Assembly: GCA_010405405.1 (NCBI GenBank)
Contig: MU004243.1
Location: 181,340 to 245,339 of the forward strand
Direction of reading: 5' to 3'
DNA: 64,000 bases
Origin: Microthyrium microscopicum
Lineage: Eukaryota
Part shown: piece after piece, positions 1-64,000 of the stretch
How positions within the stretch are numbered: position 1 is the first letter of the stretch
How the letters are laid out: the number at the start of each line of letters is the position of its first letter
Program-made: the position numbers and the translations under genes
The notes under the pieces: generated by a model
Databases searched by the model: none
What the model saw: the letters and a program-made list of their open reading frames with translations, nothing else
What the model was told of the DNA's origin: nothing

Positions 1-1788
1 GCCTCAACTCTCACTACTCCTACCGATCATGCTAGCTCAACCGACCTTCAACTTAGCCATCGTAGAACCCCAATAGACGCCCGAAACATACTGCGCGACT
101 ACCGGAACGCTCCGGAGATAATCGAAGCTCAACGGCAACGTATCGCCCGCTTGACTGAAACTTGGCGCAACAGCATGGAGGAACAAGACGCCCGGGTTGG
201 AAGACTCAATCGAGTATTAGCACAACTTTCCAGCATACAGAATCGTCAGAGCACAATTGGAAATGAACAACCTCGGCGAAGCGCTCCATTTCCATTATGG
301 AATTCCACATCGGATCAGGGTCCAAGTTCGCGGGAATCTGCCAGTCAAGCAGAGATTCTCCGGATACAGCGGGAGAGTGCCGAGCGACAATCTGAGCTGA
401 TTCGCATTCAAAGAGATACGAGAGAAATGATGCGAATGCTAGCTTCAAATGCCGAAACGATGCATGAATTGGCTGAATCAGAACGGGCACTACGATCCGG
501 TATAACACAACGAGCTAATGTTTCTTCATCGTCGCACTCGGAGCGCGTAATAAGACAAGATAGTCGACGCCATCCTAGGTACTGGAGTCGCCATCGAGAA
601 CTTCTGACGAGGGCAGCGGAGCATGTAGAAGGAACTACTGGAGCAGACCAAGGAATGCAGACTGACTCCACCCCAGACCGAACCTACACTCGAAGTAGTT
701 CATCAAATCCTGAAGGGTATGGCCTAGCAACCCAACGCGCAATGTATGACCGGTCTTGTCAACGCGATGACTCTTACGAAATGATGTTCCAAACGGCTTT
801 TATGTACCTATCAAATCTACGACATGCTTCTAGTCAAGAAGATGGAGAATATCTTGCAAGGAGCGCTGGCTACGCACCCAAAGACTACCAAAACCCGAGT
901 TTTGTCTCAAATCTTGACTCTATAAAACGTCCTCAACCCTCATCTCTTTTGGAAAGCGGCGCCGAGTTTGGAGGATATCAATTCGCAGACAAAAAACATC
1001 CAGATTACACCACAAGCCAGTCCGCAAGGCACGACTACTCCTCCTCAACTACATATTCCTCATATACCTCCCGATCCTCTGGCATGAGCACAGCCATGAA
1101 TCCCTCCGTCATCGGTCCATGGGACAGCACCGCCAACCTAATAAATACAAACTTTCACCCGCCCGCCACTACAGACAGCTGGCCCGTCAAAGTCGTCGTC
1201 TACGATGTGGACTTTGACAAAATGACCCTCTCCGCCAGCATGGAAGCCTACAACGTACCGAACCCCGGCTCAGGTCCAACATCACCCACATCGCCCGCTT
1301 CCTTCGACGGCACACAGAAGAAGCCTATCACCACCTACCTTGAAGGCGAAATCATCGATCTCAAAATTCACACCTTCATCACCGAAAACTTTGCCTCCAC
1401 CATAAAACGCGATCTCACCCATTGGCGTAAACTGCCGCCCTTCAAAACGCACTCGCGGCATGAGCTGCCCGAGCGTCTTCTAAGTCGCGAGTTTCTGAAC
1501 GAGGTCAATAGCAAATATATCCTGATGCGCTGGAAAGAGCGCTGTTTTGTCAGTCATGCGTCGTCGAGCGGCATTTCAGGCGCTCCGCGCGGTACGGCTT
1601 CAAGGCCGGAGGATACGATGGAAGGCTGTGGCCTGACAATTAGTGGGTTTTATTATGTCAGTCTGCGGCGCTCGGATGGCCAGATCGATGGTCTGTACTG
1701 CGATCCGCACCCGCAGAGTACACCGTATCAGTATTTGAACCTACGGCGGCAGAAGCTGGGTGGGTTTGCGTCGTGGAAGTTTCGGTGA
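1..1788 (+). CDS. GID4/Vid24-family (vacuolar import and degradation) protein with long low-complexity N-terminus; 5'-truncated by the window
   Basis: Frame 1 is open from base 1 to the stop at 1788. C-terminal motifs ITTYLEGEIID, HWRKLPPF, YILMRWKERCFV and GLTISGFYYVSL match the Vid24/GID4 beta-barrel family. Confidence 0.85.
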   Translation, partial: ASTLTTPTDHASSTDLQLSHRRTPIDARNILRDYRNAPEIIEAQRQRIARLTETWRNSMEEQDARVGRLNRVLAQLSSIQNRQSTIGNEQPRRSAPFPLWNSTSDQGPSSRESASQAEILRIQRESAERQSELIRIQRDTREMMRMLASNAETMHELAESERALRSGITQRANVSSSSHSERVIRQDSRRHPRYWSRHRELLTRAAEHVEGTTGADQGMQTDSTPDRTYTRSSSSNPEGYGLATQRAMYDRSCQRDDSYEMMFQTAFMYLSNLRHASSQEDGEYLARSAGYAPKDYQNPSFVSNLDSIKRPQPSSLLESGAEFGGYQFADKKHPDYTTSQSARHDYSSSTTYSSYTSRSSGMSTAMNPSVIGPWDSTANLINTNFHPPATTDSWPVKVVVYDVDFDKMTLSASMEAYNVPNPGSGPTSPTSPASFDGTQKKPITTYLEGEIIDLKIHTFITENFASTIKRDLTHWRKLPPFKTHSRHELPERLLSREFLNEVNSKYILMRWKERCFVSHASSSGISGAPRGTASRPEDTMEGCGLTISGFYYVSLRRSDGQIDGLYCDPHPQSTPYQYLNLRRQKLGGFASWKFR

Positions 1789-2130
1789 TGTGAATCTTGG
1801 CGCAATCTAGGGTGATGATAGATGAAGATTACGACTCTTTATTCTTTTTGGGCACGAATGGATATGACTATTAGCATTGGCGGCGTTTTTGGGCATTTGT
1901 AGCAATGCAATGGGATGTTCTGGGTGTTGGAACCCACATGGTGTTTGTTTGTTTTGTGGATTGTATGTCCTATGGTATCTAACGATTGAGCGGCGTCGAA
2001 TATTGTCATGAAGCATATTATTGATTCCTATATTTTGGTGTCTGGTTGTAGTCTGTGAATTTGATTTGCCTACGCTTCTAGTGGATGGGTAGAAATATTG
2101 CACTTGGTTAGTAGAGAGCAGTTCTTATCC

Positions 2131-2460
2131 AGTGCGATATGTCTCATGAAGTGTCATGGAGAGTATAGAGTGCGAAATCCCCCATCGAGTGTGAATTTGT
2201 TCATCGGGGACGCTATCTGCCATCGATTTCGATATCTGCCATCGAGTGCAATATCTGCCATCGAGTGCGATATCTGCCATAGACTGCGATACCTGTCATT
2301 GAGTGTGATATCTGCCATCGAGTGCGTTGGGAATCAGCAAGTGCGATCTCTCTTACCAAGTGTGATCTCTCTTACCAAGTGTGATATATTCCATTGAGTG
2401 CGAACTCGACCATGAAGTGCGAACTTGACCATGAAGTGCGAACTTGACCATGAAGTGTCA
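2131..2460. repeat. 19-bp degenerate minisatellite, 17 full units in strict register
   Basis: Units start every 19 bp from 2131 (e.g. AGTGCGATATCTGCCATAG, AGTGTGATCTCTCTTACCA, AGTGCGAACTTGACCATGA). Confidence 0.9.
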
Positions 2461-3714
2461 TAATTCCAAGAAGGAAAGGTTTGTTCTCATAATTTTGAAC
2501 TCGATATGTTGGCACGGTTGGCAAACTTAACTTACATACTTCATCACGTAGAAGAAACCATAATCTAGTAGAAACTAGTCAAGCAAGATCTGACCGAAAA
2601 GCATTCAGATCAAGACAAGTCAAAATAAATTGCTAATCATTGAATAATTGTAACATTTCAAGCTTCTCCAATCCAATCCATCCACCGCCATCACCTCCGT
2701 ACCAAACCTTCCAGTCAAGAGGAAATAGTATGCAAGAGTGTATCATACCACACAGGAAGATTGTGCAGTCAAACTCAAGATTCTACTTCCCCCTCTTTCC
2801 ACTTAGAGTAGAATGAGGCTGACAGGGTTACACACACAGATGCAAAAAGGCTGTCCGAAAAGAGAAAACAAAAACGGGAAAAATACAGGTAATCTAGACT
2901 CTCATTGACGAACGAAAGGAACATTGCGTTTATTGAACATGAGAAGGCCAACCCAAGCCTTGCTCAAAGTTTCAATTGGTGTCCCGATCGTTCGTGTGAA
3001 GAGTGCTGTAAAAACCGCATATTACATCCACCCTGTTGTTCTCTTGACTTTTTGCTGGGATACCTGTGAGTCAAGTGTAGCAGGTAGAATTGAAAAGGCG
3101 AAATTTGATGGTGGATTGAATGGATTTGGAAGAGGCTGAAAGAGTAGAGATTTGCTTCGATCCATGGGATGATTGAGTAAGTGTGCTTGATATTCCGCTC
3201 CGAACAGTATCGCTAAAAACGGTTTCGTCTCTAAAGGATTGTACCAGAAACGCGCAATTCATTGGATGTAGTTCGTAGCCAATATGCTTCGCGCTTCGAA
3301 TTATGGAAAACGCAGTCGAAATCTGTTTGCGGGATGTGATGTGTTCGTAAAGCTGTTGTTGGTATTGATTATGCGGCCAACAACAGCCGAGTTTAAAAAG
3401 GTGGGTTTGTAAATATAGCGGAGAAGGTGATAAAAAGGGCCAGTTCCATTGGCTCGGGCATCGTAAGTAGGTCGTGAGAAAAAAAAGATGTCGAAATACT
3501 CGATGGGTGTGTCGAGTTTGAGTTGAAGAGGCGGAACGTGCCCAAGCCTTCCTAGCCACTGCGTTGATAGCGGGCTGTCCAACAAACAGATAAGAAACAG
3601 AGTAAAGAAAGGAGAATAAGCCAAATGATTAGATCGCTAGAAACGATCCTGTGTATTCCGGCTCGTTGATGCAAATCCAAAAGCCAAAAGGTATGTGGTT
3701 GGAAGTGGGTGAAG

Positions 3715-4905
3715 CTAAATGCTTCCCATGCGAAGCAATGCCTCAGCAGCTTCCCGTTCCTGTGGTGAACCACACTCCTGTTGCTGATGGATTGAAATGG
3801 ATCCCTGAACACCTTGCATGCGAAGTGATGACGAAAGAGATGATGAATAGACGCGGTGGAATGGCATAATACCGCCAGAGTAGCTCATGCTACGAGCAGC
3901 TTCGACGGTAAGCCCTGGCATAGATGTGTTGCGGAACTGGGGGCGAACATTGTGAGATTGGATGGAGCTGATACTTGGACGTCCAAGCGAAGAGACATGT
4001 GAGCCTCGGCGAGAGGCATATGAGGGCTGGTAGGAGCCAGCGAGGAGGGCTTCAGCGCCAATGTCCCAGTCTTCTTCGTCAGTGACATCGCTATCATCCG
4101 GAGGTTGGATGACTGGGATGCTTCTTCGGTGAGGCTCGTCGTACTCGTGGCCATCCAAAGACATCTTATCAGCCTCATGCTCCGAGACGTGATCATGGTC
4201 CTCTGATGGTGAGAGGAGAGGTGACTGTAATTGTCTAGCTTTTCGACCGGTGCGCTGACGAGTGCCGTAAGGAGCAGCAATTGCGCTAATTGAAGCTGAT
4301 GTCGCGTCATCCTGTTGCTCCTGGCCAGAAGTTTCCCGGGGTGGATCGTCACGGTACCGGGCGTCCCATCGGCCCCAGCCAACCTTCTCAAAGACAACGT
4401 CGCCATTGATTCCCCCTCCTGCACGTCCCTCCAATGCAGCCACACATATTCTCCGTGCCTTTGCTGGTGGAATCCGAGCCCATCCTGGAACAGTTTGTGT
4501 CAGGTGAGCCAGGACAAAGCGAATTGCCAATGGTCCGTTGTGTAGTAAGATCTCCGGAAGATGATGCTTGGCGAGCAAAGCCGGAGTAATAGCTCCAGCT
4601 GCTTCGATTCCGGACAGGGCCTCGGTGGAGAGCCCTTGAGCATCGTCTCCAGCATCGTGGAGATCAATGTCAGACTCGATGGTCTGCAGGTTGCCGACCG
4701 CGCGAGTGGATGGCGAGCGACCCTTGTGGGGCGGGAGAGTAGGGGATAGAGAATTAGGGGGAGTAGGAAGACCTCCACGATGCTTGGAGGACGGTAAGGA
4801 CTGAAGGTTTGCCGGATGGCCTGCATCCCGGGCTTTCTGTATGCTCGGAGCCTGAGCCAGCGCAGCGGCCAGGCTGGAAATGGGCTTCGCAGAGACGGGA
4901 GCCAT
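3715..4905 (-). CDS. STB3: Stb3-like Sin3-binding protein
   Basis: Single 396-aa ORF with ITPALLAKHHLPEILLHNGPLAIR...VVFEKVGWGRW and C-terminal EREAAEALLRM. Confidence 0.85.
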   Translation of the reverse strand: MAPVSAKPISSLAAALAQAPSIQKARDAGHPANLQSLPSSKHRGGLPTPPNSLSPTLPPHKGRSPSTRAVGNLQTIESDIDLHDAGDDAQGLSTEALSGIEAAGAITPALLAKHHLPEILLHNGPLAIRFVLAHLTQTVPGWARIPPAKARRICVAALEGRAGGGINGDVVFEKVGWGRWDARYRDDPPRETSGQEQQDDATSASISAIAAPYGTRQRTGRKARQLQSPLLSPSEDHDHVSEHEADKMSLDGHEYDEPHRRSIPVIQPPDDSDVTDEEDWDIGAEALLAGSYQPSYASRRGSHVSSLGRPSISSIQSHNVRPQFRNTSMPGLTVEAARSMSYSGGIMPFHRVYSSSLSSSLRMQGVQGSISIHQQQECGSPQEREAAEALLRMGSI

Positions 4906-6833
4906 GCTGGGTAGAATGGTCGAGTATGCGGGAATTTAGAAGTAGAAGAAGTCGTTTATTACAAGTAGATAGATCTAGAGCAGACGGATGTTAGTATTGG
5001 TTGGGATATGGTGTTGGTTGTTGGTGAAAGGTTTGGGGGGATTGGGGGAACTGGGAAGAAACGTACAGTTGCACTGTGTGTTTACGAAAAATCACGGTGG
5101 TTGCAATGGAATTAGAAAGAGTAGGAGCGAATGCGCGAAAGGCCGAAATAGGAAAGAAGGCCTCGTGAAAGAGTAGAGAATTGGGAAGGCACGACGGTCA
5201 ATGACGGCGCGTTGGAGTTTGGCAGGTACGAAGCGTGGGATTTGTTGGCAGACAAGGCAGGCAGCACTATCTCTAACAACAATCGGGCGATGCGACTGCA
5301 ATTAAGAGCAACAACAACGACGTGTCTGGCAGAATAAAGAAGAAATAAGGGAATATGGAGTATGCAGCAAAGAAGAAAAAGGTCGTAGGGTCTCAAAATT
5401 GGTTGTTGGTATATTGGTATTGTGTGTGTTGGTTGATGGAGGAGAGAGAAGGAGGAGGAGAAGGCCGGCCGCAGCTTGGGGGCGTTGTGGGTTGAAGAGG
5501 AGTCAGACTGGGCCAAACAGCCCACCCTTGTCACTTCACTCGCTCCAGAGTGCAATGGTGCTTGCAAGCTCCAAGATTCCTCTAAAGAGACAGACGGACA
5601 GACATCAGAGCAGCAGCCTTAGCAAGCAGCTCACACGCACCACCAGTGGAACAAAGACCACACCACCTGCTTGCTTGAGTGGGAGGGCAAACGGCCGCAT
5701 GGGGGCCACCCAATACCTCCCAGAGTCCCAGAGTCCCAGAGTCCCAGTTCATCCATTATCCATGTCAGACACTCTCACACAATGTGCCAGTAGCTGGCCA
5801 CCATCTTGATTCTCAGTCACCGACTCAGCGAATCGTCCTCTACACGTTTTGTCCGCTTTGGGTCATGCGCCTGCTGACAGATCTCTCAATCTTCCAGCCT
5901 GTCCTTGACAATCCCTTGGACATTCCCATGCCTCGTCATCTCGTTATCCAATAGGTGCTCAATCCTCACATGAACCAGCCGTAAAACCGGAACGAACGCT
6001 TCTCCTGTTCGCGGTACCACAGCTGAATCATAGATAGCAGCACGCTATTCCTGAATCCTCCTTGTACTGCTTTAGTGTCGCGCACAAATAACCAAAAATT
6101 ATACACCATATAACATTGCCAGAATTGCCCCTAGCATCGAAGATCCAAAGTCTGGACTTTATCTATCATCGCACTCTGGTGCAGTTCAAGTGGCGCCAAG
6201 CCATGAACCGATAACAAAAAGCAGCCAACGACGCTTCAAGGCCACACGGCCACTCTGTCCAGTCCTGCATCCCACTCAATCAAGACCTTGTCGCAAACCA
6301 CATAACCAAAAGTAGCGCAAAACATAAAAAGACCACACAATGACCACAACAATTGACCCAAATATCTCTCAAATATCTCCACATTGACTCCGACAACGGC
6401 ACTCTTAAACCTGTACCACCGTCGGTCTCTCCAGCTCCATCGTGACAGAAACCACCCACCAGCATCGCTATCAAGCAGCATGTTTTGCGCTCGTCCTATG
6501 ATTGGTTAATTTATGGGCCTGTAATCTTTCTAGCTTGGGCTCGGCCTGCAGCTGAAGATTGCGCAAATGGGGAGCGTTAGCAAACATCTTCCGAACATTT
6601 TTGAACTTTGAGCAGCTTTTGAAAACGGTATCCGAAGCCAAAAACTAAACTATATTAGGCCTTAGCTCAAGCCTCATTAGCTTAGCGTAAGCCTCAATCT
6701 TTTTTAGAACGAAGTCAAGCTAAGCTAGCTGAAAGATATAAGCCAATCGTAATCAAAGGCTAAGAAGAATAGTCCATGCTAGTCCATAGAAGGCTAGAAA
6801 ACGCCCTTCCCGGGGCTAAAAGTCTGCTCAAAT

Positions 6834-6876
6834 GCTGCTCCAAGGCCTTGAGCTGAGCTCAAGGCCTAGGAGCAGC
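6834..6876. repeat. Near-perfect 43-bp palindrome
   Basis: GCTGCTCCAAGGCCTTGAGCT-G-AGCTCAAGGCCTAGGAGCAGC: 21-bp arms, one mismatch, 1-nt centre. Confidence 0.85.
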
Positions 6877-8172
6877 TTTTTGGCAGGTTAACTTCTTTAG
6901 GAAGGGATCAAACATACCGGAAAACTCCGAGGTAGCAGGATTTGAGCAGCTAACCCTCCCCAATCCCGTTATTGCGCACAGCTTGTTTGGCGTTTCGGCC
7001 ACCGACGCGGGCGCCGTCATCAAGCCCCATTTTCCCACAACCTGCTTTTGAGCTTTTGCTGTCCGACTTCCCATCAAAGCTCAGAACTGCACCACGAGAT
7101 CCACAGATGCAGTGTGCTTTCCTCGGGCCAAAACTCCTAGATGCTTGCTTTGCTAACTTCTAGTCCCGCGGCTCTTAGGAGAGGTGGTGAAATCATAGTA
7201 CAGCTAGGAATATCTGGAGGTTTCAAGGGTTTCAGCACTTTATGGAATCCCATAATAGTTTCCTCGGTAGTGATCATTTGATGTGTGATTTGACCAGACT
7301 GATATATGCTATTTCGACACCTATTCCTCTCAGGTAGTTGGTGGCATACACACCCATCTTGTTCGCCATCAAGAACAAGAACCTCATAATTTTACGCGCT
7401 TCAGTGTGCGTGAACTGAACAGACTAGTGTGCTATCTCTTGATCAAATAAACCAGGCCACCGGGTAATAACTAACCCAGCACTTTGAGACCATTCGTCAA
7501 TTATCCGTTCATGCCCGTATGATAGCTAGAAGGGGGGACAAAGCACTTGAGCCCCGCATTTCTCCTATCAGATTATCTGTCTGCATAACTCCCTTGGCCC
7601 AGGGCACCTTAGTCGTCTGATCTGGAGCTCGAGATTAATGCACGATAACTTTCGGAAGAACAATGCTTGCTCAATCCCACCCACGTTGTTCGGACCGTTG
7701 GCCCCACTCGCAGCTCTTTTTCCGGCCTTTTCAAATTGTGCTGTCGTTTTGGTAAGCTTTGTTATAAAGCCCCCATAAGGTCGTAGGGGAAAAGTAAAAG
7801 GTAGTCAGGCCGGTATCTCGCGTCCGTGGAGCTTGCTGGTGTACGTTCTAACGGGTTGATATTGCTCCATGTGGCCGTGGACGATGCAGGTTCAACCCCG
7901 CATTTCTTGGTGTCCCAGGGGTTTGTTTACGGCTCGCTTTAAAGAGTTGGATACAACCTCTCCTTGGCATTGATCATCTGCTGAGACTTGAGTGTTCGTC
8001 TTTTAAGAGCTATATGTACCTAGGTATACTTGGGTGATTCTTACCATAGACTCTGCCCAGCTTCCGGGTTTAAGAATGAGTGCTTTAGGGTGCTGGTATG
8101 CTTCAATGGCCCAGATATACTGCATGGAGTCCGTTTAGGCGTGGAGAGAAGATAAATATCGCCTTCGTCCAC

Positions 8173-10566
8173 TCAGGATCCGTTGGAACGTTCCGGCTCA
8201 ACAATGTACTTGTTCACAGCCTATTCAGAAAGGTGTCAGCATCCTATTCGTCAACATTTCACCAAGCAGGTACCACTCACAGCTTTCAAAACCGACATTT
8301 GATCTTTGGTACGCATATATACTGCTCGATATCGTTCAATGTTTTCCTGCACCACATCGTTGCGCGTTCGCTGGCCATCACAGATAGCTTTCATCTGAAG
8401 CTCCATCTAACGTCACAATTAGTGAGGAGTTTCTTGGTAGCTGACAGCAGAGTTTGTGATAACCATACCTCCTTTCTCAGAAAGGGTTTGCTCAGACTCG
8501 TGGAGAAGTTAAGATTCTCGTAGCCTTCAATTAGAGCAATGCCCAAGGTCGTGGGCACAAACTCCTCCACACCTCTAGTTGCTCCACGAGCACTTGCAGT
8601 TGCGCCGCCCCGGCCTCCGCGTCCTCGGCCACGAGCACCACCTCGTCCTCGAGTAGCAGGTGCCGTGTCACCCTCATCTGATGCGGCTGCTAAGCGGCCG
8701 GCAGCCGTTGCTGGTCGAGACTCGACGTAGTTGCGCTCCTTGATCTTGGAAATGTGCTCTGCCATTGTGGCATCTGTGCCAATGCCATTCTTGTCCATGA
8801 GGGTAATCAGTTCCGGTTCAGTAATATAGTGAGGTGGGCTGGTTTTTCCTTCTGTCATTTTCGCTTCTGTAGGGATGAACGTCTCCCCAACCTGGTACTC
8901 AGGCAGTTGTTGGCTGTCCTCCCACTTTTCATAGGGATAGACTTCGAGGTAGTTTCGATGGAGCACAATGAGACCAGTGGCATTGAATATCTCAGCGCCG
9001 TAGTCAATCGCAACAGTGGTTTTCTCGCCTTTAGCATCATCAGAGCAACAGGCAAGGAAGCGACGAACGACGAATTCGTACACTTTTTGTTCTTCATGGC
9101 TAAGTGTACTCTTTTCGACATAGTTGACCGGGTGGATCGGAGGATGAGCTTTATCATTGTGTGTCCCGCGACGAGGTTGGCGAAAGTTTCCGTTCACGAG
9201 ACTATGAGTGTAAGCAAAGAAGTGTTAGGATTTGTAGACACATACCCTTGAGCATGCGGTCCCCATTCTCTACTCTGAGTCTGTTTCTGACAAAGTGCCT
9301 GACAGTTGATTTCGCGATCGAATTGATCAGTCTCAGTTCTTGGGTAGCTGATCCAACCCTTCTGATATAAACCTTCGGCGACCTAAACCATTAGTGAATT
9401 GCTTGACACTCCTTGTGTTATTTACTTACAGCCATCACACGGGAACTGTTCATTTGAAGGAATCTGCTGCCGTTCTTCTGTAGCTCTACTGTCGTTAAAG
9501 GCAATGGTCTCCATTTGCTGGTCGGCTTCCGTTCCATCTTGATAACTTTGGCAAATTTTGCATTCAAGCATCTCTCGAATAGCAGAACAACAGCCATGCG
9601 ATCGAAAAGGTGGCCTCTGACCCAGTTGAAGTTGACTGTAATTGGACGTTGGTCTGGTTTCTTATTCTTTTCATCTTCTTTCTTGTGGGTAATCTTTATA
9701 CTCCAGAAGGGCTCAGGTACAAAGTTTTTGACACGGAGGTATTGATTGACAACAAATCCGAGGGTAGGAAACTGACAAGAGCCTGCATAAATATCAGCAA
9801 GTAATAAGCAGATGCAACGGAATCTATTACCATAACTGATTATGCCAAGCTCCGGGTCGACAGCCTTGATCATATCCTGTAAACTCAGTGTCAAGACTCT
9901 TGTGAACGCGGCGCCTGTTCTAAGATCTAGTTCCATTCTTGATTCAATGGCATTGACCTGATTGTCGTCCAATAACAATGGATTATTTGCAGCTTGAATG
10001 ATGTGCCTACACGAATTTAGTCCTGTGTCTACAAGGCCGGCATGATTCTTCTCACGTTCGCTCGATATTGCTGAAATGCGCCCTCTTGATCTCTATCCGT
10101 GGATTTGCACTCAGAGCAATTTGACGTATTTCGGCTCCAATGTTCTCGCCCTCGCGGTCACAATCGGTCCATATGTAAAGAATGCTGCATCGCTGTGCAT
10201 GTTGCTTGATGTTGTTGGCAATAGGTTGATTCTTTTCGTCTATACTTTTCTCAATCGGGGCTTCGAACAGGTCCCAAGGATCAGTGTTGTTCCAATTCTT
10301 AAAGCGCGATGGGAACTCTTGTTGCATGATATGGCCGGAGACAGCGGTGAAAACAACGCTACTAGGCCCCCATGAATTATTAAACGTATAGTCGAAACTA
10401 TAGTTCTTCACATATTGCGTTCCTCGAATATTTCCCTGGTCAATTTAGGCAGAGCACATGCAACAGAAACAGTACTCACCGTCTGATATTGGCCTCCCAA
10501 ATGACCTGCGACGGCTTTTGAGATGGAGTTTTTCTCCGCTACGCAGAGAATGCGTCGCACTACCAT
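8173..10566 (-). CDS. TOP3: DNA topoisomerase III (type IA), multi-exon
   Basis: Spliced reading starts MVVRRILCVAEKNS at 10566. Toprim IWTDCDREGENIG, CQFPTLGFVV, catalytic GWISYPRTETDQF (~9320-9360) and GIGTDAT are present. GT-AG introns (e.g. 10436-10479); the last exon ends ...PERSNGS-TGA at 8173. Confidence 0.95.
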
Positions 10567-10663
10567 CTTCAAGTCCGACAGCTGAACGAAAGGAAACTGA
10601 AATCATATTCACTCTGGATTGTGGAGTGGCAGTGGACTCGAGACGCGATATTGGGTCGAGGTT

Positions 10664-10669
10664 ACGCGT
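10664..10669. promoter_or_regulatory. MCB-like ACGCGT site in the ~380-bp divergent TOP3/DUF1295 promoter
   Basis: Exact ACGCGT ~100 bp upstream of the TOP3 ATG, with further CGCG cores nearby. Function is inferred from the MBF consensus only. Confidence 0.35.
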
Positions 10670-10945
10670 CGCTGACCAAAATGGAAGGCGTAGCCTGTAT
10701 TGAAAACGCGCTATCACGTGGCTTGCTTCGTATCCAGCAGGCATGATTAGATACCAATACGAAATACGGAGGCGCGCGTCAATCCCTGATTTCTGAAGCA
10801 AGCGCGCTTGATCGCACTGTTTTAACTGGGGCTATCCCCGACTCCCGTGTTTACCTTCCAGTGACATCAACACTTTTCCTATCCACACTTCGTCCAATTC
10901 TCTTCTCTAGCGACCAAGTGTTTCTTAGTCGGAGCTATCATCACT

Positions 10946-12081
10946 ATGGCTCTTCCAGGAGCTCCCGCGATCAAAGCCCTGTCAGACAGCGCCAGCTGGG
11001 CTGTCTCTGCTCGACCATATGTTGTTGCTCAACTTCCAACGTTGGCAAACAAGACCTGGGATGCGGCCACGACCTCTCTTAATGCGCTTCATCTTTTATA
11101 TGTCGACACCAATCCATTCGTGCTAGGCCTTGGTTTCTCTATCGCCGCTGGAGCGGTATTTTTCGTCCTCGCTGAGATCAACAAGAATTATTCACAAGTC
11201 GATCGCATGTGGAGCATTCTCCCTGCCTTTTACATTTTACATTTCAATATATGGGCTCGTCAGTCAGGCATTCCGCATGCACGCCTCGACCTTGCGGTTC
11301 TATGGTCTGCTATCTGGAGCGTGCGATTGACGTACAATTTCTGGCGCAAGGGTGGATACACTATTGGCCATGAGGATTATCGCTGGCCTATAATCAAGGA
11401 GCAAATTGGTCCAGTTGCAATGAGTATATTTGATCTTACCTTCATCTCCTTCGGTCAGAGCGTAAGTACACATTATGGGAACACCCGTCGTGCATTTTGC
11501 TAACTTGATCAAGGTTTTGTTGTTCATGGTCGCTTCTCCAGCATACATATTACTCCTTACGTCTCGTATTGAGCCAGAGCTCACTCTTCCCGATATAATT
11601 TTCACGTCTATGATCCTCGTCTCAATAGTCATCGAGACTGTCGCTGATCAGCAACAATGGAGTATGTGTCCATATTACCGATTGCTAGTTATAATCACTA
11701 ATACGTGACGCAGATTACCAAAATGCCAAACACGCCTATCTCAAGTCCGCCAAGTTGCCACACAATAGTCAATATACTCAGGAGGATCTGGACCGCGGCT
11801 TTGTAGTTTCGGGTCTTTGGTCTTGGTCACGTCACCCAAATCTTGCCTGTGAAATGTTCAACTGGATCACTCTCTACCAGTGGGCAGGATTCACTTCCCA
11901 CTCAATACTCAACTGGACCATATTTGGAACCATTGCCTACGTCTTGATCTTCATTGGCAGTGCTCCACTCACGGAACGAATTAGTTCAGGCAAATACCCC
12001 CAATACAAAGAATATCAGCAGCTGGTTGGCAAATTCCTGCCAAGCCTTCTTGGAGGATTCCGCAAGTCCAAGGCCGACTAA
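10946..12081 (+). CDS. DUF1295 / steroid 5-alpha-reductase-like membrane protein, 3 exons
   Basis: Motifs NYSQVDRMWSILP, RLTYNFWRKGGY..EDYRW, ETVADQQQW, GLWSWSRHPN and KYPQYKEYQ. Introns start at ~11462 and ~11662. Confidence 0.9.
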
Positions 12082-12323
12082 TTCTACACATAGTCACAAG
12101 TTTGATCACGATGATCACTGCATATAGCTATCTGAGTCCCAGCTTTGTGTACTTTTTTTGAGGATACTCACTTTTTTTATGTAGCAATTGAGCCGGTAGT
12201 CAACCTTATTCAGGCGCCTTAATTTATGTCAAACCTCTAATCTCAAGCTACTCAGCCCATATCCTTCCAAGTCTGGCCGTGGAATAAGTTTGAGTTACAG
12301 AAGTGTACCAGTGTGAAATTTGC

Positions 12324-15300
12324 CTACCCCTGAGCATCATACAACGCACGAAACGCCGAAGTTCTATCAGACAGCAACTGGTCCGGTGGTCCCTGCTCGA
12401 TGATGTGGCCGTGGTTAAGAACCACAACTCGATCAAAATCAACAATGGTGTCAAGTCTGTGAGCCACTGCCAGGATAGTGTTGTCCTTGAAATCTTCGCG
12501 AATGATCTTCTGCATAGCTTTATCGGTGTCAATATCAACACTACTTTGGTCAGCCTGAAACAGTTCTTGAATAGGAGACGAGATACTCATACTTGCTGGT
12601 AAACTCATCGAGGATCAGTATACGGCTTGGGTTCAACAGAGCTCTTGCTAGACAGAAGAGTTGTCTTCCGCCATGGCTGAGCGCTTCTTCTGAATCTAAA
12701 CAGACATCCAGGCCACCCAAGTCTTGAAATTTTGACCATAAGCCAACTCGCTCGAGAACTTGTTTGAGTCGCTCATCAGGCTCACCGGTCGACATGGCGG
12801 TAATGAGATTCTCTCTCACCGTTCCACGTAGGAAGAATGGCTCTTGTGATAAGGCATTGAGGTTTGCGCGGACTTGATTGATTGAAATGGTGCTGATGTC
12901 CACCCCATCGACCAGTATAGCTCCGGCTCTAGCCTCCATGGTACGAAAAAGGAGACTTAGAAGCGAGCTCTTGCCACTTTTATGATTTAGCTAGTAGTCT
13001 TGACTGATATGCTACCAGTGGATCTTACCTTCCGCTGCGCCCACAGATACCAATCTTTTCGCCTGGGGCGATTGAGAGTGTAATATTGCGCAGAACCGCC
13101 GGAGAATCAGCTTCCGATCCATGACTTGCTGTCACATCTTTGATCTCAATTCCAGCAGACCGTACCCACCCTTCGGGGGCTTGAGGTGCATGATGAGGGT
13201 CTTCAGAAGGTGTCTCTTCGGAGAAAGACCTAATTCTCAAGATAGCTCCGATTGAAGTCTCGAGGCTTGTCCAAAAGTTGACCAGCCATTTCATCGCAGC
13301 CCCAAGTGACATCTACAACATATCAGGGCCTATTGATAGGAGTAGGAGGGACAGAACTTACCACATTGACGAGAGCTAGACCCAAGAGCCCAGGATTGAT
13401 CGAATGTCTTAGCTCAACGGCCAATACAGCCACTATGATTGCCAACACAGAAACTACCAGATCAAGCACCAAAGTCAACCAGCGCTGAATGGTTTTGAGT
13501 ATGAAGAATGGTCGTTGTGATGCTTGTAGAGCAGCAAGATTTTGACGTCGAAAATCTTCCTCCCAGCCGAATCCTCTAATAGTTGCCAGGCCAGCGAGTG
13601 TTTCAATGAAGTGTGTATATAGAGGTGCTTTGGTTTCCAGGTCGAGGAACCGAACTTGTCTCGAGGTGCGGAGATAGAACCTTTGAATGAACCAGAATGC
13701 AATGAGCATGAAAGGAAAGACGGGTATGAGATAGGCTGTAGCGACACCAATCATGATCATCTTGTATAGCACATTGTATGCGTACTCGACAGTATCGATT
13801 AGGTCCAGCGGGAGCTCACCGTCGATGAGACTGAGGTCTTGGCTAAACCTATTCGTCGTTTTCCCTGTATCATTGTTAGCACTTTGCGGCGTTGCGGAAT
13901 CTTGAGTCAAGAACTTGCCTGTGTCTGTGTTGCTGAAAAATTCCATGGTTGCACCCATCAACGCATCGAGCTGTATGTCATGCAGCTTGATCGACGAAGC
14001 TGACATAGGATAGATCAGGACATGCCAGATCCAGAGGCTGGTCAAGGCAATCTCGCCAACAAAAAATCCAGTGTAAACTCCAAGATAGCTTACGGTTTTG
14101 CTGCTATCGGTGTCACTTGCCCAAGCGTTAAGCCACAGAGTTTGTGCAGGAGTGAATCCCATGCAAATTGCTCCCAGTATCGCAAACAGCACCGAGTGCT
14201 TGTAGCCTGCGGTCTTCAAATAGTATTTCCACACTGTACCATCTCCTGTTTGCCTAGAAATATCTTGGGCGGAGGCATCGTTCACCATTACTGGATTGTG
14301 TAGAACAGGAGTAAAGTCGGTATGCTCCATCAGCTGTGCTTGTCGAGAAATGGTTTCCTCATTCAGGGAATCTGTAGCTGGAGTCTCTTGTAGCATGCGG
14401 CGAGCTATTAACTCCTTAGGAAAGGTTGACTGAGGACCCTGATACACAACTTCACCAGTTCCTGCTAAAAGAATGACTGTATCTGAAGCTGGGAGCCGAT
14501 GGACAGCATGAGTCGCTAGAATTACTGTCTGGGACTTATTTCTTAATATCCCATTGAATCCGAACAGACTCTGGAATATGATCTCCTCGGTCATGGGATC
14601 CAGACCACTAAAAATATCGTCCAAAACTACGACTGGCGAGCGAGAATATACTGCTCTTGCTAGGGTCTATTTGGAAGGGTAAGCTTGCAAAGTTCTAAAG
14701 CGGGTATCAGGGAAGTACAGGGACGTACAATTCGCTGCTTTTGGCCACCAGAGAGGGTAATCCCTTGGGAACCTATCAAAGTTTGATCGCCGGCTGTATA
14801 GTTTTTCAGGTCTTCCAGTAAAGCTGTGCCTCTCAGAACTGTAGTATACCATTGACTGTCGTATAATGAGCTCCCAAGTATGTTCTCTTGGATCGTTTTG
14901 TTGACGAGCCATGGCGTTTGAGCGCAATACGCAATGGCTGATGTCGAAGCCACTCTTATAAATCCCTTGTGCGTGATGGTTTCTCCAAGTAAGCTTTGTA
15001 ATAACGTTGATTTACCACTTCCGACCCTGTTTCAATTGTTAGTAGCTTGAACCTTATGACCAACAGGATACTTACGGTCCTATCACCATGGTAAATGATC
15101 CCGGGGTTATGTCAATAGTAAGTCCCCGGAGTACCGCGGTCTGTCTATCCCAACCAACGTGTAATTCGCTCGTGCTGATGAAATTAGAGCCTCCACGTAG
15201 CTCTTGCAGCTCCTGTTCATATGAGTCGACAAAAGCAGCGCTTGTTCTGCTCATAACCAGTCGATCATCTCTCTTGGTCTCCAAAAGTAGAAACTTTTCA

Positions 15301-17201
15301 ATTCTTCGAAGACAACCAAAAGCACTGGCAGTGGCGGGTATTTGTCGGAGAAGTATCTCCAGTCTTTCCATAAAAATGTTGAGAATTGCAAGAGAAGTAA
15401 ACAAGCGGTTGATTCCCAACGTTTTTGAAGAGGTGAAAAGCGCTATGATACCAAACACCGTGTATGTTATCCACCTTGTGCCGCTCAAGCTCAGAGTTTG
15501 AAGCACTGTGAAAAGAGCATAAAACAGTCTATACTTTTTTGCTTGTTGCACTTCTTGAAGTCGTAAGAAGCGAATCTTTTCGTGAATCTTTGGTACAAGG
15601 CCCATGATTTTGATGCCTTTCATAGACGAGATGACGGAGGAAGTGAATCCTACTCTTGCTTCCGTTGCTTCAAGCCACTTCTTCTGCCGTTTGATGTATG
15701 GACCAGATTGTGACGCCGTGAAGAATGACAAAGCAATGGAAAACACTAGTGGGGCGAGAAATCTAGTAAAAGTTAGAGTAAATCAGGTTTTATAATGCGT
15801 ATGAATTCTTACGTGAGTCCAAGCTGTCGATAGAGAAGGCCAAGTGCTACAATAGCCATGACTAGATTTGAGGAGGCTTCATGTATGAGTCCGAAACCTT
15901 TCACTATGTTTTCAACATCTGCGCTCATAAGCGTGAGACTTTCACCTCCAGAGGCTTCCTTCAAATCGAGCTTCAAAGTCTGGTTGTAGATGATGCTAAC
16001 CAAACAGCCGCGAAGCATTGTGACGAATCTGTCTAGCGAATTTGTGTATATCGCCGTGAATACAGCCAAGCTGACATAGACAATTGTATAGCCAAGAATA
16101 ATCAAGTTCCCAAGCTCTTGGGAGTCTTCAGACGAAACAAAGTCGAGAAGCGCGGTCACAAGGAATGGCTGGGCGAATGTCAGAGACATTACTACTAGAT
16201 TCGGAATCACTGGTCGAAGAAACAAACGCGTCAATGACAGTACTATAGTTCTTGGTAGTCGGTAGTTGGTAAAGTCGGATGAGGCTTTCCATTTTCTCTC
16301 AAATCTTTCAAGTGTCTTCTCCGAGGAAAGTTCCTCATCAAGTTGAAAAAGATCATTCAGTGTCAAGACTTTGCGATACCCTGTCTGGTGTTAGATACTA
16401 CAGTGTTTATATATATCGTGGGCCACTAAAATACCTTGAAGAAACAAGGAGTTCAACCACCAAAACACACTACGGTTGAATATTCCACCCGTTTCCTGTG
16501 GCGGACGTTCGGTATCTGGGGCAGAGAAGTATACAGTCTTGCTCTGTGCCTCTAGGAAGAGAAGGCTTGCTTTAGCTGCCATCGCTGCGGCCGAAATGGC
16601 AGTGACGATAGTGTCGACATTCATTTTCACCACTAGATTGTACACAATTAGCCATAAATTCGGATTGGGGTTTGTCATCCGGATTAACAAAGGTTACTTA
16701 CAAGTTCTCATTCGGACAAAATCGAGACCAATAGAGAGAAGAAGATAAACATTCAGCAGCGAGCTTGGTCGAATCGCGCGGGTGTGTTCAAGTTTAGAGA
16801 GTACCAAAATTGCCAATGATTCTAGCAAGGAAACAATTGCTGCTGCGATCGACCATCGAGTTTTTACTGATGACTGAAAGCTCCATATCAGTACAAGGGA
16901 GAAACGTAAAGCAACGAGGAGAAATAAATGCATCTGATAGCTGTCAGTCTAAGTATTCGTGCTGTTTTGGCTTGTCACTGACAGCTTTGACATGATTAAA
17001 GGAGTTTCCAGATATTATTTTTCTTGTTTTTCGAAGTGTGTTAGATCTAACAGTTGATGCCACGATCATCAATACTGCAGGAAGAAGACTGAGAATGCTT
17101 TCTTCGAAAACAAGAGTAAGATCTAGGCCATTGCGACAATGTAGTGAGGTTTTTGGACCAAAGGAATAGTCCTCTACACAAATTGAGCGATTCATACTCA
17201 T
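12324..17201 (-). CDS. ABCC/MRP-type ABC transporter (TMD0-TMD-NBD-TMD-NBD), multi-exon
   Basis: NBD1 has GPVGSGKS (split by an intron) and LSGGQKQR. NBD2 has GICGRSG.GKS, LSHGGRQLFCLARAL, ILDEFTS and AVAHRL. TMD2 has NRFSQD and RFYLRTSRQVRFLDLE. N-terminus MSMNRSIC..FGP. Confidence 0.92.
13865..13918 (-). other. 54-nt GC-AG intron in the ABC transporter gene, in-frame and stop-free
   Basis: GCAAGT...GCTAAC..TACAG. Removal restores TDTGKTTNRFSQD. Confidence 0.75.
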
Positions 17202-17941
17202 GAAGTCCAAGTGTCAGATTTCCTTCTAAGGCGAAAGCGGCCAGATATCTTCGGTCTAGAAATTCTGGATCTGGGCTCAAGACTGATTTATATCATTTAC
17301 GATGAACAGTAGCTACTGGCTAGCGCAACTAGTAACAATCAATCAAGACAATGGAAGAAGATCCTTTGACTCATAATCTTATCAGATTCAAGGAATGAGG
17401 ACTAGCTGCTAATGCAGCCTGGCGATCGACTCTTTGTAGCCAATTGTGGTTCGTAAACGCATCAAGGCTGCGGGGGTAGGCAGGCCTTAGGGCACTACTA
17501 CTAGGGAGTCCCCATGTTGCCTGGAAGGAAAGTAATGGCTCGGCGATATCGCAAGCATAAGACATTCGGTCTAAACTGACTAGTGCAAAGCCGAAGAGCT
17601 TAAAGCGGGATACAAGCTTATGCTTCAAATGGATACGGTGTGTGGGGTGTCAACTTGTCAAGTCTCTATATGGTTGCTTTGCGGCTCAAATATAGAAGCA
17701 GTAGTTTCGAGTACCTACCTAGGTAGGTAGGTATTTAGCTGTCAAACAGAGATAAATCATTGGAATGGAAATGCTGGGAAATTCACATAGCGTACAAAGT
17801 AGAATTGAAAACTCCATATACCTGTTCAATGATACAAGTGATAATGTTATTCCTAAAAAGGGCTCTGTAATGCTCTGAAATTACGAGTAGTAATCTTACA
17901 GCGAGTAATTGAAATTGGTATTTTCTACTATTGAAGTTCTT

Positions 17942-19340
17942 CTATTGTTTGTTGTCTGGCCTCTTGAAAGCAAAAACGTAGCCCATAAGTGCCATCTCCT
18001 CTGCTTCACCTCCGCCATGTCCAGCATGCACGCGGCTATGTATCGTTAGTATATTGGAACAAGAAAGCAAGCTTCATATAAGAAGTGTACACCAAAAATT
18101 GAGTTCAAAGACCTCTTTGAACTCATCCTTGGCAGTACAGTGGGTATGGCTCCGGGAGGTTTGATGAAAGTAAAGGTTCACTTACGGTGGATGCATATCC
18201 AAATCGAAAGAAGCCTCAATCTCAATACTATCGCCCTTCTTAACCTCAATAGGATCGTTGCATTCATGCATACCCGACAGAGCCGGATACTCTTTACCAT
18301 CATGAGTCTTAAACATGCCCTGGGCACCGTATTGTGCTTTGGAATCGCATGCGAGCTTGCCATTGACCTTTAGAAGCATACCAGTTCCTCCATCGTGCAT
18401 GTGTCCACGGCGCTGGATCATGTATCCGTCCTTGAGGATGGTGATTTGCTTGCTCTTCATCTCAAACGCCTTCTTGCCAGCGGGCGCAGAAAGGAACGGA
18501 TTTGGGATATCGTCGCATTGGTTGACGGACATGATTCCGACGGAGGTGTCCATGATATCTTTGGTGTCACCTGGGAGGTAGTCGACTTCGGTGACGTGGT
18601 AGATTACCTTGGGTTTTTTGGAGTAGTTGACGAGTTCTGCGGAGAGCATGACTTTGGAGTTTTTGCCTAGGAAGTATCCGCTATTGAATGTTCCGTCGGG
18701 CGAGGTGAAGAGTGCTGGTTGAGTGCCATCTGCTGCACTACCACCGAAGTAAGATCCGGGGATTTTAATGTTGTATTTTGGCTTGGCTGGATCTATCTTT
18801 CCACATTGGAAAAGAAGATCATTCATTTTGCCAATGTCGAAGAGTTGGACGTGGTGGTTGTAAACATCATTGCCAACGGTAGCGTATGTGCCGTCTTCAT
18901 ATTGAAGACTTGAGTTGGTTCGTAGAATGTAAGAGTCCTGGGGAAATCCTAGCAATGATGCCATGAAGGAGTTGCTGTTGGGATCCGATCTAAAGCCCTT
19001 TGCTTTCGCTGCCTACAAGGCCTTTAGCAAGTTACATTTTTAAAGTAGGTGGTGAGTCAAACCTCATCAGCAGGAAGCAAGTTGAGAGGTCCATGAAATA
19101 TCCTTATGTTTTTGACGCCTGGTCTTTTCATGGTTGATGTTCCATCTACGATCTTGAACGGCTTCATTTGCGTGGTCAACAGACCAGCGGCACCAGAAAT
19201 AAGACCTCCAATGTCTTGTCTCTTTTCTACCTCTTAGTTAGAATGATGAACATACTTTTGAGGCCAGTGATATGCGACTTACGAATGGTAGCTGCTTGGG
19301 CCGCCAATGGCGCGCCCAGAATGAGTGACTGCACCTTCAT
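17942..19340 (-). CDS. Secreted protein of unknown function with HH, HxH and late Met motifs (copper monooxygenase-like / SURNod19-like), 4 exons
   Basis: Spliced reading: MKVQSLILGAPLAAQAATIQKRQD (signal peptide plus Kex2 KR) ...YNHHV...GHMHDGG...CDSKAQYG...LSGMHEC...HAGHGGGEAEEMALMGYVF...KQ-stop. Confidence 0.75.
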
Positions 19341-21523
19341 GTTGACAGGACTGGCTAAAAAAAGTCGACAGAGATTGGTGTTGGATTTGACAAAGTAACC
19401 CGACTTCAATGCTTCCAAGATATATTATAAGTGCCCCTACCGGCGCAAAATTTCGACCGTTAACCATAATTATTAGCCCGCAGACTTGTGCCCACGGACT
19501 AATGACATTTGGCCTACAACAAAAGTTCCTCAAATCCGGGGATTATGATTTGGGTCAGCTAAATTGATTGGAAGAACGGCTACATAGAGTCTATATAGAA
19601 CCCCAGTATGATTGTTAAAGTCAAAATATCCTAGGGGCATGTGATATGAGGGCAAAGTGGCTTGAAGATACAGTTTGCTACCATCTGCAAGGCTATATGC
19701 AAACCATAGAGCCGAGCGTGGAGAGTACATTCAAGCTGTCAAAGGGTGCATTGTGGGGCTATAGTGCTAGGAGACTGTGAAGCCTGTCAGACATTGATTG
19801 ACTGTTATATAACTTACTTCAATAGCATTTCAGTCTGGTTAGTCAGTAAGTTGTGGTGTGTAATCCTCAATTCTAAACGTCTGCTCTTATAAGCTAGCCG
19901 GTGTACCAAAGCCCTGGAACTTGGATTCATAGCCATTTGTAAAGTTGTCTTTTAGTATTTTTTCACTTCTCGGTTTAGACCGGGGAAGTGATATGGTAGA
20001 GGGAACGATATGAAGCCTGTCCAGGGGATGTTGGAGTGTTCATTTTCCTCTCTAGGAGAGCTCCCTGTCTTTGTTTGGTCCGTGGACAACTTACATTTAA
20101 TCTGGTAGACATTTTCGTCAGTAAGGGCGACGTCCTATCGGATAGCGATGCTGTACTTTCCTACCTACAAGACAAACGTGACCAATGGTCTACTCATCCT
20201 CACAGCTATCGAGACATTCTGCACTTGTAGACTATTGTTGCTTCCGCATCGGCTTAGGAGAATTTCTCTATCTCTCCGTATTGCAAGCCTCCATGAAGAG
20301 TTCACAGCTGTTCTTGAAGTCCAGTTCTATCCTTGAACGTGATATTGTGTATTAGGCGTCGAAGTCAAAAGAGATCATGTCCCAAAAAAAAACCGAAAGA
20401 AAATTGGAGATAAAATGACTGCGAGTCAATGGGCTGAATCTTTCAAACAGCAAGGCTGATACACCACCGTCAGTTTAACAGTTATAGAACATGAGAATCC
20501 AGATTGCAGGCAGTCTGCAGGAAATCATGGCTCGACTAGTTGTGGGGATTGTCGATCTCCAATAATGTGTGGTTGAAAGGGGACATTTGATGATGGCGTG
20601 GCTGATGTAGATCGTGAACTCTGAAATCCAAACTGTTACACTGCAGATCGTGCTGTCAATACCTCGTGGAAAATGAAGGGTCCAGTCCAGACCCAGGGTA
20701 GGTACCGTAGAATACTAGCTTAAATTGTAGAAGAAAGGGACATTATTGAATTAAAAATGATTAGCGGTATCGTTGTGTTGAGAATATCGCTGCATGAGAA
20801 AAATGTTGGAGTTCAATCACGCAAGAATGGCGAGTTCAGAAGACTCAAAATAATGGTAGGAAATATCTCTCATGTAAATTTCCACAACAACACAAGTCCT
20901 CAGACCTCAAGGGGTGATACGCCTTGTCTACCAGGATTCTCAATGAGACTCTGGGCCAGTACTATTATACATGAAAGTTGAAGGTGATAATACAAACTAT
21001 CGCATCACCTTCGACCTTTTTCGAAACGGCGCAATATCCGTCATTAGACAAGAACAAATGGGGTATCACCCTGTTTACCAGGAGAAGAAAAACAAATCAA
21101 CAACAGCAAAATATAACAACAACGCTCGCTAAATAAACGTGTATGATGGGGGTTGGGAAACCAGTTCCGCAGGCACCCCGAAACGACTGTAGAGAAAATA
21201 AGCAATGAAGCTCTCCTCGGATCCGATTCGTATGTTTGGGCTCTGATAAGCCAGCTTCGAAAAGCCTTGAATAAGTCATGCGCTGGTTGCCGTGGTTCTT
21301 GATCTACAAGAAAAAGGCTGCCATACGTGCGACTTTTGTTAAGGCTCAGCTCCGGGGGGAGGAGAAACAAGGAAATAAATCAACTCGTTTTTTGTGTTGC
21401 TCTGCCGTATTTTATATATGGGCTATCAGAGTTTCCAGTGAAATATTGGACATGCCATGGAAGACGAATGTCATCCGTAGATTGTACGCAGAAAGAAATC
21501 CTTGAAATAATGGAATGTGACAC

Positions 21524-22723
21524 TCAACCGATCGCGCCGACCAGCCAGGGTGGAATTTGGACAGCGAGTTCAGCTACGTGGAAGGGAGTGCTGGGTGAGC
21601 TGTGAACAATTCTCGCGCCAGGAGTACATGACCTAGAGAAGAGTGGTGCTCGAATAACTGTCTCTGCTCGCTGTCTTAGTACAGGGGGTGGTGTAAGTGG
21701 AGAGTGGGAGGAAGATTCCACAGGCGAGAGGTTGATGGCAAGTGATTCTGGCTGATCGCCATCGGACACTATCTGAATATGCTGAGAATCATCACGATCA
21801 AGGTATTGATCGAAGTTGGTGAAATAAGAGAACTCTTCCATTGGGCTGGCCTTGGGCATCCGTGAAGGAGGAGTCGGTGGTGGGGAGCTCGAGGGGGGAT
21901 CATACGTCTCTGAGCTCGCATAGCCACTTGCATCACTCCAACGGCTTGGCTTTTGTCTAGGAGTGTGTTCAAGATCAGCAAAGAATGAGTCTGGAGACAT
22001 CAATGTCGGGTCCATATCGTAAGCTGGTGGAGTAGTAATTGTAAGAGACTCTCGTCGAGATTGAGTGGCACAACTCCAGTCCGAGAACCGACTTTCGAAG
22101 CTAGGACGCTGGCTATGTTGTGTGGCGCTGGATACCAAAACGGGTTCTTCATCCATAATCTTGGCTGGTGTTGGTGGCATCCTGGGAATGTTGGACACTA
22201 GACGGGTTTGGGTGAATTGGAACAATCCGTCTGCGTAGCTCTTCAGAGAACGTGTCGACACTTGACGCTTGGTAGGCGATACTGGAGATATTGGAAGTGA
22301 CTTGAAAATGATGTCAGCTGGAGGGCTCGGTACAGGCTCATATCCAGATCCGTTGAATTGAGCATTCCGTATTGGCCACTCGGTATATTCGGCTTCCGAC
22401 ACTGACAGTGCAGGTATTCTGATATCGTTCAACGGCGAAGGTTTGATTGTGCTGGTGGAAGGGAAAGCTAATGGGTCGACGTTATCTTTTGGAGACCATG
22501 ATGGAGTATCAACCGAGCATAATCTCCTCCTTCTAGCAGTGGCTCTTTCAGCTGCAGAGAAAAGCATATCAGCTTCCTCTTTGTTTAATGTAGCTAGGCC
22601 CACTGGTAGAGAGTTGCTTCGTTCGCGGCTGACATGCGGTCGTGATGGAGCCAGATATGTAGACCGGTATTGTCCTTGTGGCAAGGCTGGAATATCGAAA
22701 TTAAAACCAGAGAAATCCGACAT
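21524..22723 (-). CDS. Hypothetical Ser/Pro-rich, probably disordered protein (399 aa)
   Basis: Long uninterrupted ATG ORF with protein-like composition; no domain recognised. Confidence 0.75.
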   Translation of the reverse strand: MSDFSGFNFDIPALPQGQYRSTYLAPSRPHVSRERSNSLPVGLATLNKEEADMLFSAAERATARRRRLCSVDTPSWSPKDNVDPLAFPSTSTIKPSPLNDIRIPALSVSEAEYTEWPIRNAQFNGSGYEPVPSPPADIIFKSLPISPVSPTKRQVSTRSLKSYADGLFQFTQTRLVSNIPRMPPTPAKIMDEEPVLVSSATQHSQRPSFESRFSDWSCATQSRRESLTITTPPAYDMDPTLMSPDSFFADLEHTPRQKPSRWSDASGYASSETYDPPSSSPPPTPPSRMPKASPMEEFSYFTNFDQYLDRDDSQHIQIVSDGDQPESLAINLSPVESSSHSPLTPPPVLRQRAETVIRAPLFSRSCTPGARIVHSSPSTPFHVAELAVQIPPWLVGAIG

Positions 22724-25700
22724 GGTTGCGGCTGAGTGGTGAATCGAAACAATATGGGGTCGGGGTATTTTAAGGCACTGGATCTCTGAATGTAAAAGAG
22801 TGATGTAGTCTTGCAGTTATTTTAAAACAATGAGTGTTCAACAACTGCAAGGAAGGAGCGATGGAAGGGAAGACTTCCAGATCCCCAGCTGGGGAAGGTG
22901 TTGAGATGCTGGCCCTGCGATCAAAGAGTGATGATGAAGGACTGAAACTGAAGTGGAGCGAATCTCTGGTATATCAATCCGGCAGCTTGAGAATCAATAG
23001 CAAGCCTCTTACTCAATAATTGACGATCAGTAGAGGAGAGGGCTTGGTATGTGGAGAGCTACTTTTCAGTGGAAAAGACTGGTTGCGAGGCGCAATAGTT
23101 AAGAAAAGAAGCTTCCGCACACCGGATACAGGCGGACAGGCGAAACAAAACGAAACAACTGTCCAGGATGGAGAAGTAATATGAAAGAGTAGCAAAGGAG
23201 CGTCGTAGGCTGGATGGTTAATGAAGAGCGGCAACTACTGCACAACAGAGCTGCAAGGGAGAGAGAGAGACAGACACCAAGGACCAGAAACTGCACAAAG
23301 AAGGACGATTTGAGTGCAGGGAGAAGCTGGGCACACATGGATATTCATCTTGTTGGACAAACGAAACAACGAGTATTTTGCTACGCAGCTAAGAGTCTAA
23401 GCAAAGGTGCAGTGGAGTTCAAAAGGATGCAAGCACCTGACGGCAAGATCAGCATTGGTCGCTGGGATTGGGGACGTCATCCACGCATCACACCACCACG
23501 ACAAGACATCCTAGAACTCCAGAGGCAAAATCGTGGTAGAAAAGCCCGCTAAACCTTTGGATTCCCCTATGAATGGGTCCATGGCCGCGACAAACTAATC
23601 CACATATCAATCCACTCAGCCGGATAGGTTGCCGTGAACCGCTTTCTCTGACTGCAACTGCTCGATGCCTACAAGGCTACAACTTGCTACAAGGCTACCT
23701 TACGAAGTACTTGCCCAGGCCTGCATAACCAAACCTCTCCATAAACTTTGCCATGGACTTTTTGCTCATACTTTTAAGCATCAGAGACATGCAGCTCAAG
23801 ATTGGTCTCTCAACCAATGGGTTCGTGACATGGCAATCCTAATCTTACACACCAACAAGAAAATGCAGGTACGACCTCTACGGTCACCTCTGAACTACCA
23901 AGCGAGACAAGACCCGACGAGAAACTTGGTTTCCATCGGATAAACAATCTTCTTTTGGTATACTTTTTTATCAAACTGCCCGCGAGGCTGAGCCTCGTGA
24001 GACTTTTCACCTGTTCTTCTCGGTCTGGCCTACAGGGCAGCCTGGCAGGCCATGAATTGTCAACGTCGCAACCTGCGCAAAGGGCAACAGTTGGCGATGT
24101 ATTTTTCCTTCTTTTGCTTCTTTTAGAAAATCTACAAGGAACTCAACGCCACAAGCGTCACTTGTGCCACCATCTTGAGCAAACCTTGTACGCGTCTTGG
24201 CCAATTAGTGACGCGAAGAACCGCGTAAGGTCCATGCCCCAACCGACAGAAGTTCCAACATTCCAGGAGAGGCCTCGCCAGGCTTGCATGTACTGGTCAT
24301 TCGGCCACATAATAATAGGTGCCCTCACTAACTTCAATCATCCAGAATGGACAATTTCAATACTAATATTCGGCTGATCGAGGCCGCACACAATGCCGGC
24401 GGTGAAGAATTAAACCTTCAACAACCTGTGATGCGCCATTCGTTTTATGTGGGATACTTCTTTGACATGGGAGGTTCTTTGAAGTTTCATGTAACCTGGG
24501 TTTCGGTACTGATCGACGCTGATCTACGATGGTGTTCTGAACAAGAAGCTGCCATACCTACAATGATCGAACCAATAATATAAACCATCTCAAAATTCAT
24601 CCATGAATAGATCTTGATCACAAAAACCGTCGCAAGCAGAACGGAAGCAACGGAAGGCTGAGACTAACAATACAAAGAGCTCTAAAACCTGGGAGCTTAC
24701 GAAGCTAACAATCCGCAGCAACGGTAAAGCTAATCAGGTTCGCTAGGTGAGTCTATTCATGGGAATAATATGGATATCGAGCGCGGCGTACCCGCACCTG
24801 ACCTTTCGGCACACCGAAAATGTTCCTATATCCAGGGGCGTAGAAGCTAGAAGCCTTAAGGGTAAAGGCTGTTCGAAACTTGAACATTCCGACTACCCCA
24901 GATAAAAGCAATTCAACAGCCAGTCCGGCATTCTCGGCTTGGAAAGACGTTGGTCGCCACAAAAAACTTACAACCTCGGTCTGATCGATCATGCGCTCCA
25001 TCTCCTGCAGAAAGCGGCGTTGATAAAGCCATGAAGGTCATGCGAAATCAGCCCACACAAGCACAAAATAGGGTCAAAGAATGATAATGGCCCCCTCACA
25101 TGAGTATACTGGCTCTATCGCAAAGGATACGGGCCGTCGAGGCTAGAGTTGTTCGAACCTCAGTCGAATTGTTCACAGCAGAGTTCGGATATCGTAAGCG
25201 AGGAAATAGTTTCCCAATTTGGCGCTTATGGCAATGCTGCAACCATCCAATGACCTTTTCAAAGTGACTGGCAGCTGTCAGTGATGACCACGAGAGCCAG
25301 GGGAAACAATCGCTCAATCGGCGATGGAATGCATTTTCAGTCGATATGATACGGCATTGTATGTTTCAACCAGGGCTTATCTTTGTACTCTTATAGACGA
25401 TAGTCACTTTTGCTCAACAGTCATCGGTTGAACATGAATCAAGGTTTTGACGCACACTACTTCTGCAAGTTTTATGCATGTATGCACGGTTGATATTATT
25501 AGGTTGACAGGCTTGCCTTTGCATTTTTCTTTAGACGGTACCTAAATCCAGGAACACAACCACGCGAAAGCAATTATTCCTTGAGTGAACAGGAGCGGGC
25601 CGAAAAACCTGTTTAAAGCTACAGGGTGTGAATGTTACTTGGATTATTTTCCCCCATCGCAGTTCTTTATATGAGAAGGACTGTGAAGATCAAACCAGAT

Positions 25701-27259
25701 GCTTAATGGGCATATGTTCTATTCATGAATACTTTTCAGACATGAGTTCGACATATTCTCGAACGACTTGCAGAAGTGTCGATGTCATACTTGCAAATGG
25801 ATGGATATACGTTTGCGTGGGCGCCTACGTGGAAGTGCTTGGTGGATAAGGTTTGCATCAAACTTGGTCTGTCTCACCAAATCGATCATGTTCATCATCG
25901 CTTAGAAAATACGAAAAACTCGCGTAGCAAGTCGTCGCATCTGATAGCAAATGTGAAGATAGCCGAGGCTGATAGGATCTTGTTTTCGGAGTGAACTGGT
26001 CGCTGCTATTGCTCAGATTATGTCTCCCATCAATGCTAGAATTTTCTTCAACCGACGTGCATAGGAACTTTGAGCATGGTTGCAGACGGGTCTAAATCCC
26101 CTTCCCTCAGTGCACCGGTCAAATCATAGTGCTGTCGACTTTTCTTATTCTTAATCTAGAGACTACCTACCTTAGATTAATGGTTGAAAGACCTGTTCTG
26201 TTCGCTGTTAAGTTGATGTCATGCCTTTGGGCTCATCAAATGGGACATATTTGTATTGCTACCTTCATGTAGCATAATTGTATACGCCTGGGCTCTGTAT
26301 GACACTTTCAGAGCTCATCTCTTATAATACATGGTGAAGAGATGCCCTTTGGGCAATGAGCTTATGACTAGTGGCGAGCCCAGAACGAAATGAATGATAG
26401 TTTACATCAATCACATGGTACCTGGGTAGAGGCACAAGGGTTGTTCGATTAATTTGATATAGAATGGGACACTCAGGAATCAGGAATCGGTGTTTGATAG
26501 ATTAATGGTCGGTACATGAGGAAGAAATAGTCTAATATGGACCTACATAACCTGGCTTGATTCTTGAGTTCTGACACTTTCATGTCTTCCCAGAAGTTTT
26601 GTTACCACGAGACTTTTCATCGGTACGTTATGTAACTGCCGTGCCATTGCTTCTTACAGACGAGTATTCGCTGAGGCAGTTTGAGAAGGAAAAGCCACAA
26701 GCATCAGAACGGACAAGTGTGGTAGTATGCGAACATTTCCTTGTGTCATGATCGATGATCTGTCAAACTTAGAAGACTCAACAGTACGATGTGGTACTAC
26801 TGGAATAGATCCTTGAGCATTGTTTCTCGGTGCTGATATCTATATTGGTACAGATACATATTTAAAACTCTAAGATTGATACACAATGATCAAATTACTA
26901 CAACTACAGATAACGAAGAAACCAGCTCAACCATCAGATTGATTACAATTTGAAAAGATCCTAGTTGCTGGTTGTAGAATAATAATCGAAATGCTGAATA
27001 TGGTTTCAAAACAGAGGCGTACTATTCTGTTTGATAAAGTCTGACCAGTCGATCATAATCAGACATCACTGCGATATATCTGTGCAACAACAACATATAT
27101 GACCATAAGAACACCCATTAAATGATGATCAATTCCTAAAGTCTTGATGTTACAATAGAGATTTTACATTTTATAATAAGCTGTCCAAAGTACAGCCAAA
27201 AAAGCCCCGTAAGACTACACTAAATAAAGTATATACCGATTCAGACGAATCCAAACTCT

Positions 27260-27565
27260 CTAGAAAGATGGAACTGGCTCTGGAGACTTAGGAGCTCCAC
27301 CCATACCACCCATACCGCCAGCTTTTGGAGCACCGGTAGGCAAACCACCCTTGCCTCCGCCGAATTTGGCCATGAGTGATGAGATTTGTTCGGGGGTGAG
27401 TTTAGGTAGGCCGCCTGCTCCACCAGCACCTGGAGCACCACCTGCACCTGGAGCGCCTGTAAGAAGTTAGTTGTGAATGAGAATATGTGCTGTGGAGGAA
27501 TATGTACCTTGGGCGGAAACGAGTCCGGCGGTGAAGACGAAGAGGAGGATTGACTTGAATTGCAT
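27260..27565 (-). CDS. Small secreted Gly/Ala/Pro-rich protein (84 aa), 2 exons
   Basis: Exon 27508-27565 gives MQFKSILLFVFTAGLVSAQ. Intron 27457-27507 (GTACAT..CTAAC..CAG). Exon 27260-27456 gives GAPGAGGAPGAGGAGGLPKLTPEQISSLMAKFGGGKGG...PVPSF-stop. Upstream TATATAA present. Confidence 0.85.
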
Positions 27566-27699
27566 GTTGATTGATTGGAGGTTGATAGTCTGAGTAAGGA
27601 GAGACTTTGTAGTAGAGACTGTTGGTTGGAGTTGGTTGTATTGTTGTGGTTGTTGGTTGATGATTTGAATGACTGATTTCGAGCGGCTCTTGTCTACTC

Positions 27700-27706
27700 T
27701 TATATA
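27700..27706 (-). promoter_or_regulatory. TATA box of the small secreted protein gene
   Basis: TATATAA ~135 bp upstream of the ATG, followed by a CAA-rich 5' UTR. Confidence 0.6.
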
Positions 27707-28629
27707 CATTTCTTCAGCCTTGTCTTCACCTTGCACTTTTAGGGTGATAGAGTAGACCTGTCTTCACATTCGTCAAGACTGCCGTGACCCAGTCCCATAA
27801 TTGTCCTGATTTACTCATTACTTTGCCTCATATTACAGCAATACTAAGTCCCAGGGAACGATTTGCCTGTTCCGTTTCAAAACCTGTACTCCGAAGTCGA
27901 TCAAAACAGTGAACTTGAGCAGATCTAGCAATCTATAAATCTGTTTGATACAAGGCTGACCAGCAAGCTGGAGTACTTGGCGCTTAGGGCAGTAGGGAGT
28001 CCAGGGAAATTGACATGACAAGATGTATTTTTGTCTCCATAATAGGCACCAAAAGTCAGGGCAGTGGGAGGTATATCGGCTCCGTTTCAATAGACACTAG
28101 GGTCCATGAGGAGGATCGAATTCTTATTTGTCCATCATTGCTGATCATTGAAAAGCGCAATATATATCGCGGAATTGTCATTGGTCTTGGCTAATCGAAT
28201 CGAGAAAGGTTCGGTAGAGAATACATGACTATCTTAACACCATCATGATATCAACATGGCTTATGGTAGAAAGGATAGGCTTTGAGTGAAAGAAGACCCT
28301 CAAATCTGCACGGATCTTTGCTACTGGCCCCAATTAACGTAACTCGCATTGTGACAGCCATCTATAGGTCATCAGTTTACAACGTGCACCAGATGTGTAT
28401 CCATCTACTTGCAAAGCTATGATCAACTCTGGTTGATCTCATCCCCAACACATGCCGCGAGAGGCCATTGCGAAGGAATCCATGGAGCAAAGAAATATTG
28501 TATGAATTTGTAATTAGTATAATCTCATTAGCCCTCTGAATGAAGGGTCATTCAATGTCATTTCATCTTCAATATCTATCATCAATTGACATCATTTAGA
28601 CTTGGCAAAACCAACAGAGCATCTGTGAT

Positions 28630-30364
28630 CTACTTTGTGTCAATCTCACGCTTGATCAGAGTACAGAAGCTCTCAAACAATACCACATCGAATCCTTTGA
28701 GCCATCTTAGCGACACGTGGTGCTGATCAACTTTAATCTTGACAATCAATGCGGGCTCCACATCCTCTGTCATGGAGGTATCGTCTTCTGTTTCGTCATG
28801 CGCTTCATCAATCTCCATCTCATCACCTCTTGGCTTCTTTGATGCCTTGCGCGCACGCTCTCGCCGTGCTGCTCGAGACCATGTATTCTTCTTTGCCCCT
28901 ACCATGCCTGCCCAAAGTTCCTGTTTCCACATCCAGCGCACGTCCAGCTCGCCGATTAATTTGTTGAGCAAGTCTGCCAATTCGATGTTTGAGAGATTTG
29001 GTGCGCTTATTGAGAATTCCGTGGGAAATGGGAGCACGTTTCTCGTCGGAAGGTCGCATCTTGCCACATCCTATGACACTTGTTAGCAAGTTTCGACTGG
29101 ATTTCGAGTATCAATGCTGTTGGGAATGACTTCATAATCGGCATCGGGTTTCCCAATACTAATGCCATGGATTGAAAACCCGTGCCATTTCCAATGCCAA
29201 AATTCTCCAAAAATAAACCAATAGGTGCCGTCATAAGCCATATATCAGATCCTCGAGTAAGAGCACACACGGCAAATTCCACGGGTACTTACATTTCGTG
29301 GTCTTAAATCTCCCCAGCTCCAACCAACTACCCACCTCTTCGTTTTCCCATGCGTTCTCAACGTATTGACCGCCCAATTCTGACACTCCAACTTCTTCAA
29401 CTGAGCAACGACTTCGCTTACACTGCTGAGTTTACCCAACATACTCGTATACCACTGCACTTTAGTACCTAGCTCTTTACTCTCGACAACCATCCTACAA
29501 ACATAGGCAGCATCACCACCTTCTGTGATCATCTCCACCTCAGCGCCAGTACAGACGGCAGACGGCGGAGTCCCTTTCTCGTGCGTGGCGAGCATCTCGC
29601 TGCGTGAGGCGAAGAATGGTGGATTGCACATAGTGAAGTCAGCTTGTTGGACGTTAAGCTTGGCGAGTGGGAAGAGGCGGTCAAGTTCGTTGGTTTTGAG
29701 CAGTCGAATACGTGGGCCTAGCTCGTTGAGCGAGATGTTCTTTTGGGCGTAGTCGAGATTGGTTTGGTCAATGTCTGTGCCATAGAACCGCCAGCTGGGC
29801 CGAGCCACTGTGCCTAAGAGTGGATATATACAGCTTGATCCAATACCACTAGTAAGAGCACCATGTCAGATAGATTTCCAGATAGGGTGTCGAAGGACTT
29901 ACACGTCAATGCCTAAAACTTGACGTTCTGGGTTAAACTTATCAGAGAAGCTCTCATGAGAAGTATCAAGCAGTGCTTGAATCCAGCTGATATACGCATA
30001 ACTAGCACGTCGGTTAGTTCAGAACAATTCATTTAGCGCATGAAAACATACCGACCGGGAACCTGTTCTCCATTAACAATTCGGATATCATAACTCGATA
30101 GTCAGAAATCCATCAACGAATTTCCATGCTCTTGTGGAATCATACCGGAGGACATAAGCGATTATTGGGGAGTTCCAGCTTTAGACCAAAGTCTCTCATG
30201 AGTAGGCACTTGGTCAGTTGCATGACATGCTTCGGATTTTTCCAATTCATTGTGCCATCGTTCAGTACTAGCAACTTCTTGAACTCGGGGTCAATTTTGA
30301 CTAAATTGTTAAAGTCGATTGACTCTTCATAATTCGGCTCTTTCGAGAGCGCTGGTGGCGCCAT
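28630..30364 (-). CDS. METTL16: METTL16/RlmF-family m6A methyltransferase (U6 snRNA methyltransferase-like), multi-exon
   Basis: Motifs DFGLKLELPNNRLCPPV, GIDV.GIGSSCIYPLLG, DFTMCNPPFF, WYTSMLGK and RWVVGWSW. Confidence 0.88.
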
Positions 30365-30959
30365 CTTTGGACCTAACAATGTCTATAGCATGCGTGTTAA
30401 ATGAACTTTGAGATGGAAGTTCGGGAGTTGTTAAGAGGTGCAGCATTCCCACCTTGATATTGGGCTGCATGGGAGCCAGCGAAGCAATACAATTCATCAC
30501 GTGATGATGTCAATTGCATGTGCTGGATATCTTTTTCTCTCGGCGTGGTAATGATTAGCAGTGGGCATCTAAGAAGCTTCTAATTGCAGGGAGGAATCAG
30601 AGTATGGTTGTTAATACTAGTAGTGCTTGAAGTGGCCAATACCAAGTTCAAGTCCACGTCCAATATCAAATCAATTCCAGTCTGTCTTGACTACAGAAAC
30701 AGTCTCTCCAACTGCCATATGGGTATCTCGCAAGAGTAATATATACAGCTGGACATTATAAATTTTTCAGGAAGGTCTCCTCCACGATACGCAAGAAGCA
30801 GTCGCACTCGTCAATAAGCTTTGCAAAAAGCCTGGTCAAGAGTGCCCGACCACGTTACGAACAATCAGACTGTGCGCGTACATATGCTGGTGTGATATAC
30901 TGCAAAAGGAATGTAAAAATCAAGTGCTGCGTAGACGTCATGAGAGAATTTGATGCATG

Positions 30960-32769
30960 TTACACCAGGCCTGGCCACACCTTGCCCACCGCTTTCCGCC
31001 AACGAGGCCGTCGTTGCTCAACTACGTCGAGCGCTTCTGTGGAGACGGCCGCAATGGGGCTTCGGCCAACCATAGCGAGCGCGCGTCGACGGGCCCATTC
31101 AGTGCGCGTTTCATTGGATGGTGATGGAGCAGGCGGGACATCAGGGTGGATCGGATCGGGATTGTCTGGGTCGGGGACTTGGACGTATTCCACTTCATCA
31201 TCGTCCTGTGCAGCAGTGTGTTCGGGGTCTTCTGAGGTGACACGCAATTCGACGGGCGCTGGAACTCGAGCGGGAATAGCCGGATGGCCTTGGGCTCGTC
31301 GCGGCGCGGAAAAGACTTCTCTGCTCCATATGCGCCAGCTTGCCGGATTCCACGATCGATTGCTGTACTGATGCCGGCCGCCTGATTGGTTGGGCATTTG
31401 CTCGCGCATTCGCCGAAGCATGCGTTCCCGGCGGACCATTGCATTGGTCAACACGGGTGGACAGTAACCCTTTGGTAATGATGATTTCTTGCATAATGGA
31501 CAGAGAGACGAGTTCTCTCGGAGAAAAGTATCGACGCATTCAGAGTGGAATATGTGACGGCAAGGAAGTTCGCGCACGTTGCTTTCGCCTGGAACAAACT
31601 CGTCCAGACAAATTGCGCATGATGGTTGAGTAAAAATGTTCTTGATATGTGGTGGTGAAGTGTTGACTTTAGGTTCATTATTCGGTGATTCGTTTCGTTC
31701 AATCGTTTCCCTGCTGGCGCGATCCTCCTCGTCCTTTTCTACGACTGGATATTTATACAAAGGCATTTGCTCCAGTAAAAATCGGGGTACGGTGAGTCGC
31801 CGGATACCCAGTCTTTCTAGATCAACCTCCCCGTTGGCGACCCTTTGTCGTAATCGTTGCCTTCTTCTTCTCTGTATGCAATGCATAAGACATGATGTTG
31901 ATGCGATTATGAAGATTAGTATTCCTAATACGATTAAGAGGAACGCCCAGAGGCTAGGCAAGGTCGTCCCGCTTTCTATAATCAATTAGACTTTGGGCTT
32001 TCCGAAACGTAAGGAGCTGAACCTACCCATCTGAAGAGCTCCAGCTAGCCGGACGTATGCAGTTGGTGGATAATCGTCAGCGAGATTATGGCCAAATGGT
32101 ACACTAGTAAGGTTGCCGGAATAAAGCGCCATGTTTCTCAATATCGAGCCTCCACTCGCCCCGTCTATGGCGTAAACCGGAAATTTTGATGTCTTTTTCC
32201 ACTTTCCATTGTCTCCCAGGGACCATGCCGGGTCATTGGCTTTTGGCGCGCTTGTCTCGTTGTTGGGTAGGAAAAATATAAATGCGCGTAGAGGGTCGTC
32301 TCGAGCAGCGTATAGCCATTGTTGTGTACAGGTTACTGATATCCAAGGCGCGACGGCAAGAAATGCAAATTGAGCGCCTTGTGGAAGTTGTAGGTTGGAC
32401 GTGGCATTTTTAGGAACGTATTGGTAGATTTTATCTTCACAACTACTGCCGGCATCGAGTTCGGGGACGTAGAGAAGCCCGGTCAAGTCATTGCTCGGGT
32501 CAGCGTTGGTGGTCGACAAAGTGATTACTTCACTCGGGAGGTCATAGCGAAACGACACGGAGGACTATAGCGGAAGGTGAGTATACGGCAATCGAATTTG
32601 TTTGCACGAGGCGCGTACATTGAGTTCTTGAAAAGAGGTTCCAGATATCGAGAACGAGTGCGGGTCTGGAAAGACCAGGGTCACTATGGAAAGGCCGTCG
32701 GCGCCTAAATCAGAGCATTAGAGCTGGTAATTCATATGGAGGAAGCGCAGAAGAAAGTTACGTACTCAT
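30960..32769 (-). CDS. Membrane RING-H2 E3 ubiquitin ligase with luminal N-terminal domain, multi-exon
   Basis: TM helix LWAFLLIVLGILIFII followed by a basic cluster, then CAICLDEF..ELPCRHIFHSECV..CPLC. The start at 32769 is inferred from micro-exon ATGA/GTACGT splicing and is less certain. Confidence 0.85.
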
Positions 32770-34527
32770 CGTGGAGACAATGGCGTGAGGCAGAAAATGG
32801 CCGGCGCAGCGGCTTCAGCGGTCAAATCGGTGTCATGAACAGCGGAGTGGTAAAGGAGCAGCGGTTGATGAATATAGTACAGAGATAAATGCAAGACTGG
32901 TGGCAAAAGGGAGGGCTGGCGATGTGTCGTTGGGTCGAGTATAGCAAGTCAAGTTGAGTAGAAAGAAAGTCATGAGAGGATGATACTCTAAGACAGATGA
33001 AATAATGAAATAATGGGGATGGAAGTGGAAGTGGAGCTGAAGAGTGAACGGGCACTACTGACAGTGGATCAAAGCCAAAGCCAAAAGCCTCGAAGATCCG
33101 GAACCCGCAACGACCCCTTGCTGATCTGGCAGTGCTTGGACCGGAAGCAAGCAGCAAGCTAGAACATTAACAATAATAGCAGTGCAGGTAAAAGGTAGAG
33201 GACTACAGAGTACTCAGTACTGGGAGGAGGGCAAGCAGCCAGTGAGGGCGAGTAAGGCACGTTAAACGATAAATGGGTGGGTTCCACGGCCAAACGTGGG
33301 TGATGAGTTGCCGATGGGTAGCCAGTCATGTGTAGAGGCGACGCGGCAGGCCAGGCTAGAGTAAAGCTTGTCAAGGCTTGTCTTTGAAATGTTTAAGAGG
33401 ATGGAATTGGATTGAAACTGTAAAGGCCCGATGGAGATGACAGGCGTTTATGGCAGGTCAAGTTTGAAAGTGAAGACACCAAAGAGTGGAAACGGTTGCA
33501 CGAGTGTTTGATATGTTGAGGCCTCCAACTGGCAGTGGCAATGGTTGCAGCAATGCAGAGGGCATGTAAAATGAGTCTGGAGATGTTTCGATTCAGGCTG
33601 ATCCGCCTGTAACCTTTTGGGGCAACATCTTAGTGCAAGAATGACAGAGCGAAATAAGTCCTACGTACTGCTTGATGCTCAGGAGTACTGGGATACCTTC
33701 CAAGCGCACGCGGGCACTTTACAGCTTGTTGAGCATTGTGAGGCTTTCCCGGAATTTGGTAAGATGGGGTTCAGAATTGGTATATGGTTGGATGAAGCGT
33801 GTTTTGACCATCAGATGGCTATGAAAACCTAGTAGGTTAATATGGAAAATTGGAGCCGAAAGCAAGTGCTGTATCAAGATTCTGGCTGTAAGCTGTAGGA
33901 CTACGGACTAGAGTACTCTAGAGTAGTTGGAGAGGAACAACCTAAATAGATCAACAAGGGACATGAGCGATGACCAATTTCAAGGATGAGGATTGATATT
34001 GTGATATCAAACTGGGAGGGGCATTATTCAGTCCAAAAATCCAGGACCATTTGGATGTTGAATTTTGACTGAAAGACGAGATAGCCTTTTACTCTGTAGA
34101 GGTTTTACTATCAAGTGTACTGCCCCTGACGAGTAGATGAAAGAACTAATCTCAATAATCAATATTGGCAGCACCAGAAAAAGATCACTCCACTCTAATC
34201 ATTAATGGAAACTTCAAGATCAAGCTGCGATACTTTTTAGCAAGTACGATGGGATCATGGGCCTATCTTCTTTTCGGAAGGTACTACCTGGTATGTACCA
34301 CAGGCGCAGAGATACATATCCCCGATAGCCGATTCGGTAAGCCGAGCGATTGGAAACTGGGCCGAACTAGGCATCCCCCACCCTTGCATTCATCCAGGTC
34401 TGGTTGACTAAATCTCTCTTTGCATTGCATTTCATCATACAAAGACAACAAACTCATCCCAATACTTCAACTAAGGTTCACCTCACTTGTCCGTCCATTT
34501 GGCAACCTCATATCCTGCCACTCAACC

Positions 34528-36516
34528 ATGGCAGGCCCAAACGCAAAAGCCAGGACCAAAGGCCAACCCCGTGAACTCCAATCGCGAAGTGGTACTCCCG
34601 CCAGTACTGTCTCCGCTCTCAATGAATCAACCCGTCGTTCGAGGGAAAGAAGCACCTCCCCGTACCTGCACACTTCTCTAACCAGCCCACCCGATCTGGC
34701 AACAAAACTTCCCGACGGCCCTCTCAACGAAATCTTCGACGCAAACTCTCCCCATTCTCCAAATGCCATTCCTAGTGCCCAAGCTTTGACCTCAATATCT
34801 GACAGTATCAAAACTCAGCTACTTAGCATTGTCAAGTTGCGCGAAGAGACTAGTGACCTATTGATGCGCGAGCTGTCTGGCCGCCAGAAAGAAAGATCTG
34901 AACGAGATCAAAGGAGAAGCATGGAAAAGGCCAAACGCGAGGCTGACGAACGGCGCCAACAACTTAAGAAGTCCTCAACGCCCAAGAAACGTGATCGCGA
35001 AGAAGAGAGACCTCTGGCTGTAGGAGCGCATGGCGTCGCTCGTCAAGACGGCAATATTCATCGTGGTTTGTCGAGATATGACATTGCGCCAACCGTGCTA
35101 ATAAACTTTCCAGATCATTCCTCCCCAATGTCGTCCATCGCATCGCATCCTCCTTCAAATCCTGACGTTACAATGAAAAATGCTGGCTCCAACGAAACTA
35201 GTGATTCCGAAGAGCTTGAGCATCAACCACCACCTGCTGCTCCTATACAACAATTCCAAATATTCGGCGATGATCCTTCCCAGTTCCCAGACTCTACCAT
35301 CTACGAAATTTTACCAATCACCGAAGACACAACCGAGGAAGAAAAGAAAGAGATTTATGCTGTGAGGAGATACCCTCAGTCGGATCTACATGATTTGACT
35401 GCTGGAACTGCGCCAGACAAGGATTTCAGTAATGCAAAACCCTCGAATCAAGTCGCAGGAGCAACCTTTGCCAATTTCGTCGAACCATATCTGCGTCCGA
35501 TGACACAAGAAGATCTGGTATTTCTTATGGAGCGAATGAGCCCATATGCAGCTGGTACAGGCAAACAAAACGTATATTCTCAACAACAGGATCGTATCCA
35601 TGTATTCGACATACCCAAAAGAGGGCAACGCCATTATAAGGAGATCTGGGCGGACGAAGACGGGACAATGTATATTGATCAAGATGCCATTAAACTTAAC
35701 ACAAGCGAAGCCCGTGGAAGTATCGATCAGATGAATGATGATGTCGCTGAATCGGATGAGGTCTCCACTGGTCCTGTTACTGCTCGTTGGCTGTCTCTTG
35801 CTCGCCCATTGACTCGACCAATACAAGAAGGACAAGAGACCGTTAATGGTTCAATGGAGATGGACATTGATGGTGAACCGCCAAAGTCAGAACAGCCCAT
35901 TGATTCCACACCCGCTGCAACCCAATTTCCAGAATCCACATGGAAAGGCACGCCTCACATGCCACCTCCCGATTATCAATCCCTTGACACGAGAGTCCTT
36001 GAAGAACTGATGCACGCCGGCTTTCTATCTCCTTCAGACGCCCCAAACTACACCGATGTGCAAGACGACGAAGTCACCGCGCGCATAAGATACCTGCAAC
36101 GCGAACTCCGCAGAACCATGCTTCTCAACGGAGCCCGCAAACAGCGCGTTGCTGAAATAGCGGAAGAGCGCATGGCCACCCAAGAATGGCAGAACATTGC
36201 CGATGACCTTGATACCCAGCTCAATCAGGCGTATCTTAAGCGTACACGCAATGTTGGAAAGGGCAAAAAGCAGGCCAAGCGCCCTGGTGGCCCTGGAACT
36301 GCTACAGCAGGTGTAGCACGCCCCGGTGGTTCCGGCATTGGGGAACCAATTCGCGGGTTAATGGAACGTCGACATCTCTGGAACGCACAAATTGGACCAG
36401 TCGTTAATATGGGCAAAGTCAAGATACCTAAAGAAACCATTTTCGACAAGCAGCGTATGGACGAGCTTATCAAGATTGAGCAAGATAATTGGGTCGACGA
36501 TGCTGATGATGTTTGA
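34528..36516 (+). CDS. NGG1: SAGA/ADA histone acetyltransferase subunit Ada3 (Ngg1)
   Basis: Motifs ERPLAVGAHGVARQDG, PDKDFSNAKPSNQV, DDEVTARIRYLQRELR and DDLDTQLNQAYLKR. Probable in-frame intron at 35066-35113. Confidence 0.9.
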   Translation: MAGPNAKARTKGQPRELQSRSGTPASTVSALNESTRRSRERSTSPYLHTSLTSPPDLATKLPDGPLNEIFDANSPHSPNAIPSAQALTSISDSIKTQLLSIVKLREETSDLLMRELSGRQKERSERDQRRSMEKAKREADERRQQLKKSSTPKKRDREEERPLAVGAHGVARQDGNIHRGLSRYDIAPTVLINFPDHSSPMSSIASHPPSNPDVTMKNAGSNETSDSEELEHQPPPAAPIQQFQIFGDDPSQFPDSTIYEILPITEDTTEEEKKEIYAVRRYPQSDLHDLTAGTAPDKDFSNAKPSNQVAGATFANFVEPYLRPMTQEDLVFLMERMSPYAAGTGKQNVYSQQQDRIHVFDIPKRGQRHYKEIWADEDGTMYIDQDAIKLNTSEARGSIDQMNDDVAESDEVSTGPVTARWLSLARPLTRPIQEGQETVNGSMEMDIDGEPPKSEQPIDSTPAATQFPESTWKGTPHMPPPDYQSLDTRVLEELMHAGFLSPSDAPNYTDVQDDEVTARIRYLQRELRRTMLLNGARKQRVAEIAEERMATQEWQNIADDLDTQLNQAYLKRTRNVGKGKKQAKRPGGPGTATAGVARPGGSGIGEPIRGLMERRHLWNAQIGPVVNMGKVKIPKETIFDKQRMDELIKIEQDNWVDDADDV

Positions 36517-37220
36517 CCTTGCGATTTGAAGCTTTATGTGAATATTTTGAATCAGAGACATGATTGATTTGACATATGATAGTCATAGTTTTTTTTTCTG
36601 CATTTCTAGGCGCTCAGGGAGGTACGCTGCGACTACTGATACCCATGATGGAACATTGGTACCTGTTCCTGGCTTCTTGCTTCGCATCTGTTGTACTTCT
36701 CAATATTATACAAGCTATTTGCGGCTATCTGCAAGAATTTTCTTCTTCTACTTCTGGGATCTCAATCATGGATATCAAATGATTCGCTGTACGTTGACAT
36801 GTGATACAGGTACTATATGGCAAGGCTGAAAATGCAGCCTCATCCATACCGACGTTCGTAAGGAATTACAATGTCAAGATTATACTTGAACCTCTAATAT
36901 TCCCGGCCCCATGATATTCAAGCATATTTAAGTTATTTCCAGCGCTCGGCATCTTCCAAACTGCTCCCAGAAATGCGGCTTTCTTCATCAGCCTGCATCG
37001 GGAAAACGCAGAGCGAGACCGGTACGAGATGCGTCAATTCTCAAGCGGCAAATCACAAAACTTTTAGCATGCATTGTGAGATCACTCACCGTGATTCCGC
37101 TCTCGGATTGACGGACAAAATTGAATTTTCCAAAATACCAATTCTGTATTCCTAAATAAACTCAACACCAAACACCACGGACCCGCGGAATACCAACACA
37201 TCCGCGATATCACCACAATC

Positions 37221-38752
37221 ATGGGTCCACTGCAAGGAATCGCATGGCTCTACCGAGAATTCGGCATCCAGTCTGTCTGGGCTACCGGACGAGATGCGTG
37301 GTTCATTATTCTGGCGAGGTCATTTCGAATGTTTGCTTATGGCACGACGGTTTTAATTCTTGCGCTGTTTTTTGCTGAGCTCAATTTTACGGACACTCAG
37401 ATTGGACTGTTTATGACATTTACCATGGCTGGTGATGTTGTACTAGGAACGCTTTTGACTATCGTTGCGGATCGAATTGGACGGAGAAAGATTATTCTTG
37501 GTGGATCGATATTGATGATTTTGTCGGGCATGATATTTGCATTATTCGAAAACTTCTGGATCTTACTCTTCGCCGCTGTCGTCGGAGTTATCAGTGTATC
37601 TGGAGGAGATTTTGGCCCATTTCGAGCAATTGAAGAATCAATGCTCTCACAAATCACAACCGCAGATACAAGAAACGATGTGCTCTCGTGGTATGTCACT
37701 GCAGCTTCACTGGGCAGTTGTGTAGGAACTGAGGCGTCCGGACGAATCATCCAATTCTTGATTGAGAAGTGGTCTACTATCGACGCATATCATTGCACAT
37801 TCTGGATCTATTCTGCCATGGGCCTAGTAAATTTTGGCTTTGTTCTCTGCCTTTCTGACAACTGCGAGGCACGGGAATACACGCCAGTCGCCGAAGAAGA
37901 GACGGAAGAACAGGAACATTTCCTTGGAGAAACTGGAGAGCCCAAAGTCTCCTCTGATGATATCCGTGTCAAGGAGGCACCCAAGAAGAAGAGCCAATGG
38001 GCTATTCGAGCACTATTCGCGGACATTTCTATTGAAACCCGCCATATCATGTACAAGCTATGGTTCCTTCTAGGCATCGACACGCTCGGTAAGATCTTTC
38101 TGCCCCATAAATCTACTTACTTATCCCGTACTAACATCCTACTCAAGCCGACGGCATGGTACCATACACTCTAACAAACTACTACATCGACCGAAAATTC
38201 CATCTTCCCAAGTCTACCCTCGGCGACATCACCGCAGTATCCTACTTCCTCGCCTCCCTCTCCACCATCTTCGCCGCCCCATTAGCTCGCCGAATCGGTC
38301 TCCTCAACACCATGGTCTTCACCCACGTCCCCTCCTCCGCCTCCGTCCTATTCTTCCCTCTCCCAAGCTCTCTCTGGATGACAGTTCTCCTCCTCTTCAT
38401 CCGCACCGGTCTCAACAACATGGACCAAGCGCCACGCTCCGCATTCATTGCGGCCGCAGTAAAGCCGCATGAGCGTACAGCAGTGTTAGGCATCACGAGT
38501 ATGATAAGAACGTTGACAGGCACGTGTGGGCCGACACTGACCGGGATTTTTGCGGGAAATGATAGTTTTTGGATTGCGTTTGTTGCGGCCGGTATTCTGA
38601 GGCTGGGCTATGACTTTGGACTCTGGGCGATGTTTGTGAATTTGAAGTTGCATCAGCATGAGGAGAATAAGGGGGATGGCGATGCTGCGGGTGTTAGGAG
38701 GAAGGGAGATGAGGAGGAGGTTAGGGAGATGAAGGAGATGAATAAGAAATGA
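37221..38752 (+). CDS. MFS transporter, 2 exons
   Basis: Motif A (ADRIGRRK), GGDFGPFRAIEESML and MDQAPRSAFIAA. An intron from GTAAGA (~38089) joins the 317-aa and 198-aa ORFs. Confidence 0.9.
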
Positions 38753-39886
38753 GCGACGATGATTTAATTGAGGAATGAAAGAACATGAATACGATTATAT
38801 CGTGGAGATGCGAGTAAAATGGTATAAACTTGGATAGGAGGCGCGGGCTAGTTAGTTCCGTACTGATATTGACCACAACATACCATATATAGATCGGGCA
38901 TACTGTAAAGTAGGAAGCTGCCAGTGATATACACAATATAAAACAACTAAACAATTGATTCGATGCTGAAGAGGGAACTTTTTAAGGGAACATGCCATGC
39001 TCATCGTCCAGTGACGGTGATTGACATTGGGATATTTGAAGACAAGAAACCAGATAATCCTTCAGCCTTCATTCGACTCTCTACACAGCTTGAGTATACA
39101 AGCTGTCAGTTCTCTTGATCATAGACTGCCTTGCATATCAAATTGTGACCGAGATAGTTCGCAAAGGTACCTGTTGATATCCTCAATATAGTCGATTGTT
39201 GTCAAACCGAAAGTATAGTTGTCGGGCCAAAAATAACATTAAACAGTCGCTCAAGGCTAGTCTTCAAATATTGAAGATTATCAATATTACCAGCCCGTCG
39301 GGCGCGGGTATGACCAGATTTGCAGCCAGGTAAAAACCACTGCAGAATCTCAAGTGTACAAGATGATTTCACAAGCTTCCAAACGAACAAATTTAAGCAT
39401 GGATACCATGGCCACGCCTACGTACAAGGTTGCTTCCGATACATCCCGTGAATATTTGCTTGCTTGCCATGTGCCGTCAAGGTCCCATCCGTGGACCGGA
39501 GAATTTATCTGTACGCATTTCCTTTCATTGTGCGCACTTTGAAAAGAACAAGTTAGACGACAAAAAATCTTTCCCGATGATTCCGCCATGTGTGAACACT
39601 CAACGAAGCAAAGGCCGTTAAATGCTCTGTGATGGAATCCACTATAGCTTTGTGTATCTGGTGTATAGAATTTGCTTACCCAGCCACCTGGTTGATTTTG
39701 AGTCGATCCACCTCCCAACCACCATGGAAAAGGTTTCAGAACTAGGGAGTCTAAAGCTTTCTTTTGAGTATAGTGTGAGAGATGGCCCACTATAAGTCAG
39801 CACACATGAAACTGTCCTGTAGGCTAACGTGGAACGACATCCGATTGCTCAGATTTCGTTCTATCTTGCACTGAATCGTGCATATA

Positions 39887-40033
39887 CCGTTTTTACCCTT
39901 TCAGTTGGGACATGCTAGCGCGCTTTTTATTGCTGGTGGCGCTCTGAGTTTAGGCAGTGACTCGCTATCGCTCACGGACAAACCTCGCCTAAAAACCCGC
40001 GCTAGCATGTCCCAACTGAAAGGGTAAAAACGG
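39887..40033. mobile_element. 147-bp MITE, Tc1/mariner-pogo type
   Basis: Perfect 36-bp TIRs CCGTTTTTACCCTTTCAGTTGGGACATGCTAGCGCG (39887-39922 and 39998-40033), flanked by TA on both sides. Confidence 0.85.
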
Positions 40034-43000
40034 TATCAAGGTGCGAAACATTTTTCTTGCATGATCACCGCGGTTCCTGCTTAGCGTTGGTATGGTCGAC
40101 TTAAGCACAGGGGCTACTGCTAGTTTGCATTGACCAGTTTGGATATAGTTTGTAACTCTCGAAATTTCCGCTTTCGGCTTTCCAAGATACCAGGTATCGT
40201 GATGAAAAATTGAATCAATCTTTACGTGAACCTAGATCTCTCGTCTCATTTGAAGATTGGTCGCATTTAGTATGCTTCATTTCTATATGTTATTGCACTT
40301 TTCAGATATCGTGGTTCATGGGAACGAGCAAGCTGTGGAAAAGTCAGGACGTTCGAGGTACCATCGGAGTTCAATCAAACATACAAAATCTAGGCAATCA
40401 TTGGACTACCAACGGTGATCCCGAGGGCACAAGTCAAACCTTGTTGCCATGTGGCGGTGGCATCTTCGGAATGTATTCAACCTTGTGTGCTTCAAATATA
40501 TTGGAAGCTATGAGCAAGTTCACTATTCAATGGCTCGCTTCCGCAACAATACATCAAGAGGCCTGTTCTCAACATTTGTAGAAGCGCAAGCGACTGAATG
40601 ATTTAAGATTTGATAGTCATTGTACTTTAGGCACTTATTTATTCAAGGGCTGTATTTCCATAAACACAATGTAACTATGGTTCTAGAAGATGAGAATAGT
40701 TTCAAGGCCGGGGTATCATAAAATAATTCCTTCTCCTTTGGTTCGCCATCTTTATACAAGGCCACGTGGGTTGACACAACCTGACAGGGAATACTAATTC
40801 ACTCCTGGTTGATATGAAACGTTAGCGGCGTTTTTACCCTGACAACGGCCTTGATAAATGCTTGGAGTCTTAAGCTTGGTGGTGTTGAGTATCATAAAGT
40901 GTTAGCATGACGACTGAACGCTCTGATCTCAACATTTGCTTTAGAGAAATCGTCTCAAAAATGCTCGCATATGCTGAGCACAGAACACGAAAGAAACCAC
41001 CATCCTACTGATCATCTCGTAATTCTTGGATATCTGGATATCTAAATCCTTCAATGTACAGATGATCGTCACGTCAGGTTTTCCATGGCTTTCCTGTTGT
41101 GACGATCAAGCCAAATGTTAACCGAACAGTCCATCTGCAGAACGAAGATGGGATGACCTTGACATGAGGCTCCAGCTACTACTCTTAAACCCTGCGGTGC
41201 TTCAACCGTGCTTGCTAAACAACCAACCTTGCCCTTTTCAGCCATCGCGCGAAAAGGGCAGGTCAGAAAAGTTGATCGATGAAAGATAGATGTGCTTCCT
41301 GTATTGGAAGGTTTGATGCCATGCTTCTATTACAGCCTTGTCACTCGCGGACGATATGACAATTCTGGTACGGAACTTGAAAGATGATCTACGCAAGCGC
41401 AACAAGCTCGGAACCCTGCCCAAAGTTTGACTCTATTTCAGCTTGGACATCAAGCTCCAATGATGGATCCAATTTCTGGGCCAACAAAATAGCTGGGACG
41501 TTTCCGTACTCCTTAAATTGGCCAAAGCTTTTGATCTTCAATGCATGGAAACGCTAGAAACTTCAGTCATTATTGTGAGGATTTGATAGCATCGATATAC
41601 CTGGAATATCATGTCGGGCATAGGGAAAAAGCAATGCATAGACTGAGGATCTTGATAAGATACAAATTGAGGCAGTCGAGATCTGTTGGAATTGTTACTT
41701 TAGCTTAAGATTTGCAATGTGATCCGAGCACATAGCTGCATAGAATTTGTTTGAGCGACAAGTCAATGGTATCTCGTGAGCAGCTTCAGGCCATCACACT
41801 ATCATCATTGGTCAAGTTTTGGTGTAACGACTAGCGATTTTTCGATTCGCATCGTGATTGTTTGGTTCAAGAATCGCAAGTGGGGCGGGTGTAAGCACAA
41901 ATTGCTCGCTTGCAAAAGAAAGACTGGATAGACCACGGGCCGAATCGTCGGGTGGACTAGAGATTTCCACAATTGGTGTGGAGGATGACAATTTGACAAG
42001 AACAGCAAACATGAGAAGGAAGTGTTTGCTCTGAGTAAGCAAGTCCTTACAATAAGTGCATTGGTACCGAATACCGATTAGTGGCAATGGGATTTACTTG
42101 TACTAACCAGTGATAGAAAGCTCTGTACTGGGCGATTGCATGTGTGCGAGTGGAGAATTGACCGCCCGTTGACCCGCTGGCGTTTTTGTAGCCCTTTCTC
42201 AGAAGACACAATAACGGATGGAGACTGTAGCGGGACGTGTATATCCGTAAGAGGCAAGCAGAGCAAATATCTGATGCTGAAGTTAGAGAGGCTGTTAATT
42301 CACTGAATTAACAGCGGCTGATGGGCGCGGTAAGTGAAAGTCGCTACAAAGTACCGCGTACATGACAGCCCTGGGCAGTAGGCAGATGGTAGAAAATACA
42401 TGTTTATATCGCGATTGCGGCTTGCGTTTGCTGAAGGATTCAAGAAGACCTGGTCCCTGTGGCGCGAGCGAAAGCGAATCATGATCGTGGTCAAACTTGG
42501 TTACAACTGGTCCTGTTCCTCGTTGGTGTGCCCACTGTCCGTCGACTTACGACTTAGTACCTTAACGACTTTCCGTCGGCTGTATGCAACCAGTTGCCGT
42601 TCTGCGCCCATGTACGGAGGAAAAGTCCCAATTTGTACACTTGCTCATTGTGATGCATTCTCTCCTAGTACCCAGCAACCAAATGATACAGAAGCCAGCA
42701 GGTTGCGAAGACTGGGAAGACTGGCACGACTGGCCAGAGTTCTGAAAGGCATACGCTGTGGGTAGCTGCCACAAAGCCCACGCATTTCTTGATGGATGCA
42801 GTGTTGGCTCCAGCTGGACTGGCAAGCATGAAGCTGCGGCCTAAGATGTACGAGTTTCAGCACGCTCACGGGTTTGGCTGGATTGCTGCATTAGAGGCAT
42901 TGGCTTTTGGCCTCTGGCTTTTTGGCGATGCGGTTCGCCTTTCGCCAGACCATGCTGCAATGCACGAGTTTGTAGAGTTACTAGGCTCTTTGAGCACTGA

Positions 43001-46000
43001 GCACTCTTGAACTTTAAAACCTGGTACCTTACACATGTATTTGAAGAGGTGCTAGGTTTCTAGACTCTTTCCTGTATATTCTTTTACAACCTTCACTGCC
43101 AAACTGTCCAAGTTTACGACATAACATTGTTGGGTTATTTTTGTCAACGCAACAACTCTTGAACCTTACCAGTACATACTATTTGTTCTAGACACTATAG
43201 CATTACTATCAAGAGCTTCTTCTGGCTCCTGGATCAACAGGTCAAATCACGACTGGCTTGACTGGTCAATTGGCGACTGGAGGAAAACCCCCTTGTTTTC
43301 TGGCTGCTTAATACGGATAAGATTCCTTGCCTGCAACGCGGAAAAGGCCTGTCCTACCAACTACCCAGACGCACTCGACGTCGCAAACGTGCAATTAATT
43401 CTTTATCCACAAAGTACCGTCATTTCGGGCCCTGTCACTGCTTGCACTGGCTTGCCTCTGGCTCGTCTGGCTTGACTCTCTGAATCTGTCTCTATAAAAC
43501 ATCCTTCAGAGCCCTGGCCGCTTCTTAGATTCCCTGGTCTTTCAAAACCAACCGTCGATCCTGCCCCCTTCTGTTTCTGCTTCATTGTTCAGCGCTTTAC
43601 TATTGCTCTGCTATTTCTCTCATCTCAACATCCTTTCCCTCTTGCAATCTCAGTGTTCACTATTGCGGGTGATCTGGCTTTGCCTACTACATCATACCGA
43701 TCATACGTACAATCATACGTACTCCAAGCTCGAATCATATTCTGGACTATTCGTACTACTCTCAGACTCAAAGTGCCTGGCATAAGCGTCACTGACCACT
43801 TAGAGCCGCCACCATAAACCTCTAATCAACACTCGAATTTCTTGTCAACTTTTTGGCGTACATCAACATTGCCCTACCTTTCCTACCCACACGATCGACT
43901 GAGCTTGCGTCAACTTGAGCCTCCTTGCCTACGCCCCACAGCGCTACCTTCAGCTTTCCAACCAACCACGACCCAATCCACCAAAATTTAACTTCTACCG
44001 ATTCGAACAAGTATCTGAAAATATGTGTCAAAAATTCGTTCGCATTTGGCTGTGCGATCATGTCACTTACGACGTTGCACCATGTTCAACATCCCGCGCA
44101 AGAGGAACAACTTGCACCGGCAGCGACGTCAAAAGACGGGAAATAAAACATGACGAAAAGTGCGATCAATGTAGATGACAGGTATGTTACCGAATCCTCA
44201 AATTGCCACAGCGGAAGCGCTTTCATTTGCTCAGGTGGTCAATTGGCTGCACGAACAACACTTTTGCTAACGCAATCACTAGCACTATCACCACACGACC
44301 CCATAGACGAAGCAGCGACAATATATGGGCGAATTCGTCGCATTGCTATTCTCTTTTTGTCTCTCACACCGCGTAGTCGCGGACGACAGCTACGAGAGTT
44401 TTCCGAGTATCGCTATCACCTACACCCTCCCATGATTCATGGAGATACTCAATTCCCGGCAAATGTTCCTACCACCCTCCAATTTGCCCACATTTCATCC
44501 CACACCACCTTGTCATTTTTACTTCGTTATCACTCAGCGCGCCTCGGAACGAGTCACCGCCCTTAAAAACTCTCACGGCCGACATCTTGACCAAAGCGAT
44601 ACGGTGAATTTTCGCAACAGCATTTCCAGGCGTTGGATGGCATCAGATTCTTCCAGAATGGGAAAAAAGTTGAGCCGGCGTTAGGAAATCAACGGCTGAT
44701 CGCAAGATCATGGCTCATTCTTCCAACTATTCTTTTCATGTGTTTTTCCATTTCTTGTTTACTTCCACTACTGAACCCTGTACTAATTGGCCCAGAAGGG
44801 GCACAGGCGAAGGCATTGAGTACATGCACCAGACTATAACGGGACGGATCGTTCAAAAAGAGAGAGGGAGAACAAAAAAATGGCTTCACATGCAAAGCGT
44901 TAAGGATGGCAATGTGGAAACAGCAAGGCCCCCGTCCCTACCTCCTCTACTCTTCCCTCCTAGTCCTGCTGCAAACTGTGCAGGCACTGCAGCTTCTCCC
45001 TGTCATACAGGAATTGCTCACGAATAACATCTATTCAAACTTCACAAGTTCTTTCTGGGCGTGCGACATTCTGCTGATGTAACGAATACTGGTGGGCATT
45101 GCGAACATGCCCATACGGTAACGTGTTTCCTTTTTCCTTGGTTTGCGTGGGATGAGATCCTTCACTTGTTTCTACTTTTGTACCAATACCCCCATATTTA
45201 TCGAAGCGCATTACTTGTGCAGTGCATCAAATCCGAGTCGTCAATTATCATTGGCAACCCCCCAGATTCCTCATCTTCCCTTGCAAAGCCATAGAAATTT
45301 GGAAGCCGGCATAAGCCGTTACAACGATAAATACAATGGTATGTGAGACCTGAGCAACAGCTGTTTCGACACACACACACTAGACTGTAAGCTCACGAAG
45401 TGAGCCATTTGAGATTTCCTATTTGGTAGAGCTGCGTGGTCTGGCAAGGATTAAAAAGGGCTGATCAAGGAACAAACCATGAGACTTTGGCGTGACAGGA
45501 GCCGTTGGACAACGTTAGGGAGCCGTTAAGCCGTTGCATCCGCGGCTAATGTGGCCCATTGCACCAAAGTACAACGATGCTGCAGCCAGCCTCGCCAATC
45601 GCATTTTGGTATCGCTCGTCTCACAAACCAGTCAAACTGTCAGTCGGAAGCTAAGTTTTTGAAGCTAGCTTGATAGAATAGCTTAACAACTTGATCGTTT
45701 GCGTGTGTCGCAGCCGGTCGCTATCACTCGCCGTGGATCGTTCTTCATCCAGACTCTAAACCGATGGACTTTTTGGTCCTCATTACTTTCTGGTGCGTGT
45801 GCCTGTTTGTCAGTTCAGAGACAGCCAAGAGGCTGCTCGACTGAATTTTTTGCCAAGCGATTGGTACTTGCTGACGTTTCCACGGCTTTGGTGTTCAACT
45901 TGCCACGGGTTGCGGGTTGACTTGCTCCGTAGCGTGTACGGATTCACTGAGTGGTAAGAGAGTTTGGGACAGAGAGGCTTGAGAGGTAGTAGTCAGCCAA

Positions 46001-47088
46001 ACTACACCAGATCCAGCTTATTTTTTGCTTGTCTCTCCACAAGTGAATTTGCTATTCTCCACAGTCCTAATAATAATCAGGTTGGTTTCGTTTTCATAAC
46101 CGCGACGCTTAAGCATGAACTTGCAGCACTCTCGCTTCAGCCCACCAACGACGTGCGATGGAACAGCCTGGCCATAAAGCCTGAGTGGACGACCAATGGG
46201 CGATTGGACAAAGCTGTCGCAAAGACAGCTTTAACGTTTACGAGCTTGCCACGATCGGTTTGTTAGAGAAAGTACATATGCAATGGTGCTCTCTAACGGC
46301 TTCCAGGGTCCATACCTTGCTGGCTGTCACATCAAGAAGCTCAACTGCTGTGCGTTGTTTCTCCAATCGCGTCAAAAAAAGGCACCGTCACGTTGGACAG
46401 CGTAGAAAGGATGCACAACAAGCTGATGTCTAATTATTGCCCTGTTGGGTTGTCGTGTTCTTACCTCAAGGGTCCTCTTTTGCAAGAATTGAAATATCCC
46501 ATTACTTTTTCCCGCCCTTTCCATCTAAAGAACCCACTGGACGGGCCGCCCCGTCTGAAGCCATGGTTCTATCCTAGCAGTAACAAACATCTTGCTGGGC
46601 TTCACGATCATTAGCTTTATTCTATCTGATCCAGTTTAGCTACCCGACGGACGAAACTTGTATCACTACTGTTCAATCGCGAAAATCTGTCCAAAGTGCG
46701 CACTTAGCATCCTTGAAAACACGTCATAACGCGTCGAGGCGATTTGCCAACAACTGCGCGTAGAACAGCGAAGACAGGGCGTCGGTCGAAGCCAAGTGTC
46801 AAGACGTCGTAGGAGCAATTATGTTAATTGATTTCTCCTTCATGTTTTGGCAGTCAAGGGTGATGCGAGGAAGGGAAAGGAATGGTTGAGCAAATTGGCA
46901 AGGCGTGCCATGTGCGGTCCGCGACCGCAACCGCTGTAAGGCTTCCGAGCCTAATAACGCAGATCTGTTATTGTCATGATAATCCCTCAAAAAGATATTC
47001 CAGACAAGTGTTCGAATTCTAGTTCATTTCAGTACAGGCTATAGTGGTGTACAGCCATGAATTTATCAGATACTAGTAGTATGCATAG

Positions 47089-47732
47089 GGCCAATGTTAA
47101 TCCGCCACCCCAAAAACACTATCCCGCCACCCCAAAATCACTATCCCGCCTCTATAGTAATCTAGATCAGCTGCTAGTCCTAAATAGGAAATAAATATGT
47201 CTCTTTTGCTACTTATTAGGATTAGTATCGCTAAGTATACTTACTTATCTTAATATTACTAAAATCCTAACTTTATTATTAGAATTATAGGTACTTTAAG
47301 TTAAGATAGTACTTATACGTAGAGCGTATAAAGAATATAGATGAGGTAGAAAATGCGAATCTTATAGAGGAACTATAATACTATTAATTTATAAAGGTCG
47401 TAGTAGTAGAGGAATAACTATATTAGCTTTACGGAGTTAAGTATAGTAGTAGAGAATCAGCTATTTGTACTTTAAATAGCATTAATTTTAATTAAAATAG
47501 CTTTAAGATAGAGTAATTACTATGGGTAGTAGATAGTAATAAAAGTTATACTTTAAGATTTATACTACTTAAGTGCTAGGAGCGCTAATAGCGCTAACGG
47601 CATAACTGTACGCTAGCACTTATTACTTCTAGAAAGTAGAAACTATATATATTTCCTATTTGGGACTAGCAGCTGATCTGGATTACTATGGAGGCGGGAT
47701 AGTATTTTTAGGGTGGCGGATTAACATTGGCC
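47089..47732. mobile_element. 644-bp non-autonomous Mutator-like (MULE) element, RIP-mutated
   Basis: Long TIRs starting GGCCAATGTTAATCCGCCACCC. 9-bp direct repeat TATGCATAG at 47080-47088 and 47733-47741. AT/TpA-rich interior. Confidence 0.85.
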
Positions 47733-47851
47733 TATGCATAGCACGCAGCACAGCGCAGGACCCAGCAGAAGGTAGTATACCGCCTTCACGACTTGACATG
47801 TCTTCCCGCGGTTATATTCAGAATCAGCTTGTTGAGTAAAAGATATGGGAA

Positions 47852-48214
47852 TGGGGATGGTCAGCAAGCAGTATTTCTGCAGAATTCTTCTGCTTTGTTT
47901 CTAGCCAAAAATAGGTTAAGTAGCATTAAAAGCTGGTACTGAGTGAATATTAAACTAAAAGAGCGCGCTTATATATTTTGGCCTGTGGTAAATAAGCTAA
48001 TGAATCTAGAGTAAGAACTACTACGCGCCTATAGAGTGTTACTATATTTATTTAGGTAGCTACTATGCCTATTTAGGGAGAAGAATTTGAGGTCGTGACG
48101 CTAATGCTAAGGTCTAGCGTTGTGAGCTTAAATTCTTCTTCTAGCTATTTTGGGTTAGTAATTACCGCTAAAATGAGAAGAATTCTGTAGGAATTCTGCT
48201 GCTAACCATCCCTA
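47852..48214. mobile_element. Degraded hAT-like MITE
   Basis: Imperfect ~38-bp TIRs T(G/A)GGGATGGT(C/T)AGCA..CAGAATTCTTC and an internal hairpin at ~48080-48140. No clean TSD. Confidence 0.55.
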
Positions 48215-48236
48215 ATAAGTATATTTTCATACATAC

Positions 48237-48620
48237 TAGTGTTGTAATAAATTGAATAGTATTCTAAATATAAATAAATAGGGAATAGCGCTAAATAGTA
48301 GCGTATTCTAAATACTAATAAATATTAGTAAGGAATACACTAATGAATTATTCATAATACTTTTACTAATAAATTTGCAATAGCGCCTATCTATGCGTTT
48401 CTATAGTAATTCCTTAGCAACCCTTTGGCGATTTCTTAGCAAAGCTTCTAATCTCTACATTACTAACTTAGCGATAAGACTTAGCTTTGCTTACTAATTT
48501 AGGAACGAATCTCTAAATATATTCATAATATTCACTCTAGTTATTTAGAATATGCTAAGGCGCTATTTAGAATAGTAGCGTATTCTAAATTAGATTATTT
48601 ACGTATTTATTATAATACTA
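48237..48620. mobile_element. 384-bp hAT-type MITE, RIP-mutated
   Basis: TIRs TAGTGTTGTAATAAAT / ATTTATTATAATACTA. Exact 8-bp TSD ATACATAC (48229-48236, 48621-48628). Repeated subterminal TATTCTAAAT motifs. Confidence 0.82.
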
Positions 48621-49443
48621 ATACATACTATTAATTTACATTTATATTTACATTTAGCCATAGTCCACTCATGATTAAGACCAAAATAGCTTATACTAAA
48701 TATTAGTCAGTGGCCTTATGAAATCTAATATACTTTCTTAAGATCCTACCTTTCAACTAATTGCGATATTTAAATCTACAACATATAAATAAAACATGAA
48801 ATAAAATATTGGGACGCCGGTATAGAATCGCTTCATTCCACGAAACAGAGGCTTTCGATCCTTCAATGCGAGACTGAGCCTAGTACTCTAGAAGACATTG
48901 AGGTAATCTTGCCCAAAATTGAAATAATATGTCAACCTTTCCAGGATTACCACGAAATGGCAACCCCATGGGGATATGCGCACAGACCATCCAGAATTTT
49001 GATGTCACTTCACCTGTTGAACTCGACCCTGCTTCCTGATCCTCGACATCTCACTCTCTAGTCTCTTCGGTTCAATGCACACCTGGGTGCCTAGAATCCT
49101 CTAATATATGTCACCAACTGATCATACCACACCTAGAACCTCTTTGAGGCCTAGCTCTGACCGCCTCGCCTGGTCACTTTTGCCGCCTCTGTTCCTAGCA
49201 CTCCATATGCGACCAGATCGCTAAGAACAGGACATGTCCAGCCTCTATCACGCCTTTGCCTCATCTCGAGCTAGCCAGGGTACCCATATTCACTTGCTGC
49301 AACTTCTCAGGTCAGTTATCCCTCCCGAGCCTTACTCTTCAAGCTTATCTCTACTGTAGCGAAACTCGGGTACAATACCATATGCCCACCGGATAAATTT
49401 TGTGACTTGGCAAAATCCTTTGCTACCATCGGGGTAACTGATC

Positions 49444-50703
49444 ATGTCAGTCGAGATCCAATGGGAGACCTTGACTGGCGGGCCTGAAGGAGAAAAGCTG
49501 GCCGAGTCTATCCGACAATTCATCCACGACAGATTCCAGACTATTCCGCTTCCCCGGTTTATTCATTCTGTCAAAGTACTAGCGTTCAACTTTGGAGATC
49601 AGCCACCACAAATTGAAGTCAAGGATGTCTGTGACCCTCTGCCCGACTTTTACGAAGAAGACGATGATGATGCACGGAGTGCCCACAGCAATGCCAGCCA
49701 AACCACCGACGAACGAATCCGGGAGAAAGGCACTGCTCCCGCCTCAGGGGTCCCTGGCTCATCTGCAAATTCCCAGCAGCGTAATAGCAACTTCGAAGAC
49801 AACCTCAATGCGGCTGGAAATCTCCATCACAGAGGAGAAGTGCGACATGGCCACTCATTGTCAGCTCATATACCAGCTGCGCAACCATCTCAGCGACCAA
49901 TATCACTAACCCATCCCCTGGATATTACCCTTCCAAGCCCACGATTCTCATCTGGTATTCCAGGCGGCACTACCAATCTATCATACTTCCACCATCATCC
50001 ATATGGTAGTGCAGGCCCGACCACCCCCCTGGCCGCTATGGCCGGCGGGCATTTCACCATGCCCGACCGGCCTACCCATCAGCATTCCACCTCCATAAGT
50101 TCAAGCACTCCGCCCTCTTCAGCGGATCCACCATCCCGTCCGCCCTCGCAACACCAGTCACCAGCCAGTAATCGCTCATCTGCCGCTCCCACTGTCGACC
50201 TTTCCCACTTAGCGTCAGAGCGCGCAACTTCACCAGCACCACCGGAACGTAATCCTGACGACCTCCAAGTAGTTGCTCACGTGCGCTATCACGGGCCTAT
50301 GAGTCTAGTCGTCACGGCTGAAATACTGCTCGACTATCCAATGCCCAGCTTCGTTGGCATCCCATTAACGTTGCACATAACTGGCTTTTCATTTGACGGT
50401 GTAGCCATAGTGGCGTACATCAATCGCAAAGTGAGCTGCTGTTTTCTATCGCCGGAAGACGCCGTGACAGTGATAGGAGCAGGTGGAACGACGAGCGAAG
50501 ATGGTGGCGAGCAGGAAGAGCAGAGAGGCCCGCTAGGTGGGCTATTAGAAGAAGTGCGCGTGGAGAGTGAGATTGGGCTCAAGGATGGGGGCAAGCAAGT
50601 GTTGAAGAATGTGGGCAAGGTTGAAAAATTTGTCTTGGACCAAGTAAGACGCATTTTTGAGGACGAGTTTGTCTTTCCTAGCTTCTGGACATTTTTGGTC
50701 TAG
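49444..50703 (+). CDS. MDM12: ERMES complex subunit Mdm12 (SMP domain)
   Basis: MSVEIQWETL..IHDRFQTIPLPRFI, DVCDPLPDFYE, LDYPMPSFVGIP, VLKNVGKVEKFV and FVFPSFWTFLV. Confidence 0.95.
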   Translation: MSVEIQWETLTGGPEGEKLAESIRQFIHDRFQTIPLPRFIHSVKVLAFNFGDQPPQIEVKDVCDPLPDFYEEDDDDARSAHSNASQTTDERIREKGTAPASGVPGSSANSQQRNSNFEDNLNAAGNLHHRGEVRHGHSLSAHIPAAQPSQRPISLTHPLDITLPSPRFSSGIPGGTTNLSYFHHHPYGSAGPTTPLAAMAGGHFTMPDRPTHQHSTSISSSTPPSSADPPSRPPSQHQSPASNRSSAAPTVDLSHLASERATSPAPPERNPDDLQVVAHVRYHGPMSLVVTAEILLDYPMPSFVGIPLTLHITGFSFDGVAIVAYINRKVSCCFLSPEDAVTVIGAGGTTSEDGGEQEEQRGPLGGLLEEVRVESEIGLKDGGKQVLKNVGKVEKFVLDQVRRIFEDEFVFPSFWTFLV

Positions 50704-51082
50704 AATGTATGCATCAAAGGTTACTACTAAGTACCTCTTAGGACCTTTACTGGTGGAGAAGTTGAAGAATTATACCACCTCTTTGTACTTATGCACATAA
50801 ACCGGTGTACTTTTCACGAACTTTTGTCAAAACCAAACCTTCAAATAGATTTATCACATACATGTTCATTCTAGCTCCTATGAAATAAAGTATACTACGT
50901 GACCATGTAGATTTGCCCCACAGTATCATTTATCTAACCACTAAAAAATGAGAGCCACATTGTTTTAGCAGGAGGTGTTCCGTACCTGTAGCGCATATGG
51001 TCATATACCTACGACTATACTCCACATAACTCGTTCAAAAAAAAGCCTTTTCACATCATGATTCAGAAGCATACATGCAGCC

Positions 51083-51090
51083 AAAAAAAA
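51083..51090 (-). terminator. T8 run, putative Pol III terminator of the tRNA gene
   Basis: Eight Ts on the minus strand, 25 nt after the discriminator base. Confidence 0.6.
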
Positions 51091-51156
51091 CAGAAATGTC
51101 GAATTGACAGATTTTTGACTTGTGCAGGGATCGAACCTGCAATCTCTTGATTCGTA

Positions 51157-51212
51157 CTATGAAATAGTGTTAATAACTGCGTTATTTAAGAGAGTTTGAG
51201 GTGCTAAATTAC
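51157..51212 (-). other. 56-nt GT-AG spliceosomal-type intron in the tRNA anticodon loop (position 32/33)
   Basis: GTAATT...TATTAAC..TTTCATAG. Confidence 0.8.
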
Positions 51213-51240
51213 GTCAAGCGCCTTGCCATTGGGCCAACAA

Positions 51241-51293
51241 CAGAAAGGATGTCAGTAGCTGCGTATTAAACGGAGTTTGAAGTGTCAACTTAC
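51241..51293 (-). other. 53-nt spliceosomal-type intron in the tRNA acceptor stem (position 3/4), ending in TG
   Basis: GTAAGT...TACTGAC ATCCTTTCTG. The upstream GGC is required to complete the acceptor stem. Confidence 0.7.
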
Positions 51294-51388
51294 GCCATGC
51301 GAAAATTAATGATTTTACTCAAGTTGTGAGGGCTAATTTGCATAGTTTGTTATATAACTAACGGGTTTGCACTACATTTCTTTGTAGT

Positions 51389-51503
51389 TTTGCATAACTT
51401 TTCACGCTTCTGCACGATTCTTCACGAGTCTATATTGTTCTTCAACGACTTTGTATTGTTCTTCACAAGTTTGCATTATTCTTCACCGCTCTTTATTGTT
51501 CTC
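51389..51503. repeat. ~20-bp degenerate tandem repeat, about 5.7 units
   Basis: Units such as TCTGCACGATTCTTCACGAG, TTTGTATTGTTCTTCACAAG and TTTGCATTATTCTTCACCGC. Confidence 0.75.
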
Positions 51504-52997
51504 GATTAGCCGACCTGAACAGGAAATAAGCAACCTTGGGAAGGTATTGCTCTTATTACTAGTACTTAAGTAGAGTAGTAATTAGGATGGCAACTAACGT
51601 AACGATTCAAACTATCATCCTGCATATTAACTACCTAAGCAGCGCATTATGTTCATTTCGTCTAAAGAAACGCCGTAATGCTTCCAATACTCCAAAGCAT
51701 GGCATTGAACGGGTAGTTGTCGACCACAAGCACGTTAACATCTCTTATCTTTCTTCCACGATGAAAGCGACCTTCTTGCTTATATGGCTTTTAAATACGC
51801 CACTAAGCGCATATATCTGAGTCTTGGCTGTCACATTCATGGCTATCGGTACAAGTATTATATAAATATATCTTCTAACTGCTGCTCTAATTGAAATGAC
51901 ACAACGGCTAAAGCCGGATAAGTGGATATTGGATAACGGTTCCCCAGACTCACGTGAAGAGCGAAACGCGGGGCATCATCATATAATTGCTTTTTCCAAG
52001 CCTGTTTTGCGGGGCATTTTTAGACAATATGCAGTATCAAGGATGTTGATAACCCAGGTTGAAGTATTGCTGTTCTGGGTAGGTGATGCAATGTCAACAA
52101 TTGTGGTCCGATATTCAGCTCAGAAGTTGCAAGAAAGCCATTCCTTTCCTTGGTTCAAGAATGGATCGTCATTTGGCCAGATCTGGACTGCGAAATGGTC
52201 ACGATGTAAAAGCCACGCGGATGTCAACTTCCGTCTGGTACCGGTTGTGTTATTATCTCCATCTCATCATTTCTCCTGCCGCTGCTTACGAGCCGTGGAT
52301 CTTTTGAGCTCCATCCAAGTTGTATGCCATTCGGGAGCTAGTCGCAAGGTTCCTGAGCCATCCTTGATGGTAAATACTCTGAATACTCCAGAATTACTGG
52401 CTGGAGAGGACATACCCTTGCTGGACTCCGGTTCAACCCGCCAGATGCATTTGTTACCCTATGTTTCAAGGCAGGCGTGGCAGGTCAAGCTTCTGATCGT
52501 CATTCTTGGGTGATCGGGAACTACTTTCACGATAACTGCGGCTGCCGCGTTGCAAGGCCAAGTTGGCGTGGTCACGTCTTCATGGTACTTGCTCAGCGCG
52601 TATAAGTACAGCCACATTGCTGCCATCCGTAATCATTTCACTCTTGCCTATAAGATTTCGCCTTCCGCTGCCAGTTGTGTACTAGATCATCTATTCACCG
52701 ACACCTTCTCTTTGAAACACCAATTGCAATCAACCAATCTTTTCAGGTAGCCCACGTGTTCAGGCAGACCTATTGCTTTCGCCGATCCAGTAATCCAATC
52801 CACCTCACAGCAGCTTGCCGTGTCACCTAATCTGGTCATTCTTGGGACAGTGACTATTTGAGGTCCTTTCGCCCCGTCCAAGTTTTGTAAACTTATAAAC
52901 CACTCTTCCTATAAAAAGCATCATTCTCTGCTATCAAACTCGAATATCCACCCTCTACACCAAAACCGCAACTCTATCACTTTCTCAAATCAACAAC

Positions 52998-53309
52998 ATG
53001 TCTACTGCTCGTCGCGATTCCACCTTCTTGGTGCTTGCACCTGAATCATCCAGCGGATTTCCCAAGGAAGACTCTCGTTCATCTTCCATGTCTTCCACCG
53101 CTTCCAAGCCAATCTTGGACAACGTTGCCGTCGACGGTTCTGCTATCGACACTACCGCCCCAGCCGATCTAGTCGTCCCAGTCAAGGACCGTCGATCAAG
53201 CAGCGTCAGTAGCAATGGCTCTGCCCGTCGATTCCTCAAGCTTGGACCTGTTCACTTTGGAGGCGATCCAAAAGAATCCGACTGGGTCGAAGTTCCCGAT
53301 GAGAAATGA
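52998..53309 (+). CDS. Small Ser-rich hypothetical protein (103 aa)
   Basis: Good start context (CAACATGT), TATAAAA at 52910-52916, C-ending codon bias, and C-terminal RRFLKLGPVHFGG motif. Confidence 0.8.
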   Translation: MSTARRDSTFLVLAPESSSGFPKEDSRSSSMSSTASKPILDNVAVDGSAIDTTAPADLVVPVKDRRSSSVSSNGSARRFLKLGPVHFGGDPKESDWVEVPDEK

Positions 53310-54821
53310 TCATCTCGACACACGGCAAAGCAGCTGCGGCTAATTCGCTATCTTTTACGACGTTACGACACTTTAGCATTGGTCAGACACGGAAATTGAA
53401 GACCGGTCCAATCGGGCGCTTGGAATGGATTTAGAAATCATTATGCTGTGATCCAGATTCTTGGATATTCCATCTTTCTACGTATTACTCCAAATAGGAA
53501 TGAAAATGCTCGTCCTTGGCACTTATCTTGTGGTTGAAGAAACTGATGGACGTGATACAAATGATCTTATCTTCGTGGCACGAATAAGAAGTATTGAAGA
53601 TACTAGATTCCAGGGTCCTGTGAGATTGTGGCCTAAATGTCTGTGGACCAGGTTCATTGTCAACCGTGGGTGCTTCGATTGGTAAAGGTTGAATATGGTC
53701 GTGGGGGGAGTTGCAGATGAAGCAAAAGGCTAGCTGGTCTCCGCATTCCACAGCAGCATGCAGACAGCTGTGTTGCCACGCTAATATCAACCCTGGCGAC
53801 TTGTATCTTGCATTTAAATCTAAATGCAGCTACTGGGCGGGACCTCACATTGAAATATGCCGCACAGTATCAATCTGTCTAAGCGCTCTCCTTTCAAGAC
53901 GAAAGCCCTTCGTGACCATGAGGGGCATTCACGCGGTGTACGCCACTCGTATCATGCATTCCATTTTCTTGTCGGGTTAGATCTCGTGAGATGATGATGT
54001 GATGGTACTGTTGGGAGTTTAGCATCCAGATCTTTGCTGCATCATATTCCTGCATTGCTGCGGCTTGGACGGCAAGTCGCCGATAGGTCCAATCATCAAG
54101 GAGTTAGATTCATTGATCTACACTTCCAAGAAGTCCCAAGACGTTGCACATGCTCATTGTCCGACCGTTTTTCTTACCCGCCGAGCCGCCAATATCTGTT
54201 GATGTTGCATATCCAAGATTCCGTGGTCAAAATGGAAGTTTTGTGTGTCGATGATGCCATTCGCCAAGGTATATGAGCGGTACGAGAGGAAAGTCTTCGT
54301 AGGCACCGCAGTAACAATTACGGCCGGGTGAAAGATGCTTGAGTCGGACGCGACGAGAAGGATGAAGTTAGAGTTAAGAAAGCCAAGAACGAGGTTTCGG
54401 CTTGTTGTAGATTTGTGGAGAGATCCATGTGGCTGCTCGGCAACTCCCGAGATGGTCTTCCAGCTCCAATAATGAGTTTTGGAAGGCGCCCTCAAGCAAC
54501 TCCTTTTCTTGATCAATATACTATACTCGATTGTTGCAATTCAATTGCCAATTCGATGTTTGGTCTCTGTAGTAATATCAGGTGGATGCTTAGAAAGCAT
54601 CTCCAACCTCCAAACCTGGCAATTCCTAGTCAACTAATTTGCTAGCCTCCGTAGGACTACCATACCTAGGTAGGAGAGCTCCGAAGGGACACTACCCAGC
54701 ACGAACCCCAGCCATGTTTACAACCTCTTCCACAGAATCAATCATGATGCAAAACATTATCCTGTCTCAATAACATCCATCAACTTGTCATGCACGCATC
54801 AAACAGCCAAGAATCTGAGAA

Positions 54822-55583
54822 ATGGGCGTCGCCATATCCTCCCAATCACAACTTGCACCCATCAGTCTTGCCTCTACTATCATCGGTTTCATTTCCTTTG
54901 CCTTTACATTGGCTACCTTACTCCGAGTATTCTGGAATGAATTGCAAACATTTTCGGCTGCAAAGAGTGAGATCGAAGACCATCTTACGAACCTCAAACA
55001 GTCTCTATATGAAGAAAGATCCACCTTGAAAAGGGCGCGGAGGATCCATCAGAGGCGCCGCCAGTCTGCACATACCGATGCAAAGGAACGGGAGCGAGAA
55101 TCGGCTCTGGACGTGGCATTTCGAGCTATGCAGCGGACCAACAAGCATGCGATCCAACAATTCATAATACTGGAACGTCCCTTCCTAGAATATCCTGATG
55201 CCGAACGTAGGAAATCTTCTGATAAATACGATGAGGCATATTATGGTTACAGCAGTGGTGATGGGACCAAAGACCTCGAAGTGGCTGAATACAGCATGGC
55301 TGGGTACAAAAAATGTGGATTTAGGGAAAGACTGCACTGGGTTCATAAGAAGGAAACAGTTACTTCAATGACGAAAGCGCAGTCCCTCATGACGATACGA
55401 AGAATGAGTTTGCAATTCAACGGCTTCTCTTAGTAAGTACAATCATGCGATGACAGCGCAAGTACTGACTTGGAGACTAGCAACATGAGAGACTTTGGCA
55501 TGAATTTTAATGACATTGACGACAGACTTTATGAGATTGAGGATCGATTACACCGAGTTGTTGGTGTTCAGCGAATAGCCTAA
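54822..55583 (+). CDS. Hypothetical protein with N-terminal TM helix and coiled-coil segments, 2 exons
   Basis: Intron 55433-55480 (GTAAGT..ACTGAC..TAG) extends the ORF to ...IEDRLHRVVGVQRIA-TAA. Confidence 0.8.
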
Positions 55584-56187
55584 GTCATCAACTTGTTTGG
55601 AATGACTAAAATGGGTGATTTGAAAGTGCTATTGCCATAAAGCATCGCATATCTACAAGATACACCCACGGACAAATGCTCGACCAAAGGCAACACCAAT
55701 GACGGAACAACTTTGTCTACTAAGTAATTAGATTGTATGACAACACGACAGATCCATCATACACGCTTTATGCTATACACCAATAGCAAATCTAGGATGA
55801 GAACCGGGATTCCGAGATTTTGACAAGCACTTCTACCTGGGAATCTTAGTAAAACCCGCCAGTCCGCCGGAGCAAAAGGAGCCTGCGCGAATTGATTAGA
55901 TTAATACACGTCTTGGTTATTAACGCCGCTCCTATAACATTCACCAGAATGCGCAACAAGATCGCTCATAGGGCACTTCAAATTAAGGGCCTACTACTAA
56001 ATAGCCGGACATTACACCTGGATTAAAGCATTCAGTACATTCCATATCAATTCTCCGGCGTCGATGTCCAGTTTACGGAAAAACTGAGATATAATGGTTT
56101 TCTGTCGCTGTAGCCAGCCAGGCCTTCGGCGTCCACCCACATTCCTTTACAGACCAACTTGAACGCCGAAAGAAGAAGATAGCAATC

Positions 56188-57339
56188 ATGCGTGTCTCTT
56201 CAGTTGCCATTTTCTCGGCCATTGGCCTCGTTGCCGCCCAGGATTGTGCCAAAATTCCGGAGACCATCACCTACAACAAAGCCACCCTTCCCGACCCCTT
56301 CACAACCGTCGGCGGTGCCAAAGTAACCACCAAGGCACAATGGCAATGCAGACGCCAGGAGATCATCGAGTTACTCTCTCGCTACGAACTCGGTCCAAAA
56401 CCACCCAAGCCCGCTAATGTATCGGCCACTTTCTCCGGCAACTCCATAAAGATCACGATCACTGAAGCCGGCAAGACCATCACCATGTCTCCCAGCGTCA
56501 GAATTCCCACCGGCGGCTCGGCACCATATCCAGTGATCATTGCCTTTGGCATGCCCAGCATTGCGATCCCCGCTGGTGTAGCCGTGGTCAACTTCCAACC
56601 CGAACAGCTAGCCCCCAGCGACCCACCGCACGGCAAAGGCGCCTTTTTCAACATCTACGGCTCCAACCACAACGCCGGCGGCCTCATGGCCTGGGCCTGG
56701 GGTGTCAGCCGCGTAATCGACGCCATTGAACAGATTGGCGCCGCAGCAAAACTCGACCCTAAGAGAATTGGTGTTACAGGCTGCTCACGTTACGGAAAGG
56801 GTGCCTTGGCCTCTGGTGCTTTTGACGAGCGCATCTCCCTCACGCTGCCTCAAGAAGGTGGATCCGGCGGCCCAGGCTGCTGGCGTGTTGTAGCTGAGAT
56901 GAAGAGAAATGGGACCAAAGTCGAAGACGCAGTGCAAATCAGCGGTGGTGATCAGTGGTTCAATCCCAAGTTTGCGCAAAATGCAAAGAACGTCAACGCC
57001 TGGCCTGAAGACCATCATATGCTCATGGGCCTGGTTGCGCCACGTGGTCTGCTTGTCATTGAGAACACGGGTATTGATTATTTGGGACCACCAAGTACAG
57101 CTGCGTGCACAACGGCTGCGAAGGAGATTTACAAGTCGTTGGGAGCTGGAGACTCAATTGGGTATACAGCGTCTAACCATGGTCATTGCTCGTTGCCTGC
57201 GAACCAAGGACCTGATATTGCGTTGTTTGCGCAGCGATTCTTGTTTGGCAAGGCTGAGACTAAGACGGAGATGTGGAAGACGGACAAGAAATTTGATGTC
57301 AAGAAGTGGATTGACTGGGCTACTCCGACACTCACATAG
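56188..57339 (+). CDS. Secreted CE15 4-O-methyl-glucuronoyl methylesterase
   Basis: Signal peptide, LPDPF, AWAWGVSRVIDA, signature GCSRYGK, QEGGSGG, DHHML..LVAPRGLL and HGHC. Confidence 0.93.
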   Translation: MRVSSVAIFSAIGLVAAQDCAKIPETITYNKATLPDPFTTVGGAKVTTKAQWQCRRQEIIELLSRYELGPKPPKPANVSATFSGNSIKITITEAGKTITMSPSVRIPTGGSAPYPVIIAFGMPSIAIPAGVAVVNFQPEQLAPSDPPHGKGAFFNIYGSNHNAGGLMAWAWGVSRVIDAIEQIGAAAKLDPKRIGVTGCSRYGKGALASGAFDERISLTLPQEGGSGGPGCWRVVAEMKRNGTKVEDAVQISGGDQWFNPKFAQNAKNVNAWPEDHHMLMGLVAPRGLLVIENTGIDYLGPPSTAACTTAAKEIYKSLGAGDSIGYTASNHGHCSLPANQGPDIALFAQRFLFGKAETKTEMWKTDKKFDVKKWIDWATPTLT

Positions 57340-57905
57340 TCGGCGGAATAAAACTCCTCTGCTTCTTTGAACTATAATGGATATGAGATGTAATAATCTG
57401 TGCTTTGAGTGTAAGGAGAAGATGGTTCCAAGCCGCGTTTCGAGTTTGACCATTGATTGACCAAAGAGCATGTTTGGCAAGTGCAACAAGATGTGAATCC
57501 ATGTTTAGCCACTGCTAGATATTAGACTATCTTCAATGTAGTAGGAGTTTCCATGGCATTGTTGTAATTCTCTTGTATAAACGCGATCCGAGTATATCAA
57601 CATACCTACGCAATCGTTCTTGAGCCGCGAACTACGCCAATGAACCGGAATTTCCAAATAGGGTATTGTTTTCAATATCTACTGCAAGAGGGCCAAAGCG
57701 GCCGGATCTTCCGATTTGCAATGATACCCAAGTATAAACACGTCTAAGCTTTCGTCCAAATATGAATTGCGTGGGTTATATATCTTTAATGATATAGTGG
57801 ATTTCTTTCTAGAAACATTTTCCATAGATATGTAGCCAAGTGCCCACTGCGTGGTAATTTGAAATATTTAAACATCTTGACTATTCTCCGTCAGAAGTCT
57901 TGAAT

Positions 57906-59593
57906 ATGGCAAAGTCTACTATATCAGCATTACTGCTGCTAGTGATCAGCACATGCTCCGCGTGGGAAATCGGCCAGGAAGTTAGCACTTCCAGTGGTAC
58001 CTACAAAGGCCATGATTCTGCACTGAAGCCAGGCGTCTCAGAGTATCTGGGCATTCGCTATGGACAGGAAACTTCTGGTGCAAGACGCTTTGCGAAGCCA
58101 GTGGCTTTTCAGAGCTCGGAGAAGTTCACTGCGAACAAGTTCTCCCTGGATTGCCCGACGATACTTACCAATATCACTGGGTAAGTTCATGTTTTATACA
58201 GTAGCAAATTGACGCTGATGATTTCTAGACCAATGTCAGCCATCGCTACAGCAGCACAAGCTACCAACCCCGCCGGCGAGGACTGTCTAGCGCTCAACGT
58301 CTGGACCAAACCACAAGTTGGCGAAAAGAAAAAAGCAGTCATGGTCTGGGTATACGGTGGAGGATTCAACGTCGGCACAGCGCAGGATAAGGAATTCGAC
58401 GGCTCCGTATACGCCGAGACAGAAGATGTCGTTGTCGTCACCCTCAACTACCGCCTAGTCGTCTTCGGTTTCCCCAGCGGAGTCGACGGTGTTGACAAGA
58501 ACGTTGGCTTGCGCGACCAGCGTCTGGCGACTGAGTGGGTCAAGGCCAACATTGAGAAATTTGGCGGCGATCCTAACAGAATCATTCTGTGGGGACAGAG
58601 TGCTGGTGGCTTCTCTGTTGATAACTATGCGTATGCGTGGGCTAAGGAGAAGGATCCGGTCATTACTGGAATCATTGCTCAGTCTGGTGGTGCTTCTGCT
58701 GGACGTAATGGCATGGTCAAGGATGCTAATGGAACCACCAAGGCATGGGCGGATATGGCGCAGAAACTCTCATGCGCTACTGTAGGCCAGGCTTCTGTTG
58801 ACTGTGTTCGCACTAAACCATGGTTGGATGTGTTGAATGCTATGCGAGGCGGTCCAGGTCTTTCCAATGGACCCATGAGGTAAGATATGTGCTGCGATGA
58901 CTGAAGCCTAGACTGACTTGTCCAGCCCTTTTACACCAACAGCAGACAACGAAGTAGTCTTCAGTGACTATGCTGCACGCGCAAAGAGTGGAGCTTTCAT
59001 CAAAGTAGTACGTACATCCCGCTGCCTTTCTAACATGCTCTTTACTTACCAAATCACAGCCTCTCCTAATCGGCAACAACGACAATGAATCCGGCGGCGG
59101 AGCATTAGCATTCACAGGCAAAGGCAGCGATCCCGACACACTAGCCAAACAAAACGCCGGCTTCTCCTGCCCACCAGGCCGAGCAGCTGCAGACCGCGAA
59201 GCCCAAGGACTCGGCGCCTGGCGCTATCGATTCATGGCAAAATACTCCAACGCAGACACCACAAAGCACGGTGGAGAACTCAGTGTTGTATGGGGTACCA
59301 TGGACGGCCAGCGACCAAATTTGCCAAAGAGCACTGAGGAGGAATACACTCTTAGCAAGAATGTGATGAAGCGGTGGGCAGCGTTTGCAAAGGATCCAAA
59401 GGAGGGGTTGACGAAGTTGGGATGGCCGGTATTTGATTCTACTAAGGCTACGTTGGCTCTGCTTGGTGATGATAACAAGGCGGAGATCAAGTTCATTGAT
59501 GCGGCCAAGTATGACAAGGCTTGTGCTTCGTATTGGACTTCTATGGGAGCGGCGCCTGCGAAGCCGGTGATGATGAAGAGAATGATGGCATGA
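57906..59593 (+). CDS. Secreted type-B carboxylesterase/lipase, 4 exons
   Basis: Signal peptide, YLGIRYG, EDCLALNVW, WVYGGGF, NYRL, FGGDPNRIILWGQSAG, LIGNNDNE and HGGEL. Confidence 0.9.
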
Positions 59594-59987
59594 ACGTTTT
59601 CTCTCTCTCGAAGATTTTGCTGGAGTAATGCCAGATTTGGATATGGATAGCTAGAGTAGGCTTTGGGTAGACATTAAGAGCACGAGTCTAAGTCCCTGGA
59701 AGTGGAAGTCAATCTTATGTAATTTATTTCTTTCCACGTTTGGCCTCGAAATGATAATTGTGAATGACTTACATACAAAATCAGCGATTAAAAGTGAGGT
59801 TGAAAGAAGAGTGGATGGATGATGCATGGAAGCCACGAGGAAATTGCCACGAGGTTTAAATCTGCTTCTTGGCAGCCGATTCCACGATTCATCATCAATC
59901 TTCAATCCCACCTTTTTCTCTCTTCACAGTCACTCTCGACAACTTTTTTCAATTGTCAGAGATCACAGAGATCATTCATTACACATC

Positions 59988-60404
59988 ATGCCTATCAGAC
60001 TAATCTCTCGCTCTGCTTGCCGCATTGCTCCTCCACATCCCACGCGCTCCCTTCTTCTCCACATACGGCATGCATCGTTTGGACCTACCGCCTCGCCACC
60101 TCGACTTCCCAAAGAAGAACAAGAGATATTTGAAGAGCTTCAGCGACGGAGTACTGGCGCATTCAGTCAGCCCCGCGAAGAAGCAAAAGAGTCACAGCCA
60201 AGCGAATTGAAATCATCAGAGTCAACGACGCCTGAAGCGACGAAAAGCGAAGAAGTCCATCCGAATCTGAGACGAGGAGCGCCGCCTGAGTTTGCAGGTG
60301 ATACCAACCCAAAGACTGGTGAAGTAGGAGGACCGAAGAATGAGCCACAGCGATGGGGTCCAGGAAGCGATTATAGCTATAATGGGAGAGTGACAGATTT
60401 CTGA
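59988..60404 (+). CDS. SDH8: Succinate dehydrogenase assembly factor 4 (DUF1674)
   Basis: Arg-rich mitochondrial presequence and C-terminal NPKTGEVGGPKNEPQRWG..DYSYNGRVTDF. Confidence 0.9.
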   Translation: MPIRLISRSACRIAPPHPTRSLLLHIRHASFGPTASPPRLPKEEQEIFEELQRRSTGAFSQPREEAKESQPSELKSSESTTPEATKSEEVHPNLRRGAPPEFAGDTNPKTGEVGGPKNEPQRWGPGSDYSYNGRVTDF

Positions 60405-61160
60405 GATGGAGAATTGATGATGATTGTACGATATCATGTGCCTAATACAGGTCCACGGGAGCAAAACTGGTAGATATATTGATATAGGCCACTGCTCAAC
60501 TGTACGAAACGAAGACTCGAAGCTGTTACAAGGTGAAATAAAAGTAAAATAGCCTATTCATCTATGATAATCGATTGGAACGGAGACTGAAAAATGCATG
60601 AGAATGCAACGGGTCGACAAAATAAATGGCTGTCCGAGCGAGTGAGATGTCTGCCACCTCACCTTTTAAACTTCAGACTCTTTAACTCCCATCGTATTCC
60701 ATATTCCATAATTCATTTTTCGCCGTCGATGGGAAATCAAGCAGTTCATATCAGAATGTAGCGAATGGCAGCCAACGAAGCTGATGGGAGCGCGCCATTT
60801 ACTCTGACCTTCGGTGGTGGTTGATTGGGACCTGCATGAGGCCCTGCAACTCAACACCGTGGACGTCCAAGTTGCCTGTCTTGTACTCCCATCCCATCTC
60901 GCACTTCCGTCAATCCTCAACTTTTTCACCGCTCTCTCTACCTGCCACTCGTTAAGCTAGTTCCATCGCATTCTATGGTAACCATTAAGTGCGAACCTGG
61001 TTTCCTGACTTCTCTGCCATCGCCATGCTCGACTTCTCGTAACCGCATCCATCCTCGAACCCTCCGCCTCGACCATTACGACTCCCCGAGCTCGACTTCC
61101 TGAAGTGCTCATACATCCATACCCTATCTTCCAGGGCTGGCAGGCCCAGCCGTCAACAAA

Positions 61161-62177
61161 ATGCCGAGCGGTGCTTTACCTCCCAAGAAGGCTTCTCCAT
61201 ATGTCGCCAATGTCAATCGCAACAAAGCCAGACAGATGTCTCCCCGGAGCGTTGTTCTTGGGGCTTTAGGTGTCATCGGTACTCTTTGGATGCTGTTCCG
61301 CCTGTTTGGCTCATCCTCAACCCCCAAATCAGCGCCCAAAAGCGTACCTGGAATGGGCGGATCAGCCTACGCAAAGACCGTCATCGTCACTGTTCTAGAC
61401 GAAAAAGCAGACGCAGACGGACCCATAGCCGACTTTGTCAAGCAGAACCGGATAGACTACGCAAAGAAGCATGGTAGGCCACACTTTCCTTGATGAATAC
61501 AAGAACTAACAAGACCAGGCTACGCGACCTTCTTTCCCTCCGCCAACAACTACACCATCAAACATGGCTCCTCCTCCTGGGCCAAAGTACCCGCCCTCCG
61601 CCACGCCATGACTCTCTTCCCCGAAGCCACCTACTTCTTCAACCTTGACCCCCACACTCTCATAATGAACCCAACACTAAGCATAGAAACCCATATCCTC
61701 GCCAAACAACGCCTCGAATCCCTCATGGTAACCGACGTCCCCATCGTGCCCCCGGACAGCGTCATAAAGACCTTCGCTGGCCTTAAAGGCGACCGAGTAG
61801 ATTTCGTCATAACCCAAGACCGCGAAGGACTCTCCGAAAAGTCCTTTATCATCCGCAACGGCGACTGGGCCCATTTCTTCCTCGACGCCTGGTTTGACCC
61901 GCTGTACCGCACATATAATTTCCAGCGCGCAGAGCGCCATGCGCTGGAACATATTGTGCAGTGGCACGGAACGATATTGGCAAAGTTGGCCCTGGTGCCG
62001 CAGAATATCATGAACAGTTATCATGAAAAGCAGGCGACGGCGGCGAATGATAATGGGATCTATAAGCCGGGAGATTTCATTGTCAATTTTGGCGACTGTA
62101 ATCAAAAGGCGAAAGGGCGGAATTGTGAGAATGAGATGAGGCCTTATTACGCCCGGTCGGTACAGGCTGATTTGTAG
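61161..62177 (+). CDS. MNN11: GT34 alpha-1,6-mannosyltransferase subunit (Mnn11-like), 2 exons
   Basis: Type II TM anchor, NRIDYAKKHG/Y, WAKVPALRHAM, FLDAWFDPLYR and ALEHIVQWHGTILAKLALVPQ. Confidence 0.82.
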
Positions 62178-62663
62178 GGAAATTAGTCTGGGGACTGGCG
62201 TGGTGAGGTTAGATCTTGTCTAGATATGATGATTCGTTTTTCAGCAATGTTATTATATGCATATGACTATCATATTGATTCTTATCAAATACTCGTACTC
62301 GTCAAAATACTCTACTTCCCCAGATATATTCTCACTTCTGGTGCCAATGTCACGGACTGGAAGTTCACTCTAGATGGAAAGTATATAAAATATGATATCG
62401 TCTCACATCAGTGATTTGGAACGATAAAAGTTGGATATGCCACTGGTAACAATTGTATCATGGATTAATATTTATCCTACAGCAATATAACATGCCGTAC
62501 TACTCTACAAAAGAAACTATATCTCAGATCTATATTCCCAAAAACATCAACGGCGCACTGCGTTGTAACCCCAAAACTCCAAAAAGTGTCAAAGAATAGG
62601 CTCAGAATGGTATACCCAACTCCGCTCAAAAAATGCGTATCAAATGTACAGTATACCGCTATT

Positions 62664-64000
62664 TCACTGTGGTAATATTCTCCCATTCTCCTTACTAACA
62701 TCAACCACGACTTTGCCCTCCACCCATCTTGCAAATCGTACACTCGGCGCATCCACAAACCGCCAAAACACATCCGCAGCCCATATTATCAGTGGTATGT
62801 TGATACACGCGGCAAGTACAAAGCCTGCTACGTATTGACTCTCTGTTTCAACACCGGTGATTGACCATGCCCAACCTTCGACGATGTAGCCGACGACGTG
62901 CATGACTGGTCCGTGGACGAGGTAGAGCGCGTAGCTGATTTTGCCGAGATATTGTATTATGGGGGTGTTGAATGGCGCTTGGAGCAGCGGGAGACGGGTG
63001 GTGGCGAGCATGAGACCGATGCTGCCGAGAGTTTGGTAGAAGCGGTATTTTTCGCTCCACCATTCGGGGATTAAGGTTGCTAGGTAGCGCCAGCCGGGGG
63101 CAAGTTCGAAGTGGTCGTCAGGCTGGGACATGAAGTAGAGGGAGAGGATTGCGAGGGAGAGGTAGAGGATTGTGCGTGTTGACTTGAGAGAATGCAGGGA
63201 GGAATGAAGCGGTGCGACGGTAGGTGGTGTGGTGATGGCGGATATGAGATCGAGTTCGGCGAGGAACATGCCGCTGAAGAATAGCATGAGTTCCCAGCGG
63301 TCATTGCGCATGACGAAGAGGAATAGGCCGGAAAGAAAGGTTAGGCGGAGACCTGGACGTAGACGTGCAAGGGCGACGAGAGCGAGGAAGAGCATGAGGG
63401 AGGCGCGGAATTCGACGGGGATGGTCCAGAGATGGAGATCGTAGTTTGTGGAGCCGGAGAAAGTGGCCCAGTTAAAGACGCAGATGAAGTTGAACATTTG
63501 CCATATCCAGTCGTAGAATTGGAGTTTGAGGGTTAGTTGGGGCTCTAGGTGGTATTCTTGGACATTGCGGTGGAATGTTTTATCAATGGCTAGTGGACGG
63601 GTGCGTTCGAACCAGCCTAGACGTAGCATGCACAGAACGAGGAATGTCGAGGTAATTGTTGGGACGAAAAGGCGGAGTGCTCGTCGAAAGACTGAAGAGG
63701 ACATGGTCGTTAGGAGAGAATCATATTGGTGGCTCCGCATTTGTTTGAGCGGTTTGAATGATAGTGAATAGCCTGATATGACAAAAAAGACGCAGACCAT
63801 GGGTGGTCCAGAGTAGAATAGTCGTATAAAAGGGAGTTGTAGGAAGTTGCGATTCTGATCTGGTGGTCCATATCCATATCCGATTGTAATCACGAAACAT
63901 GTGTAGGCCATATGACAGAGGCATACTGCAAATGCAGCCAAACCACGCATTCCATCGAGATATGCAGTTGGTCTTAACCTTTCAGGCTTATGGGAATCTT
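62664..64000 (-). CDS. Acyltransferase-3 family membrane O-acyltransferase; 5'-truncated by the window
   Basis: Frame is open to the window edge. Motifs TAYLDGMRGLAA, VFFVISGYSLS, RRALRLF, HLWTIPVEF and YLGKISYALYLVHGP. Confidence 0.9.
   Translation of the reverse strand, partial: DSHKPERLRPTAYLDGMRGLAAFAVCLCHMAYTCFVITIGYGYGPPDQNRNFLQLPFIRLFYSGPPMVCVFFVISGYSLSFKPLKQMRSHQYDSLLTTMSSSVFRRALRLFVPTITSTFLVLCMLRLGWFERTRPLAIDKTFHRNVQEYHLEPQLTLKLQFYDWIWQMFNFICVFNWATFSGSTNYDLHLWTIPVEFRASLMLFLALVALARLRPGLRLTFLSGLFLFVMRNDRWELMLFFSGMFLAELDLISAITTPPTVAPLHSSLHSLKSTRTILYLSLAILSLYFMSQPDDHFELAPGWRYLATLIPEWWSEKYRFYQTLGSIGLMLATTRLPLLQAPFNTPIIQYLGKISYALYLVHGPVMHVVGYIVEGWAWSITGVETESQYVAGFVLAACINIPLIIWAADVFWRFVDAPSVRFARWVEGKVVVDVSKENGRILPQ

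Follow-up and report, generated by a model that had tools for sequence, protein, structure and literature searches.

Introduction

Can a nuclear tRNA depend on the spliceosome for its maturation? A locus on the minus strand of the 64-kb stretch of DNA analysed here (hereafter, the window) raises this question, as three separated pieces at that locus spell out a tRNA-Arg(ACG), while the two inserts that part them resemble short mRNA introns. According to PMC12530127, textbooks treat spliceosomal and tRNA introns as separate, unrelated systems. Searches of the open full-text literature brought up no report of a spliceosomal intron in a tRNA gene, and the exact phrase "spliceosomal introns in tRNA" retrieves 0 papers in a full-text literature search, with subscription journals lying outside the coverage in both cases. 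A previous reading of the window, made from its letters alone, had claimed that the three pieces constitute one tRNA gene interrupted by two spliceosomal-type introns, and that standard tRNA scanners would overlook such a gene. Here, we ask which parts of this claim hold and which explanation of the locus survives best.

Results

Three minus-strand pieces join into an intact tRNA-Arg(ACG)

Upon joining, the minus-strand pieces 51296-51294, 51240-51213 and 51156-51116 give rise to a 72-nt tRNA-Arg(ACG). The putative exon 1 (51294..51296, minus strand) consists of GGC and would provide tRNA positions 1-3, pairing with positions 70-72. Exon 2 (51213..51240, minus strand; 28 nt, tRNA 4-32 in the ARAGORN cloverleaf) comprises the remaining acceptor 5′ strand, the D arm, the 5′ strand of the anticodon stem and C32. 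Exon 3 (51116..51156, minus strand; 41 nt, tRNA 33-73 in the same cloverleaf) comprises the anticodon ACG, the variable loop, the T arm, the acceptor 3′ strand and the discriminator A. ARAGORN calls the joined 72 nt as tRNA-Arg(acg) at its default threshold, which places the inserts at positions 3/4 and 32/33; when insert 1 alone is removed and introns are allowed, it returns Arg(acg) and recognises a 56-nt intron, placed at position 33. After joining, the stems consist entirely of standard or G-U pairs (20/20), and U8, A14, G18, G19, U33, the TTCGA loop and C61, which we take to be the invariant tRNA positions, are present as judged by eye.

On the unspliced locus, ARAGORN makes no tRNA call. 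Moreover, neither ARAGORN nor Rfam (at gathering scores) finds a tRNA in the raw window, and Rfam in E-value mode returns just two weak, unrelated matches over 50800-51700. The sequence-only reading was thus right about the coordinates and strand of the three pieces, about the positions of the two inserts and about the blindness of standard scanners to this gene; scanning spliced against unspliced sequence, a check that it had proposed, yields an ARAGORN call after removal of both inserts and nothing on the unspliced DNA.

Because two contiguous blocks hold 69 of the 72 nt, the tRNA is not a chance match. A chance origin is possible only for the 3-nt GGC piece, for which our own arithmetic gives about 1 in 16 for a pairing triplet with the boundary fixed. 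A contiguous 5′ acceptor strand is not found near the A box; positions 1-3 are encoded 53 nt ahead of position 4, and the bases that adjoin position 4 (CTG) mismatch tRNA 70-72. Among eight junction registers (k = 0-7), a pairable 5′ strand arises only at k = 0 and k = 3, and it is at k = 3 that the upstream copy described below sits.

The structure is in the DNA and is not an assembly artefact, since an independent assembly of reads from the same sample is identical over this stretch (0 differences), with one contig of X1 and one of X4 spanning it.

The inserts resemble mRNA introns, and one of them lacks a 3′ AG

Insert 1 (51241..51293, minus strand; 53 nt) begins with GTAAGT, carries TACTGAC and ends in CTG. 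Insert 2 (51157..51212, minus strand; 56 nt), located between tRNA 32 and 33, begins with GTAATT, carries TATTAAC and ends in CATAG. The first two bases of each insert are GT, as part of a GTRNGT-like hexamer, and both inserts have a CTRAC-like branch motif within the ~10-40 nt that precede the 3′ end. The branch A of TACTGAC is positioned 11 nt before the last base of insert 1; that of TATTAAC, a heptamer one base off the consensus, is positioned 13 nt before the last base of insert 2. A 3′ YAG is found at the end of insert 2, which closes with TAG, and not at the end of insert 1, from which the next AG downstream is inside the D arm. Among annotated fungal introns, all terminal pairs other than GT-AG, GC-AG and AT-AC sum to 0.257% (PMC7072748, Table 1). 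The CTG at the end of insert 1 might be explained by a single A-to-T change in an original CAG. Insert 2 has its own shortcomings, in that both of its signals look weak, with a T at +5 and TTAAC instead of CTRAC. The boundaries of both inserts cannot slide, as the flanking bases differ, and there is no target-site duplication at either.

With 53 and 56 nt, the inserts fall within the size range of candidate mRNA introns in the window (41-92 nt, n = 11), as had been claimed. These 11 introns were picked by regular expression, using a signal-based pattern between long open frames that required G at +5, so that the frequency of GTAATT is not derivable from them. An inference of introns from reading frames that made no use of signals, with 188 donors, gave no clear enrichment and was too noisy for 5′ site frequencies.

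The inserts are intron-shaped beyond chance. The proposed mRNA-intron anatomy stands as regards the GT starts, the branch motifs and the TAG of insert 2, while it breaks down at the CTG end of insert 1.

The upstream insert and its exon flank look like a copy of the downstream pair

The two inserts are homologous. Their global alignment scores 21, compared to a mean of -6.8 (sd 3.7, max 9) for shuffles (n = 2000), and a repeat search independently pairs them in two families, D2 (38 nt at 76%) and D3 (22 nt at 73%), at a spacing of 81-82. The homology extends beyond the inserts into their upstream flanks, beginning 8 nt ahead of each GT, with CGCATGGC before insert 1 and CGCTTGAC (tRNA 25-32) before insert 2. 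Local alignment, starting at 51301 versus 51220, and the repeat families D2 and D3 thus delineate two duplicated units on the minus strand, unit 1 (51243..51301) consisting of CGCATGGC and most of insert 1, and unit 2 (51161..51220) consisting of tRNA 25-32 and most of insert 2. Between them, there are 44 matches, 15 mismatches and 1 gap (44/59 aligned bases), corresponding to a JC distance of 0.31. In the flanks, 6 of 8 bases agree (P = 0.004); upon exclusion of the last three bases, which are constrained by the acceptor stem, 4 of 5 agree (P = 0.016). At the other end, the homology ceases at TTTC, a few bases short of each 3′ junction, and unit 1 ends two bases before tRNA position 4.

Read in this light, exon 1 and intron 1 are a diverged copy of tRNA 25-32 and intron 2, and hence do not amount to an independent second intron. 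The GGC exon, which makes up the last 3 nt of the tRNA-derived part of unit 1, is the end of the diverged copy of tRNA 25-32, and can serve as positions 1-3 only since GAC/GGC happens to pair with 70-72. The copy presumably reads as a 3-nt exon followed by a second intron because tRNA 30-32 (GAC, in the copy GGC) also pairs with 70-72. The earlier claim of two introns is therefore half sustained: there are two intron-shaped inserts, but they do not count as two independent introns, being paralogous including the 8-nt flank.

The flank homology points to a DNA-level duplication and not to a clean insertion of an intron; together with the tandem repeats found upstream (see below), it points to a local DNA duplication. 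A tandem duplication of an 81-nt block was rejected, as the 29 nt that precede unit 1 bear no resemblance to tRNA 1-24, with 1597 of 3000 shuffles scoring as well. Direct repeats around the whole unit, considered as a target duplication, were likewise discarded (score 7 vs a shuffle mean of 6.8). A search of the 64-kb window revealed no third copy of the insert.

In the alignment of the copies, splice signals are conserved no better than interior blocks. The branch heptamers differ at two sites; at the R position one purine replaces the other, and at the second site C has changed to T. A C-to-T change in the branch heptamer keeps wobble pairing with U2, and the differences inside the heptamers are of tolerated kinds.

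The surroundings of the locus

Just upstream of the tRNA locus, at window positions 51366-51502, there are degenerate tandem repeats, including a period-20 array with 4.2 copies (51418-51502) and 41-nt and 61-nt periodicities (families D1 and D4). These degenerate repeats show the intergenic stretch upstream of the tRNA to be prone to local duplication. A 20-nt inverted repeat (I1; 75% complementary, 51080-51099 and 51374-51393) brackets the tRNA locus; it is of low complexity and may be due to chance.

A single-exon MDM12 gene is located at 49444-50700 on the plus strand (Pfam PF26544 and PF10296). Among non-self proteins, the closest one reaches 56% identity, and the best named relatives are Dothideomycetes; the lineage is poorly sampled in the protein collection.

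Contigs of four sequencing runs were aligned to the window, with no joints reported. One of these runs, X5, is labelled RNA by guess and stems from another sample; its contigs, at 0 differences, cover 49400-50868 and 51671-53400 and lie over two flanking genes on the plus strand. The coverage stops at 50868, resumes weakly at 51671 and resumes strongly at 52013, positions that are plausible transcript ends of the neighbouring genes. X5 has no contig at the tRNA locus (none on 50874-51543), which says nothing about expression of the tRNA either way.

Internal promoter elements predict a transcription start inside insert 1

By the familiar motifs, the locus has the internal A and B boxes and the downstream T run of a tRNA gene: an A-box-like promoter element read from the sequence of tRNA 8-18 (51226..51236, minus strand), a B-box-like element matched by pattern in the T arm (51127..51137, minus strand) and eight consecutive T (51083..51090, minus strand), 25 nt beyond the 3′ end of the tRNA, which may serve as a Pol III terminator. 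As a rule, Pol III initiates some 10-20 nt ahead of the A box. A start directed by the A box would accordingly fall inside insert 1, and the transcript would omit the GGC piece. At 54-60 nt upstream of GGC, there is a TATATAA (51350..51356, minus strand) that may be an upstream promoter element. The predicted start inside insert 1, the CTG end of that insert and the paralogy of the inserts had all escaped the sequence-only reading.

A run of four T (51302-51305, minus strand) ends 6 nt before GGC and could weaken Pol III transcripts that start further upstream. Neither insert contains such a run; as a Pol III signature, this absence is not significant, given that TTTT is also missing from 72% of shuffles of insert 1 and 64% of shuffles of insert 2.

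Other B-box matches in the window, at 7889 and 56957, were dismissed, neither being a tRNA. In the region 7840-7900 (plus strand), the B-box-like match GGTTCAACCCC is found ~45 nt downstream of GTACGT and TCTAAC; no cloverleaf is discernible there by eye, and the match is probably inside a gene.

The exons appear constrained while the inserts have diverged

The exons are free of lesions, even with 15 of 59 aligned sites differing between the copies. When neutral drift of exons 2-3 was simulated at half the JC distance of 0.31, all 20 pairs were kept in 5 of 400 simulations, and 49 of 400 products were still called Arg(acg). Under this model, the outcome suggests that the exons were constrained while the inserts diverged. 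The reasoning does not hold if a paralogue that had already diverged was the source of the upstream copy, nor if the exons are being homogenised by further Arg-ACG genes. Intact exons, the register fit at k = 3 and the tolerated changes in the branch heptamers all agree with a gene whose exons are under selection and whose inserts are taken out of the RNA.

Searches beyond the window brought up no comparable locus in the collections covered. A metagenome pattern consisting of an A box, a GT intron and AG plus the anticodon gave 2 matches, both due to chance and devoid of a T arm, one of them in an apparent coding sequence. A pattern of AG plus the start of exon 3 gave 0 matches in genome (prokaryote) contigs and 0 in viral contigs, where fungi are not expected.

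Discussion

A tRNA gene with an intron at 32/33 and a copy of it upstream

Based on these results, we tentatively favour an explanation in which the insert at 32/33 is a true mRNA-type intron that depends, or once depended, on the spliceosome, exon 1 and intron 1 are a copy lying upstream of it, and the allele in its present form has probably been crippled. As part of this whole, and held with the same reserve, the locus would be a genuine tRNA-Arg(ACG) gene from the nuclear genome of a Dothideomycete-like ascomycete, with a 56-nt insert at 32/33 that resembles an mRNA-type intron. The explanation starts from what is observed at the locus, namely how it is built, that its inserts are paralogous, that a bulge-helix-bulge motif is missing (see below) and that the cloverleaf is intact.

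As to transcription, splicing and the order of events, we infer the following course. The spliceosome would remove, or would until recently have removed, the 32/33 insert from the tRNA precursor, as it does with fungal U6, which is likewise a Pol III transcript; end processing after splicing would then yield the tRNA. A ~60-nt copy of tRNA 25-32 and most of the intron would have been placed 81 nt upstream, and selection would have continued to act on the exons as the two copies of the intron diverged. The present allele probably yields little or no mature tRNA, because the upstream copy lacks a 3′ AG and the A-box-directed start would lie inside that copy.

Competing explanations

The rival that survives best, which we regard as somewhat less likely, is a pseudogene that was never spliced: an intron-like sequence would have entered a tRNA-Arg copy, whose 5′ end would then have been replaced through a local duplication, and the fit of GAC/GGC would be a coincidence. 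Such a history is consistent with the missing AG of insert 1, the weak signals of insert 2, the homology that reaches into the exon flank, a neighbourhood rich in tandem repeats and the lack of a call by the scanners. Eukaryotic tRNA genes with oddly placed inserts are, moreover, mostly regarded as pseudogenes in reviews, as stated in PMC4090602. However, a dead copy would not be expected to retain exons without a lesion in the face of 15/59 differing sites, when only 5/400 neutral simulations keep all pairs, nor to sit at one of the only 2 of 8 registers (k = 0 and k = 3) at which the acceptor stem can be restored. The exact start of both inserts at GT and the location of the branch motifs at intron-like distances likewise speak against it, and the entry of an intron-shaped sequence into the anticodon loop without a target duplication is left unaccounted for.

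It is doubtful that the locus is a fully working tRNA gene with two introns, in which transcription starts upstream of GGC, the spliceosome acts twice, using TG as the 3′ site of insert 1, and RNase P, RNase Z and CCA addition complete the product. The perfect cloverleaf that emerges once both inserts are removed, the fitting GGC piece and the apparent constraint on the exons would all be explained, as would the consensus 5′ site of insert 1 and the distance of 11 nt between its branch site and its end. The TATATAA upstream of GGC and the absence of runs of four T from the inserts can be counted in its favour, the latter with the reservation that most shuffles share it, and U6 offers a precedent of a Pol III transcript that is spliced by the spliceosome (PMC5855946). 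Against this explanation stands a GT..TG pair, which is very rare (according to PMC7072748). The A-box geometry puts the normal Pol III start inside insert 1, and the run of four T just before GGC could hamper transcription from further upstream. Similarly doubtful is a form of spliceosome dependence that takes in the paralogy of the inserts, in which a nuclear tRNA carries paralogous introns at 3/4 and 32/33, the second having arisen from the first by transposition or duplication within the gene.

We see only a slim chance, for the two taken together, that the inserts are endonuclease-type introns or that the 5′ end of the tRNA is repaired. Introns of the TSEN/BHB type that lie outside the canonical position, such as those of Cyanidioschyzon merolae, nucleomorphs or Thermoproteales archaea, are very improbable here. 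Both 3/4 and 32/33 are known archaeal intron sites, and Thermoproteales have similar introns at several positions (PMC4090602). However, no bulge-helix-bulge was found at either insert, the best central helix having 3/4 pairs over 16 registers each, and the fold of the 211-nt precursor is unremarkable, being no better than that of shuffles (z = -0.06). In addition, the eukaryotic enzyme employs a ruler mechanism that cuts at 37/38, away from 3/4 and 32/33, and the endonuclease pathway has no need of the spliceosomal signals seen in the inserts.

The least probable explanation, a Pol III start inside insert 1 that gives a transcript lacking positions 1-3, with splicing of insert 2 only and a 5′ end rebuilt by a 3′-5′ polymerase (Thg1-like repair), agrees with the A-box geometry and with a CTG before position 4 that mismatches 70-72, as in the substrates of amoeba and chytrid-mitochondrial 5′ tRNA editing, but leaves the fitting GGC piece a coincidence and calls for a nuclear Thg1-like 3′-5′ repair pathway, of which we know none in ascomycetes.

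Implications

If the inserts are spliced, the locus would have no precedent among tRNAs and would provide the first demonstrated case of a tRNA processed by the spliceosome. The separation between the spliceosomal and tRNA intron systems would then be broken, the range of U6-type cases would come to include the Pol III genes of the most abundant class, and tRNA scanners would under-count genes in some fungi. The locus would also be a natural record of the copying of introns into a structured Pol III RNA, and its diverged pair of paralogous inserts would afford a rare view of short-intron copying within one gene. If it is a dead copy, it would be a curiosity that shows the precise entry of an intron-shaped sequence into a tRNA gene.

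Comparison with known systems

The closest parallel is found in fungal small RNA genes. The U6 intron of S. pombe is removed by the spliceosome, and fungal U6 genes have up to four introns (PMC5855946). According to the same source, U1, U2, U5 and rRNA genes of fungi also carry mRNA-type introns, for which an origin by reverse splicing has been proposed. The present locus shares with U6 genes the short GT..branch..AG introns in a small, structured, Pol III-transcribed RNA gene, of which several per gene are possible (PMC5855946). [quoted passage not shown]

Like the tRNA introns of archaea, Cyanidioschyzon merolae and nucleomorphs, the inserts number at least two and occupy odd positions, among them 3/4, which is used in Thermoproteales (PMC4090602). 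Related archaeal intron sequences at different tRNA positions have led to the suggestion of transposition (PMC4090602). Those introns rely on BHB motifs and the splicing endonuclease (PMC4090602), whereas no BHB is present here and the signals are spliceosomal.

The introner-like behaviour of ILEs in Dothideomycetes invites a further comparison. ILEs are multiplying introns that can recur in one gene and degenerate fast (PMC4457414), and Dothideomycetes are also the class of the best named relatives of the neighbouring MDM12. In the account of PMC4457414, ILEs are longer than regular introns of 50-55 bp and exist as many near-identical copies in protein genes; the inserts, in contrast, measure 53 and 56 nt and are two copies ~75% alike, with no further copy within the 64-kb window. 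That paper contains 0 mentions of tRNA.

Finally, the locus resembles eukaryotic tRNA pseudogenes with insertions, as outlined in PMC4090602, in being one gene copy with inserts at non-canonical sites and without a scanner call. It differs from them in its exons, which are without lesion, and in its inserts, which have precise intron-like ends and signals.

Follow-up and report, generated by a model that had tools for sequence, protein, structure and literature searches.

Introduction

To our knowledge, the introns of tRNA genes are taught as a class apart, removed by a protein endonuclease at position 37/38 or defined by bulge-helix-bulge motifs, with the spliceosome never involved. In Thermoproteales archaea, related introns reportedly occupy different positions of tRNA genes, an arrangement that Fujishima et al. 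are said to have read in 2010 as intron transposition into tRNA. A search of the full-text literature, with most subscription journals outside its coverage, returned no paper that describes spliceosomal introns within tRNA genes, and by term search the word stem 'spliceosom' is absent from the available text of a review on tRNA introns (PMC4090602).

Spliceosomal introns are, on the other hand, known from the Pol III U6 genes of Schizosaccharomyces pombe and Rhodotorula, and also from U1, U2 and U5 snRNA genes and ascomycete rDNA (PMC5855946, in excerpt). Reverse splicing has been discussed in the same article as the origin of the introns in U6, snRNA and rRNA genes (PMC5855946). Two further systems come from work on the gain of fungal introns. 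Same gene duplications have been described with 82 members in 24 fungal species; half of them have duplicated exon flanks, and for the rest transposition within the same transcript was suggested (Collemare, van der Burgt, de Wit 2013, PMC3609843, in excerpt). Introner-like elements occur in many copies, exceed regular introns in length and fold stably, and old ones decay to regular-looking introns (PMC3609843).

Here we describe an interrupted tRNA-Arg(ACG) gene that lies in a 64-kb stretch of DNA (64,000 nucleotides), referred to below as the window, which is the whole of the stretch analysed. With a probability of roughly 55%, we read it as a nuclear gene for tRNA-Arg(ACG) from an ascomycete-like fungus, with exons of 3, 28 and 41 nt, split by two paralogous short introns of spliceosomal type, one of which was copied from the other within the gene. 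The sequences show how the gene is built, that the inserts are related, that they carry spliceosomal-type signals and no endonuclease-type structure, and that such inserts recur in related tRNA-Arg genes; transcription, splicing and the way and direction of copying are proposed.

A tRNA-Arg gene in three exons

The gene is on the minus strand, where the order from 5' to 3' is a leader that ends in CGCAT, the trinucleotide GGC, an insert of 53 nt, a stretch of 28 nt, an insert of 56 nt and a stretch of 41 nt. Its parts are the following.

51116..51296, minus strand: nuclear tRNA-Arg(ACG) gene in three exons, called by ARAGORN after removal of both inserts, with the discriminator A at 51116
51294..51296, minus strand: exon 1, GGC, tRNA positions 1-3, completing a 7-bp acceptor stem with ACAAGTC
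51241..51293, minus strand: insert (intron) 1, 53 nt, at tRNA position 3/4, starting with GTAAGT and ending with CTG, without an AG end
51258-51251, minus strand: branch-like motif of insert 1, CTACTGAC, its A 11 nt from the 3' end (hand count)
51213..51240, minus strand: exon 2, 28 nt, holding acceptor positions 4-7, the D arm and the 5' anticodon stem to C32
51236-51226, minus strand: A box TGGCCCAATGG, within exon 2
51157..51212, minus strand: insert (intron) 2, 56 nt, at tRNA position 32/33, starting with GTAATT (without G at +5) and ending with ATAG
51176-51169, minus strand: branch-like motif of insert 2, TTATTAAC, its A 13 nt from the 3' end (hand count)
51116..51156, minus strand: exon 3, 41 nt, holding U33, the anticodon ACG, the 3' anticodon stem, the variable loop, the T arm, the 3' acceptor strand and the discriminator A
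51137-51128, minus strand: B box GGTTCGATCC, in the T arm of exon 3

Standard tools pass over this gene. ARAGORN called no tRNA in the 64-kb window as it stands, and in its default mode it found none in the unspliced gene, nor after removal of just one insert. Once both inserts had been taken out by script, the program called tRNA-Arg(acg), which bears out the claim of the first-pass annotation, an earlier reading of this DNA, that the inserts interrupt a tRNA gene precisely. Rfam gave no tRNA match on the interrupted gene, the permissive threshold included. At that threshold it returned two rows for bacterial sRNAs, which were taken as chance. The T-arm motif occurs once in the whole 64-kb window, namely in the tRNA-Arg(ACG) gene.

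Exon 1 forms the pairs G1-C72, G2.U71 (a wobble pair) and C3-G70. Among the matches listed in the metagenome scan described below, G2 and T71 are present in 14/14 uninterrupted variants of related genes, and G1-C72 in 13/14. In a check by hand of an alternative exon 1 or shifted junctions, a shift of +1 or -1 was found to break pair 3-70 or 4-69. Likewise by hand, no AG-ended junction for insert 1 was found to restore the acceptor stem. Positions 8-32 (24 nt) of exon 2, a region outside the search pattern, are identical to the commonest uninterrupted metagenome form among the matches listed, and when positions 39-43 are added, the identity with that form extends to all 29 nt that the search had left unfixed.

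The inserts themselves are, by their sequence signals, spliceosomal (U2-type) in anatomy, with two blemishes: insert 1 ends with TG, and insert 2 is missing the donor G at +5. The donor consensus, GTAAGT/GTATGT with G at +5, was taken from the candidate introns of the window and from the general fungal pattern; GTAAGT of insert 1 fits it, and GTAATT of insert 2 lacks the G. Insert 2 ends with TAG, in agreement with a YAG end, and insert 1 with CTG, which does not fit. A branch motif of the form CTRAY is expected some 10-20 nt from the 3' end, and both inserts carry a branch-like sequence in that range. Many of the likely mRNA introns of the window are 47-59 nt long with GTAAGT..CTAAC..YAG, a length into which inserts of 53 and 56 nt fit. 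The predicted folds are weak, with an MFE of -3.5 kcal/mol for insert 1 and -1.5 kcal/mol for insert 2.

The neighbouring genes are fungal, encoding Stb3, Ada3/Ngg1, a fungal glucuronyl esterase and an SMP/MMM1-like protein, whose gene is at 49438-50703 with the tRNA locus downstream of it. The Ada3 protein falls among Ascomycota clusters (Atlas). Logan contigs from three DNA runs of one sample match the stretch without difference; the sample is probably the source of this DNA, so that the match is not independent. At 80% likeness each of the three runs has a single contig over 51000-51420 with no joints, a result that is uninformative on expression and on other copies, as short matches may be missed. 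Four DNA rows of that sample match the stretch, no RNA row does, and the one possible RNA run yielded no contig over it.

Two related inserts

A global alignment of insert 1 with insert 2 from end to end gives 40/56 identical columns and a score of 21. In 2000 interior shuffles of insert 2 this score was never reached, the shuffle maximum being 15. For a control with real introns, 38 candidate mRNA introns of the window were chosen by splice signals and by open frames on both sides, some of them being false positives inside ORFs. The 27 candidates of 44-72 nt form 351 pairs, none of which attains the score of the insert pair (maximum 12, z ~4.6). After the splice signals are stripped (the first 6 and the last 20 nt), the insert pair scores 10, and none of the 351 pairs exceeds 2. 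Because the shuffle, the intron-pair and the stripped-interior controls are all exceeded, the relatedness of the inserts is real and is unexplained by shared splice signals.

These results agree with much of what the first-pass annotation had proposed. It had called the inserts homologous end to end at about 40/56, had asked for the comparison with random intron pairs that was run here on the window candidates, and had pointed to shared interior blocks beyond the splice signals; the interior score upholds the last of these, and the blocks CAC.TCAAACTC and AAT(A)ACGCAG do lie outside the classical signals. The insert sequences that it quoted and their coordinates were right, and so was its description of the sites. 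Both inserts stand after a C and before a T (GGC^TTGT and GAC^TACG), and no target duplication is seen at either site.

Related genes in metagenomes

Metagenome contigs were scanned with the window sequence from U33 to the T stem, in which the 3' strand of the anticodon stem was left free. The scan yielded at least 118 loci and at least 120 matches, with the same organisms recurring across samples. Of the matches listed, 3 are too near a contig end and 117 are assessable. Uninterrupted tRNA-Arg(ACG) genes account for 108/117 of these among the matches listed (106 by rule plus 2 with a different D arm; 108 by ARAGORN), and 9/117 are interrupted (L004, L005, L038, L052, L055, L066, L087, L104 and L116). 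L104 has the same sequence as L038, which leaves eight distinct interrupted genes among the matches listed. The contigs are probably fungal, as their tRNA body is identical and their introns are of fungal style.

The inserts of these relatives, among the matches listed, are 46-54 nt long and run from GT to AG. They are found at seven positions in the listed matches: 6/7, 17/18, 19/20, 25/26, 27/28, 65/66 and 66/67. The insert at 17/18 is present in four loci (L038, L104, L066 and L052), and L055 is interrupted twice, at 6/7 and 65/66. The donors among the matches listed are GTAAGT, GTAAGC, GTACGT, GTATGT or GTATGA, with G at +5 in all ten distinct introns, and a motif of the CTAAC-, TTAAC-, CTAAT- or CTGAT-type stands near the end of the listed inserts. 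Their 3' ends are CAG, TAG or AAG, so that AG is found in 10/10 distinct introns among the matches listed. When the window pair is included, 12 introns were examined, of which 12/12 start with GT, 11/12 end with AG and 12/12 have a CTRAY-like branch motif. Removal of the inserts leads ARAGORN to call tRNA-Arg(acg) in seven of the eight distinct interrupted genes listed, L052 being cut by the contig end.

The intron at 17/18 is particularly informative. In three diverged relatives (L038/L104, L066 and L052) the exons are invariant and the donor, the branch site and the CAG end are kept; the interior of the intron and the flanks have diverged. The same tRNA variant without this insert, and with similar proximal flanks, is found at three loci (L060/L091 and L088), where the gap is exactly the GT..AG unit. 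We take these comparisons as strong, indirect evidence that such inserts have been tolerated for long in working genes, and that they are therefore likely to be removed from RNA.

The more surprising results are that the host is a tRNA gene and that spliceosomal-type introns unrelated to the pair recur in this tRNA on other environmental contigs. A wider reading, to which we give about an even chance, is that the Pol III tRNA genes of various ascomycete-like fungi are colonised by spliceosomal introns, which are long kept and precisely gained or lost, and that the window gene records an intron that has copied itself into another position of its own tRNA.

Search for further copies

The first-pass annotation attributed the likeness of the inserts to a mobile, introner-like family. 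A dispersed family of this kind would have landed twice independently in the tRNA gene, perhaps with a preference for tRNA or Pol III genes. That the inserts are clearly related and precisely placed without target duplication is in keeping with such a family. As ascomycete introner-like elements decay to ordinary-looking introns (PMC3609843, in excerpt), old members could resemble the inserts seen here.

Searches for other members returned the pair alone. A consensus of the two inserts, allowed up to three mismatches, had 11 matches in the 64-kb window against 8.3 expected, and the good matches were the two inserts only. A 29-letter two-insert consensus including the donor had 0 matches in a scan of metagenome contigs, and an nhmmer profile of the pair, run against the window and the 118 tRNA-Arg loci listed, recovered two self matches only. 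The next nhmmer match is a weak look-alike at 30375-30415 on the minus strand (E = 0.58). It stands shortly before the likely start codon of a methyltransferase-like gene; being insignificant and in no clear intron, it is treated as chance. The ten other distinct tRNA-Arg introns among the matches listed are unrelated to the pair, the best score being 11.

The inserts also differ from introner-like elements in kind, as they are neither longer than regular introns (53 and 56 nt) nor stably folded. In addition, two independent insertions in one 72-nt gene would be unlikely unless the family targets the gene. With no third copy in the 64-kb window, the metagenome scan or the 118 loci listed, the mobile family is left unsupported, and we consider it unlikely.

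The relatedness of the inserts is special to this gene, and in the data searched it is neither a general property of tRNA-Arg introns nor a visible sign of a family, because no relationship links the pair to the other tRNA-Arg introns listed, L055 has two introns that are unlike each other (score -4) and the profile finds only itself. Related introns confined to one gene, as expected of same-gene duplication, are what is seen within the window, the metagenome scan and the loci listed. That class is also marked by near-identity of the copies at BlastN level and, in its segmental type, by duplicated exon flanks; the pair has 71% identity, an upstream flank of 6/8 (p 0.02-0.05) and no downstream similarity. 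Within the sequence searched, the pair fits same-gene intron duplication better than a mobile family. A point against same-gene duplication is that L055, the other doubly interrupted gene listed, has unrelated introns. Because its two introns are unrelated, duplication is not the general route by which tRNA-Arg introns are gained.

Predicted expression and integrity of the gene

T runs terminate transcription by Pol III. Two elements outside the exons may belong to the transcription unit.

51083..51090, minus strand: run of 8 T, 25 nt past the discriminator, a probable Pol III terminator (direct reading)
51350..51357, minus strand: TTATATAA, a possible TATA element, 54-61 nt upstream of exon 1 (direct reading)

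Pol III, started from the upstream A/T-rich DNA and halted at the T8 run after a trailer of 25 nt, would produce a precursor of about 200 nt. From this precursor the spliceosome would excise both introns by way of the GTAAGT or GTAATT donor and the branch A 11-13 nt before the 3' end, and RNase P, RNase Z and CCA addition would then complete the tRNA.

The start of transcription is the less regular part of this scheme. In related genes among the matches listed, interrupted or not, TATA-like runs stand about 30-45 nt ahead of position 1, and the nearest clear TATA of the window gene (51350-51357) is farther upstream than in the related genes listed. Owing to insert 1, exon 1 sits about 55 nt upstream of the A box. 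Because insert 1 displaces the 3-nt exon 1 upstream, A-box-guided initiation by Pol III might fall inside insert 1, in which a TTTAATA run is found about 27-33 nt before exon 2. T-run avoidance was considered with regard to passage of Pol III. The longest runs in the 12 tRNA introns are 2-4 T (3 in insert 1 and 3 in insert 2, neither of which has a run of 4 T), and those in 20 window candidates are likewise 2-4 T. This comparison discriminates nothing, because the mRNA-intron candidates of the window are also without a run above 4 T.

The 29 tRNA positions equal the commonest form and the inserts differ at 29% of their columns, which suggests that the exons were under selection while the introns drifted. 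From this we infer that the gene was functional in the past. Had it been dead ever since the duplication, this agreement and the full pairing of the acceptor stem should be gone. On the other hand, among the 12 introns examined only insert 1 has a TG end and only insert 2 a GTAATT donor. Because insert 1 ends with TG and insert 2 is without the donor G at +5, the gene may splice poorly or may have died recently.

A more radical version is that the tRNA gene is dead, a decaying relic in which no removal of the inserts takes place, or insert 1 at least has ceased to be excised, and whose intron look is historical or accidental. Decay would be expected to leave one defective core signal in each insert, as seen, and the geometry of exon 1 is awkward for Pol III. 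Moreover, tRNA-Arg(ACG) genes are normally multi-copy, so that one copy of the set could be dispensed with. The exons, however, are intact and have the commonest form among the matches listed at all 29 search-free positions, despite the 29% divergence of the inserts, and excision at the insert boundaries brings back the conserved G1-C72 and G2.U71 exactly. Canonical signals are found in the equivalent interrupted genes among the matches listed, one of which is conserved across taxa. A dead gene in this sense is quite unlikely, and a recent death would be compatible with same-gene duplication rather than opposed to it. Our reading of the sequences is that the introns were probably spliced for most of their history; the odds that insert 1 is still removed today are roughly even.

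The interior motifs might also be alike through a common function, such as a recognition or promoter-like element (TTTAATA or TTAAATA), and not through descent. The blocks CAC.TCAAACTC and AAT(A)ACGCAG are indeed outside the classical splice signals, and TTTAATA of insert 1 sits where a TFIIIB site is expected under A-box-guided initiation. Such convergence is nevertheless highly improbable, since the blocks are present in 0/10 other distinct tRNA-Arg introns listed, whose scores against either insert are at most 11, and since the similarity is collinear over the full length plus flank, which is the pattern of common descent.

Introns of the tRNA-endonuclease (bulge-helix-bulge) type at non-canonical positions, as in red-algal, nucleomorph or archaeal tRNA genes, lineages from which multiple tRNA introns at odd positions are known (PMC4090602 and PMC3978253, both in excerpt), are barely credible here, since a hand reading of the junction sequences yields no 3-4-3 bulge-helix-bulge for either pair of junctions, the inserts are nearly unstructured and lie at 3/4 and 32/33, not at the 37/38 of eukaryotic tRNA endonuclease introns, and an endonuclease needs none of the signals counted in the introns examined (GT in 12/12, AG in 11/12 and a CTRAY-like branch in 12/12).

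Possible origin of the intron pair

Same-gene intron duplication, in which one intron would have been copied from the other inside the same gene, is the reading that we prefer for the pair. Two short sequences bear on how the copy may have been made.

51294..51301, minus strand: CGCATGGC, 5 nt of leader plus exon 1, which resembles the 8 nt before insert 2 (local alignment)
51220-51213, minus strand: CGCTTGAC, the 8 nt before insert 2 at the end of exon 2, 6/8 identical to CGCATGGC

The local alignment of the two inserts, under two scoring schemes, begins 8 nt before both donors and fades before the 3' ends. The first-pass annotation had described the flanking exons as unrelated. Downstream this is so, as no flank similarity is seen there; upstream it has to be amended in view of the 8 nt that are alike. 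By simulation, the chance of an upstream extension of 8 nt is about 0.02, or 0.05 after three tRNA-constrained positions are conceded, and the calculation is post hoc. The flank similarity is therefore weak, which counts against same-gene duplication. It gives a weak hint that the copied unit may have included the 8 nt upstream of the donor.

Provided that the flank similarity is real, the copied unit would have been the last 8 nt of exon 2 plus the intron. Copying probably ran from 32/33 to 3/4, because 8 nt of exon 2 seem to have travelled with the copy and now make up the leader end and nucleotides 1-3. Before insert 2 stands the canonical sequence that all relatives listed have in their tRNA, and before insert 1 stands free leader followed by G-G-C. 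The G-G-C of exon 1 could be derived from G-A-C. A tandem duplication of the whole of exon 2 plus the intron was rejected as unlikely, the 20 nt upstream of CGCATGGC being unlike exon 2 by eye.

Two routes may be envisaged for this copying. One is a templated, DNA-level copy at the short GRC^T homology that is common to both sites. The other is a move of the intron inside a single transcript, after which reverse transcription, with some switching of template, would have taken place. Either route would yield the precise junctions seen, and the copies would since have diverged by about 29%. The first-pass annotation had named reverse splicing or intron transposition into tRNA; reverse splicing or transposition within the same transcript is a possible origin of the copy.

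Implications and comparison with described introns

If the GT..AG inserts are spliced, the spliceosome acts on tRNA precursors in some fungi. Counts of tRNA genes by standard finders would then be too low, as the miss of the window gene by both ARAGORN and Rfam illustrates, and in genes of this kind Pol III would have to initiate considerably upstream of the A box. If the colonisation reading is true, there is a further, undescribed mode of tRNA gene interruption, which standard tRNA finders overlook. The window gene would in that case preserve, in a host of 72 nt, a natural record of intron transposition in which each junction can be checked against the cloverleaf.

The duplicated pair would also be a rare clean case for the study of spliceosomal intron gain, the host being tiny and its sequence fixed by function. 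Because of these properties of the host, and because source and copy are 28 nt apart, reverse splicing and DNA-level copying predict different flanks that can be checked.

Among the described systems, the introns of the U6, U1, U2 and U5 genes and of rDNA resemble the window pair in having GT..AG ends and branch sites in structural RNA genes at varied positions (PMC5855946, in excerpt). Unlike those cases, the window host is a tRNA gene, a host that does not figure among those listed in the excerpted text of PMC5855946, and its two introns are copies of each other.

Introner-like elements of Dothideomycetes and other fungi share with the pair the character of multiplying spliceosomal introns that are precisely inserted, with no terminal repeats or target duplication (PMC3609843 and PMC4457414, both in excerpt). 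The pair differs from them in that two copies were found, of regular length and with no stable fold.

Same gene duplications are closer. They too place two related introns in one gene, and the segmental and the transposition options described for them both fit the window pair (PMC3609843, in excerpt). They consist of near-identical introns in mRNA genes in the excerpted account (PMC3609843), whereas the window introns are 71% identical, with a flank of 6/8, and lie in a 72-nt tRNA gene.

The introns of Thermoproteales tRNA genes are of the bulge-helix-bulge type and are handled by the archaeal endonuclease, whereas the window inserts carry spliceosomal signals without such structure. The intron transposition reported from these archaea is, by analogy, the closest counterpart to the window gene, in its logic and not in its machinery.

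Interrupted tRNA-Arg(ACG) genes in metagenome loci

Among the listed metagenome matches to the U33-to-T-stem pattern of the window's tRNA-Arg gene, 108 of the 117 assessable ones carry an uninterrupted tRNA-Arg(ACG) gene, and GT..AG inserts of 46-54 nt are present in eight distinct genes. The metagenome scan places these as follows.

L004, L005, L038/L104, L052, L066, L055, L087 and L116: interrupted tRNA-Arg(ACG) genes
L055, about 470-760 (+): a second tRNA-Arg gene with two interruptions

The tRNA body of the eight genes is the same as that of the window's gene. Their inserts occupy seven positions (6/7, 17/18, 19/20, 25/26, 27/28, 65/66 and 66/67, where x/y denotes insertion between tRNA nucleotides x and y), all of which differ from those in the window's gene, and among the matches listed the inserts are unrelated in sequence to the window's pair. 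The two introns of L055, at 6/7 and 65/66, interrupt one strand each of the acceptor stem and are unrelated to each other (alignment score -4).

Presence and absence of the 17/18 intron

A single tRNA variant, GGGCGGC...GTCGCTC, occurs both with the 17/18 intron (L038/L104, L066 and L052) and without it (L060/L091 and L088). In alignments A1 and A2, which compare these two sets, the TATA region and trailer are similar between them, and the gap in the intron-free loci is exactly the GT..AG unit. This exact correspondence indicates that the intron was precisely gained or lost, the compared loci being either orthologues or paralogues.

Other features of the window

Two regions lie upstream of the window's tRNA gene, and a third weakly resembles the interior of its inserts.

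51320-51357 (-): TTATATAA, followed 10 nt further on by ATGCAAAT
51418-51502: about 4.2 tandemly arrayed copies of the 20-nt unit TTCTTCACGACTCTGTATTG (75% matches), at 120-200 nt from the tRNA gene on its 5' side
30375-30415 (-): look-alike of the insert interior, CATCTCAAAGTTCATTTAACACGCA
30140-30382 and 29245-29865: ORFs of a gene that is methyltransferase-like and carries an NPPF motif

Both TTATATAA and ATGCAAAT may be chance occurrences; in related genes the TATA-like runs are closer to position 1. The look-alike, located shortly before the methyltransferase-like gene's probable start codon, is weak and not significant (nhmmer E = 0.58).

Degenerate tRNA-Arg-like fragment and trailers

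A degenerate second tRNA-Arg-like fragment, probably a pseudogene, is found at L009:100-175 (-) and at the corresponding location in L047; an intact tRNA-Arg gene is some 480 nt away. The fragment has a decayed 5' half and an intact T arm, and it contains no GT..AG insert. Many canonical tRNA-Arg loci (e.g., L001, L010, L013 and L021) have long 3' trailers of 30-40 nt, often containing a short hairpin followed by a T run of the CTTTTGC type. This arrangement seems to be conserved among the trailers in this group of fungus-like contigs.
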